A stretch of DNA of 64,000 nt from contig OZ024742.1 of NCBI GenBank assembly GCA_964016885.1, positions 306,156,001 to 306,220,000 of the forward strand, in the 5' to 3' direction. Source of the DNA: Eledone cirrhosa (taxonomy: Eukaryota). Positions 1-64,000 of this stretch are shown here, piece after piece (within the stretch, counting starts at the first letter, position 1; each line of letters begins with the position of its first letter). The position numbers and the translations under genes were made by a program. The notes under the pieces were generated by a model, which saw nothing but the letters and a program-made list of their open reading frames with translations, did not search any database and was not told the origin of the DNA.

Positions 1-16
1 ATATATATGTACACTA

Positions 17-74
<58 letters not shown>

Positions 75-82
75 GCACACAT

Positions 83-130
<48 letters not shown>

Positions 131-1133
131 TGACAGATACATCGAGAGCTAGAGAAAAAGAAGGATAGAGGGGGAGAAAAGGGGAGGGAGAATGAGAAAA
201 GGAAAGATGAATAGATACATAGATGTACATACCTATCAATATGTGTATTTTGAATTCGCAGATATTTATTTATGGTGAAAATTTATTTTTATATAAGGGA
301 ATATGTGTACTTCATATTATGTGTGTTTATACAAATAGAAGTAAAAAATATATACCTCATGGGATTTTATTTCGATATTGTTATTATTGACAAAACATTT
401 ACATACATTAATGTCTAGTCTCCTAACATATATACGCAACTTGAATATGTGTGCATGTGTGTATGTGCGTGTTTGTATATTTACGTATATCCATATATAT
501 GCGTGTGTGTGTGCGTTTGTGTGTATGTATATTTATATGGATATGCATGTGTGTGTGTTTATGTGGATATGTGTGTTTCCCTATATATATATATATACAT
601 ATATATATAGAGAGAGAGAGAGGGGGGGGGGATGCGAATGGTGTGGAAACGTATAACTCGATAAATAATAATCATATCCACATATATTCACACAATTTCA
701 CACCTACATAACCTTGTATAAGCCCCACACACATAGCCACACACATATGTGTACACATTTATAAATATATACACACACACGCACACACACAAACACACAG
801 GTAAACATCCCTTTCTATTCAAATATATATATGTTATATCTTTGTGTGTACATATTTTCATGTATGTATTTTTTCTATAGGTGAGATGATATAACTATAA
901 ATATATATATTTACGCGCAATATACGTGCCGATGAATAATGCGTTATACGAAACAAGTAAGGAAATTTTTGAACAAAACACACAAAATTAAACAAAAATA
1001 ATATAAGAAAATAACAAGAATATTTGAAAGTTTTTACACTTCACAGTTCATTCTTCTCATTGCTAAGGCATCTAATATGAGCGCACAAACATCACACTTT
1101 TGTACACATATATTTATATATAGAGGGATTTAC

Positions 1134-1224
<91 letters not shown>

Positions 1225-1543
1225 CATGTATATGTACACATATAAATATATCCACACTAACACTCATACACACAGAAATATATATGTCTATATATATATA
1301 TATATATAACGTAAGATTTTACATCACTGAATAAACTCACCAAAATTTGATCGGATCAAAAATTCTCTCTAAAAAGTAATAACGAATATAAAATAAATAC
1401 AATTTGGAACATTTCATAAGAATCCACCTTATATATTTATTTATGTATTCATTTATTTATTCATATTTATTAAATTCTATTTATATTTATTTATATTTGC
1501 ATTTTACTTGCCCCCATTATTTGTTCTATCGAGTTTACGATTT

Positions 1544-1584
<41 letters not shown>

Positions 1585-2052
1585 GGGTACTTTGCTTTTT
1601 AGTTCATATGTTCGTATGTTTCTGTGAATACCTCTATATGCGTATAGGTTCTTGTGTTTGCGCAAGCCTGAATGTGTCTTCACGTAAGTCTGTGTCTATG
1701 TGAGTGAGTGTTAAAGAACAATTTTTCTTGGTCGATTTGCTGCATATAGGAAAAATATCTTTTGAAATATTTCGTTAAAGACGCCTATTTGAAACTGTCT
1801 ACTAAATAATCTGTTTTGTTTCCGTGTTGTTTAGCATCTCATACATTCTCCCCCTCTCATAATCATCTTCTCTTCCTCTCCCCTATCTCTCTCACTCTCT
1901 CTCTCTCTCCCCCTCTCTGTTGTATATATATATATATTTATATATATATATATATATATATTCTCACTGACTATTGGCTAACATATACTTATTTCTCTCC
2001 ATACATACATGTATATATATACGTATATATAATCAAATTTAATATAGCAATA

Positions 2053-2102
2053 GCTTCTACAAAACTAGAACTGTTTCATTCAAAAGAGATCATCAGGGAA
2101 GC
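2053..2102 (-). ncRNA. Type I hammerhead ribozyme-like motif
   Basis: Minus strand reads gcttc-c-CTGATGA-tctcttttgaat-GAAA-cag ttctagtt ttg-TA-gaagc. Stem I is gcttc/gaagc, the core is intact and stem II is weak. It lies in a short (TA)n-flanked element (about 2030-2225). Confidence 0.6.
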
Positions 2103-2243
2103 CGACGTTCCTTGTGAAAATGTTGTATTTATATATTTACTGGTGTTTGGGGAAAGCGCTATTGCACCAACTAATCTCCTCACCCCAATTACTACACTGA
2201 ATATACATACACATACATTAAAACTATATATATTATATATATA

Positions 2244-4233
<1,990 letters not shown>

Positions 4234-4988
4234 CTTTAAGGAAGCCTCGACAATGCAGATGGGTAAATCTCCGGGTAACAAGATCCGGTGGTGGAGAGAG
4301 AGATGTAAATGGGTGTACGTTGAGATGCGTGGTGTGTATAAGACTGTAACGTGTAGAGGAATGAAGGAAAGATTGTAAAGGATAAAAATAAAAATAACTA
4401 CACGAGAAAGAGTTACCTTGGGAGAGATTTAATTGTCCCTATATATTTCGGATTCACATCCATTAACTGGGGTTTTTTCCGGGGGGGGGGGGCGGAAATG
4501 TTGTCTGTCGGAAAGGTGCGAAACGTGTCCTCCGCTGTTCGTTGTTTTGAATATTCAAAACAACGAACATATCTTTCTAAAATTGAGATGGGTATAACAC
4601 ACACACATTTTATTTTATTATCTTATTTTATTTTGTTCCTTTACCATCTTATTCCTTCTACCACTTTATCATTTTTTTGAGCTGACTCCAACACCAACAC
4701 CACTACCAACATAAGAGTAGTGGTCAGATGTACTTAACAATAACAAGAACAACCACTACAGATTGTCTTGCCTCAGAACGAATTTCTATAGACTTTTGAC
4801 TGAGGAATGTTCTCACAACTGACCAATGAGAGGAGATGTCCTTTGACGCTGAAATTCGTTTGTTTGAATTCCTATGATTCCAGTTCCTCAGTGAAATAAC
4901 AACCCAACCAGGAACTGGGCATATCATGGTATTGACAAAGTTAAACACCTCAACAACGTGTGTACTCGTCTCTACCATACTAATTCGG

Positions 4989-5043
4989 ACTGCCTGAAGA
5001 GGTCACAGCCAAAGATGGCTGTCACCGAAATATATATAGCAGT
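4989..5043 (+). ncRNA. Type I hammerhead ribozyme in a non-coding (TA)n-flanked element (about 4235-5100)
   Basis: actgc-CTGAAGA-ggtcacagcc aaagat ggctgtcacc-GAAA-tatata-TA-gcagt. All three stems pair and the core is canonical. Confidence 0.9.
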
Positions 5044-6010
5044 AATAAACGAAGCCAAATTTTAAACATTTGACTTATTTAATTTATTTTATTTTATATA
5101 TATATATATAAACCTCCATCTCGATTTTACTTTTGCACATCATAAGAACTGTGAAACCGGTAAAGTAAATAAATATATCTTCTTAAAAGACTCCAGTTTC
5201 ATTTTCAAATTCTTTTCTTTACAGAAATATATGTATATACATTCATACGTAGATAGATACATATAAACATAGATACATACAAATAATTCATTGAGGATTG
5301 GGCTGATAACCGTCCGCACGGATCGTCACGCAAGATGGAAGGAAGGAACTGCCATTTCCCTGCATGATTCTTTTACGGCTGACAAAAATAAAATACTATC
5401 CAATGGCTACTGTGAATCAGTCACATGATCATTATGATCATGATCATCCTTATCTGCAGCAGCAAAAATACCATTTTATTATATATATTTTCCACAAAAT
5501 GGAACTTGTCTCTTTTTATCCAAATTCAAAATCGAAGTAAGCATATTCAAAATATCAAGTTCCAGTTTGATATACATGTCTTTTAACATTGGATGCTTCA
5601 CTACTTAGGAGATAGACCGGTAATGCATTGTGTCCTTAAAGAGGACACTTTATTTCACGTTGCAGTACTCCAGCCTTTCGCGCAAAAAACTTCACAAATC
5701 TATTTCTAATCACGTTGTTTTCTACAAGCGATCCAATTGTACTTTCAACAGATAGCTATCTAAGCCACTTTTGGGGTTAAAACGGAAGACATTTCCTAAA
5801 ATATCTGATACGTAACACATCACACATCACTCATCTCAATTGATGTTTGAAAACGTTCCATTTGTGAAACCGGTAAAGTTACATTTAATAAATCTCCTTC
5901 AAGATTTCAATTACATATTCAACGTTTTTTTTCATATATATATGATATTTATATAGATATATAATAAATTGTTGTAGTTTGCTTGAAGCATTGTGTATAA
6001 TATATAACAT

Positions 6011-6460
6011 TGAAAGAGATACAAGGCTAAACAATGCAAAATGGACTGTAACATTATTTAACGAAAATTAAGTTACCGGGTAATCTTTGTTTTGGGTTTT
6101 TTGTTGTTCATTTTTCTGTCCAATATTTCTGTCCAATTTCCTCCCTTTGGGATTAAATTTTGATTTTGATTTAAATTTTTCTAAGTCGTTTTCAAGCATT
6201 TTATTTATGGTTATATTCACTCTTCACAAAAATGACGTTTATTGTCAATCTTCTATGAGATCTTTAGTTTGTGTGGCTGTGGGTGTGTCCTTTTATGTTG
6301 AATATTGTGTGGTGAGTTCTAATCTTTTAGGTCCCAAAATATTGGACAGAAAATAGAACTACAGCAACAAAAAACAAAACAAGGATTACCAGGTAACTTA
6401 ATTACCAGGTAACCTCATCTTACAGTCCATTTTGTATTGTTTAGCCTTTATCTCTTTCAA
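6011..6460. repeat. Nested inverted repeats around a possible decayed PLE N-terminal fragment
   Basis: 6011-6050 is the reverse complement of 6420-6460, and 6066-6107 of 6361-6403. The minus strand between them gives ..PTATQTKDLIED..FKSKSKFNPK, a weak PLE N-terminus resemblance. Confidence 0.45.
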
Positions 6461-6503
6461 AGTTCTCTCTCTATCTCTCTCTCTCTCTATATATATATAT
6501 ATA

Positions 6504-6543
<40 letters not shown>

Positions 6544-7154
6544 CAAAGTTCTTTCGTCACTCATTCTGTGACTGGGGATTCTTTTCTTTGTTTTGTGCCT
6601 CTCCTTTGTTCTGTCCTACGCCATATGTATATATAGTTAGATAGATAGATATATATAGATATATATATAGATATATATATTTACTTATAAAAACATACGT
6701 GTTTGAGTACAAACGAAAGAATTCAGCAATCAACACATAATGTGGAAGTTTAGTATTCTTATATTAAGAGTTTGACTTTACTGAAAGTGTTCTATAATCA
6801 TTTAAGATGCGATTAAAATATAAGTGATATTTGAAATGGACAAGATATTGAAGTGTTGTTTCAAGAAAACATGTTATATCCGTTATAGTAACACAATAAG
6901 ACAACACCGCAGCTGATTGCAACGTTTCTATGCTGCAATAGAGTTGATAATTAATTGTCTGTAAACATTATTCTGAGGTTAATTTACTTGCATAATATGA
7001 GATAGAGCTAAGGTGTTAATTCCGGAATACCTGAGACCATTCCCTTGAATTTAGCTAATAATCTGAAATCTTCCTCTGAAACCAAAGCTTCACGGCAGTT
7101 TTCCTGTTTATATATATCAGCAGTTGCTGAAATGTGAGCAACCTCTCATGGAAC

Positions 7155-7300
7155 TTACTTACTTGTACTTGTGTCGATATTCACCCTGGACGGGTTGAGT
7201 CGGCTTCTTCCCTTGTCCTGACGGCATCCTGAACCATGGCAGCCCACGCACGACGGTCCCGGGCTAGGTCACTGGAGATAGCGAGCCAGTCACAGTTCCT
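7155..7300 (-). mobile_element. LINE (RTE-like) extreme 3' end
   Basis: WLAISSDLARDRRAWAAMVQDAV is the typical A.DR..W C-terminus. It is followed by a (caagta)/(agta) repeat tail. Confidence 0.6.
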
Positions 7301-7699
7301 CTCATGGTGTTTGCCTTCGTTCCCAAACCTCCAAAAGAAACGAAGCAGGAAGGGGGAATTTTCTCTGTATATGCACACATGTGCACGCACACACACACGC
7401 TCACGCATTTATATACCCAAACTAGAATACATTGTATATTGGAAAGTTTAAGGTAAATTAAGATCGGAATAATTACTTTTTATTAAAATAAATATCTCAG
7501 TAGTGAAAACAGCTCTGAAGTGCAAACATTTACAATTAGTGCTCCATTCACAGAAAAAACACATAGATGATATTTATGTATGAATTTCTGATGTGGAGAT
7601 GAATAATATTTTAGAAGCCACCGCAGAGAAGTCAAGAAACAGATAAAAAAATATATATATTAGAGAATGCTGAAATGCAGACGTTCTCATCAGAGAGTA

Positions 7700-7817
7700 C
7701 ACTGCCAATATATCTTCTTACGCTCTGCTTTATAATAAATATTTGCTTTAGTATATGCATAGGAAAGTAAATATACACAGACACGCACTCAAATAGACAG
7801 AGATCACACACACACAC

Positions 7818-7865
<48 letters not shown>

Positions 7866-8460
7866 TTTTTTCTACAGTCATTTATATACATATGTGGTGG
7901 CTGCCAACTCGTTTTCGAGTACGGCCACTACTTTATATCCATGTAGGAGAACCCCTACCGATGCGCTGAACGAGTGTGTCTTTTTAGTCCAGCCAGCTAC
8001 TTGAAAACTCTGGTACAAACACTACACTTGTGACAATTATTGACACATAGTGCTGGGCCCATGGTACCATATGATGACAAGTGCAGAGAGATCTTCAGAT
8101 CTTCTGTGCCGTGAAGCTTTTATAATGACAAAGGCACTGCACAAAGCCAGTCCCACTCTCTTAACCAAGATGATATTTAGAACAAGTCAACATTATTGGA
8201 TACCATCAGGGGATATATCAGAGTTTTCCTATATACATACATACATATTTATAAATATATATATATGTATGCATATATATATTTATAAATATGTATGTAT
8301 GTATATACATGAGTGTAGAAAAAAAATGTATATATATATATATGTGTGTGTGTGTGATCGTTGTCTATTGGAGTGCGTGTGTGTGTATATTTACTTTCCT
8401 ATGCATATACTAAAGGCAAATATATATTATAAAGCAGAGCGTAAGAAGATATATTGGCAA
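7700..8460. repeat. Inverted duplication (about 7700-7880 versus 8300-8460) with an adjacent decayed HHR half
   Basis: tgccaatatatcttcttacgctctgctttataata is mirrored by tattataaagcagagcgtaagaagatatattggca. CTGATGAG plus a stem II-like hairpin lies on the minus strand near 7660-7692. Confidence 0.7.
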
Positions 8461-8513
8461 GGTAATCATGCTCACTTATATATATATATATATATATGTA
8501 TGCATATATTTAT

Positions 8514-8562
<49 letters not shown>

Positions 8563-8569
8563 GTGTGTG

Positions 8570-8621
<52 letters not shown>

Positions 8622-8816
8622 TATGTATATATTTGAGTGTAGCAAATATATTTCTGATGTCTCCCATGAGAATTAAAACACTAATGTAGGAGAGAAACAG
8701 GTATGTATAGTTGTCGCATTCAATTATTTAAAAAAAAAGACTTTATACCCTGATAATTAATATATGAATATTCAACATATATTGTGTATTCCGATATTGT
8801 TAACAATAAACAAATA

Positions 8817-8891
<75 letters not shown>

Positions 8892-9141
8892 TTATTATAT
8901 ATATATTTTTTTATATATATATATTTATTTATATATATATATATATAATAAGTATGTATCGCATGCAATCGCATACGTACATATGTATGCATAAGTAAAC
9001 AAATCTAGTAAAAATGATGCGATATGTTTTGCCAAAACCACAACTCTATAGTACATAAACACATACATAGGCATACACACTCAGACATACATAAACACTC
9101 AGACATACATACACACACATACACAACCACACACACACACG

Positions 9142-9241
<100 letters not shown>

Positions 9242-10051
9242 GATATATAGATATATAGATATATATAGTAGTGTACACAGATCATATATATTTATATATT
9301 TACATTGAAAGTTTCAAAAGGAATTTACGAAATGCTTTATCCTCCACCCGTTTTTACAAATTACAAATGAAATAGCATGTAAATATAGGGATGCGTTAAG
9401 ATTCACGTTTAGTATGACAGAAGTAATTTTAAGTAAATGGAAGTAAAACCATATACTAATTATTATCAGGCTTAAGTCATGAGAAGGTTTTGTTACTTCA
9501 ATGAAATACGTCAACTATCCCTATCTTAACATTTTATTTCATTCGTAGAAATGAGCATGAGACAACTAGAATTTAAATTCCCTCTGACGCTTTTGATTCA
9601 TAAAGGGAGACAACCGACCAATGAAAACAACAACAAGAAAACCAATATGTGATACAATGTGATAAACTTTAATCGAAAGTATTTCCCAAATATTTATGTA
9701 TACTCTCTGAACATAAACTGTCACAGTTATCTAGATTAATGTCTCTCCTGGTCTACACCTTGGATATATCGGTTCTTTATATTTGCTGATAGTACAAATA
9801 TATTCCGAAGGTAGGCTAAAAAGGGCATAGGATGAGCAAGATACTCTCATGGAATGAAGAAATGTGGTTTATTCTTCAAAATAGTCCCTGGAAAGAAACA
9901 ATGCAGGTATTAGCAGTTATTATTATTATAAGAATAGTTTAATTAATGCATGCACGATTACACAGCTCCAGGATCACGCCTTCATAGGCAGACTATGAAC
10001 GATCCAACCGATCCTCGTGAGTAATGTTAACAAAGTTTTTTCACTCGACAC

Positions 10052-10088
<37 letters not shown>

Positions 10089-10145
10089 CATGTTTACATA
10101 TATATAGATGTAATTATTGAAGCCAGTTGCTACAACGGTGGCATA

Positions 10146-10194
10146 CCAAGTACGTACGTTTCGTTAACCTTAAGAACTCACTTGTTCAACCTGG
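10146..10194 (-). ncRNA. Variant or degenerate hammerhead-like motif
   Basis: ccagg-TTGAACAA-gtgagttcttaaggttaac-GAAA-cgtacg-TA-cttgg. Stem I pairs and stem III is palindromic, but the left core is non-canonical. Confidence 0.45.
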
Positions 10195-10540
10195 GCCGAT
10201 GAAAATGAACTGCAATGGCGCCATTGTAGTGACTCACCTTAGCAATTATATTTTTAAAAAGCCCTATATACTGCAGTTGGTCTATTCCTTTCATATATTT
10301 ACCTACCTATTACTACTTTATATATTCATGATCAATCACTGAAATATGTCATTCTGTATATCTTAAAATTGACGCACAAGTTTGTGTAAGGCATAGACAT
10401 TAACAGACGTCAACATAAACAAGTGTCAAATAAAAGGGCTGAGTGAAAATATGTAGGTTAAGATATTGCCAGGCAAGTACATACCTTTAGATTTATAGAT
10501 ATGACTGAATGTATCTATCTATCTATCTATCTAACTATCT

Positions 10541-12690
10541 CCGGATGGTATAGACGTTCTTCACATCGGCTCCTCGATTATTTGATATATTACGTGTTAA
10601 CAGTAAGTGTTTGTCTGTATTCTTGCGTTATTGTGTTAATTAACCCCCTTGCCTGGGTCTTCGAAAATTAGAGTTAATTTATTTCACCCCTTTTGGGGTG
10701 AAATTTTTCATCCTAAAAATCTTGTTATTGTCTCTACGCTAGTGGTAATGGAAGCCATTATCACAGGTAACGATGACACGCCCACGAAACAAACTGAATG
10801 AGAGAAGGTAGCTGAGGCAACAAGCCTCTCTACTGAAAGAATAAAGATTATTAGAAATATTGAAAAAATGGAGCCTAACCCTATAAAAAAAATGTGAAAA
10901 ATATTGACTCGGAGAAATTGCCAACGTTAATGGAGGCCCTTTCGACTTTTCACGGTGCCACGCCCACCTGCAAAGGTGAAAGAGAAGTAGTAGCTGTGAC
11001 TACAAGTCTCTTGAATACTGAAAATACAACGGGGAAAAATGTGAACGCATACATCAACATAAATAACAGAAACAACAAAAATGAAAATTGTAACAACAAA
11101 AAACAAGAAAACAACCACATTTCGACAAATGTAAACAAAGAAGGGACGAACAAAATGACGTTCGCTCAAACTACAAAAAAAAACATTGTTTATGAACCTA
11201 TTGACATTTCGAACATGGCCCATCAAATGGAAAATGCACGGATGTATGTAACTTTGGAGGAGAATGGTCTATTTTCTTTAAATTCTCCCCCAGAGCTAAA
11301 AAAGGAAAATAGCTTAGAACTATTATTTATAGGACAATATCCAACAAAACCCGTAAGCCAGTACAACTCACACAGACTGGGATTGATCTGGCTTTAAAAG
11401 ATCATCTGAAAAACATTGTATTCATTCGGAAGGATAAACTCTACGGTAGTCTATCCATCCGAATGAAAGATAAATTGACGGCCGAAAAACATTCCCTGGC
11501 TCCAATTGTGTCCCCCTTATGTACCTTCTTGCCCATTTATTTGGGAAGAAGAACGCAGTATCGATCCAGATATTGATTTCTGGGCGGTACTGTGTGACCT
11601 CTTCGACTTGAAAGAGGATGCAGTAATTTCGGTAGGTAAGTCTTCCAGCAACGTGTTCGGTGGAACTAGCCTGCAAGTATGGTGCAAATGCTCGACCGCA
11701 TATAGCTGGATGGGCTTGCCTACTTACACATCACAGTGGAGGGTAGACGACCCGCTTGTTACCTCTATGGTGGCAGAGGTCACCCGAGCAAACAAAACAA
11801 CGCCGATTTTGCCCACACCAACAACTACAACACTACCAACACAACCTCCACCACCACCACCACCACCACCACCACCACAAAAACAACTAACACCACAAGT
11901 TACACAGTCTATTTGGCAGGACTTTCCGCCCGGGACCTATGGACAACTTCCAGAGGTCTCTGGCCTGGTAGTGCTACCGAGGAGCTCTACCGGTTCGTGA
12001 CAAGATCTACAGGCACGGACGCCCCAAGAGGACGTGTCCAAGATGCGCGCAGGACATTGAAACAGTCCTGCACGCAATTGTACACTGCCCAGGCGTAACT
12101 GACCTGTGGAACTATGCAGAACAACTGCTGTCGCGTATGGGATAAATCCAGTTGACTGCCGAGTCCATAGTAAGGATCAAACCGCCAGCCTCTTTCAAAA
12201 ACCAAAGAGAGGCGGATTTCCTCTGTACGGTGGCTATGGTGAAAGAAGTTACATGTTGGACGAGGTTGAGAGGACTGAGGACAGATGCCTTTCTCTCCGG
12301 ACAACAATTGATTCCCTTCTTTAAGTATCACTTTAGAAGGAGAATCAGGGTGGAGAGAAAAGCATTGCACCTCAGTAAATTTACTGAAAGGTGGGTGAAT
12401 GAAGCAAAAATGGCCCGAGTGATTGGGCCTTCTCTGTTTATAAGCCTGTAGGTTGAGGAAGAGAACAAAAGGAAGAAAGGAGCACTTGTACAACACGCTC
12501 CTGGAGTTGAGGGTTGTTCTATCGACGGGGTATTAAACAACCTATTTGTGGCGCCTCCCCCCTATTGGGGATTTCGATTGTTGTAATTGTTTGTTTTTAT
12601 ATTTTTTACACGACTGTATGTAAAATCCCCGGCATGTCTTTGTATTGTCCCCTTTTCTTGTGCGTCCTTGTGGCTAATAAAGAAATATAT
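10541..12690 (+). mobile_element. Internally deleted Tx1/L1-clade LINE (ORF1 remnant fused to the ORF2 C-terminal zinc finger and 3' UTR)
   Basis: ORF1-like frames end in VEGRRPACYLYGGRGH, a decayed CCHC knuckle. From about 11910 the frame reads FRPGPMDNFQRSLAW*CYRGALPVRDKIYRHG..TCPRCAQDIETVLHAIVHCP..LW (zf-RVT). The element ends in aataaag and has (TATC)n on both sides. Confidence 0.8.
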
Positions 12691-13615
12691 CTATCTATCT
12701 GTATGTATATTACATATGTGAGTGACGATTAAAAATGTATGCTTGCTTTCGTTAAGTGTATTTTAAATGTACGGATCAACTCGTGTCGTTGCATCATTCT
12801 CAGAGAAATGCACGTGTCTCCTCTTCATATATAAAATCGCCAATCAATATACAAACAGGTCTCATGCCAAACTAGAAATATGAACTCCTTTTTTCTACAG
12901 GACAAATTTGAAATCCATTGCCGGATTTCCATTTTCAATTTTTTTTGTTCAGCTGTCACACTACCAAATAATTGATCCATAAAAAATACAATACAAGCGT
13001 GTATTTATTTAAACAAAAAGGGACATTCCATATATTTTGTTTTCTATAAAACTTTCCTAGTTTCTAAAACGGTGTTTCGTCATATACCAAAATAGGAAAC
13101 ACTTACATTCAAAAATAATAAAAACAAAATAACAAAAAATATGTTCAACAATTTCCAGTTAAAATTGAAGTTTTCATTCAATATATATACTAGTGTGGTC
13201 CAAAATATGCTGTTAGTTCGTACCTAATGCTAAAAGAAACGCAGCAAAAATATCCCCAGATCAACAATTGCATCAATATCCCCAAACATCAAAAAGCTCT
13301 AATTAAATGTTTTGCAGTCATAATCACAGCTGTACATATTAGTATTTCAGTAGAAACATTGTAGCGTTTAATAAATTTAACTCATCCAAAATCAATCATA
13401 TTTGCAGTGAACGGCGAATCCGTAATTATTTGATACTTCCCTCAGTTACACATAATCGTACAATTTTGCACGTAATTATTGTGATACTTGAATGCTGGAA
13501 ACCCCGTGAGATGAAAAACAAGACCTGTCAAAGGTTTGAATCAACAGCCATCCAGAGGTATATATATATATATATAGAAGGATTTAAATGGATACAGTTT
13601 AGTTAAACGGAATTT

Positions 13616-13732
13616 ATTGACACGTGTTTCAATAACAGTTACATAACCTGAAAACAGCTGCTCTCTACAAAGTATTAGTTATGCAGACATTCAATATTTC
13701 AATGTTATTATCAAATGTCATTTCATCAGAAT
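13616..13732 (-). ncRNA. Type I hammerhead ribozyme, long stem II (left arm)
   Basis: att-CTGATGA-aatgacatttg..(92 nt total)..taactgttatt-GAAA-cacgtg-TC-aat, with a GUC cleavage triplet. Confidence 0.75.
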
Positions 13733-13846
13733 CTGATGAATTGACAGTTGATAATAACATTGAAATATTGAATGTCTGCATAACTAATACTTTGTAGATA
13801 GCAGCTGTTTTCAGGTTGTGTAACTGTCATTGAAACACGTGTCAAT
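13733..13846 (+). ncRNA. Type I hammerhead ribozyme, long stem II (right arm; 5' strand of stem I lost at the inversion point)
   Basis: CTGATGA-attgacagttg..taactgtcatt-GAAA-cacgtg-TC-aataaa. Confidence 0.75.
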
Positions 13847-13995
13847 AAATTCCTTTTAACTAAACTGTATCCATTTAAATCCTTCTATTTTTCTCCGGAT
13901 TACTTTTGGAACTACAACTGAAACCGTCGAGCAAACTCTACGTGAGCTGTCCATCTACTGTGTGTAATATTTATATTACAACACTACGGAAAATA

Positions 13996-14102
<107 letters not shown>

Positions 14103-14180
14103 TATATAAAATCAAGGTCTAGCAAATAGAGAAAAAGTTTTTAAATGAATTTTAAAAAATTCGCTGTACTTACTATAAGT

Positions 14181-14263
14181 GCCTTTACCGGGGTTTCAAG
14201 CTCCAGAATGAGCGGAAAATCCAAGCGGACTTTCCATTGAAAAGAGAGCAATCTTCAGAAGGC
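14181..14263 (-). ncRNA. Type I hammerhead ribozyme
   Basis: gcctt-CTGAAGA-ttgctc..(54 nt)..gagctt-GAAA-ccccgg-TA-aaggc. Confidence 0.8.
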
Positions 14264-14855
14264 TCTTCTCCCTCAGAGAATATAAATTTCCCGAGTTTAA
14301 ATCACAAACTGACACCATAAAAAACCATTTCCAAATGAGAGCGAATGATGAAAGAAATAATTCTGTCTGGTGCCGTGTGCAAAGACAGAAGGCAGGGTGG
14401 ACAGGTCAATGTCCTGCCACTAGAAATAGCAGCAGTCCAAACGGCCAAAATGTTATCTCTACCTTAGGGGGAGATCAATAATAATAAAGTATGAATTCCT
14501 ACGTGTAAAAAATACATATAGGGAAACATATAGGCTTATTAATTAAATTAACCCGCCATAGAACCACGTTGGCATACGGTAGGATAATACTTGTTTCCCT
14601 ATATGTATTTTTTACACATAGGAATTCATACTTTGTTATTATTGATCTCCCCCTAAGGTAGAGATAACATTTTGACCGTTTGGACTGCTGCTATTTCTAG
14701 TGGCAGGACATTGACCTGTCCACCCTGCCTTTTGTCTTTGCACACGGCACCAGACAGAATTATTTCTTTCATCATTCGCTCTCATTTGGAAATGGTTTGT
14801 ATGGCGTCAGTTTGTGATTTGAACTCGAGAATTTTATATTCTCCGAGGGAGAAGA

Positions 14856-14937
14856 GCCTTCTGTAGATTGCTTCCTTCTCAATGAAAATCCGCTTGAATT
14901 TTCCGTTTATTCTGGAGCTTAAAACCACGGTAAAGGC
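14856..14937 (+). ncRNA. Decayed hammerhead (mirror copy, A6U and G12A)
   Basis: gcctt-CTGTAGA-..-AAAA-ccacgg-TA-aaggc. Confidence 0.65.
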
Positions 14938-15160
14938 ATTTATAGTAAGTACAACGAACTTTTATTAATTTATTTTAAAACTTTTTCTCTATTTGCTAGA
15001 CCTTGATTTTACATGTTCTAGCTTGTTAATTTATTAACCCGCCATAGAACCACATTGGCATACGGTAGGATAATACTTGTTTTCCTATATGTATTTTTTA
15101 CACGTAGGAATTCATACTTTATTATATATATATATATATATATATATATTAATAAGTTAA

Positions 15161-15211
15161 AGTTTAAGCAAATAATCAATGCTTTCAACCTTAACGGGAT
15201 CTTCTGAAACT
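15161..15211 (-). ncRNA. Hammerhead variant with CAGAAGA (U4A) core
   Basis: agttt-CAGAAGA-tcccgttaaggtt-GAAA-gca ttgattatt tgc-TT-aaact. A homolog lies at 63352-63402, and a perfect 64-bp palindrome follows at 15214-15277. Confidence 0.6.
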
Positions 15212-15403
15212 AAGTTCTTATAATAAATATTTGCTCTACGAATTATAATTCGTAGAGCAAATATTTATTATAAGAACGCAAATAATTATTTGAGTTCCGA
15301 TGAATCACTGATTTTTCGTTTTCCATTCCATAATACTCTGCTCCATAGGAGCATAGAGTACTCAACCGGTATACCGCCTATGGAACCATCTTAGCTACCA
15401 TTA

Positions 15404-15449
<46 letters not shown>

Positions 15450-18317
15450 TCTTTATTATTTATTAGCCACAGGGGCACATATATATATAGATAGATAGAT
15501 ATATATATGCTTGTATATGCATATTTATATTTACATTTAATTCGCATTGGATGATTATCATGTGATTGAATATTGCTTTGTTAATAGCATTTTGTCAACT
15601 TACGTTTTTTGTTTGGTATAGCGGCATGAAGATAACCGTACATATATACTTATATATATATTTAGTTACATATATACTTACAATGCCATCAAACTTGGGA
15701 ATGCTTACAAATAAATGAAAATATGTAAAGGTTAATCATAAAGATATCTCAAAAGATTTTAGAACATCACTACTTACATCAGCTTATCTTTAAACGAAAG
15801 TTCGATTATTACATGAATCAATAATACCCATATTAAATTGATATTATTGCTGATCGATGAAATCGATAAAAAATCACCCGGTACAAATTGAAACTCCCGC
15901 CTTTGGACATTGAACGTTTTTCTGTATTGTGGTTTAATTAATATTGGCCAACAGATGGGGGCAATGAAACCGATCGAAATTATTATACACATCCAAATTT
16001 GACAAACTCCCTGAGAATGAACATCGACGGAATACGATGTAGAAGTGAAACAATAATTTGATTCAGAGTGAATAATCAAGCTGCGACTATATGAGAGTGT
16101 ATGTCAAAATTACAAGAAAGCCCGATTTGGGTAAGAAACGTAAACTGAGAGCAGCAAGTAAAAACAAAATATCACAGGAAATTACAAGAATGTAAGATTG
16201 TCAAACCTAATAACGCATTACACTCACACACTGAATACCACTGCATGAAAGGCCATACCATAAATATTATATATGTTTCTTCCCCAGATGATCCGGAATC
16301 ATAATGGTGGACAGGAAGATAGAATGTAAATACGCAGCACAATTCTTGTTCAGTATGGTTAAACGAGCTATGGCATGATTATATGTACAACTGTCTCTTG
16401 TAAAGATATGACCTCACTAAAGATATTTTCCTGGCGAGTTTTATAAAACTACTGACTATGTAATAAAATGGGAGAGACCTGATATTTGATTATTGCGATA
16501 GGAATTTCACGTTTTAAAGGAAATCTCTCGTCATATTGAGAAAATATTAAATTACGGAATGTATGTGCTATACAAGCTGACAATTACGCAGACAACGTTT
16601 GTAGGCAGAAATAGGGAATATATGTGGGACGACAGTACGGTTTATATGTCATTTATGAATTGTTACCAAGCTGCTTGCATGCGTTTCTCTAAGGTCACTG
16701 CAAAACATGGTATGTGGTGAAGAAGGAGTTTCATTTGGTTTACCAGGATTATCCTTGTGTGTTGAGAATCTGATATAACCAATACGAGTTAATGACAGAA
16801 TACAATGATACACACCTCTCAGCCTAACTGAACCAATTATTGTAGTCACAGACAGAAGTATGTTATAGACTGGAGTATTGTAGGATGATAAGCTACATAT
16901 AATGTTTTCGTAGTAGACTTTTAAACAGGAAATGCAAAAGAGAGGTTTTAGTTTTAACAGAGGATAGAGACATTTTCATATAACCCACACCTATGAATGA
17001 AATGCAGTCAGAAAAAGTGTTCATATTTGATAGTTAACCGAGAACTGATTGTCGAACTAACACGAACATGAATACCAGTGACCGTTTTATCTCTCCTTCC
17101 CAAATGCTAAATAGGAAGTTTAGATAAGAGAATGTTGTACTCGTCGTTTTTGTGATTAACGCTAGAGTGACACGTTATATTTTAGAGGACTACTAAAAGT
17201 ATGAGTGACAAAGCTGTGAGTATTCATTAAACCATATTGCATGATATATTTACTGTGCCAGCATTAATACCAACATTTGGGACTAGACGGGTCACGTAAA
17301 AAGATTTTCAAATTTAGCATAAAGATCAGTAGTATATTATCCAAAATAACAGTGACGTTCATTAGCCTGTCTCAACAATATGCATGGATAAATACTTCTG
17401 TATAAATACTTCTATTTATACATTAAGAAAATGAAACACATAAAAAATGAGCAAAACTATACCTCAAATGATCAGGTAATTTTATTTGGAAACAAAATAA
17501 AAACACCCATTATTGTGAAACCAAACTTCCATCTGACTTCAAAGTGGCAATGACTCTACTTACCCTTACGTGTAAAATATCAAAAAGGCTCTATTAGCCA
17601 TATAACCCTTATTATTCATGCAACAGGATATATAACATCCTGCTTGAATTAAACAAAGAATCCAACCCAACATATCATACGCTACAGAGGGACATGGTAT
17701 CTGGAGCCAAAATATCTTAAACGTTCAAACATGATAACGAAAAGAATGAGATAGCCTTTTTTCTTTAATAGTTTTTCATTCTATATATGTCGCCAAGCAT
17801 GGAGTTATTTCAAATTAAACTCAAAATTTCCAATCTGTAGAGTAAACATATGGGTTTACTGGTAAGGAATAAATGCAATTTAGTTATTTTTCTGTAAATT
17901 AAAACTCTACAGAGGGGTTAGAAGCTGTTTATGTCTAAATCTATTCAAGATTTGAAGATTAGTTTCTTAATTCAGAAATATATTTACAGGATTAACCTAA
18001 TAAAACCAAATTTGTAGCTTCATGAAGTTATATATAGCATGTAAAATATCAATCGTGTTGTGGCATTCATTTATACACATGAAATACAAAATGTTGATGC
18101 ATTGTATGGATAAGGTATTCATGCAGGATAACCGTATATAAAAGGCGAAGGAAAACAATGGTCAGTGTATTGCAAGAGTGTTCATTTAGTATAGTTAAAA
18201 GTGTATACGGGCCCACACATCGGGTGCCTGGAGAAAACAGTATTTTGTCGTAGCACCCAATGAAGGGCATTATTGAAACAGCTCCTCCACTATGTGGTTG
18301 CGCATACACGTTAAATG

Positions 18318-18365
<48 letters not shown>

Positions 18366-18563
18366 TTAGGTTTGTTTGGTTCACCACTGGATAGAACTGG
18401 TTATTCCGTATAGTCAATCTTGGTGTAATATTGTGGAGAGTACTCAACGTAGTGCAGTTCACCCGTCTTCGTTTGTGTAGTTGGTGGTGCGAATACGTAG
18501 TTAAGTATAAATAAAATAAAATAACAGGAGGCCGGACTGGTGTAAATCCTTGAAAGGTTTATT

Positions 18564-18621
18564 ATACTATGATCATTTCAATGACCGGGTTCCATATAAA
18601 TCCGGTGATATCATCAGGTAT
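18564..18621 (-). ncRNA. Type I hammerhead ribozyme
   Basis: atac-CTGATGA-tatcaccgg..ccggtcatt-GAAA-tgatca-TA-gtat, with palindromic stem III TGATCA. Confidence 0.85.
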
Positions 18622-19929
18622 TGGAATATAACAAAGGAATATGTAAAAAACCATGGGTCCTGGAAAATCAGCGACAGAGACAAAGAGGACGACTGACCAA
18701 CTAGCTGCCTTCACCTCGGTCAGTCGACTCAAAGTGATGGCAACTGAATCTACTAATGACCATCTGGAGAGGGAGCGAAGGCTTATAATGCACTACCACC
18801 TCTCCGTCAAAGAAAAAGGGAAGAAAGAAAGAAGTCAGCGTAAGGGTTACACTACATTCATGCTAGAAAATGCCGCGAAAAATGCTACTCCAAAGAATCT
18901 ATATGGTCTAATGTGTGAACCGAAAATTGGAACGATAAACTTATGTTGCTAGTTACAGGATGAAATTAAATTAAATTAAAAATATTAAATTGCAAAATGA
19001 TAAATTGAAAAATAAAATATTAGAAAATTAAAAAATGATTAGAAAATTAAAGGTTAAGGTAGCGAGATTTATTTAATGAACTTACGGAGAGAGTCTTATA
19101 TGAAAAAAGTTATCTCGATAAGATATTAGGATGGGATATAGAGTAAAGATTTCGATTGCTAGTCCCAGCCAGCACCCCCCAACCATGAGTCAGCCAGTTT
19201 CGAGTGGGATCGTCCAGCGAAAGAAATGGAAATTAATTTTTCCGAGTACTCTAGGAACATAGCTACCTTAGGCCCCGGGAGCGCCGGCGGGAAGTCTACA
19301 ATTTCGACAGGCCATCGTCTATACCAAATGAATATTATTAAATCACACGTGAGGGGTTTATTTACGTGCCAGTAGAGGGATGATACAGCCAATAGTCATG
19401 CCTAAATCTGGAGTTTATAGGTATAAGTATAATATGGCGGCCAAAACAGGCGGCGCGGTGGGATCGGGGCAAAGCAACCCGCTCCGAGTAATTTCGTTTA
19501 CCGAAAGAGGAGAAATTTATTTTTTCGAGCACTCAAGGAAGGCTGAACTTTCCGAGTGCCCAGCGCGCAGCCGGGAAAAGCCACCACATAAGTCGAAGGT
19601 AGCAACCCAATGAAAAGTGCAAATAGACCATAATTATTTTAAAGTCCCAGTTAGTCCGGATTATAAGTAGTGTGGTTCTTTGGTGGGTAGAGGGCTATGA
19701 AAGGTGCATAATGACCTGAGTAAGGAAAGTTACAAAAAAATTAATAAAAGCAGGATACAAAGATAAAATACAAATATAAAGATAAAATACATTTATAAAA
19801 TACATTAATAAATTAATAAAAAATTAATAAAAGTAAATAACTAGGGATGTAGACAGACGGAAGTATATAAGAACGTATCGGAGGAATCACAGAGTAGGGG
19901 AAATACAATATAGATGAAGTTGTAGGAAG

Positions 19930-20115
19930 ATAATTGTTTCTACTTTAGGCACAAGGCCATCAATTATCCAGTGCATTACTGGTACTTTATTTTATCGACC
20001 CCGTAAGGATGAAAGGTAAAGTTAACCTCAGCGGGATTTGAACTCAGAATGGCAAGGGCCGTAACTCTATGCGTCAAAGCATTGCGTCCGACTCTCTACC
20101 GATACTGCCAATCCA
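19930..20115 (-). mobile_element. tRNA-derived SINE (same family as 51.6 and 54.7 kb)
   Basis: B-box-like gagttcaaatc and the shared core tttcatccttacggggtcgataaaataaagtaccagtaa occur in three copies in the window. Confidence 0.8.
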
Positions 20116-22380
20116 GCGCCATTGTAGTAAGATAATACAGGTTGTACATATAGATATAGAGGATGGAATAGATGGAATGGTAACACGTGGTACCTAATGT
20201 AAAGTTCGGGTCTCCAAAAATGTTTCTGAGGTATAGAGTAGATAATTCAGTCAATACAATACATGTTTTAGTATAATACGTAGAGTTTTGTCGGAATCGG
20301 AATAATGCCGACAAGGAAGTAGTATCAGGTGGCGGTAGATAAAGCACAGAGCAGCCAAATCCAAATGGTAAGTAGATCAGTTAATCCCATGCTGGCAATA
20401 GCGGTACACTGAAGTCAGTGCCGCTGTTCAATATTACATTTGGAAGTACTCAACATTATTGGAGCATTATTTCTTTAGGCTTGTTGGTTCACCAGTGGAT
20501 AGAACTGGTCATTCCGTATAGTCAATCTTGGTGTAATATTGTGGAGAGTACTCAACGTAGTGCAGTTCATCCGTCTTCGTTTGTGTAGTTGGTGGTGCGA
20601 ATACGGAGTTAATTATAAATAAAATAAAATAACAGGAGGCCGGACTGGTGTAAATCCTTGAAAGTTACTTTAGAACGGAACTGCCTGTTAAACTAATCGC
20701 CCCCTCTAAATCTGTTCTGGGGGTTGTTAGTAAATCCATCTTGGATAGAATTATCCCACAGGTTCGTTCTAATTGCTCTATTTCTAACTTAAATTTATGG
20801 ATGGGTACATCTGATGTAATTCACTGGTTCAATGACCTGAATAATAAAAACAACAAAAATTTATTCAGTTTGACATTGCCAGTTACTATTCTTCTATTTC
20901 GCCTTCACTCCTCAACAACGCTCTCTCTTTTATATTTAAATATTCTGACATTACCACAGATGAACTTTACATCATTCTCACCGCAAGAAAAACTATCCTG
21001 AAATTCAACAACGAATATTGAACTAGAGTTGATACTTCCAACAATTTCGATATCACAATGGGTTCGCCGGATTCAGCGCAATTGACGGACTTGATTGGAA
21101 TCTTTATTTTGAATTCTTTAAATCGAAAACTTCCTCAACTTCGCGGTTGAATGTATCGTGACGATGCTCTTTTTACTGTCTTAAACTGTAACTTAGTTAA
21201 CCTCAATATTATTAAGAATAATATACTTGATCTATTTAAGCACCAGAACATAAAAATTTAATTTGAAAACAACGTGAAACTAGCTAACTTCCTGGATATA
21301 TCCCTTAATCTTGACACCGGCCTATATTACCCTTACCATAAAGACAATGAGAATCTAAATTATGTTAATTTTAAATCTAATCACCCTATTAACGTTAAAA
21401 ATGCTATAGTCAGTAATGTTGAAAAAAGAATCTCAAATCTATCTTCTAATAAAGTTATCTTTGACGCTAAAGCCAATTATTACAATAATGCGATTTCCAG
21501 AGCCGGTTATCCTGACAAAATTAAATACAGTAAAGAAACCAATCATCGAGGGACTTATGGTAATATAGTTAGTTATAAGCATTCCAATAACGCAAAGAAA
21601 AGACCTAGATATAAAAATATGATTTGGTACAACGCTCCTGTTTCTCTATCTATTATTAGTAATATTCCTAAACTATTTTTTAGGGCCTTAGATAAATGCT
21701 TCCCTCCCTCGCATATTTATAGTAAGATCTTTAATAAACATACAATTAAATTCTCTTATTCCACCACTTCCAACATCTCTAACATTATCTCTAAACATAA
21801 TAATAAAATATTATAAAAGTAATAAAGTATATCCATCCAACACTGCGCGTCATAATAATAGCAATAGTAAACCCGACGTCAATCTTAACTCTAGGCTAGA
21901 TTCCATAAATTTAAATACGGCGTCAAACGTAACTTTGTCGAATGTTCATAATACCAATCTAAATCAGGAAACTTTAGCACCTATCGTAAATAACTTCTCC
22001 AATTCAATTCCTTCTATTAATAATACTGGGTCACTCTGGTAATTTCTCTAATCGTAATTGCAATTGCCCTGTTAGAACTAAATGTCCTCTTAGTAACCAA
22101 TGTCTTGATAAAAATTTAGTGTATGAATGTAAGGTTATAACTGATACTAATTATTTTACCTATTTTGGGTCCACTTCCATTTCCTTTAAAGCAAGATTTT
22201 ATAATCACAATTCTTCTTTTAAATACCGACTTAAAAGAACTAACACGGCACTCTCAGAACTCATATGGTCCTTAAAGGACAAACATATTAACTACAATAT
22301 TTCTTGGAGGAAGGTTTGCAGCGCCTCTCCTTACCTGAATTCTTCCCTATCCAGAACATGTAATCTCTGCCTAGCGGAGA

Positions 22381-22860
22381 AATTTACCATTATCTCTAAT
22401 TTTAATTCTATAATAAATAGTCGTACGGATTTATATTCGCTCTGCTTGCATAAATCCCATAGAACTTTTCATAAAGTATACAGCTAATATCTTACTACCT
22501 AATTAGTTTAAAATCTTCTTTTCTCAAACGCTTTTATATTTTTTACAAATATACCCATCCGTCTACCTTATTTCAGTATATTATAAAATATTACTGATAC
22601 TATATCGTTAGCGGTCCCCTTAATTTACCATTATCTCTAATTTTAATTCTATAATAAATAGACGTACGGATTTATTTTCGCTCTGCTTGCATAAATCTCA
22701 TGGAACTTTCCATAAAGTATACAGCTAATATCTTACTACCTAATTAGTTTAAAATCTTCTTTTGTCAAACGCTTTTATATTTTTTACAAATATACCTATC
22801 TTTCTACCTTATTTCAGTATATTATACAATATTACTCATACTATGTCGTTAGCGGTCCCC
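22381..22860 (+). repeat. About 240-bp tandem duplication spanning the endonuclease stop and start of the 3' UTR
   Basis: aatttaccattatctctaatt..gttagcggtcccct occurs at 22381-22621 and again at 22622-22861. Confidence 0.9.
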
Positions 22861-23641
22861 TATTTTTCTTCTTTTTTCTTCTTTTTTTAATTTCTAATCT
22901 TTAATCTGCAACTTTTACTTCTCAATTACTTCTTAATTCATATTATAACTCACTATAGCATTTTCCTTATATTCTCGGCCATACTAATATTACCATTAGT
23001 GAAATTTTGTAAACATATATTCTTTGGACGTTATATATTTTTTCTTCCTTGAATTTCTTCTTTCTTCTCTCCTTCCGTGCTCGTATTAAACCTATTATTT
23101 ACTTTTTCCTTTTACAATACATAGAAACAAACTTGGAACCTAATTAATTCCTCTAAGTTCATAATTATTTAACCTTATCTTCATTCACCTTATCTTCTTA
23201 ATATATTTTATTTTAATAATACATTTTAATAAATTCCTTTTCGCACTTATTATTAAACCCTTCAATATTCTTAATTCCCTTTTTCTTTAATCATAAACCT
23301 CATTAACTTTTATTTCTAAATTTTTTTCAAATTATGTATTATCTTACAACGGTTTTTTTTAATTTCTCTCTGTGAGACAATGTTTCTCAGTATTAAAGGT
23401 TATCTCTCTCTCTCACTCATTTTCTCCTCCTCTCTCATCCTTCCTTTTCCTCCTCCGTCATCCTTTCTTTATTATTATTTTTTTTTATTATTATATTCTT
23501 TCTTCCTCTTCCTTACCTTTTCCTTCCCCCCTTCCTTTCCTTTTTTCCCAATCTCATATATCCATCTTATTTTATTTTTCATATGTTGATTTAACACTTC
23601 ACTGCTCACAAGTGTTTTTTAAGCTTCATATCATGTCTCCC

Positions 23642-23712
23642 TATTTTATCTGATGAGAACGCAAATATCATCCCATGATGATATTTGTTTTTGAAATGTG
23701 CATAATAAAATA
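23642..23712 (+). ncRNA. Type I hammerhead ribozyme in PLE 3' UTR
   Basis: tattttat-CTGATGA-gaacgcaaatatcatc ccat gatgatatttgttttt-GAAA-tgtgca-TA-ataaaata. Confidence 0.9.
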
Positions 23713-23836
23713 CATGGCACTCTTTTAACCATCTTTTGATCTTATATTATTTATACTCCACTCCTATAAACTGTTGAGTGCTACTTATCCGATATTTGAA
23801 TTGTTTTATTGTGCTACAATAAAACTCACCTCCTAC

Positions 23837-23879
<43 letters not shown>

Positions 23880-23889
23880 AACAAGTAAG

Positions 23890-23983
23890 ACCCCGACGGC
23901 TGAGCTCAACCCGTTTCGACGGCTAATTCTGTACTGAATGAAAATTTATTCTGGTATTTAAATAGCCGAGCTTATCAAGGGGT
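23890..23983 (-). ncRNA. Type I hammerhead with U3-A8 covariant core (left arm)
   Basis: acccc-TTGATAA-gctcggcta..tagccgtc-GAAA-cgggttgagctcagccg-TC-ggggt. Confidence 0.8.
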
Positions 23984-25627
23984 AATTCCATATATGGTCA
24001 AAGAGATAATCACCAGGATTGGTCACATCACAAGTTAGTAGTAAATCTGTGATGGCAAATTGGTGGGGGAAGGGGTAGCTAAACCTGCCGGTAGGAGAAA
24101 AAGGGAGAGGGGGTGGAGTAGATCCATTCATGCGTTGGTAGTGCCAGCTATAGCTGGGCGTGAGGTCAAAGAGGATACTGGGGAGGGGGAGGGGGAGGAG
24201 GTCGAAACGGTAAGTAGAACAATGAGGGTAAAACTATAAAAGGTACTGAGAGAGAAAAAAAAAAAAAAGCAAAGTCTGGTTACTAAGACTAAAGTCTCTC
24301 GCTATTACTAAGCTAAAGAAATACATAAATAAATAAATAAACAAATAAGTGAATAAAAGAATAGTTAAATAAATTTGAAAAAAAAAAAAATATATATATA
24401 TAATAAAAAAAAAAATATATATATAATGAAGAATAAAAAAATAAATAATAATAATAAAAATAAACTAGGTGGGACGGAAATAAAGGGACCCTTATACGAG
24501 GTATAAGTGCGTGTATCGTACGGTGACGGGTCAACAAAGGGGGGGGGGGGGGGCAAAATACTAAAGAGACTACCACGAAATAATAAAGGTTTCTACCCCA
24601 ATCACAGGGCCAGCAACCACCCAGTGCAAGAAAGTAAACTAGTACGAGAATATCATTCAGGGTCCCGCCAAAAAATACTAGTGCCAACTCTAAGGGTACG
24701 GCCACGAAACAAAAAGTCTTATACAAGCTACATGAAAGATCGTACGAAGTAAAAGTAAAGAACGGAAAATAAATACAGGAACTGGTTACTGCATGTAAAC
24801 ACCGATTATGTAGGACTTACCTCGCCCTCAAACCCCATAATGACCCGGGGGGTTAGACTAGGGCTATAACACCCGACTTGCCTATTTTGTAATGAGTAAC
24901 CCCTGCTTGCCAATGGAGACGTAAGATCTTCTTTTACATTCTTTTATCGCTTCCTCTATATTTCCTCCTTCCCCCCATCCCTCCCTAGTCCTTCTACCCC
25001 AGTTCCTTTTCTTTGTCGTCGTCTTTTTCTCGCCCACCCGAGGTAGCCCATCGGTCCCTTGTAGCTTCAGCACCCCCACCCCCCTCCCCTATTCTATGAT
25101 AGATTTGGCTGACTCCAGAGGTGTTAGACTTCTGATACTCGCCCCCTTCTCCGACCGCTGTCCCTTTTTTCCGTGCCTTCTATATTTCTTAGTGGCATCT
25201 TTGCTTTAATTTCTCGTTTATCCAGTATTTCTTTCTTCTTTTTCCCCTTTTTTTTTTGGGGGGGGGGGGGTGTTCTTGTATTAATTTTCCGTTCTTTACT
25301 TTTACTTCGTACGATCTTTCATGTAACTTATATAAGACTTTTTGTTTCGTGGCGGTACCCTTAGAGTTAGCACTAGTATTTTTTGGCGGGACCCTGAATT
25401 ATATTCTCGTACTAGTTTACTTTCTTGCACTGGGTGGTTGCTGGCCCTGTGATTGGGGTAGAAACCTTTATTATTTCGTGGTAGTCTCTTTAGTATTTTG
25501 CCCCCCCCCCCTTGTTGACCCGTCACCGTACGATACACGCACTTATACCTCGTATAAGGGTCCCTTTATTTCCGTCCCACCTAGTTTATTTTTATTATTA
25601 TTATTTATTTTTTTAATCTTCATTATA

Positions 25628-25661
<34 letters not shown>

Positions 25662-26060
25662 TTTTAAATTTATTTATCTATTCTTTTATTCACTTATTTG
25701 TTTATTTATTTATTTATGTATTTCTTTAGCCTAGCAAAAGCGAGAGGCTTAAGTCTTAGTAACCAGACTTTGCTTATTTTTTTTTTTTTCTCTCTCAGTA
25801 CCTTTTATCGTTTTACCCTCATTGTTCTACTTACCGTTTCGACCTCCTCCCCCTCCCCCTCCCCAGTATCCTCTTTGACCTCACGCCCAGCTGTAGCTGG
25901 CACTACCAACGCATGAATGGGTCTACTCCACCCCCTCTCCCCTTTTCTCCTACCGGCAGGTTTAGCTACCCCTTCCCCCACCAATTTGCAATCACAGATT
26001 TACTACTAACTTGTGATGTGACCAATCCTGGTAATTTTCTGTTTGACCATATATGGAATT

Positions 26061-26154
26061 ACCCCTTGATAAGCTCGGCTATTTAAATACCAGAATAAAT
26101 TTTCATTCAGTACAGAATTAGCCGTCGAAACGGCTTGAGCTCAGCCGTCGGGGT
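26061..26154 (+). ncRNA. Type I hammerhead with U3-A8 covariant core (right arm)
   Basis: acccc-TTGATAA-gctcggcta..(54 nt)..tagccgtc-GAAA-cggct tgagctc agccg-TC-ggggt. All three stems pair and the cleavage site is GUC. Confidence 0.85.
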
Positions 26155-26245
26155 CTTACATGTTCCTATTACCCACTCTACTACCCTAAGTATTGAGTAC
26201 TATGGTGCGTTATGGCCCACCTGGTTCCTTACCACATTTCCTTCG

Positions 26246-26291
<46 letters not shown>

Positions 26292-26715
26292 CGAAGGAAA
26301 ATGTGTTTCTACGATCCGCAAGTATAAAAAAAACATTATCCATGGTGTAATCCAAGGGGTCAGGAATCTAAATAGTATATGAGGGAACGGTAACCAAGCA
26401 TAGATAATGTGTAGTAATTGAACCAAATATAACCAAATAGTAAGTTTCCTCAGATATTTCAACTCACTTCTCTCAATCCAGAATCTCGATATTTTAACGG
26501 TTCATATAGTCTTAGATTTTTTTTCAGATTATTTTCTGACACTGTAATCTTCCTGACACTGGAATCTTACTAAAAGAAAAAAAAAATTTCTTCATCCCAA
26601 TCAATGGATCGTTCTTCGACTGTGGAAACGTACGTAGAACGAATAAAATGTTATAAATTCTCCCTAATGTCTGGGTTTAATTATTACTTATATGTAAATA
26701 TATATATATATATAT

Positions 26716-27014
26716 ATAACTAAGGAAATGTGGTAAGGAACCAGGTGGACCATAACGCACAAAAGTACTCAATACTTAGGGTAGTAGAGTAGGTAATAGG
26801 AACGAGAAGGACCCCGACGGCTGAGCTCAAGCCGTTTCGACGGCTAATTCTGGACTAAAATACCGTCTAGAATTAGCCGTCCAGAATTAGCCGTCGAAAC
26901 GGCTTGAGCTCAGCTCTCGGGGTCCTACTCGTTCCTATTACCCACTCTACTACCCTAAGTATTGAGTCCTTTGGTGTGTTATGGTCCACCTGGTTCCTTA
27001 CCACATTTCCTTCG

Positions 27015-27017
<3 letters not shown>
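26716..27017. mobile_element. Short fold-back copy of the same family's 3' end (two HHR right halves)
   Basis: Both arms start at ccagaattagccgtcGAAAcggcttgagctcagc and run out to the ccacatttcctt(c/a)gtta-(TA)n end. Confidence 0.85.
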
Positions 27018-27102
<85 letters not shown>

Positions 27103-27369
27103 GGAAAAAATGAAACGCAATTTCATTTCCCACTCTTAGTACAGCTGTTACTTAAATATAAGTATAAGTATGTACAGGTACATACATATATGTATACAGA
27201 CATACAGTAGTATGTATATATATATACATACATGCACACATATATATATGTACGTATGGATTCACCGAACATTTATTATAATGCTCGGTGTGTTTGTAAA
27301 CAAACATCCCGTATTAAGCCGTAGTGTCCAGCAACCATCGTTGCTCGTTTGTTCAACACTGACAAAGGA

Positions 27370-27412
27370 ACGCTGTACTAGTTTCAAGCTTATTAGCTAT
27401 CGTCAGCAACGT
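27370..27412 (-). ncRNA. Minimal type I hammerhead ribozyme
   Basis: acgttg-CTGACGA-tagct aata agctt-GAAA-ctag-TA-cagcgt. Confidence 0.9.
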
Positions 27413-27476
27413 ATACCTTCCTGTGCATAAGGAAAGTATATACTTGCAGACGTTCAACACTCTGGCAGGAAGGTAT

Positions 27477-27519
27477 ACGTTGCTGACGATAGCTAATAAG
27501 TTTGAAACTAGTACCGCGT
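27477..27519 (+). ncRNA. Minimal type I hammerhead ribozyme (mirror copy)
   Basis: acgttg-CTGACGA-tagctaataagttt-GAAA-ctag-TA-ccgcgt. Confidence 0.85.
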
Positions 27520-27726
27520 TACTTTGTCAGTGTTGAACAAACGAGCAACGATGGTTGGTGGATACTACGGCTTAATACGGGATGTTTGTTTACAAACACA
27601 CCGAGCATTATAATAAATGTTCGGTGAATCCATACGTACATATATATATATGTGCGCATGTATGTATATATACATACTACTGTATGTCTGTATACATATA
27701 TGTATGTACGTGTACATACTTATACT

Positions 27727-27887
<161 letters not shown>

Positions 27888-27899
27888 ATGTGTGTAAGA

Positions 27900-28252
27900 G
27901 AATGAGTTTTTTTGTAATAAAAAAAATGAGATATCCTCCACGGTGGAAGTTTAAGGAAAAGAAATCGAAAATTCAACTGGAGTCTTTTGAAGAATATTTA
28001 TTTATTTCCTTTACCGGTTTTACAGTTCTTATGCTTTTCAAAAGTAGAATTGAATCGGAGGGTTTGTGGTTTATCAAACAGATGGGAGACAAACCACACA
28101 CCATCTATTTCAATCCTACTTTTGAAAAGCATAAAAACTGTAAAACCGGTAAAGGAAATAAATATATATATATATATATATAACCGGTAAAGGAAATAAA
28201 TAAATAATAATATATATATATATATATAACCGGTAAAGGAAATAAATAAATA
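27900..28252. mobile_element. Fold-back and stuttered 3' fragments of a family carrying an HHR right half ((G/A)AAA-ccgg-TA-aag)
   Basis: Inverted arms at about 27998-28075 and 28090-28165. aaccggtaaaggaaataaata recurs at 28182 and 28228. Homologs with GAAA lie at 5110-5225 and 5860-5930. Confidence 0.7.
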
Positions 28253-28262
28253 TATGTGTGTG

Positions 28263-28535
<273 letters not shown>

Positions 28536-28537
28536 AT

Positions 28538-28880
28538 GGAGGCACATGGCTTAATGGTTAGAGCATTGGCCTCGCAATCGAAAGGTTGTGAGTTCAATTC
28601 TCAGACTGGGTGATGTGTTGTTTCCTTGAGCAAGACACTTTATTTCACATTGCTCCAGTTTACTCAGCTGTAGAAATGAGTTGATAGGGACTGGAGACCC
28701 TATCATTCCACTGCAAAGTGGTCGTGGAGGTGGCAGCGCAAAAAAGCACCCAGCACTCACTGTAAATGAGGTTGGTGTTAGGAGGGCATCCAGCTGTAGA
28801 AATCAAGCCAGAATCAGTTCCCGTCTCACCCTTGCAAGCAGGGAAAAGCGGACGTAAAATGAAATGATGATGATGATGAT
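28538..28880 (+). mobile_element. tRNA-derived SINE with (GAT)n tail
   Basis: A-box tggcttaatggt, B-box gagttcaattc, conserved body gtttccttgagcaagacacttt, and a gatgatgatgat tail. Confidence 0.85.
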
Positions 28881-28886
28881 ATATAT

Positions 28887-29903
28887 AGGTCGCTTTTTTC
28901 TCTCTCTCGTCTATGATTTCCCAGAACTTACGTTCACCGAATTTACAGACTAGATCCCTTCTTCCTCCCGTTAGACCTGTACGGAATTCCTTCCTTGCTC
29001 ACATTCCAACCAGGTTTGATGGTCTTTATTCTCTCTCGTTCACGATTTCACCGAACTTATATTCATGGAAATTTGGGACTTGACTCCTTCTTCCTCACTT
29101 TTCGTTGCTTCACCATCATTGTTTGTTTACACTTTGTGTCCCCTTTATTTACGTGTCCCAACGACTTTTTTTAGCCGTTGCTCGCACCAACCGTAGGCAT
29201 ATGGTCTTTAAAGCGATGAAATACCAATGATGGTTGGAAAATCACTGATGAAGGACTAACTTTATTCATATGTAACCCATTAGCAACCACGCAGCACGTT
29301 TAATCTCATATTTACACATATTCTTCCCCCCGGTGTGACCCGTTTATTTCGTTCTTACTGCTTCCTCTTTCTCTGTATCTTTTCCCTCTCTAACAGTCAC
29401 TCTCTCTATTAGCCTCTTCCTCACCCTTCACTCACTCACTCTCTGTTACTACCTCTCCTCCTCCTCCTTCTTCCCGTTTGACCTGTGCGTAATTCTTTTC
29501 TTTCGCACCCTTGGTCAGGTAGGTCGCTTTTTTCTCTCTCTCGTCTACGATTTCACAGAACTTACGTTCACCGAATTCACAGACTAGATCCCTTCTTCCT
29601 CCCGTTAGACCTGTACGGAATTCCTTCCTTGTTCACATTCCAACCAGGTTTGATGGTCTTTATTCTCTCTCGTTCACGATTTCACCGAACTCATATTTAT
29701 GGAAATTTGGGACTTGACTCATTCTTCCTCACTTTTCGTTGCTTCACCATCTTTGTTTATTTATACTCGTGTTCCCTTTATTTACGTGTCCCAACGACTT
29801 TTTTTAACCGTTGCTCGCACCAACCGGAGGTATATGATCTTTAAAGCGATGAAATACCAATGATGGTTGGAAGATCACTGATGAAGGACTAACTTTATTC
29901 ATA
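28887..29903 (+). repeat. Partial tandem (period about 634 bp) non-coding element, pLTR-like
   Basis: 28887-29270 recurs at 29521-29903. Both copies end shortly after cactgatgaagga, and the element is TA-flanked. Confidence 0.8.
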
Positions 29904-29926
29904 TATATATATATATATATATATAT

Positions 29927-30972
29927 CTAAGGCGGGTAAAATTCCCGAGATCCATGGACGAGTTCTCTCCAGCGGTCTCTGTCCCTCATTATCGCTGCCA
30001 TGTCCTGCGTCTCCAACAAACCAGTGTCTGTCATTAGGGCATCAACATACGTTAACCTTGGTCTTCCTCTTCTAGTGTGTCCATGTAGCGGCTCCCAAAG
30101 GAGCACTGAGTGCAATGTCAACTCTGGATGTCGGTGAGCATGTCCAGCTAACCTCAGTCTCCTCTGTGTCACTTTTGAGCTGACCTTTGGGATGCTCCCA
30201 TACAGCTCTGAGTTTTTCATCCTCAGTTTATACTGATTAATGTTCAGAGCCATCCTCAGCATTCTTGTGTAGCACCCATCCACCATCTGAGTGAGTTTCT
30301 TGGTCAGTGTCCAAGTCTCAGACCCATACAGCAGCACAGACTCCACTACAGCAATGAACAGGCGGACTTTCAGGCCTCTACAAAGGTCCGACTTCCACAC
30401 CGATCACAAGCTGTGGCACGCTGCCCAGGCCTTGCTCTTCCTCTCAACCACATCATCTTCCGTATTCCCAATCTTTGCTCCCAAATACAGGGAGTCCTCA
30501 ACCAATTCCAGCGGCTTCCCGCCTACATTAGTGATCCCCTCTGGCTTCTCAACATTCTCTACCAGATATTTTGTTTTAGTCTCATTCATTCTCAGCCCCA
30601 CACTCATCGACACAGTCCCAACCTCCCGCATCAAATCCTCTGCCTCCTTCACTGTATTTGTCACCAAAACTATGTCGTCGGCAAATTCAGCATCCGATAC
30701 CTCTTTCGCCCTAACTCTCCTGCTCTGAGCCGGTGCTACAGTAAAGCCAGAGTCCTGGTGTTTCTCCAGTGCAAGGCGCATACAATAGTCCACTACGATG
30801 ATAAAAAGGTAGGGAGCCAATGTATCTCCCTGGAGCACTCCAGCCAGTATCTCAAAGAACTCTGTCATCCCATCAGGTGTAATGACTTGGGCTTTGGTGT
30901 TGGTGTAGAGCAGTGATATCAGGTCCACTATCTTCTTGGGGATTCCATAAGCCTGTAAGATCTTCATCAGGC
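29927..30972 (-). pseudogene. 5'-truncated RTE-like LINE reverse transcriptase
   Basis: GVLQGDTLAPYLFIIVVD, EFADDIVL, YLGA, VLLYGSETWTL, RRLRLAGH, GRPRLTY, DRDRWR. There is one in-frame TGA at about 30404, and the element ends at (TA)n. Confidence 0.92.
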
Positions 30973-31405
30973 AGTAACAGTATATATATATATATATATA
31001 TCTGAGATAACATAACAGAGAATATACGCCGTAAACACAATGGACTGGAAAGCACCTCCAGACGTACAATTAAAACAATTACATACATGTTACCTCGACA
31101 GAGTCTTAATATATGGATTATGTCCAAAGAACCTATATGAAGTTTATTGTAATCGTACGTCTTCGGTGGTCTTTAATTTAGTTACGTTTACATATATATA
31201 TATAATGTTCAAATTACGGAAAGACATAGAGAGAGAGGAAGAGAGAGTGTGAGTGAGAGAGAGGGGATAGGGGTTGGTTATATTATAAAGCGTTACATGT
31301 ACACGCACAAGCTCACGAAACGCCCACACAAACATACACACAATCAGATGCATTCTATTTATCTCATTCACTCTCTCTCTCTCACACACACACAGGTGTG
31401 TGTGT

Positions 31406-31517
<112 letters not shown>

Positions 31518-31544
31518 ATTCGATTCGGATATTTATACACCGAG

Positions 31545-32060
31545 ATGGAAGTTGATGAGGGATTACTATCTGTCATCAAGCATTTCACCAACCTTTTCGC
31601 TGCAGCTACCACACAGAGGTAAGGAACCTGTCATTCCTGACCAAAGGAAGGTGGTGGGCCGATCTTCAGGATGGACTCGGCCATTATCCAGATATGTTCT
31701 ACACAAGTCATAGTGCACGGACACTGGAGGATTGCATTCTAAACGGTTTGGTCGCTTGGCGCACATCTCCGAAAGGTCTGTTTCACCGGACTTCCATGCC
31801 TGTAGATTTTATCTCGAGCCGGTAGTTTCCCCGTTAGCAATGCCAAGCGAGGGATTTCTGCAAATTATCCAGAGTCCCCGGCTCAAAATTCCTCCGGAAC
31901 ACACTGGTCAGTTCGATTTTGTCGACGTCGAGAGTCTCTCCGTACGCGTCGCTGCACTTGCCCATCACTAATTCTCTATATAACTCTAGAGTGGAATTTC
32001 CACTGAATGCATTGTCCGCCTGGTTGTGGGACTGAGCTTCAATGACATTTTTTAATTTGC
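31545..32060 (-). pseudogene. Decayed Tx1-like ORF2 C-terminus
   Basis: FEPGTLDNLQKSLAWHC*RG..ILQCP..AESILKIGPPPSF..YLCVVAAAK is homologous to 11910-12300. Confidence 0.75.
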
Positions 32061-33432
32061 AACTCATATCTCAATACAATAATGTTTACTTTCGGCTGAA
32101 TCTTTTATATATCATCTTATTTTCAGTCACTCCTTCTTAAATCGGAGTTCTGTTGACTGCTCTCAGTTCTTGTTTGTGCGGAATCAACTCTTATTGAACA
32201 GTACTGCTTGTACTGTCTCTAAACATCATTTCTATTTAATTTACACACAGTTTTGGTGATGAGTATAGTTTTTATTTCTTATTGTTTACATGTAATAAAC
32301 ATTGTCACACTGCCGATAGTTCTCCGTAGTTTAGTGATAGCTTTTTCTATTTTTGAAATATAGGATGGCATCTTTTGTGTTATTTTGCTTCTGTTAACAT
32401 TTCTATTATGACGAAGTTAATGCTTCATTGTCATTCCTACGGCATATAGACAGACGTTAACTTTCTAAAATGTAGGCTTTTAATTTGTCATAAATATTCA
32501 CCTGTAACGTCGTCGATAGGAAGCAGAATTTCATTATGTGTTTACTTGTTTAATATTGACGTTTTATGTCTATGTTTGCGAGAAAGTTTCATACACAAAT
32601 GAATGTTTGTTTAGAAAATTTCGCTAAGGGTGCATTTTTCCCAGATAATTTTAAACTTATTATCAGTGTCGGCAATTTTATGTTGGTGTTTAATGAGACT
32701 GCGTGATATAACAGTCATGGTATAGTCTGTTGTGACAAGTGTTGTCAAGTTATTTACCGGTATAGTTGTTTCAAGTGACTGTATGTATATTACTGTTGCT
32801 TTTGATTGATGGTCGTACTAGCTACAAGAAAACCTAGTAACATAGTGTTCTGTCGTGACTCATGTTGATTGCATGTCCGATATTAGAGACTGATCTCTTA
32901 GTGTTGTTATTTTTAGAAGTTTCACACTTTCATTGTCGTTTTGAAAAGTGTTCATATTATTTTTACACTCGACTAACGTTGCTTTTTGGCGTAATTGTCT
33001 GGCTCTGAAGTGATTTAGTTCTGCATGCATTTCGTCCCGGTGTTGGCTACATAAACACAATGAAGCTTCATTGTGTTAATGTAGCCAACAGAGGGATCTG
33101 TTTTGCTATTTTATATCAATTAAATATTGAGTTTATAGCACCAAGAAAAATTCGATATATAGCTTCGCTTTCTTTTGTAACTACTATGAAAATATTCTTT
33201 TTTTTCTTCGATTCAGTGTTGTAGATGTTGAGGTGTAGAGTCATGTTGTTTTTAGAAAACACTTGTAAAATCAATCTAGTACTTAGATGGATATCTCTAA
33301 ATTTTGTTGAAAAAGTATCTACATAGAATATCATAAGAAGAATATCCAATTATTCAACAGTAGTTGGTAGTTGTGGCATTGACGTTGGAGATAGTATTCA
33401 TATTAAATCTAAGGAATAGTCTCCCACGCCAT
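32060..33432 (-). mobile_element. Decayed R4/Dong-like LINE 5' portion (copy 2)
   Basis: HRDEMHAELNHFRARQLRQKATLVECK and the 5' end tgg(c/t)gtgggagactattc are shared with 45420-46715. Confidence 0.7.
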
Positions 33433-33799
33433 ATGTATGTATGTATGTGTGTATGTGTGTGTACAACGTACTGTTGACGTTAACGTGTGGCTATATAATA
33501 TTGATCGTGTTAGCGTATTAAACGGCTCCGTCAAAATAAAGTTCATCTCAATCACATTGTTTATTCACATCATCTAATATATCAATAATGTCTATATTTA
33601 CTGTTTAACTCTTGAGAAATGTAAGTATAAGACGTCTACAGACGTGACAGTAATATATCTGAAGGGAAAAACAATGATTTTTCATATTAATTTATTTATG
33701 TATTTATTTGCTTTTATTTTAGTCTAGTGGGAACGTAAATACACTCAACTGTTTGTGTCAGATGTGTGGATGGTGTGTGTAAAGAAATCATCGATTCAG

Positions 33800-34600
33800 T
33801 TGTAATATCCAGCTCGGAGATATCTTATCACTGTTGTATCATTAATGTCTTTGGTAAAAGCCATTAACATCAAATCTTCTTTTATCTTCTAGTTCAAAAA
33901 TCACAATATAGAGCTAAGTTTTCGGCCAAGTAGACTTCAGGTGTGCAGTAAATGATGCAGTACATCACACTATTGATCTGACTGAAAAATAACAATAAAT
34001 GAACCTTCGTCGGTTAGGACGATGCGTGTTCCAGTTATTCGGTCAAAGGAATGGCCTAATCATTAAATTCCTATGTATGTGCCTGAGTATTCCACAGATA
34101 TGTGCACTGGTATATAATGTGATGAAACTGACCTTTATAATTAAAAGAACAAATCATGTGATGGGATTCCAATCGGGTTTCGTTTATCAAATTTCACTCA
34201 ACAGACGTTGGCCCCTTCCAGGAAAATGAAACCCTCGAAAGACACCATGCATTGCAACCAAAAAATGAAAAATTATGATTGCAGATCAAACTTCATAAAC
34301 TGCTGCTTTCTCGAAAAGTGGCAATTTCCTTCGCGATTTTGAAAAAACCTGCCCATTCACTTTGGTTCCTGTTCTTAGTGAATTCTTAGAAGTTCATGTC
34401 TCCAGGAAAGCCAAGCACAAGGAAGGTATTCAGGAGTGGCGACATTGTGAGCGGGAAAGGCTGGGTGTAGTGGTATGTGTGGATGTTGATGTATGGACAT
34501 TATGTCAGTTATGATTTTTAAAGAGACAAATGAGTTGTGAGTAAGTATGTGGAAGCAGTACAAGGCCATCAATCTCCGAGGGGCAAAAGTCACCGTAGAA
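33800..34600 (-). pseudogene. Possible highly decayed CR1/L2-type APE endonuclease remnant
   Basis: Scattered motif echoes in the expected order across many frameshifts: LAFLET*, RITGTRIVLTD, YCIIYCT, RRFDVNGF. Confidence 0.3.
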
Positions 34601-35595
34601 GAACATTCGCCAGGATATTTGTGAGCATGTGGTCAGATTACATTGCTAAACAATTTCATGCCATTCAATATGGTAACATTTTAGATTCCACCCTACAATG
34701 TTTGTGTATGTGCAGCAGCAGCAGCATTCTAGCTGTTTGTACTGTATTCCTTTATAAATAGCACTTGTGTTTATAGGGTGTTATTTGTTTGTAGGGAGTG
34801 GTGATTTCACACTAGGCTCGTATATATAAATGGTTCTGTGTTTCTTAGATTAAAGTGGGAGAGATTTGGAAATTGAACTCGTTAGGAAATTTACTTAGTA
34901 ATTTATACGTACCAAGTAACGTGTATAAAGAGAGAGAGGGGTGTTTGAAGTGTGATATTGTGGAGAAACAGTATATCTTACCAGTGGTGGCAAACATATC
35001 TCGTAATATACACTCATGACTCTTCACGACCAGACCAAGTTCCATTCCTCCCATTGCCGTCTATGTCATTTCCATTTTTGGGTTATGTCAATAAAATATT
35101 CACCAATTTGCCGATGTCGAACACCTTCGCGAAAATGTCTACTTTATCTTCAATGATCGTGAGAATTTATTTTGGACTACAACAACGAATACACCAGCAG
35201 CAACAAATACACAGCCTATATAGCAATTGTCATCGTATTAGACAATCCATGAATAACCAAAACAAAAATCTTCATATCATTTATGAAATTTATCTTAATA
35301 AAGCCATTAACGAAAAGATTATCTCCCCTACCAACTGAGAAATCTTCCTATGGGAATAATATGTTATGAAAATATACACACAAGAATATGTATGCATATA
35401 TAAATATATATATAGGCACACATACACAAAAATATATATGTATATATACAGAGAGTGACTGTGCTACGGGGACCGGGAAGACTACAAATCTGTGTAGAAT
35501 TCGATATATGGTACGATGTAGTGTGAGTATGTTAATGTGTTTGTGTGTGTGATTGTGTGCGTTTGTGTGTGTGTATGTGTGTGTGCATGCGTGCG

Positions 35596-35632
<37 letters not shown>

Positions 35633-35633
35633 A

Positions 35634-35665
<32 letters not shown>

Positions 35666-35666
35666 T

Positions 35667-35710
<44 letters not shown>

Positions 35711-35781
35711 TGTAAACGAAAAACAACAGAAAAGACAATGAAGTTCAATGAAGATATATATTAGTTTCACGCTATAATTAC

Positions 35782-35866
<85 letters not shown>

Positions 35867-36055
35867 GCACACACATGGGTATAAATGTCCTACGTATTTG
35901 TATCGCTGCAAAGTTATTTATTATAAATTGTTCTTTTTTGTATTTGTCTTCATATTCTTAAAAGTTTTTTTTTAAGATCAATGTTGTATATTTGTATTTA
36001 AGTATTTTTTCAAATTTGCTAAACACATTCGTACGTATATATATATATACCTACA

Positions 36056-36211
<156 letters not shown>

Positions 36212-36348
36212 TATATTTATATATATATACATATATATATACCTACATATATATATATATATACACGCACACACGCATATATGTATATATATATATATAT
36301 GCGTGTGTGCGTGTGTATGTACAAATATTTTTATTTCTATACATGTTA

Positions 36349-36423
<75 letters not shown>

Positions 36424-36999
36424 AGTATATGTTTACACACATATACATATATGTACAAATCTGGCAAGGCGTCAGTGTGGACCTCGATATATGACGATAT
36501 TCTAACTATCAATAATATATTTGTTGTAGACTTTTTATTTCAAATGTCTATTTTAAATATATTGTCGTTATTTATTCCTCTTTTATTCCCTCCCTGTTTA
36601 ATCACAAGAGAAATGAAAGCACACCAGACGTATCTAATTTCTCTCTAATAGTCTGTATACTACACATATTATATGTCTCTCTCACTTGGTTTATGTCTTT
36701 TTAAAATTCCTAATGATTTCTCTCTAAATATATATTATCAGTTAACTAATTATTATCATCATTCCTATATAGGTTTTATAGTAACAAGTTTGTTAAAGAA
36801 AATGTTGTAGTCGACCTTTTGGCTGCAAGAATTGCCCTTCACCAATAGTTTGTCGCTAAACAACTTGTCTGCGTTGTAAGTTGTAAGCCGCGTATTGAAA
36901 AATACAAATGGAACAAAAAATAATTAATATCAAGAAAAATAATTTATATCGTCGGAAAACATTTTTACAATAATGAAGCTATAATGATAATAATAATGA

Positions 37000-37350
37000 C
37001 GTACAAGAGCAGGCGTTCCAATTTGGTGAGGTGCAATGTGGGGCAAGGTATGTCGGTCAGTCGATAATAGATAACCGACGCGATGTACTCGTTCACCACC
37101 TCCACCCGATATTTCAGGGAGAGCTTCTCTCGGCATATTTATGAATTAGTGTGACCTTAGTGCTCGTTACCTAATCCCAGTTTTTGTCCATCTAGATGTC
37201 TCGTCCGAAGCAGACTCCGGGTAACGCCACTGATACCTCCGTCCAGAATCCGATGACGCTTTCGCACACATGCATTTGCGGGATCTTAAATGTGTCCGAA
37301 GGGTAGCCATTTATGAACAAATGCCGCTGTGCACTGTAGCGCTCCAGCCT
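37000..37350 (-). pseudogene. Tx1/L1-like ORF2 fragment (post-RT region)
   Basis: LPGVCFG..MDKNWD*V..ERKLSLKYRVEVVNEYIASVIYYRLTDIPCP. Confidence 0.7.
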
Positions 37351-38610
37351 CTGAAGACCTCAATACTTAGACATTTGTAAATCTATAAACTTTATAGTAC
37401 CTGTGTAAATATATAAGATTTATATGGCCAGTGTATTATACATATGGCATGTCTAAATCTGTATAATTCCTATGACTTGTGTGAATCTATATAACTTATA
37501 GAAACATATCATGTGTTACATTTGAGATCACTTTGAGTGTGATGGTAAAAATGAGAGGTTTCTGCTATGCAAGGTAATGCGGATTACCTAATTTTCTTTT
37601 GTCTGTTCGCACCCAGATGTAGATTGGTGTAAAATATTTATAGACGGAACGATAGATTTTGTATATTTTGGGTTTCCTAATCTTATATTAAATCTCATGA
37701 AATTCCGATTGATTAGTGTTAACTACTGTTGCATATCTCATCTAAATGTTGCTATTTCTATGGGTATATTAAAATGAATAATACTTTAATTATTCTTTTT
37801 TTTTAGGGGGGGGGGGGGGGGGGGGGGGGGCTTCAGCAAAACCTATTTGCCTCTAAATTTCCAAGTAACAGTTAGCAAAATTAATTTAGAGAGTCTTATA
37901 CGTGAACGGGGTTAGATCAGTCATGCGGTCATGTTTTAGCGATTAATCCTAATCACTCATAAAAAGTTAATTAATATCTTATCCATTAATTAAGCTTTTG
38001 CCAAATTATGATTTTACCCAAGTACTCACATAGTATATAAAATTAAGTCGATGAATTTCACTTGAAAATTTACACATGATCTGTAACCAGAGTCTAAGTT
38101 ATTGGATATCTAAAGCAAATATATCATTTAAAGTTAATACAATATAGTTTAACCATATTAATTTAAATATTTTCGTACAATCTTTTGAATTAAATTATTT
38201 CATTAAAGACACTCCTAATTATAAGCAATACGCCTATGCCTTCGATGGTTTCAAGAAAGTAAGGTTTAATACTAGGTGTAATGCACTGGCGTTTACAAAA
38301 ACGATATACTATCAAATTCAAATAAAAGATCTATTTTCAAGCAATGAGTAATACTTACTTTCGTTTCATTTATTATAATATTGAAAGAAATATATATACG
38401 TCGCATTCCAATTATAGATTTATTATTCTACGCACACATTTTTTTAAATAGCATTGTCGTTAAACAGGGGTTACTCCTCATACAAAGAGATTATATCATG
38501 AAGGAAATATTTCTAGAAATGTCAAACAAATGCTAAAATGATGATAGTCATTTCTCTTATTATTAGCAACAAATTATCATTGAATATTCATTACAAGCTG
38601 TTTAACAAAA

Positions 38611-38763
38611 TGTGATCTTATCAGCTTAATATCTGATACGGCCCTTATATAAGACCATCGATATTAAACGGATTTTTAGAACGATGTGAAGAGATAGGGA
38701 CTTGCTCTGTCCTTGCCATGGGTTGGCCTGGTAATGCAGTACTTCTAGGATTCAGCCCATCCC
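38611..38763 (+). pseudogene. U2: 5'-truncated U2 snRNA copy (lacks the first about 38 nt, including the branch-point recognition sequence)
   Basis: tcttatcagcttaatatctgatacg (stem IIa), Sm site ggatttttag, stem III loop cttgctc, and stem-loop IV cctggtaatgcagtacttctagga. Confidence 0.9.
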
Positions 38764-38928
38764 CCACCCGTTAGATAAAATTAATTTAAAAAAAAGCATA
38801 CACAATATTTAACTATATTTGCAGCATATAGCAATGTCACCGAAGTTTCGTTCATATAAAGTGTCCTTAATATTGGAATTTCTTAAAACCGATATATGAC
38901 CCTCAATGTGTATATATATTTTATGCTC

Positions 38929-39007
<79 letters not shown>

Positions 39008-40194
39008 ATGTATAATAAACAATACAATATAATTACCTCATTACCAGAGGTTTCCCGAATAAGACGAATACGAAAAACGTCCTCATTCGTTCGTCGCACA
39101 GGGCAATTTAAAACATAGTGAAATATTTGGAAAGTCTCCTAAAAAAATGCAAGAGTTTAACGGGCAAAAAATATATAAATAAATGTAATGCAAGAGATAT
39201 ATAAAAAAGAAAATAAGGAAATATAGTTAGGGTATGTGTATATGTATGTATATACACTCACAAATGTACATATGTGTGTATGTACAAATGCATGTGTATG
39301 GTGAAAATGTGTGCGTAAGTACATATATGAGGGCAAGTATATTTGTGTATATGTGACCACAAATACGTATATAATATGAGTTGAAAAAGAAATTGTAAGA
39401 TAATATAGTTAACACGCATCCAGATACAGGTATTAAATACACATACGAGTATGAAAGCACGCATATAAACACACACACATGAGCGATCATTTATATGCGG
39501 AAGATAAAGAGGGAAGGGAGTGTAATAGTAAAAAGAAGTGTCATTCTCGATATATGTATAAAAATGAAACAATATATGAGAATGAAAAAAAATTTTAAAT
39601 CAAAGAGAAAGTAATCAATTAACACTAGAGAAAAGAAAACAAACATATATATATAAACAAATATTTATACAGACAAATACGTACAGACAAAAGCGCATGC
39701 ATGCGTACATACGTACACATGAGACACGTATATATATATATATATATATCGCCACATGTATATCTATTCACACGTACGTACGCGACTATATATATATATA
39801 CATATATACATACACACCCATACATACATATACATATACACACATATACATACACATACATTCACCCGCATACACACACACGTATAAATAAGTATGTAAA
39901 AAACATAGATATAAAAACACACATACACACTCATATATATACGTACGCACGCACACATATCGAGGCGTTCGTATACATATACAGAACGTATATACACATA
40001 AGCAGACTCACACACATAGATACAGATTATAAACCAGCCGTATGAATTAATGACTACAAATATAAAATCGGCTCCGAAACAACAGAATATATCTGGAGTG
40101 GAAAACGCAAGTGACTCTGATATCAGGTAGTGAAAGAAAATGGGGGAGTGAAATGTGGAATGTGAAGATATTATATATATATATATATATATTA

Positions 40195-42262
<2,068 letters not shown>

Positions 42263-42305
42263 TAAACATAAAAACAATAATGCTCTGTACCCTTTCCTAG
42301 CGGGT

Positions 42306-42408
<103 letters not shown>

Positions 42409-42410
42409 CA

Positions 42411-43196
<786 letters not shown>

Positions 43197-43197
<1 letters not shown>

Positions 43198-45420
43198 GAC
43201 AAAAATTTTAAATACTCGATCTTTTGGACGAAGCTTAGATACCAACTCATTATATATCAATTAACTGCAACCTCTGCACAAAGGACACCCTATTAATAAT
43301 TACTAATTATGAAAACTTAATTAACCAAAAAAGTGAATTATTCTCAAACTGCCTTCATAAAGCTTTGTCTACATTCCAAGACCCGCAAAAAGTCAGGAAA
43401 AAACAGTAAACAATCAGGCCTGATATTTGACGTCTCTTATCAACTGTTGGTCATAAAAAGTCATAACGGTTTATAAAACTTCAATAATGCTTTATCTTCT
43501 AATAATTTATGATAGAATTAATGTTAGAATGAAGGACACTTGTTTGATAACTTGTTTACTTGATAAATATACATACAGATCTTTATTTATCTGTCTCTGT
43601 TTTAAATATATAGTTTGGATATTTAACTTGTAAATTTACTGATTATAATTGAACTGTAGATGATTCATGCGTTTGCATAGTTTATATATTTTACCCATTT
43701 TGAGTATGTTTTGGGGGACTCAGAAAGTTAGATTTGCATTTATGTTTTATGTATATATAGGTATAAATATAACAAACTATAATAGCCGACAAATATTGGT
43801 CTATCTCTCCACTGAACTGATAATGATTATAATTATTTTTTTTTTTATTAAATGTATACCGTTTCATTAATACCTATAATAATATCTCTATACAGTTGTA
43901 CAAATATCTTTATCTAGTGTAATAACATAATCGTAGTTACATTTATAAATAATTTAGACATTCAAATGACTATATATTGTTATAAGTGTTTGATATTCCC
44001 TGGATGATCGAACTTATAAAATGATTTACGTAATAAAATATAATTTAATTTAACTTATTTTATTTTATTTTATTTTATTTTAATTAAATTCTTATTACCT
44101 TCGGCTTTTTCAAATATTTAGTTCCTCTTTATATCACATTCGCTAAAATATTTTAGATGTATCTTTTGTATACTATATTAAAACCCTATTGCATTTATAA
44201 TATATTTTTAATATTGGCCACTTTAAGTTTCGCAAACAATTCATTTTCTTTTATTTGTAAATGTATTTTGTATCTAGCCCCTATCATTAGGACTCATATA
44301 GTTTTGACTTATATCTTTATAGTATATATCAACTAAATGAAAAGAATTGATATAAAACATTAATTCTTTAACAATATTTTAAACAACATTTTTTAACTAT
44401 ATATATTTTTGAACAATATTTTCAGTAACTTATTTACTGTATTGCATTATTGCATTATTGTATTATATTATATATATTTGAAAGGTATCACCTCAATTAT
44501 AAACAAAAAATAAACTATAATCTTTGTATTTTTTTATCAACACATATATAATTAAAAATTCGGACTTCTTTAAGTTTCGTTATAAGGCCGGTTGATACTT
44601 TAGGCACTCAAAATATTTAACAATAAATTCTTTAATAATTATAACTATAATTATTTTATGAATTATATTATATAAACTGTTGTCTATATTATAAATAATT
44701 TTGGTAAAGATTACCTTCGTGAAGATATAAAACCATTATATATATATTTTCTTTCTCGTGTTTCGTAAATCCTTTAAATTTGTTTTCATAAAATTTGAAT
44801 TTTAGAAATTAAACATAATTATAATATTAATACAAATACCTATTAACTTTTAAAACCTAAAATATTATTCATTACTCTGAAATAATTTAAATTAAATATT
44901 TTGAAAATTAACCGCCAAATATATTAATTTGGACATGTGTTGCATATATGGAAATCTGTGTATATAAACTTGAACATAATTTACTCCCCTTTGTCTCTCT
45001 CACTCTTTAATCATCTTTCATCTGTTTTTTGAAGCCACCTACTAAATATATTATCACATCAGCTGTTTCTTCCTCTATGCTTTCCTTTCCCTCCTCTTTC
45101 TCCAGCAGTTTTTGAAAATAAAAAATGTTATAATTGTTATATTGATGCCATGTATTTCTTAAGCTCTATTACACGCACCCTCTCTATTGTTTGTATTATG
45201 TTATCTCATGTTCTCAATATTAGGGTATAAATATTGAGTGTTGTCATAAGTTAATCACTACCATGACTGAATCTTAACCATCTACAATGTCAGGGTATAT
45301 CATGCATCATCTTATCTTATCTGATGAGGACGTACTGTTGAACTTAACTCAGTACCTCTAAAATATGTATAATAAAATATAATTGATCACAAGAATATCT
45401 ATTTTGCTAATATTTTGAAT
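43197..45420 (+). mobile_element. Severely 5'-truncated Penelope-like element (endonuclease C-terminus, 3' UTR and decayed HHR)
   Basis: KYSIFW..NCNLCTKDTLLIITNYENLINQKSELFSNCLHK, followed by an AT-rich UTR and an HHR at 45313-45379. Confidence 0.8.
45313..45379 (+). ncRNA. Decayed type I hammerhead (G12A)
   Basis: tatcttat-CTGATGA-ggacgtactg..cagtacctct-AAAA-tatgta-TA-ataaaata, the same scaffold as 2382 and 23642. Confidence 0.7.
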
Positions 45421-46715
45421 TATCAGTTGTTTGTACCAGTAGCCGACAATCATGTCTCTTCTTGGTGTTTTCTTATCTTGGAGTTTTCCTATCACAGTCT
45501 CAAGGGTACCCTCACTTATTTCGTATGTTTTTGTTGTAGTGTAGGGGAAATAGTTGTTTTGGATTTCTTTTAGCCTCACTGCATCTTGGTTGAAGTTCTT
45601 CTTTTCACCCCATATTTTTTCCAAAAGGAATCTATAAATTCTGCAATGGGGCCTCAGTGACACTATTATTTTGCCCTTTATAACTCTATAGACTGATGTT
45701 TGGCCTCATCTGAATCTTTTATTAATCACTTTTCGTTCATCTACCTTCTTCAGATATCGGCGTTTTTCGTTAACAGCTCTCAATTCTTGTTTGAGGGTGA
45801 TCAGCTTATATTGAAGAGTTCTGGTTCTACTGTTACCAAACATGGTCTCTATTTTATTTTTCACTCTTTGTTGGTGAGGAGTGAAGTTGTTTTCTGTTTG
45901 TTTGCATGTAAGGAGCATTGTCACATATCCTATGGTTTTTCGTAAGTCAGAATCTTTTTTCTATTTTAGTTATATATGATGGTATTTTTGGTGGGGTTTT
46001 GTTCATGTTGATATCTCTGCTATCACCAATTATTATTATTATCCATAATGTTTCCCCCAGCATTCGAGGTAGACTTAGATGGTACACGTGGTGTCAAATT
46101 TCTTACAGACATTGTTGTTTCAAGGCACTGTTCGACCTGGCTGCTAGGAAGTCAAGTAGCATGGCGACCTGTAGCACGTTTTGTTGATTCCATGTTTGTT
46201 GTGGGGGACTTACAATTAATAATATTTTTCTTATTTTTACATTCAACAAACGTCGCTTGTTGGCGTAATTGTTTCGCTGTGAAGTGATTTAGCTCTGGGC
46301 GTATTTCGTCCCAGTGTAACTTCATTCTTTTCATATAGCCAACGGAGGGATTGATTTTTGCCATTTTATAACAATTAAATAAATCATCATTAAGTTCGCA
46401 ACTCCAAGAGAAATGCGATTTATGATTTCGGTTTCTTCTGTAGCTACAACTGAATACATTTTGTTTACCTTTCTCGTTTTTCTTCGGTACTCCACTGATG
46501 TTGTTGATGTTGATGTTGTATTCAACCATGCTGTTTGTAGCAAATCCTTGTAAAATGAATCATGTATTTAGTCGGATATCTCTACGAATTCGAATAAAAG
46601 GTGTCTTCAGTAGATATAGTTAGAAGAATACCAGTTATTCAACCTGATTGGTAGTTGTGGCATTACTGTAGGAGATAATATTCATCTTAAATTTAATGAA
46701 TAGTCTCCCACACCA
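45420..46715 (-). mobile_element. R4/Dong-like LINE 5' portion (copy 1)
   Basis: N-terminal WSCELNDDLFNCY..GYMKRMKLHWDEIRP..QLRQQA, and RT start ISEGTLETVIGKLQDKKTPRRDMIVGYWYKQL. (TATG)n lies just 5'. Confidence 0.75.
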
Positions 46716-46744
46716 AAATATGCGACTGATCGCGTTGACTGACT

Positions 46745-46812
46745 ATGTATGTATGTATGTATGTATGTATGTATGTATGTATGTATGTATGTATGTATGT
46801 TTGTATGTATGT
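46745..46812. repeat. (TATG)n
   Basis: Direct reading. Confidence 0.95.
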
Positions 46813-47629
46813 AGTTATCTATGTATATAAACAATTGCTTTACGACGCCTTTCGTGAAGTTGATTTCTACAGGTAAAAGGTCAATGTTTTCGTCTCTAGG
46901 AGTTTATATGCCAAAATTATTCGGCTATTCAAACATTAAGGTAACATTCCTTCAACACAACACACATATGTATACACAGACACACACATCATACATAATA
47001 CACACGCACACACATATATATACATGCATATATATATATATATATGAATATAGAGAAATTAATGTTAGCAAAAAGCCAACAATAATTCCGACATATAAGT
47101 GACTATAACATCGAGATGAAAAATGTTTAACGTAAGATGTGGGATTAGTAATACGATCTTAACTCAAAACAAGTCAAGAAGAAAAACTTTATCCTCAGAC
47201 TTTGTGTAAGTTGGGGAAAAAAGCAATACAATCTTAACTCAAAATAAAATCAAGAAACAATACTTAACAGTCAATTTGGGGAAAACTGCAAATGCACTAT
47301 ATAGTCTTAAAATACTATTTCACGAAAGCTTTCAGTGGGGTTAGTCACGGTTGGGAGTCGATCTTCAGTAGTGCTCAAAACATTAACTAAACAATACTGG
47401 TAAAATGCCGGAGGGGAATTAAAAGCAGGCAAGCGAACAGCGTGTAGAATTGAAATAACAAAACAGACGTGAACACAAGCTAGTGATGCCGGGATGAGAT
47501 AAAAATCTGTTGACAAGAAATCCCAGTCAAAACATTCCGAAAAAAACTCAACAAAAATATGGAGTTCAGCATAAGCAATATTATCGCAGTTTCTTTTAAA
47601 AAAACTGGGATATATATATATATGTATAT

Positions 47630-48047
47630 AAGCAACGAGTTATTTAATTTGTTGGTTATTCAACAAATTTATTTATAACATATTCGAAGCACTCTACGGT
47701 ATTCTTCTGGAGTATAATATCAATAATATTAATAAATTGAAACTATCTTTATAAACCCATATTTATTTTATTATATATATTTCAAGGGTACCAACATTTT
47801 GGTACCCTCTTATAAAATAAAATACAAAAGTTGTTTTATAAAGAGTGACATATCCAAAAAACAAGAACTTATCTTTTTAAGATCTTAAAAAGATAAGTTC
47901 ATGTTTTTTGGATATGTCACTATTTATAAAACAACTTTTGTATTTTATTTTATGAGAAGGTACCAAAATGTTGGTACCCTTGAAATATATATAATAAAAT
48001 AAATATGGTCTTATAAAGATAGTTTCCATTTATTAATATTATTGATA
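47630..48047. mobile_element. Fold-back solo 3' fragment homologous to the PLE UTR at 2245-2510, with two decayed HHRs
   Basis: Palindrome centre aagatctt at about 47882. HHR scaffolds at 47764-47824(-) and 47941-48001(+) have cores TTTATAA and TTTATGA. Confidence 0.85.
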
Positions 48048-48080
48048 TATATATATATATATGTATGCATATAAGTATAT

Positions 48081-48182
48081 ACAGGTTGTCCCGAAATATG
48101 TATACACAATTTCATTACCTGTACAGGCAATATTTATTAAAATGCTGTGGAAGTAAGTGTACATTTTGGAGGGACACTGTAT
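48081..48182. mobile_element. Small Tc1/mariner-type MITE (related copy at about 50296-50372)
   Basis: TA-caggttgtccc..gtatacac at one end and gtgtac..gggacactg-TA at the other form imperfect TIRs. Confidence 0.55.
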
Positions 48183-48643
48183 ATGATTGTCTGTATGTAT
48201 AGGATTTTATAGATGTGTGTGTGTGTAGTAAACATACGTATATATATGTATAATTATATAAATATGTATGTATATATGTTTGATCATACATATATATGTA
48301 TGAGGGTTACCAAATGTTTATATAAGAGTATAATTATTTACTGCCTGTGAAGTTTATACCTTACTTAAACGCCGCACCTTACGAGAAGAAAAAAATTCTT
48401 GAGAGTTAATAGCAAGGGAACTTTGCAAATAAAAATAAATTTATACATCAGGTCTACTTTATTTTCCCCCAGAAATAAGATGATGCAGATTTATTTAATA
48501 CGCATTTACATGCACACACTGGAGTAATATATATATATATACATATATACAGATATACATATATACATTTAATAAGAAAGACGGTTTTATTCCTACATCC
48601 TCATTTTATTACCTAGTATGTATATAAGTATATATGTTTGTAT

Positions 48644-48707
48644 ATATATGGACATACATAGTCATACACACGTGCATTTATATACATGAACACACACCCA
48701 CACCCAC

Positions 48708-48802
<95 letters not shown>

Positions 48803-48882
48803 CAAATATATATATATATACATATGTGGGTGTGTGTTCATGTGTGTTCACGCGTGTGTATGACTATGTATGTCCATATATA
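48644..48882. repeat. Inverted repeat (about 65 bp arms) enclosing (TA)n
   Basis: atatatggacatacatagtcatacac..cacacccacatatgta is mirrored after the TA tract. Confidence 0.8.
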
Positions 48883-49071
48883 TCTGTCGTTGTGTCAATG
48901 TCAGCTCTGGTGGCAATTAGTCTAGCAGTACATGTTTAAAAACCATATCCTATAAAACGGAACACATTTCTTAAATAGTCAAAAGTTATGTATGTACATA
49001 AACACACTTTCTCATTCACACAAACAAAAGAACAAATATATATATAAATATACACACATTCAATCACACAG

Positions 49072-49140
<69 letters not shown>

Positions 49141-49243
49141 CATTTATATAAATATACACACATACAAACATATATATATATATATATACATTTATATATA
49201 CATACATATATAAATATATATATACTTATATATATATATACGC

Positions 49244-49287
<44 letters not shown>

Positions 49288-49391
49288 ACGCATATATATA
49301 TATGCATATATATATATATATAGATAGATAGATACATATATATATATAAATATAAATATATATACATATATATATGCACACACACACACAA

Positions 49392-49422
<31 letters not shown>

Positions 49423-50073
49423 CGCATATATATATATGTATGCATCTATATATATATGTATATATGTATGTATGGTATGAACATCTTGATAAATCGCAAA
49501 TAGTCTGGCAGTTCCCTACAACCCTTATCCCGAGATACGCATTAAGAGCAGTCATCAGTAGAACGGCTAAACATAGCTTTAAGGTAAAATTTCAGTTTTA
49601 CCGTTGATCACTGATGACAGCACTCAACAGGAGGTGTAGAGTAGGGAACTACTCGAGTAATTGTTTCACATCTATACTATTAAATCATGCAATGTTTGTA
49701 TTACATATATTCATGTAAATGTGTATTGATGAAGCTAAAATGTAGATTGCAAGAACATATAAATATATCGTAGTTTTCCACATATGCATGGCCACATTCA
49801 CATACACACATTCATGTACATGTAAATAGATTATATTATGTATGCGACATTTACAGAGTGCAAGCGTGTATAAATGCTTCTCTATATGTGTATATTTCAT
49901 ACACTACCTACAATAAATCATCATTCGTTTATCTACGCATGCACCTATGCGTATTTACATAAACATACGAACTTACCTATCTGTAGTTCTTCACACTCTC
50001 TCTCTTTATATATACATGCATAAATAAATATATAAATGTACATGTATGTGTGTTTAATATATGTTTATGTATA

Positions 50074-50106
<33 letters not shown>

Positions 50107-50109
<3 letters not shown>

Positions 50110-50255
50110 ACGAAGGAAGTGTGGTAAGGAACCAGATGGACCATAACGCACCAGAGTACTCAATACTTAGGGTAGTAGAGTGGGTATTAGGAACATGTTT
50201 AACCCAGTCCAGAAATAGCCGTCTAAACGGGTTGAGCTCTGCCGACGTGGTTAAA
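50107..50255 (-). mobile_element. 3' fragment of the U3-A8 HHR family
   Basis: taacgaaggaagtgtggtaaggaaccag..gtactcaatacttagggtagtagagtgggta, with an inverted HHR right-half remnant. Confidence 0.8.
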
Positions 50256-50508
50256 TATTTTCCTATATATATATATATATATATTAATATACATACAGGG
50301 TGCCCCCTAAAAGTGTATACACCCCTTAGCAGCATTGTAACAAATATATGTATACACTTTTGGGGATGGCCATGCTGCCAATAAAACACACTCACCATTG
50401 AATTTCAGTTCAAGTTATTATTATTCGTTCAGTAACTAATGTTTCTGTTTTACACCATCTTGTCTTTATGAGCAGTTTACCTATCTGTGTGTACGTGAAT
50501 GAAAGAGT

Positions 50509-50587
<79 letters not shown>

Positions 50588-50932
50588 TCATACATATACA
50601 TATATATATATACTTAGTAAATGTATAAAGTCTTGAACGCTGAATGTAATTGTGAACATAGATGATTGCACTAATGTGTGACATAATCAGAGCTCATATA
50701 AAAAAGCTATAGCGAGACTCTAGTAAGTTTATCTATAATAAACATGTCGTAACTGCTTTCATATACACATATCTGACGGAAGACGCTACGTCAGTGCCAT
50801 CTTATCTATCTATCAACAAACATACACACACTCTCTCACACACACACATACACACACACGCACACACGCATCAATTAACAAAAAAATATATTTCCTTTCC
50901 AGCCAACTCCAGTACATGGTAATTTCGTGCAT

Positions 50933-50998
<66 letters not shown>

Positions 50999-51064
50999 TG
51001 TGTGTGTATCTGTTTCATCACTGTTTCTCTTTCCCCCTCATTTTCTCCCTGTATGTATGTAGCC

Positions 51065-51100
<36 letters not shown>

Positions 51101-51569
51101 TGATGCAGAGGATGGAGAGGTGGCGATAATTGTTAGTTTAAAACGTCAAAATTGTTGATTTTTTTCCCCAAATCATATTTGGGGAGCTGGATGGTGAAAA
51201 AAACGATGTTTCATGCATTATAATGATGCATAATGGAATACATATTTCTGATAGCTGCTGTTTTGCAGTTGTTGTTTTTGTCGTTGTTGTTGTTGGTGGT
51301 GGTGGTGGGTGTTTTTGTTATTGTTGGTGGTAGTCGTGTTGGTGATAGTAATAGTTGTGCTGTTGTTGTTGGTGGTTGTTGTGATGGTTGTGGAAGTGGT
51401 TTTGGTGATGTTCATATTGGAGTTGGTTGTAGTGATGGTAGTGGTTGGGTTCTCGTTTTTTTTTTTTTTGTTAGTACCGGTGATAATGTTGGTGTTGTGT
51501 TTGTTGATATTGTTGTTGCTGGTGTTTGTGATGGTGGTTATGTTAGTAGTGTTGTTCGTATTATTATCG

Positions 51570-51785
51570 CTGGTGGATTGGAAGTATCGGTAGAGACTCG
51601 GACACCATGCTTTGCAAAAAAAAATTATGCTCCTTTCCGGTCTGAGTTCAAAACCCGCCGAGTTTAACTTTGCTTTTCATCCTGACGGGGTCGAAAAAAT
51701 AAAGCACCAGTAATGTACTGGGGTCGATTTTTCGACTTTGCCCACCCCCAAAGCCTTGTGTCTATAGTAGAAATCATTATTATCG
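51570..51785 (+). mobile_element. tRNA-derived SINE
   Basis: ctgagttcaaa B-box and body shared with the 19.9 and 54.7 kb copies, plus an (att) tail. Confidence 0.8.
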
Positions 51786-52761
51786 CTGGTGGTTGTGGTT
51801 GTGTTGTTGTTAATGGTAATGGTTCTGCTGTTATCATTTTCTATTTGTTGTTGTTGTTAGTGATGATCATTGCGATGCTTTTGGGGTTGTTCATGCTGGT
51901 GTTGCTTTTGATGGAGATTGTTGTGAGGGTGGCGGTGTTTTGTTGTTGGCAGAAGTGTTTATATCCTTATGGTATTGGTATTTGCTCTGAGAGAGGGTAG
52001 AGTCTTAAGAGATGTAATAGTCTCAGCGAGGGTGACTGCTGACATACTTCTTTTAGTTTTTTAGTTTTTGTTTACATTGACAGACGCTCTGAGGAGCGTT
52101 ATAGCAATGATTTTGTGAAAGCTGAGTATGGTTATAATGATGATGGCGATGATAATTATGATAATAATGACACAAGATAATAATAATAATAATAATGATA
52201 ATAAAATAATAATAATAATGACAACAACAATTATTATTATTATTATAATGGTTTTAGCTGATCATGAAGTTTATGATGTTAATGATGATACTGATGACGG
52301 TAATAATGAAAGGGAAGTGGCGTGAGGGTGAAAATGAGCGGTAGGATGTTGATGAGTGGGATGAAAATGATAAGCGTGGAAGAAAAAAATTCTCATAATT
52401 TTCCTATTGAATACTTTAAAAAATAAAAGCAAAAAACATACAAATATTAAGAGCATCCACCCCCAGCCTCACAAAAAAATAATGTAGCACAAATAAAAGT
52501 AAAAAAAGAATCTCACCAAGAAAAAATAAGAGTTTTTGCAGTACGTCTAGAAATTAGATCTGACCCGTTCCTGATGAATTTGCTGGTTATTTCGCTACTG
52601 GGAAATGATGGTTGAAGGGGAAGGTCTGATCGTGTTCATGGAATATGTGAGATATTTTAGGGAAAGAAAATTTGGAACGATATTTTCCAAATGACACAAC
52701 CACAAATACTCATGCACGCATAAAAACATATAAATATGTATAGATACATATACACCTGTAA

Positions 52762-52954
<193 letters not shown>

Positions 52955-52957
52955 CTG

Positions 52958-52993
<36 letters not shown>

Positions 52994-53433
52994 ATATATA
53001 TATTTATATTTATCTATTTATTTTTACATATATAATATATATGCACACAAACACACGTACTCATGTCTGTATATATATATATATATATACATACCCTTAA
53101 CGAAAATTGGGAAGGTGAACCATGTATGTTGGAAACAAGTCACTTACTAATAACGGCAGATGTGTAATTGAAGGGGAGAGAGTGAGAAGTAGCGAATGTA
53201 CCATCTGCACCTGCCGATCAAACGCCTTACCTGAGGTTAGCGATGACACTTTTAGCTGAGCAGTTAGTAATTAGGAAACGTTGATAGGAATGCTTCTTCT
53301 TAAACAGACGCGAGAAAGTGAGAGGAAGTGAGAAGACTGTACTGTGAAACAGAAAAAAAAATGGAATTGGAATAAATATAACGTACAAATCTAGAAATGC
53401 TGCTGACGTGACATCGGAAATAACAGAACGGTA

Positions 53434-53566
53434 AAGAAGAAGAAGAAGAAGAAGAAGAAGAAGAAGAAGAAGAAGAAGAAGAAGAAGAAGAAGAAGAAGA
53501 AGAAGAAGAAGAAGAAGAAGAAGAAGAAGAAGAAGAAGAAGAAGAAGAAGAAGAAGAAGAAGAAGA
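53434..53566. repeat. (GAA)n
   Basis: Direct reading. Confidence 0.98.
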
Positions 53567-53634
53567 CATGCAATAACAACACTAACGTCATCATCACCGA
53601 CAACAGTATTTGTAATACATCTACTACTACCAAT

Positions 53635-53945
53635 ATTAATCTTTATTGGCCACAAGGGCCGAAAACTAAAGGACAATACAAAGGAAAAAATACAATGGGG
53701 ATTTATATCGAATTACTCGTGTAAATAAAACATATAATAAGTAACCAAATAACAATAAATTGAAATTAAGAGTATTCCCCAATATAGGGGAGCATCGCAC
53801 AGGGTTACTTTAGGAACACCACAGATACGAAAGCATTCTAATCACAAAGAACACCCTCGGAATATGCCCTCTCCTCTCTCAACAATTCAGGTTACAGGCG
53901 CATGTTCCGTGTAGGCCCAGGTTATTTTCGCTATATTCACCCATC
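53635..53945 (-). mobile_element. Tx1-like LINE 3' end
   Basis: ttgtattgtcc..cccttgtggccaataaag matches the 3' end at 12640-12685. Confidence 0.6.
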
Positions 53946-54694
53946 ATCTAACATCGCATGAATAGCACCAAACTGGTAGCTCAAATCATCTACAGAGAAT
54001 TCATCCCAAGCATGAGATCATGCAACCGCCTCAAGCAATGGTACAAAGTGATGAACATTTGCTAGCTTCAACGAAGACCTCTGACAACCACCAGCTTTAC
54101 TTGTGCGGGCAATTTTTCTTTGCAAAAATCGGGCTTGCCAACCACCAGAAGCATCGTTATCGATGAAAATATTAAAAGAAAGAAATCTATACTAGGAAAA
54201 AAGGAAGATCCGCGGCGATATACACATTAATCCTGCCTTAATATTAATATACACATTAATATTAAGGCAGGATTTATATAATATTAGAAATTGATGTAGC
54301 GTTGCTGAGACTGTCCCATCGAAGCAAAGCGAATACTTTTTTCTTTTTGTGGAGAAGTTGCATCTAATTACATGTCATAAGTATTCACAAACTAAAGAGT
54401 CACATATATAATGTTGAACAAAGAATCAAATAACGTTTAGTACTTAATCAACCCTTTTATGATCGTTTCAGAGAGTAAAATAAAAAAAATAAAAAATAAA
54501 AAAATGTATCGATTTGTTGACTAATCGATAGCAGTTATTTGCCTTGGCCAGGTGGTGTCTAAAGAGGAAGTTATATGCTTTTGTTGCTTCGTCCAACGTA
54601 TTTTTTTCTGCTTGTCTGTAAAGGTAAGTTGAATGAAACAGGATGTCAGGTCACGGATATAAACTGTAAATCACTTTTTATTATTCTATGGTGG

Positions 54695-54925
54695 GGTAGG
54701 GCGGTGGATTATCAGTATCGGTAAAGCCTCGGGCGCCATGCTTTGCAGCATAGATTTATGGCCCTTTACGTTCTGAGTTCAAATCACGCCGAGGTTAGCT
54801 TTGCCTTTCATCCTTACGGGGGTCGATAAAATAAAGCACCAGTAATACACTGGGGTTCGATTTAATCGACTTTTTCCTCCTCCACATTCCTGGCCTTTTG
54901 CCTATACTAGAAATTATTATTTTAT
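54695..54925 (+). mobile_element. tRNA-derived SINE
   Basis: ttctgagttcaaatcacgccgaggttagctttgcctttcatccttacggg..., ending in an attattatt tail. Confidence 0.85.
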
Positions 54926-56014
54926 AGTGGGTTGACTCTGGTGGGTGAGGGGTTAATATGATTTTAATGAGACTGTGTGTGTTGCTAAAGGTTGGGAAGA
55001 TCTGTTTAGAGCTGATGTAAGTATTGTGAAATCGAAAGATAGAGTACCCTTGAATAGTCGACCCCCCTCTCTCTCTCCACCACCCCCTCTCTCTCTCCCC
55101 ACCTTCTCTCTCTCTCTTTCTCTCTCTTTCTTTCTCTTTACTACGCTCTCTCTATTACGCTCTCGCTCCCTCCTTCTCTCTCTCTCCTTCTCCCTCTCGC
55201 TCTGTCTTTGTAGCTATACTATTGAAAGGTTATAATTACCTTGACAAAACTAAAACAAATCAAATTGTGAGTTTCTCTGTGCATATGTGTAGGTGTGTGA
55301 ATGCGTTTATGCCTGTGTGCATTTGTGGTGGCAAAGTTATATATTTAGCTGCATAGTAATATAGTGACAATCCTGAGTTCGATCCTTCAAATAGCCGTTT
55401 TGTTTATCAATATTTGTGCTGGTGTGTGTATATGAAATAATGTGTATGTGTGCTTGTGTATGTGTGTATTTCTTAGTGTATATGTATTGATATATATATA
55501 TAATTAAAGAGAGAGAGATAGAGAGCACGAGAAAGAGTGATATAAAAAAGAAAGAAAAAAGAAAGAAAGATAGATAAATAGATAGAGAGATAGATAGATC
55601 AATCTATGAACTGAATGCTATCTCAATTAATCAAATATAATAATAAACAAACAGAACAGAATTAATCTATTAAAATAGAAATAGGCAAGAGAAAGTAGAA
55701 AATTAAAAAGAGATGAAAGTCAATGTTATATGTTTGACTATAATGAATGGAGGAATAGAAGATAAACATAAAGTAAAGACTGAGGATAAAGATACTCAAA
55801 TGGAAACAACAAATATATTAATGAAGAAGTAATGTCAAATTTGGTGACAACAATATGATTTCTGAAACAAAAGATATATATCAAACTGACATGTCAGATT
55901 TATTGCAATTAGGCGAGAAAAATATAGAAATCAAAAGGAGAGGGTAACACCCTCGGTATTTTGGAACGAAAATTAAATCATTGATAGAAATAGAAAGAGG
56001 TAAAATAAATATGT

Positions 56015-56078
<64 letters not shown>

Positions 56079-56446
56079 ACACACACCCACAAACTCATGC
56101 TTACGCATGTGCTCAAGTATAGCGCTTTTTACAAAACGGTTTTTTTTCCATTTCAGGTAGACGCCTGCCATCATCCACTTTTCTTAAAAACAAATCATAC
56201 ACAAAACGTCAGCACCAACAGTTTTGCAATATATGTCAACATGAATGGACCTGTTATTTTTATCTAAAGACATTTTTTCCAATTCCATCCCGCCTGTCCC
56301 CTCAATCTATTTTATTTCTCATTCTTTCCTCTGATGAAAGACTAGCATCCAAAACGCTAAGACCCTCTTCCTGCTATATCAAGCGTTAACCTAATATATA
56401 CCTTCCATATAGTGTACCGATTTTGTTGTTATTTCTGTTTACCTTT

Positions 56447-56502
<56 letters not shown>

Positions 56503-56694
56503 TAAATCTACCAAAAGTTTACGGTAGTGTCCAATCCGTATGAAGAACTCAATGTAATCCGGATATCATGAAAGGAGAAGATGCATTCAAAAACTACTTT
56601 CGGTGAAAAATAAACGGAAAACAGAGTCAAGATAAATTATTAAAAAAATAATGAATAAACAAAGAAACAGTTCCTTAAATTAAACAAAAAAAGT

Positions 56695-56836
56695 TCATTA
56701 TTTTACGATCGTTTCTAGGATATATATGTGTTAGAATTGGTATGCATATTCTATAGATCTATGTACAATATTTATACAAACTATCAGAGAGAATATACAT
56801 ACCTTCACATATATATGCTGTCTTCAGAAATAATGA
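56695..56836 (-). ncRNA. Type I hammerhead, 105-nt stem II (inverted pLTR copy)
   Basis: Reverse complement of 63025-63166. Confidence 0.88.
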
Positions 56837-57549
56837 TACTTGTTTATTGATAAGAACAAAGATTCAATACAATAGGTCTGTTTGGGAACAGGTTTTGAAT
56901 TGACCAATCAGGAGATAGTGAGGGTCAAGATAGATACCATTATGAGAACCTTAAATTATGGGTAGGGGAAGTAGATTTCAGTTTTGGAAGGAAAAGAGTA
57001 TTATGAATGAAGGATTACTTTAGGGAAGAAGTAGGTCATATGTTGACCTCAGAAATAATTTTAATTGTTCAATGAATAAAACCAACAAAGATCCAATATA
57101 ATAATGGATTACTTTAGGGAAGAAGAAGGTCATATGTTGACCTCAGATATAAATTTATTTGTTCATTGACTAAAACCAACAAAGACCAAATATATTATGT
57201 CTGTTAATATTTGGCCAAATGGTAAAATAGTAGTAATTGAAACTTATTTTAGGGGTGAAATTAGGTCAGGTGGTCAGTAGAAGGTATACAAGCAGTTGCT
57301 GTTATAAAATAGTGATGCCAATACAAATATCTAAGGTGACCAGAGTTTTAAGATAAGGATGTTAGTGAAAAAAATACATCTATGAAAAGGATACAAAATT
57401 AATTTAATTGATGGGTACATATATATATATATATATATTTTTTGATACAATTATACTAATACATATAGATGTGATAAATAAGAGTTAGATGCAGTTTAAA
57501 GGTGCTGTTAAGGATGAGGGGAGATTAAAAGAATATAAAAATATAAAAA

Positions 57550-57584
<35 letters not shown>

Positions 57585-57629
57585 CATATATATACCTACA
57601 TATATATACACATACATACACACACTCAT

Positions 57630-57674
<45 letters not shown>

Positions 57675-58404
57675 CATACACATACACACACAAACATATA
57701 CCCATACATATATATATACATACATATATACACACATACACATGTACATATACATACACACACACACACATACAGACATACATATATATACATACACACA
57801 TATACACTCACACACATATACACATATATATATATATATATATATATATCTACACATACATATATATGTATTTTTTACACTCTCATACATACACACATAC
57901 ATACATACACACTTATATATACACACACATCCACGCTTACATATACATATAATTATTGGGGGGGGGGGGAATAAATTAATTTCTAAAGTGTATATTAATT
58001 AGGTTTATATTTTAATGTTTTTCTCAGTTTATGATTACACGATATTTTGTATTTCATCTGTAGTAGAATTTTAATTATAGGTTAACTAAATTTAAATTAT
58101 TGGTTAACTAAATTAAAATTAATCTATATATTAATTTCTAAAGTGTATATTAATTAGGTTTATAATATTTAAATGTTTTTCTCCGTTTACATTACATTGA
58201 GTTCTTCATACGGATTGGACACTACCGTAAACTTTTGGTAGATTTATCTACATACTTTGCTCCTATTTGCACGGAGATATTCTTATTTTTGTATTGTATG
58301 TGTATGTAAATTTATATATATATATATATACATATATATGTATGGCTTTATAACTCCATATACAAATAGTTGAGCTCTTTTTCTTGTCCATTATCCATAT
58401 CACA

Positions 58405-60858
58405 ATGGAAAAACAATACTTGGGAACTTCTCTAAAGAATATACCATTACCTTCTAAGGATGATTTCTTACTTCTTATGATACAAAAAACCAACCAATTT
58501 ATCAGAAGAGTCAGATGGAGAGCCTACCACTTCGATAAAAAATCAAAATGTACAGATAGGAAATATCTGTATGATTTCACTACATATAAAAATCCACCAC
58601 ACAACTCTCTACTTGAAAACTTTGAGAAAGACCTTTTTAATTTAATCAAACACCTCAAATTTAAGAGGTATAAATCTAACTTTCAAAAGGACCTTGATTC
58701 TACCCTATTGGACCTAAAAAAATCTAAAAAAATCCATGTCCACTCGGACAAAACTGGAAACCTATATCACATGGATATTGAAAATTACAATGAGTTCATA
58801 TATAAAGAACTCAGGAAAAATTATAGAAAAACAAATAATGCGTCACTTACCAACATCAACAACAAAACACACAGCATAGTGAATAGACTTAATATTGAAG
58901 ATAGAACTGAACCTTTGGCATTAAAAAGACCACACTTCAACCTGAAAGATCATAAATCAAACTTTAACTCTAATCCTTCTATAAGACTTATATGCCCTTC
59001 CAAATTTGATATTGGAATAATTAGTAAAAAATTTTTAGATAGAGTCATCCCACAAATAAGAAAACATGTTAATTTACCACTCTGGGAAAACATATCCCAG
59101 GTAATTAACTGGTTTAATAATATTAGATATAAATCCTCTGCTTCATTTCTACAATTTGATATAGATAATTACTATTCTTCTATATCACCTATACTCCTGA
59201 ACAAAGCCTTGATATTTGCTAAAAATAGATCTAACTTAACTTTGGATGACATTAATATTACTACACATGCTAGACTAACACTACTGGAATTTCAGAATGA
59301 ATACTGGACCAGAAACACATATAGTAATCTATTTGATATTACTATGGGCTCAAGCGATTCTGCCCAAATTACTGATCTTGTGGGCCTCTTCCTTCTTTTT
59401 AACATAAATGCTTCCTTTCCCCACCTTAAAGGTGGTTTATATCGTGACGACTGTCTTCTTCTTTCCAATAACCTTAGCCTCTCAGAGATAGAAAAAAACA
59501 AAAAGCTTATTAGAACTTTCCTTAAAGACTATTATAGTCTAGATATTACATTTGAAAACACAAGTAAAGTCGTTAATTTCCTAGATATAACATTAGACTT
59601 ATCTACGGGTATCTACCAACCTTACCATAAACCCAACCAAAATTTACACTACATACACTCACAATCTAATCACCCTAAATCTATCCTTAAAAACCTTGCA
59701 TATAATATATCACTTAGAATTTCTAACCTTTCGTCTAACCAAGATGTATTTGATAAAAATTCGACCTTTTATAACGAAGCTCTAGCTAGAAGTGGCCACA
59801 AAAATAGATTAGAATATATACCTTCTACCAATAACACTACAAACATACAACCTAATATTACCAACAAACACCAAATGAAACGTACACACCTAAATGCCAC
59901 TCACACTATACCCCAAAATACCAACATAAAACCAAATTTCTCTAACTCCTCTAATATACAGTATAGTAACTCTCAAAAAACTACTAATCCTACAACTCTA
60001 ATAAATGTTAATAATAAAACTCCTAATAAACAAGCTAAAACACCTAAATCAATAAATCTAACTAAAAATGTGTGTGGAGAGGTCATTAACAATAATTCTC
60101 CTAGTAAACATCAGGATGCATCCTATAAAAAAAATAAACAACATAGAAACCGTAATAGACGAGTTACTTGGTATAATGCTCCATTTAATTTACAAGTTAA
60201 GGATAATATACCTAAAAAATTCTTTAATATCCTAGAGAAAAACTTCCCGCCAAACCACAAATACCATCAAATCTTAAGTAGATCAACAGTTAAATTCTCC
60301 TACTCAACAACCAAAAACATAAAACAAAATATAAGTGCCTATAATGCATATAAATGTAAAAAAAACCATAAGTATACCACCAGTACATCAAACTAGCCAT
60401 AATATCTCCTCAAATACAGGATTCACGAAAAGTTGTAACTGTAGAAACAGGCAAACTGTCCATTAAAAGGAAATTGCCTTGTTAATAACATAATATATAA
60501 ATGTAAAGTTAACACTAAGGACTCTAGTTGTTCATATATAGGAGCTACCAGCAACAATTTTAAGGTAAGATTTAATACCCACAAACATAGTTTTAAAAAT
60601 GCCGCACTAGCTAATACAACATCTCTAGCTGAAAAAATTAATAGTTATAGAAAGAGGAATATAGAATATGACATGACCTGGAGTGTGCTCAAAAGAGCCA
60701 CCCCTTATCAAAATAGTAGAAATGAATGTAGATTGTGTTCCCAAGAACTTTTCGAAATAATGAAATCTAAGGATATCCTATTAAATAAGCGACAGGAATT
60801 AATAATATCGTGTAATCATAAACTGAGAAAAACATTTAAATATTATAAACCTAATTAA
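58405..60858 (+). CDS. Penelope-like RT-GIY-YIG polyprotein (two compensating 1-nt frameshifts at about 60360 and 60452)
   Basis: SLKNIP N-terminus, DKTGN, FLQFDIDNYYSSI, TMGSSDSAQITDLVG, GLYRDD, NFLDITL, SNHP. The +1 frame gives KSCNCRNR, then the original frame gives NCPLKGNCL..IIY..YIGATSNNFKVRFNTH..CRLCSQE..LLNKRQE..CNH. Confidence 0.93.
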
Positions 60859-61780
60859 TTTACATTTTAGAAATTAATATATAGATTAATTTTAATTTAG
60901 TTAACCTATAATTTTAATTTAGTTAACCTATAATTAAAATTCTACTACAGATGAAATACAAAATATCGTGTAATCATAAACTGAGAAAAACATTTAAATA
61001 TTATAAACCTAATTAATATACACTTTAGAAATTAATATATAGATTAATTTTAATTTAGTTAACCTATAATTAAAATTCTACTACAGATGAAATACAACAA
61101 AATATCGTTTAATCATAAACGGAGAAAAATATTTAAATATTATAAACCTACTTAATATACACTTTAGAAATTAATATATAGATTAATTTTAATTTAGTTA
61201 ACCTATAATTAAAATTCTACTACAGATGAAATACAAAATATCGTGTAATCATAAACTGAGAAAAACATTTAAATATAAACCTAATTAATATACACTTTAG
61301 AAATTAATATATAGATTAATTTTAATTTAGTTAACCTATAATTAAAATTCTACTACAGATGAAATACAAAATTCTGCTTTAAATATTATAAACCTATTTA
61401 ATATACACTATAGAAATTAATATATAAACTATTTTTAATTTAGTTAACCTATAATTAGTATTCTACTACCGATGAACTACATAATTTGGCTTTCCTTCTT
61501 ACAAATATCATTTCCTAAAACTGATACCATTAAGTAAACATATGTAATTATTTTTAATTTAGTTAAGCTATAATTAATATTCTACTACTGTTTAACTACA
61601 TAATTCCGCTTTAAATATTATAAACCTAATTATTATACACCTTAGAAATTGATATATAAACTATTTTTATTTTAGTTAACCTATAATTAATATTCTACTA
61701 ATGATGAACTACATAATTTGGCTTTCCTTCTTACAAATATCATTTCCTAAAACTGATACCATTAAGTAAACATATATGAA
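60804..61780 (+). repeat. Tandem array of about 135-bp units starting inside the endonuclease C-terminus
   Basis: aatatcgtgtaatcataaactgagaaaaacatttaaatattataaacc occurs at about 60804, 60962, 61101 and 61238, followed by diverged units. Confidence 0.9.
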
Positions 61781-62158
61781 GCTTTAACTTCAGGTTATGA
61801 CTATGTTCCTTGAAACCTATATATATTTACTATTTCCCACTAATAAATGTATTCCCCCCCCCCCAATAATTATATGTATATGTAAGCGTTGATGTGTGTG
61901 TATATATAAGTGTGTATGTATGTATGTGTGTATGTATGAGAGTGTAAAAATACATATATATGTATGTGTAGATATATATATATATATATATATGTGTATA
62001 TGTGTGTGAGTGTATATGTGTGTATGTATATATATATGTATGTCTGTATGTGTGTGTGTGTGTATGTATATGTACATGTGTATGTGTGTATATATGTATG
62101 TATATATATATATGTATGGGTATATGTTTGTGTGTGTATGTGTATGTATGTGTATATA

Positions 62159-62225
<67 letters not shown>

Positions 62226-63024
62226 GTGTGTGTGTATGTGTGTGTGTATGTATGTGTATATATATGTAGGTATATATATGTATGTATGTATATATATATA
62301 TATATATATATCATTTTTATATTTTTATATTCTTTTAATGTCCCCTCATCCTTAACAGCCCTTTTAAACTGCATCTAACTCTTATTTATCACATCTATAT
62401 GTATTAGTATAATTTTATCAAAAAAAAAATATATATATATATGTACCCATCAATTAAATTAATTTTGTATCCTTTTCATAGATGTATTTTTTTCACTAAC
62501 ATCCTTATCTTAAAACTCTGGTCACCCTAGATATTTGTATTGGCATCACTATTTTATAACAGCAACTGCTTGTATACCTTCTACTGACCACCTGACCTAA
62601 TTTCACCCCTAAAATAAGTTTCAATTACTACTATTTTACCATTTGGCCAAATATTAACAGACAGAATATATTTGGTCTTTGTTGGTTTTAGTCAATGAAC
62701 AAATAAATTTATATCTGAGGTCAACATATGACCTACTTCTTCCCTAAAGTAATCCATTATTATATTGGATCTTTGTTGGTTTTATTCATTGAACAATTAA
62801 AATTATTTCTGAGGTCAACATATGACCTACTTCTTCCCTAAAGTAATCCTTCATTCATAATACTCTTTTCCTTCCAAAACTGAAATCTACTTCCCCTACC
62901 TATAATTTAAGGTTCTCATAATGGTATCTATCTTGACCCTCACTATCTCCTGATTGGTCAATTCAAAACCTGTTCCCAAACCGACCTATTGTATTGAATC
63001 TTTGTTCTTATCAATAAACAAGTA

Positions 63025-63166
63025 TCATTATTTCTGAAGACAGCATATATATGTGAAGGTATGTATATTCTCTCTGATAGTTTGTATAAATATTGTACAT
63101 AGATCTATAGAATATGCATACCAATTCTAACACATATATATCCTAGAAACGATCGTAAAATAATGA
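63025..63166 (+). ncRNA. Type I hammerhead, 105-nt stem II, in PLE 3' UTR
   Basis: tcattattt-CTGAAGA-cagcatatatatgtg..ggtatgtatattct..agaatatgcatacc..cacatatatatccta-GAAA-cgatcg-TA-aaataatga. It has a 9-bp stem I and a palindromic stem III. Confidence 0.9.
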
Positions 63167-63351
63167 ACTTTTTTGTTTAATATAAGGAACTGCTTCTTTG
63201 TTTATTCATTATTTTTTTAATATTTTAAATATATATATATATATATAGTAATAATAATAAATTTGAAGACTAAAATCCAAAGAGGGCTCGATAAGGATAA
63301 ATATATATCAAATATATAAGAACCGTAGAGCAAATATTTATTAGAATAACA

Positions 63352-63402
63352 TATTAAAGCAAAGGATCGCTGCTTTCACCCTTAACGGGATCTTCTGAAA
63401 CT
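63352..63402 (-). ncRNA. Hammerhead variant with CAGAAGA core (homolog of 15161-15211)
   Basis: agttt-CAGAAGA-tccc gttaa gggt-GAAA-gca gcgatcctt tgc-TT-taata. Stem I is weak in this copy. Confidence 0.5.
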
Positions 63403-63826
63403 AACAAAGTCAATTGGTGAACGCAGAAGTGAATATTTCAAAAAACGTTGCAACCGGAGGAAGACAGGAAGACGATATTTGGTTCGTGGAAACGTTCCCT
63501 GGCAAAGAACGGGAAAAAGCGAATATAAGACGTCATTATTTGGAGCGGTGAAAAACAATTACACGCAAAAACAAAACCACGTTTATGGTATAAAAGAAGT
63601 TGTAGACTAATATTCCTATTAGGTGGTTCATAGAGACGTTCTCTGGCAACGAACGGAAAAAACGAAGATAATACGTCATATGTGCAGCGGGAAGAACAAA
63701 TGCACGCAAAGACAAAACCAAGTTCATCTACCCTACCTTCCACAAAATGCCATGATAGAATCATGTGTTTCAACAACAAACTTTTGACCAATCGTTGTGA
63801 TAATCACTTTTACCATATATGGAATT

Positions 63827-63922
63827 ACTCCGTGAGAAGTTCGGCTATTCATTTACCAGAATAAAAATGTTCATTTACTCCAGAATTAGCCATCGAAACG
63901 GCTTGAGCTCAGCCGTCGGGGT
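63827..63922 (+). ncRNA. Diverged copy of the A8 hammerhead family
   Basis: actcc-GTGAGAA-gttcggcta..tagccatc-GAAA-cggcttgagctcagccg-TC-ggggt. Confidence 0.65.
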
Positions 63923-64000
63923 CCTACTCGTTCCTATTACCCACTCTACTACCCTAAGTATTGAGTACTTTGGTGCGTTATGGTCCATCTGGTTCCTTAC

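Follow-up and report, generated by a model that had tools for sequence, protein, structure and literature searches.

Structure of the insert

All coordinates are positions on the forward strand of the 64,000-nt stretch of DNA that we analysed, referred to here as the window. Two (TA)n tracts frame a 5.48-kb insert composed of two unrelated elements that meet 5′ end to 5′ end (Table 1). One is a complete copy of a non-coding family with a predicted hammerhead (family A), and the other is a dead, 5′-truncated Penelope-like element (PLE; family B). The outer end of each arm is a family-typical 3′ end set against TA (end clusters E05 and E01), and on both arms it is of the long type (query 2302 for A and reference 3673 for B). 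The original prediction of a head-to-head hammerhead unit and PLE in one (TA)n site was thus upheld almost to the base. The repeat that it had drawn between 20664–20472 and 18556–18363 was recovered as a direct repeat of 18359–18556 and 20468–20664 (96% over 198 nt, spacing 2108 nt). As it had also proposed, the hammerheads and untranslated regions of the two elements are unrelated: sensitive blastn returned only short low-complexity matches between them and tblastn returned none.

The arrangement and the joint can be read directly from the assembled sequence. At 20661–20664/20665 the arms meet with no TA, as predicted, and no filler, and the AAAG at this point is present in both elements. In a genome search with the joint, matches to the B half begin at query base 117, AAAG included. 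The window joint was the sole one of its kind in 40 scored loci (out of 2556 genome candidates), and no second A|B joint was found in 34 A loci and 67 B loci. Public contigs from the same sample leave 20645–20745 uncovered at 98% identity, so the joint is known from the assembly alone; because such contigs drop rare variants, this gap is no evidence either way. The public contigs came from one sample of the same organism and from one other organism, whose contigs do not reach the unique left flank. High-copy repeats flank the joint on both sides, and with no public contig across it an assembly artefact could have falsely linked two repeats. However, false joins use shared repeat sequence and A and B have only 4 nt in common, while the whole insert is framed by TA and its ends are typical of their families. 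We regard an artefact as very improbable.

Table 1. Features of the insert and its surroundings in the window, and mixed head-to-head pairs at other loci.
Feature	Position or locus	Strand	Remarks
Left (TA)n flank	18321–18363	.	adjoins family A 3′ end
Family A arm	18364–20664	-	one 2108-nt non-coding unit plus 194-nt terminal repeat
Family A tail	18364–18505	-	from short-type 3′ end site (18506) to long-type 3′ end
Family A hammerhead-like motif, PLE minimal type	18564–18621	-	predicted cut 18568/18567
SINE-like repeat nested in family A	19930–20125	-	missing from many A copies
5′ copy of family A terminal repeat	20468–20664	-	equals 18359–18556
Remains of RT / GIY-YIG frame	20660–22487	+	residues 105–715 of the 715-residue open frame of L037
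AAAG microhomology at 5′-to-5′ joint	20661–20664	.
Family B arm, 5′-truncated Hydra-clade PLE	20665–23841	+	long-type 3′ end at TA
241-nt tandem duplication, B 3′ untranslated part	22381–22862	+	also in other B copies
Family B hammerhead motif	23642–23712	+	predicted cut 23704/23705
Family B tail	23756–23841	+	from short-type end site (23755) to long-type end
Right (TA)n flank	23841–23877	.	common to the insert and element G
Element G, separate, two-armed	23878–26166	.	23878–24782 is an inverted copy of 25272–26166 (95%, 907 nt)
Mixed head-to-head pair	L118		A + family F
Mixed head-to-head pair	L084		SINE + A′
Mixed head-to-head pair	L058		SINE + B

The two families

The family A unit measures 2108 nt, or 1.9 kb without the nested SINE-like repeat, further copies of which lie at 51574–51721 and 54700–54853. 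Its longest stop-to-stop frame on its own strand is 94 aa, no frame exceeds 101 aa, and no similarity to the PLE protein was found in it. Copies of A terminate beside TA at query 2159 or query 2302, and tandem arrays occur in L008/L012 and L113. A diverged relative in L009, which we call A′, has a 3′ module in common with A. We considered A′ as an autonomous partner of A and ruled this out, as A′ is itself a 400-nt non-coding family.

Family B is a Hydra-clade PLE. The window copy lacks the first 641 nt of the 3673-nt unit (defined from L037), and what remains of its reading frame contains three in-frame stops and lies in pieces in frames 1, 3, 1, and 2. Where B is full-length, it has a direct pseudo-LTR of its own, built of B sequence, and A shares nothing with B; the 2.1-kb unit is therefore not the pseudo-LTR of this PLE, which the original prediction had left open as an explanation.

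An intact relative (P0001) gave an AF2 model with a pLDDT of 80.9. In Foldseek this model matches reverse transcriptases best, and the top query TM-scores (0.36–0.38) belong to TERT chains. The relationship to TERT that characterizes PLE reverse transcriptases is thus seen in the fold, and weakly by sequence. Pfam found nothing in P0001 even at E ≤ 10, a PDB sequence search found nothing, and Pfam and PDB sequence searches with the B protein and with a 40-member profile gave nothing useful; among 40 homologues, RVT_1 and GIY-YIG were each detected in one. P0001 has the motifs VYECKV…YFGSTS…R..H, CNLC, E, N, and CLH of a candidate C-terminal GIY-YIG endonuclease, and on visual inspection it lacks CCHH. 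Its HSDKT (DKG to DKT) and its linker CNCPVRTKC (CxCX5C) agree with the description of the Hydra clade in the relevant part of PMC8557442, and (TA)n insertion, a pseudo-LTR, inverted copies, and a predicted hammerhead motif in the repeat are Hydra traits that B also has. The unit is longer than these short elements, which are generally <3 kb; homologues elsewhere sit on contigs of about 2.2–3 kb.

The genome holds several other intact Hydra-clade families besides B. A foreign homologue located 40 intact Hydra-type loci; none of them has sequence of A, A′, or F or an A-like 3′ module, so that no autonomous partner of A was present there. With other intact families available and the module in 0/40 loci, the suggestion in the original prediction that this PLE type mobilizes A goes beyond the data.

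Hammerhead motifs and the starts of arms

In both motifs the core CUGANGA…GAAA…UH, helices I and II, and a one-pair helix III with a palindromic loop are readable. In A (minus strand) these include CTGATGA at 18617–18611, GAAA at 18579–18576, and the palindromic TGATCA followed by TA; in B the window copy has the loop TGTGCA, where the majority of copies read TGCGCA. One compensatory pair, an exchange of A-U for G-C in helix I (23 A-U, 6 G-C), lies between A and A′. All 33 distinct A-type copies have U.U at 10.1/11.1, which speaks against a type I hammerhead. Rfam reported no hammerhead at its gathering score, across 7 kb with E ≤ 10, or in two segments of 131 nt, and single-sequence folds were unexceptional (z = −0.53 for A and −2.08 for B).

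A pattern for B arms that start at the predicted cut had 39 genome matches, of which twenty-three were left after removal of sixteen ATA-deletion variants (after CGC or TGC); nine of these twenty-three are preceded by TAT. One A arm (L018) starts at the predicted cut of its own family. Such starts may be read as an indirect sign of self-cleavage.

The window A arm starts elsewhere. Its cut is predicted to fall between 18568 and 18567, so the copy of the repeat beginning at 18556 (= 20664) starts 11 nt past it, at X+12, and motif and repeat positions agree on this point with the original prediction. Among 73 motif occurrences in the fetched loci, X+12 starts were seen only in the window and in L084, a mixed pair in which the related family A′ takes part. 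Searching the whole genome with a pattern yielded six matches. In two of these (L123 and L127), both same-family pairs, one arm begins at X+12, so we dropped the idea that such starts are confined to mixed pairs; in a third (L126), X+3 to X+11 are skipped. These sequence matches mark X+12 as a recurrent cDNA stop for family A, and since the window arm starts there, it was probably not trimmed by a later deletion.

Two-armed insertions in both families

In this genome, A and B normally insert as head-to-head pairs. In family A, 12 of 18 loci have an inverted, 5′-truncated partner abutting the 5′ end; among long-B loci the count is 16 of 20. The gaps at the joints of two-armed inserts are mostly −8 to +20 nt. 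The window joint, with its 4-nt overlap and no TA, resembles these same-family joints. The two arms consistently differ in their fixed end points, which are seen directly: all 43 classifiable same-family pairs (13 A, 27 B, and 3 A′) have one short and one long 3′ end.

Single arms with either end type exist in both families, and by a hand count roughly a third of them lack TA at the 5′ junction. We tried and dropped three further regularities. Long-ended B arms are not restricted to pairs, as short single long-ended arms occur in L056, L057, L058, L061, and L074, plus L103. A tiny long arm is not hidden in single short-ended arms (none in the eight junctions read), though L120 does have one of 30 nt. 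An apparent clustering of B 5′ ends near the window break point (L038, L112) was due to match ranking.

This family context goes beyond the original prediction. Within it, the pair at 18364–23841 is a rare variant that mixes two families and has long ends on both arms.

Origin of the mixed pair

The original prediction had called for a count of similar heterologous junctions. No second joint between A and B turned up, but we met three more direct mixed head-to-head pairs, unsought, in about 540 kb sampled (Table 1). Two further candidates from the end-cluster census (L044 and L008) were rejected as separate insertions with impure TA between them. The idea that mixed pairs are always long-ended on both sides was dropped, given that the A′ arm of L084 is short-ended.

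We put at about even the chance that the complete A and the truncated B entered this (TA)n in a single integration event. This is the best reading because of the three other mixed pairs and because a PLE protein has been reported to cut and extend both target strands (see below). The two-armed form, the abutting 5′ ends, the X+12 stop, and the similar divergence of the arms all support it, and we infer that two different RNAs were used in the event. In this scheme a PLE endonuclease would cut both strands of the microsatellite, and each freed 3′ end would prime reverse transcription on a different RNA, at the long-type start site of that RNA. The A cDNA would reach its usual stop 11 nt past the ribozyme cut, and the B cDNA would halt 641 nt before the start of its unit. 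The cDNA 3′ ends could then anneal via AAAG/CTTT, each being extended on the other.

Against co-insertion stand the rarity of the A|B joint, the broken end rule, and a repeat hit on the same TA tract; a joint without TA is in itself undiagnostic. Two long-type ends, set beside short plus long in 43 of 43 same-family pairs, mean that the window pair did not arise by the same process in every detail. The co-insertion by template switching or twin priming that was originally proposed is accordingly backed by the form of the insert, the A stop, and the mixed pairs, but not by the ends.

Two independent single-arm insertions of opposite orientation into the same (TA)n, the second landing at the edge of the first or erasing the TA and being sealed via AAAG, are a possibility that we take seriously but hold at less than even. 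Insertion of both families is targeted to (TA)n, and both end types are available among single arms, so that two unlinked arms could give long plus long where one-event pairs have not. The tract was struck at least once more, since element G adjoins it as an independent hit in that microsatellite. L070 and L097 each have A and B in a single microsatellite, separated by TA or CA/TA, and a TA-less 5′ junction is found in about a third of single arms. On the other hand, two events of the minority, single-arm type would be required, with an exact landing, zero TA left, no loss from the A arm, and an A end at the recurrent stop. The sample holds three direct mixed pairs and no mixed 5′-to-5′ pair with a TA remnant. 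The arms are also equally diverged from their family majorities (A 58/1540 sites, 3.8%; B 94/3070, 3.1%, or 68/1788, 3.8%, in the reading frame), though this dating is weak, with both family medians at about 4.4–4.5% and the compared copies picked for likeness to the window copy.

A further route would start from neighbouring A and B inserts, each with short and long ends, fused by a later microhomology-mediated deletion that took out the two short-ended arms together with the intervening TA. It would account for the long ends on both surviving arms; AAAG is compatible with such a deletion, and insertions commonly cluster within a single tract. Yet it requires three events and must hit X+12 by chance, one position in a 2108-nt unit, and neither short arm has left a relic. 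We consider it improbable.

More tentatively, and with rather less than even confidence, we suggest that a Hydra-type PLE particle may hold two RNAs and write both in one two-armed event, with mixed pairs as records of trans-mobilization of non-coding ribozyme elements and SINEs. If so, long plus long versus short plus long ends would separate two-RNA from one-RNA events. If the window pair instead reflects two sequential hits, it is merely a case of microsatellite crowding. The mechanism of integration is constrained more by family-wide regularities than by the window locus alone: two fixed start sites, the unbroken pairing of one short with one long end within a family, and arms ending on or close to the ribozyme cut.

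Comparison with known systems

Twin priming in L1 inverts part of one RNA, and known L1 template-switch chimeras are head-to-tail. Both are similar to the co-insertion proposed here in that a second priming or a change of template takes place within one integration, but they differ from the window insert, which would have come from two different RNAs, each giving its own 3′ end.

An inverted, 5′-truncated copy at the 5′ end is a known feature of PLEs (Craig et al. 2021, PMC8557442, with Evgen’ev and Arkhipova 2005 cited therein). As far as these copies are described in the part of PMC8557442 used here, they resemble the window insert in their head-to-head arms, 5′ truncation, outer 3′ ends, microsatellite target, and one-sided tail. 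They pair one element with itself, whereas the window arms are unrelated families with a tail on both. Family B resembles the Hydra clade of the same source in DKT, CxCX5C, CxxC/CxH around E and N, a putative C-terminal GIY-YIG-like domain, a predicted hammerhead motif, and (TA)n insertion. Hydra elements are given there as generally <3 kb, in contrast to a B unit of 3.67 kb that Pfam models leave unscored.

The purified Poseidon PLE (PAc) cleaves and extends both target strands in vitro (Frangieh et al. 2024, PMC11167929). According to the portion of PMC11167929 considered, it is a predicted dimer with two internal RT start sites, the interval between them being the tail. This is the enzymology needed for a two-armed insert, and the short and long ends found here have their counterpart in two fixed start sites 3′ of the hammerhead. 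However, PAc belongs to another clade (Penelope/Poseidon) and was supplied with a single RNA, that portion of the paper describes no two-template product, and the start sites in the window run into TA.

Chlamys elements such as MRC1 are likewise non-coding and PLE-dependent, with pseudo-LTRs and head-to-tail arrays (Craig et al. 2021, PMC8557442, in the part consulted). They have the 3′ ends of a known autonomous family, in contrast to A, for which the 40 intact Hydra-type loci yielded no partner. Metazoan non-LTR retrozymes have been proposed as borrowers of PLE enzymes (Cervera and de la Pena 2020, PMC7229834; Li et al. 2026, bioRxiv 10.64898/2026.07.22.740005). As characterized in the passages of these papers considered, they are non-coding and tandem-capable, like A, and hammerhead-bearing, as A is predicted to be. 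They are expressed as circular RNA and, at 170–400 nt, differ in length from A, which has a unit of 2.1 kb and a minimal PLE-type motif. In the same passages (PMC7229834; bioRxiv 10.64898/2026.07.22.740005), PLE-driven mobility of non-coding hammerhead repeats is proposed, not demonstrated. If the window insert was a single event, this mixed two-armed form would record physically that one enzyme complex had dealt with two unrelated RNAs, and would offer a simple genomic and in vitro read-out of template choice by a PLE reverse transcriptase.

Structure of the composite insert

The insert lies in a 3.0-Gb animal genome and joins, within one (TA)n site, an arm of family A (non-coding, with a hammerhead-like motif) to an arm of family B, a Penelope-like element (PLE) of the Hydra clade. 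The structural observation of the original prediction was borne out, as the TA-framed insert, the terminal repeat, and the head-to-head joint without TA were all found again. The longest frames in A are 94 aa on its own strand and 101 aa on the opposite strand. B corresponds to positions 642-3673 of a 3673-nt reference copy (L037:854-4526) and retains residues 105-715 of that copy's 715-residue open frame, in pieces in frames 1, 3, 1, and 2 with three in-frame stops; it is dead and 5'-truncated.

Features of the insert, its surroundings, and related loci (window coordinates unless a locus, query, or reference is named)
Feature	Position	Strand	Remarks
Whole insert	between (TA)n 18321-18363 and (TA)n 23841-23877		5.48 kb
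Family A arm	20664 to 18364	minus	2108-nt unit, then second copy of its own first 194 nt
A terminal repeat	18359-18556 vs 20468-20664		96% over 198 nt
SINE-like repeat	19930-20125	minus	nested in A; absent from many other A copies
SINE-like repeat, other copies	51574-51721; 54700-54853
A hammerhead-like motif	18564-18621	minus	loop UGAUCA; predicted cut between 18568 and 18567
A tail	18364-18505
A short end	query 2159		62 nt past predicted cut
A long end	query 2302		205 nt past predicted cut
Family B arm	20665-23841	plus	PLE
Tandem duplication in B	22381-22862		241 nt (95%), 3' untranslated region; also in L022 and L023, so a subfamily trait of B
B hammerhead-like motif	23642-23712	plus	loop UGUGCA here, UGCGCA in most copies; predicted cut between 23704 and 23705
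B tail	23756-23841
B short end	reference 3590		51 nt past predicted cut
B long end	reference 3673		134 nt past predicted cut
Arms of neighbouring element G	23878-24782; 25272-26166		inverted, 95% over 907 nt; first 54-62 nt recur very often in fetched loci as a mini two-armed repeat
U2 spliceosomal RNA gene	38586-38765	plus	Rfam RF00004, 79.3 bits, E 5.6e-14
A arm with internal skip	L126, 1497-1510		skips exactly X+3 to X+11, predicted cut to X+12 stop
A piece at microsatellite	L070, 1080-1520		5' end of A arm recurs inverted beyond a palindromic (CA)n(TA)n(TG)n and adjoins a long-type B end without TA
B-type 3' module	L132, ~1500-2000		sequence past predicted ribozyme cut joined to unrelated upstream sequence at three places; may be another non-autonomous family using this module

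The SINE-like repeat is about 190 nt long with a tRNA-like 5' part, also occurs in loci L030, L058, L084, and L088, and enters (TA)n 5'-truncated, like the PLE families. At L030 and L058 its 5' end directly adjoins the short-type end of B, either by a template change within one cDNA or by a sequential hit.

The two elements are unrelated, as originally described: the only matches between A and B are short and of low complexity, and A has no likeness to the B protein. Upstream of full-length B copies (L025, L027, L029, L031, L034, L037) lies part of B's own 3' region in direct orientation, which rules out A as B's pseudo-LTR and removes one of the two objections that the original prediction had raised against itself.

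At the break point (marked by a slash), the sequence is ...cacaAAAG/TAACTTTCGAACGG in full-length B copies and ...ccttgAAAG/TTACTTTAGAACGG in the window; for A the expected continuation is ...gAAAG/GTTTATT. The AAAG is common to A and B, and neither TA nor filler lies between them. With a 240-nt query across the joint, the window was the sole locus spanning all of it among the 40 scored of 2556 genome candidates; the remaining 40 matches cover one half each, the B halves beginning at base 117, within AAAG. The joint being confined to the window among the scored candidates, the composite is not a repeated unit. We consider a false assembly join at this single locus highly improbable.

The A arm was originally said to start 11 nt past its own predicted cut, and the arithmetic is right, since 20664 equals 18556. 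This base, twelfth after the cut (X+12), is a recurrent stop. A genome-wide pattern search for such starts returned six places: the window, two same-family pairs in which an arm begins there (L123, L127), the internal skip in L126, and two apparent one-base deletions read off the matched string alone. A conserved motif just past X+12 occurs 73 times in the fetched loci, and an arm starts there only in the window and in L084, at the homologous base of A' (a 400-nt relative of A). Because X+12 recurs as a stop, the window arm is a complete cDNA, and we rejected the idea that it is a deletion stump. A later deletion between two pairs, which would have had to end on this base, seems improbable.

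Family B and its protein

According to Craig et al. (2021, PMC8557442), Hydra-clade PLEs insert into (TA)n, carry a hammerhead motif, and encode a protein with DKT for DKG, a CxCX5C linker, CxxC and CxH flanking the conserved E and N, and a GIY-YIG-like block at the C terminus. The intact relative P0001 shows these marks, its linker reading CNCPVRTKC, with the putative GIY-YIG and hammerhead marks recognised at motif level. Searches with the B-type protein returned nothing from Pfam, even at E<=10, or from PDB sequences; RVT_1 and GIY-YIG were each scored by 1 of 40 homologues. There are 204 homologues of about 700 residues, most of them from contigs of 2.2-3 kb. An AlphaFold model from 40 homologues (pLDDT 80.9) matched reverse transcriptase structures, with the highest query TM-scores from TERT chains. 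No complete-frame copy of B was seen, the best being the 715-residue open stretch in L037. A foreign homologue retrieved 92,304 first-look candidates genome-wide, including many seemingly intact Hydra-type frames (714, 719, and 758 residues without stops), and from these frames Hydra-clade PLEs look recently active in this genome.

Hammerhead-like motifs

Each of the two elements has a hammerhead-like motif of the minimal PLE type, supported at motif level, in the order CUGAUGA, long helix II, GAAA, a helix III of one pair closed by a palindromic loop, UA, and cut. Neither motif matched an Rfam hammerhead at four settings, the RNA folds of both are unremarkable, and U.U stands at positions 10.1/11.1 in all 33 distinct A-type copies, all of which speaks against hammerhead identity. 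In its favour, the cores are conserved across 30 A-type and 26 B copies, and a helix I pair is swapped between families, A-U in A (23 copies) and G-C in A' (6 copies). B arms that start exactly at the predicted cut are a further point in favour. The genome pattern for such arms gave 39 matches; sixteen have CGC or TGC in front and are internal variants that carry an ATA deletion, and TAT precedes nine of the other 23.

Six B mini-pairs (L144, L145, L148, L149, L154, L158) share essentially one joint, where an arm from near reference 3416 meets one that begins at the predicted ribozyme cut. They could be two run-off cDNAs, from cut and uncut RNA, or the joint itself could have been copied.

Two-armed insertions and their ends

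Both families are abundant, with 6614 (A) and 7339 (B) first-look genome candidates. The usual copy has two arms: a second, 5'-truncated copy of its own family lies inverted against its 5' end (12 of 18 distinct A loci; 16 of 20 long-B loci). In each family the 3' end falls at one of two fixed sites adjoining TA, short or long. We tallied end types automatically over the classifiable pairs in all fetched loci, setting aside twenty further rows in which an arm extended beyond the locus or had some other end. Same-family pairs had one end of each type in every case (A 13/13, B 27/27, A' 3/3; 43/43 in all), and single arms had either. So strict a rule would most simply mean that a same-family pair arises when the two DNA ends prime on one RNA molecule.

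One insertion event or two

The window pair has the outer form of such an insert, yet its arms come from different families and both are long-ended. We found no second A-B junction (34 A and 67 B loci), but three other direct mixed head-to-head pairs came up without a targeted search among some 540 kb of fetched sequence: in L118 an A arm faces one of F, another two-ended family, and both are long-ended; in L084 a SINE of full length faces an arm of A'; and in L058 a SINE faces a B pair. Among 629 inter-TA segments surveyed with no repeat library, about 85 had recognised 3' ends at both sides, which puts direct mixed pairs at a few per cent of two-ended segments.

We give insertion of A and B in one event an even chance. 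The two-armed form, the direct microhomology joint, and the intact A end speak for it. So does divergence from the family majority, which is equal for the two arms (A 58/1540 sites, 3.8 per cent; B 94/3070, 3.1 per cent, and 68/1788, 3.8 per cent, in frame), though as dating this is weak because both families centre near 4.4-4.5 per cent and the copies compared had been chosen because they resemble the window copy.

Two sequential insertions into one TA tract are a credible possibility, somewhat below an even one. Mixed pairs are rare, and the window pair breaks the rule of one short and one long end. Repeated hits are evident, as the same-family, two-armed G (23878-26166) uses the right TA tract, and at L070 and L097 A and B lie within a single microsatellite, separated by repeat. 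Counted by hand, roughly one single arm in three also has a 5' junction without TA. This reading nevertheless needs two single-arm events of the minority type and an exact landing. The co-insertion originally proposed is plausible but unproven.

Mobilisation of A and comparison with known elements

In the original prediction, a co-insertion would be physical evidence that this PLE type moves foreign hammerhead RNAs. The 3' module of A is about 77 per cent identical to that of non-coding A' (about 4000 candidates), and no A, A', or F sequence was found in the forty intact Hydra-type loci examined. Even a single event would therefore mean that some PLE complex dealt with the two RNAs; it would say nothing for B's own protein. 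We see the locus as of moderate interest, mainly as a pointer to tests of trans-mobilisation.

That PLEs move retrozymes is a proposal in the literature (PMC7229834; bioRxiv 10.64898/2026.07.22.740005). Among the papers listed by a non-exhaustive full-text search, none had a title or abstract on mixed two-armed insertions. Same-element inverted copies, tails, and dual-strand extension have been described (PMC8557442, PMC11167929), and the window pair is a rare mixed-family variant of this known insertion form. For the Poseidon PLE, the purified protein, a predicted dimer, is reported to cleave and extend both strands, and reverse transcription to begin at two internal sites, the interval between them being the genomic 'tail' (Frangieh et al. 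2024, PMC11167929). The two fixed ends in A and B fit these two start sites.

What the first reader, a model, noticed from the sequence alone, without database searches (positions are those of the whole stretch)
23877..26250. Abundant family with a compensatory U3-A8 hammerhead core
Seen: UUGAUAA replaces CUGAUGA in both arms, with perfect stem I (acccc/ggggt), 5-bp stem III plus a GAGCTC loop, a GUC site and a 54-nt stem II. The diverged copy at 63827 also keeps A8 but has G3. Established: C3-G8 is a tertiary Watson-Crick pair, and U3-A8 is a rare but functional substitution. At least four loci of this family occur in the window, mostly with the same 3' end in (TA)n, and about 1.4 kb upstream has no ORF. 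Standard CUGANGA searches would miss it.
Basis: partly seen in the sequence, partly recalled or inferred. Interest (0 to 1): 0.8.

Follow-up and report, generated by a model that had tools for sequence, protein, structure and literature searches.

The report
Jumping-gene hammerhead with drifting core pair
This is a back-to-back pair of truncated copies of an abundant jumping gene whose tail carries a hammerhead-shaped RNA motif with a U-A core pair already known from such elements; older copies carry a mismatched C-A pair instead, so self-cutting, untested here, is likely weak or not strictly needed for spreading.

Summary
The motif is real: a type I hammerhead (26061-26154 and, inverted, 23890-23983) with U3-A8. 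It lies in the 3' pseudo-LTR of an autonomous Hydra-clade Penelope-like retrotransposon. Other genomic copies carry the RT plus GIY-YIG ORF, and the right arm starts with its last ~25 codons. The locus is a head-to-head pair of 5'-truncated copies in (TA)n.

U3-A8 cores in Penelope hammerheads are in print (2014), and this scan noted them before in other genomes.

'Compensatory' is only partly right. Of 4,906 exact-pattern copies, 3,616 are U3-A8, 1,204 are mismatched C3.A8 and 36 have G8 (4 C3-G8). C3.A8 marks whole subfamilies. Two trees give a ladder from old U3.G8/U3-A8 through C3.A8 to young U3-A8, so the window's U3 likely restored pairing after a mismatched phase that kept transposing. 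The rest of the core and the stems stay conserved. A second Hydra family here likely gained U3-A8 independently. Most copies are truncated inside loop II and lack the core box.

Cleavage is untested. Verdict: a known kind of element with a modestly interesting natural series of 3:8 states.

The parts
23877..24782 (-). Left arm: inverted, 5'-truncated copy (about 905 nt of 3' UTR/pLTR) ending at the short 3' end in (TA)n
   Evidence: Self-BLAST 23875-24782 vs 26169-25272, 94.9%; 30 substitutions in 893 aligned bases between the arms
23890..23983 (-). Type I hammerhead motif, U3-A8 core, stem III broken by one G.G mismatch
24779..26250 (+). Right arm: 5'-truncated copy (ORF tip, about 1.2 kb of 3' UTR, hammerhead, tail) ending at the long 3' end in (TA)n
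   Evidence: Colinear with genomic copies over 24779-26260 at 90-95%; those copies continue into the RT-EN ORF
24776..24856 (+). Last ~25 codons and stop of the RT-GIY-YIG ORF (element sequence starts at 24779)
   Evidence: tblastn 24776-24853, 92% over 26 aa, E 6e-10; translation
26061..26154 (+). Type I hammerhead motif: stem I 26061-65/26150-54, U3 26066, A8 26071, stem II 26073-26126, GAAA 26127-30, stem III 26131-35/26143-47, predicted cut after C17 26149
   Evidence: All drawn pairs are standard; constrained fold -24.1 vs unconstrained minimum -24.9 kcal/mol
26170..26250 (+). Optional ~80-nt tail between the two 3' ends; in full-length copies it leads on into the ORF
   Evidence: of 23 head-to-head pairs 16 have one short and one tailed end
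26689..27059 (.). Second head-to-head pair of very short copies, truncated in loop II, no 5' core box
50028..50295 (-). Short copy of the older stem III type with an inverted partner, no 5' core box
63738..64000 (+). Older copy with G3.A8 and G7; by eye its flanks resemble the C3.A8 subfamilies, so G3 is likely a private change (this copy was not placed in a tree)
   Evidence: compared

Best explanation
The stretch is a head-to-head pair of 5'-truncated copies of a Hydra-clade Penelope-like retrotransposon, each ending in a type I hammerhead motif with a U3-A8 core that likely cuts weakly or only with help and is likely not required for insertion.

SHOWN: the family encodes an RT with a C-terminal GIY-YIG nuclease, sits in (TA)n, has two 3' ends about 80 nt apart, and keeps the hammerhead stems and core while positions 3, 7 and 8 change between subfamilies.

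INFERRED from the in vitro Poseidon work (PMC11167929): the protein nicks both strands of AT-rich DNA and starts reverse transcription at either of two internal RNA sites downstream of the ribozyme on uncut RNA. That would give one short and one tailed arm.

INFERRED from trees and copy ages: the lineage went from U3.G8/U3-A8 to C3.A8 and back to U3-A8. The window's U3 is then a pair-restoring change after a mismatched phase that still made more than 1,200 copies, which means selection on the 3:8 pair is weak, not absolute.
For: ORF: 576 aa open in L031, with RT and EN motifs read in L031, L033 and L035; 1,604 homologues at E<=1e-20. Hydra signs as defined in PMC8557442 section 11. Layout: upstream direct pLTR plus inverted truncated copy in L033 and L035. 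Counts: 3,616 U3-A8, 1,204 C3.A8 and 36 G8 of 4,906. pLTR tree without columns 3 and 8: the 107 young copies (101 U3-A8, 4 U3.G8, 2 C3.A8) are one side of a branch, SH-aLRT 95; median end branches fall from 0.058/0.045 (old U3) through 0.029/0.036/0.026 (C3 groups) to 0.021-0.007 (young U3). An independent ORF tree of 34 rows gives the same ladder, with the young U3 clade 100/100 inside the C3.A8 grade. Columns that differ among 9 subfamily majorities: 3 of 44 in stems and core (all three keep or gain pairing) vs 79 of 154 in flanks and loop II, Fisher p 2e-8. In PMC11167929, 3/8 mutants abolish cleavage but not insertion. In PMC9901934 only the G:C swap rescued the 3:8 pair.
Against: No cleavage data for any variant. 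The root is not fixed: the only outgroup is a long branch (0.8) that attaches among the C3.A8 rows. The order among the old U3.G8, old U3-A8 and C3.A8 groups therefore rests on end-branch lengths, which depend on sampling (the window's subfamily was oversampled by similarity; three old ORF rows have overlapping lengths). The conservation test is biased because copies were extracted with patterns that require most of the core and stems. The strong conservation of the other 10 core positions argues for real selection on a catalytic fold, which sits uneasily with 'dispensable'. The sense strand folds only modestly better than shuffles (z -1.56, antisense -3.78), and the hammerhead fold is about 2% of the predicted ensemble. 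Pfam gave no hit for the ORF, so the domain calls rest on motifs and by-eye comparison with the published Hydra alignment.
Confidence: 0.72

Rival explanations
1. The ribozyme is active and needed, and every subfamily state is a working pair: U-A Watson-Crick, U.G wobble and a protonated C.A wobble of similar shape. Selection keeps pyrimidine-3/purine-8 geometry rather than Watson-Crick pairing.
For: All large subfamilies are pyrimidine-3/purine-8; the other core positions are nearly invariant (89-94 of 94); stem III is long enough for a monomer and also self-complementary (duplex -30.7 vs hairpin -7.1 kcal/mol). Tolerance of core changes depends on the surrounding elements (review PMC2920678). 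The shape likeness of C.A+ and U.G is recalled knowledge, from no call.
Against: In a saturation mutagenesis all single and double mutants of this region other than the G:C swap had low activity (PMC9901934 passage). Core mutants did not affect insertion in vitro for a Poseidon element. A small G3.A8 offshoot exists (2 copies, 98-100 support).
Confidence: 0.17
2. The motif is catalytically dead in all subfamilies and is kept only as a folded handle for the element's protein or for the start and stop of reverse transcription.
For: Most copies are cut inside loop II: 1 of 30 stem-III-anchored copies holds the 5' core box, and contig depth rises about 20- to 30-fold across 26100-26130 in both runs laid (a rough measure). 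The 3:8 pair changed three times along the backbone of the tree.
Against: U4, A6, A9, A13 and A15.1 are 94 of 94. N7, the one free core position, changes between subfamilies as expected of a catalytic core. The youngest and largest subfamilies regained a Watson-Crick pair.
Confidence: 0.09
3. A non-autonomous retrozyme or SINE-like repeat without its own RT.
For: No long ORF in the right arm (longest ATG-started frame 66 aa).
Against: The arm begins with the ORF's last codons and colinear genomic copies carry the RT-EN ORF. The copies are dispersed and inverted, not tandem monomers.
Confidence: 0.02

Closest known systems
Hydra clade of C-terminal-endonuclease Penelope-like elements (Craig et al. 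2021, PMC8557442)
   Same: Single ORF with RT then GIY-YIG; DKT, RWK-like and CxCX5C motifs; CxxC and CxH near the EN end; (TA)n targets; hammerhead near the 3' end; inverted truncated partner and optional tail.
   Different: All 26 Hydra hammerhead rows of their File S2 have C3-G8 (found with a canonical descriptor) and short stems II and III. This family has A8, a 54-nt stem II domain, a 4-5 bp stem III and a 3' UTR of 0.6-1.2 kb, making it about 3.6 kb against the '<3 kb' they give.
U3-A8 minimal hammerheads of Cercyon Penelope-like elements (Cervera and De la Pena 2014, PMC4209133)
   Same: Same core swap, in pLTRs of Penelope-like elements, more than a thousand genomic hits, palindromic loop III, G10.1-C11.1.
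   Different: Those are minimal motifs needing dimers, in another PLE family. Here stem III could close as a monomer, and mismatched C3.A8 and wobble U3.G8 subfamilies are resolved in a time series, which the sections read do not describe.
Poseidon element of Anolis, studied in vitro (Frangieh et al. 2024, PMC11167929)
   Same: Two reverse-transcription start sites that explain an optional tail, AT-rich targets, both strands cut and extended, hammerhead upstream of the start sites.
   Different: Canonical C3-G8 core; the ORF starts inside the ribozyme; different clade. Its tail is defined in vitro, here only from genomic ends.

Membership tests
Penelope-like elements (EN+) | Single ORF with RT and GIY-YIG endonuclease | tested here: met
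   RT (YRDDGL) and GIY-YIG-like motifs read in one frame in L031, L033, L035; Pfam scan itself gave no hit
Penelope-like elements (EN+) | Direct pLTR by partial tandem, inverted 5'-truncated partner, optional tail | tested here: met
   L033 and L035 layout; 23 head-to-head pairs among 94 copies, 16 with one short and one tailed end
Hydra clade | C-terminal EN, DKT motif, RWK motif, CxCX5C linker, CxxC and CxH, no CCHH | tested here: met
   SDKTG, LRWRT (RWR for RWK), CNCPDRSSC, CNLC, CKH read against the definition; absence of CCHH judged by eye
Hydra clade | Insertion into (TA)n | tested here: met
   Both arms end in (TA)n; short ends of 41 of 94 copies run into (TA)n
Hydra clade | Grouping with named Hydra proteins in an RT tree | tested here: inconclusive
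   The published Hydra proteins were compared by eye only; the tree holds unnamed homologues
Hydra clade | Canonical C3-G8 hammerhead | tested here: not met
   4 of 4,906 copies are C3-G8. The paper reports this as an observation, not as the clade's definition
Type I hammerhead ribozyme | Three stems around a YUGANRA / GAAA / UH core with open stem I | tested here: met
Type I hammerhead ribozyme | Watson-Crick pair between positions 3 and 8 | tested here: inconclusive
   Met in the window's arms and 3,616 copies; not met in 1,204 C3.A8 and 32 U3.G8 copies
Type I hammerhead ribozyme | Self-cleavage after position 17 | not testable with these tools
   needs an in vitro assay or RNA end mapping
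Non-LTR retrozyme | Non-coding tandem monomers, each with a type I hammerhead | tested here: not met
   coding, dispersed, inverted copies

The most novel reading that the evidence does not exclude
One retrotransposon lineage preserves, copy by copy, a hammerhead core pair walking through U.G, U-A, C.A and back to U-A while it kept transposing, and the natural C3.A8 ribozyme is active through a protonated or protein-assisted wobble. That would be a new natural core state and a ready-made test of whether Penelope elements need their ribozyme.
Probability: 0.2. Interest if true: 0.6.

Novelty: new variant of a known kind. Interest (0 to 1): 0.35.

Why it matters
What hammerheads do in Penelope-like elements is open: one in vitro study found cleavage unnecessary for insertion, and some clades lack the motif. 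This family offers natural, dated variants of the 3:8 pair (U-A, C.A, U.G) with hundreds to thousands of copies for the two main states, so activity can be compared directly with past transposition success. It also shows that core-constrained searches undercount hammerheads in Hydra-clade elements. The U3-A8 swap itself is not new.

Tried and rejected
Rfam scan: no hammerhead family among the 150 rows shown of 252. Pfam and solved-structure search (best E 0.27) gave nothing useful for the ORF.

RNA runs: no RNA holder listed. The two runs laid are contigs of unrecorded kind and show nothing on expression.

A C3-G8 source subfamily was sought with relaxed patterns. The 6 C3-G8 rows in the tree need 6 separate changes, so they are scattered mutations. 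An alternative register giving a canonical core was considered and dropped, because G10.1-C11.1 fixes the register in all subfamilies. Rooting with the nearest sister family (58% identical) is unreliable.

Rows dropped before the trees: one search kept 227 of 257 copies and dropped 60 young ones; one search left out 8 rows with non-homologous flanks; one search used 34 of 46 ORF hits (those reaching the ORF end with a linked core, plus one outgroup).

Papers not held: Przybilski and Hammann 2007 and Lunse et al. 2017. The latter surveys Penelope hammerhead variants and may already describe mismatched 3:8 cores. Searches for C3U/G8A and C3-G8/U3-A8 listed no paper on natural C3.A8 subfamilies, which is weak evidence of absence. 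The supplements of PMC4209133 were not opened and may list further core variants.

Full report
Observation. The right arm holds a complete type I hammerhead drawing at 26061-26154, with core TTGATAA at 26066-26072, and every drawn pair is standard. The left arm holds its inverted copy at 23890-23983 with one G.G mismatch in stem III. The arms differ at 30 of 893 aligned bases. Stem III with its loop is self-complementary (duplex -30.7 vs hairpin -7.1 kcal/mol). The hammerhead fold lies 0.8 kcal/mol above the predicted minimum and is about 2% of the ensemble; the sense strand has z -1.56 against shuffles. Rfam lists no hammerhead among the 150 rows shown of 252.

What the element is. The window lies in a 3.0-Gb assembly where a 231-nt query has 3,576 first-look candidates. 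[quoted passage not shown] L033 and L035 carry an upstream direct repeat with the hammerhead and an inverted truncated partner. The window's right arm begins with the last codons of that ORF (24776-24853, 92%), so the ORF-free 1.4 kb is its 3' UTR. The protein has the DKT, RWK-like, CxCX5C, CxxC and CxH signs that define the Hydra clade (section 11 of PMC8557442) and matches its published alignment by eye.

The two ends. Among 94 copies recovered around the first 100 of 5,327 matches to an upstream flank motif, 41 end at the short end, 40 run into the tail and 13 were unclassified. There are 23 head-to-head pairs: 16 with one end of each kind, 2 tail-tail and 5 with an unclassified end. This fits the two internal reverse-transcription starts and two-strand cutting shown in vitro for a Poseidon element (PMC11167929, parts 1-2 of 4 read). 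The transfer of that mechanism to this family is inference.

The 3:8 pair. Exact-pattern counts in the genome: 4,906 in all, U3-A8 3,616, C3.A8 1,204, any G8 36, of which 4 are C3-G8 and 32 U3.G8; 50 others. In the 94 flank-anchored copies A8 is 94 of 94 and position 3 is U 67, C 23, G 2, A 1, gap 1; the other core positions are 89-94 of 94, except N7. C3.A8 travels with its own flank signatures, so it was copied as such.

The ladder. Trees of the pLTR end built without columns 3 and 8 form a ladder: a 19-row U3.G8 clade, old U3-A8, three C3.A8 groups with a 2-copy G3.A8 offshoot, and young U3-A8. The 107 young rows are one side of a branch (SH-aLRT 95), and median end branches shrink along the ladder from 0.058 to 0.007. 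A tree of ORF DNA from 34 rows, independent of the ribozyme, repeats the ladder with the young clade at 100/100 inside the C3.A8 grade; the ORF-to-core distance grows from about 0.65 to 1.2 kb along it. The outgroup is too distant to root the old end, but it does not fall in the young clade. So the window's U3 likely came from C3 on an A8 background and restored a pair, after a mismatched phase that was still productive.

Selection on the fold. Among nine subfamily majorities, 3 of 44 stem or core columns vary (two G-C to G.U, one U.U to U-A) against 79 of 154 flank and loop II columns (p 2e-8). The extraction patterns bias this test in favour of conservation.

Neighbours. A second Hydra-type family in the genome (1,441 matches) has a minimal hammerhead with U3-A8 in 14 of 16 copies read. 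In an RT tree it groups (SH-aLRT 99) with families whose hammerheads are C3-G8, two of them in this window (23650 and about 63034), not with the family studied. U3-A8 therefore likely arose twice here. An older stem III motif of the studied family has 11,400 matches. Only 1 of 30 copies read holds the 5' core box, and in 28 of 30 the likeness to a full copy stops within 12 nt upstream of the motif. Contig depth in two runs rises about 20- to 30-fold at the same place. Most copies thus cannot form the ribozyme.

Comparison with print. U3-A8 in Penelope hammerheads: PMC4209133, parts 1-2 of 4 read, about 1,300 hits in one genome, low in vitro activity of the minimal motifs. Natural U3-A8 and a citation of in vitro activity: passages of PMC3088659. 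Only the G:C swap rescued this pair in a saturation study: passages of PMC9901934. Hydra hammerheads are C3-G8 in 26 of 26 rows of File S2 of PMC8557442 (passages, section 11 and parts of the supplement seen). Also seen: part 1 of 5 of bioRxiv 10.64898/2026.07.22.740005, passages of PMC6765202 and part 1 of 2 of PMC2920678. Two key papers were not held. The scan's earlier notes report U3-A8 Penelope hammerheads in other genomes; they agree but are not independent support.

Verdict. A real hammerhead motif in a Hydra-clade Penelope-like element. The U3-A8 core is known. The resolved series of 3:8 states, with more than 1,200 mismatched copies, is the part worth a test. Interest 0.35.

Noticed in passing
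window 20660-23840: Another Hydra-type element (ORF relics 20660-22469, about 40% identical) with a canonical C3-G8 hammerhead at 23650; the U3-A8 pair is inserted in the (TA)n run at its 3' end.
   Followed up: partly
window 56633-63227: Third Hydra-type element, ORF 58825-60852, head-to-head arms, C3-G8 hammerheads at about 56827 (-) and 63034 (+) with a stem II domain of about 100 nt; ~137-nt tandem repeats at 60804-61775.
   Followed up: partly
L031 4397-5700; L293-L307: Second Hydra family with a minimal U3-A8 hammerhead (14 of 16 copies; 1,441 genomic matches), likely an independent origin of the swap.
   Followed up: partly
window 26689-27059, 50028-50295; L203-L232: Sharp 5' truncation hotspot in loop II of the hammerhead: thousands of 65-150 nt copies, often as small inverted pairs; cause unexplained, possibly a reverse-transcription stop at the folded RNA.
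   Followed up: partly
window 2434 (-), 4994 (+), 27406 (-), 47368 (-): Further canonical C3-G8 minimal hammerhead-like motifs from other repeat families.
   Followed up: no
L036 about 2500-2440 (-); window 63334-63404 and 15142-15213: The nearest sister family (56% protein identity) ends in a degenerate hammerhead-like remnant without a clear stem I, read by eye.
   Followed up: no
window 38586-38765 (+): U2 snRNA match, 79 bits, with a damaged 5' part; probably a pseudogene.
   Followed up: no
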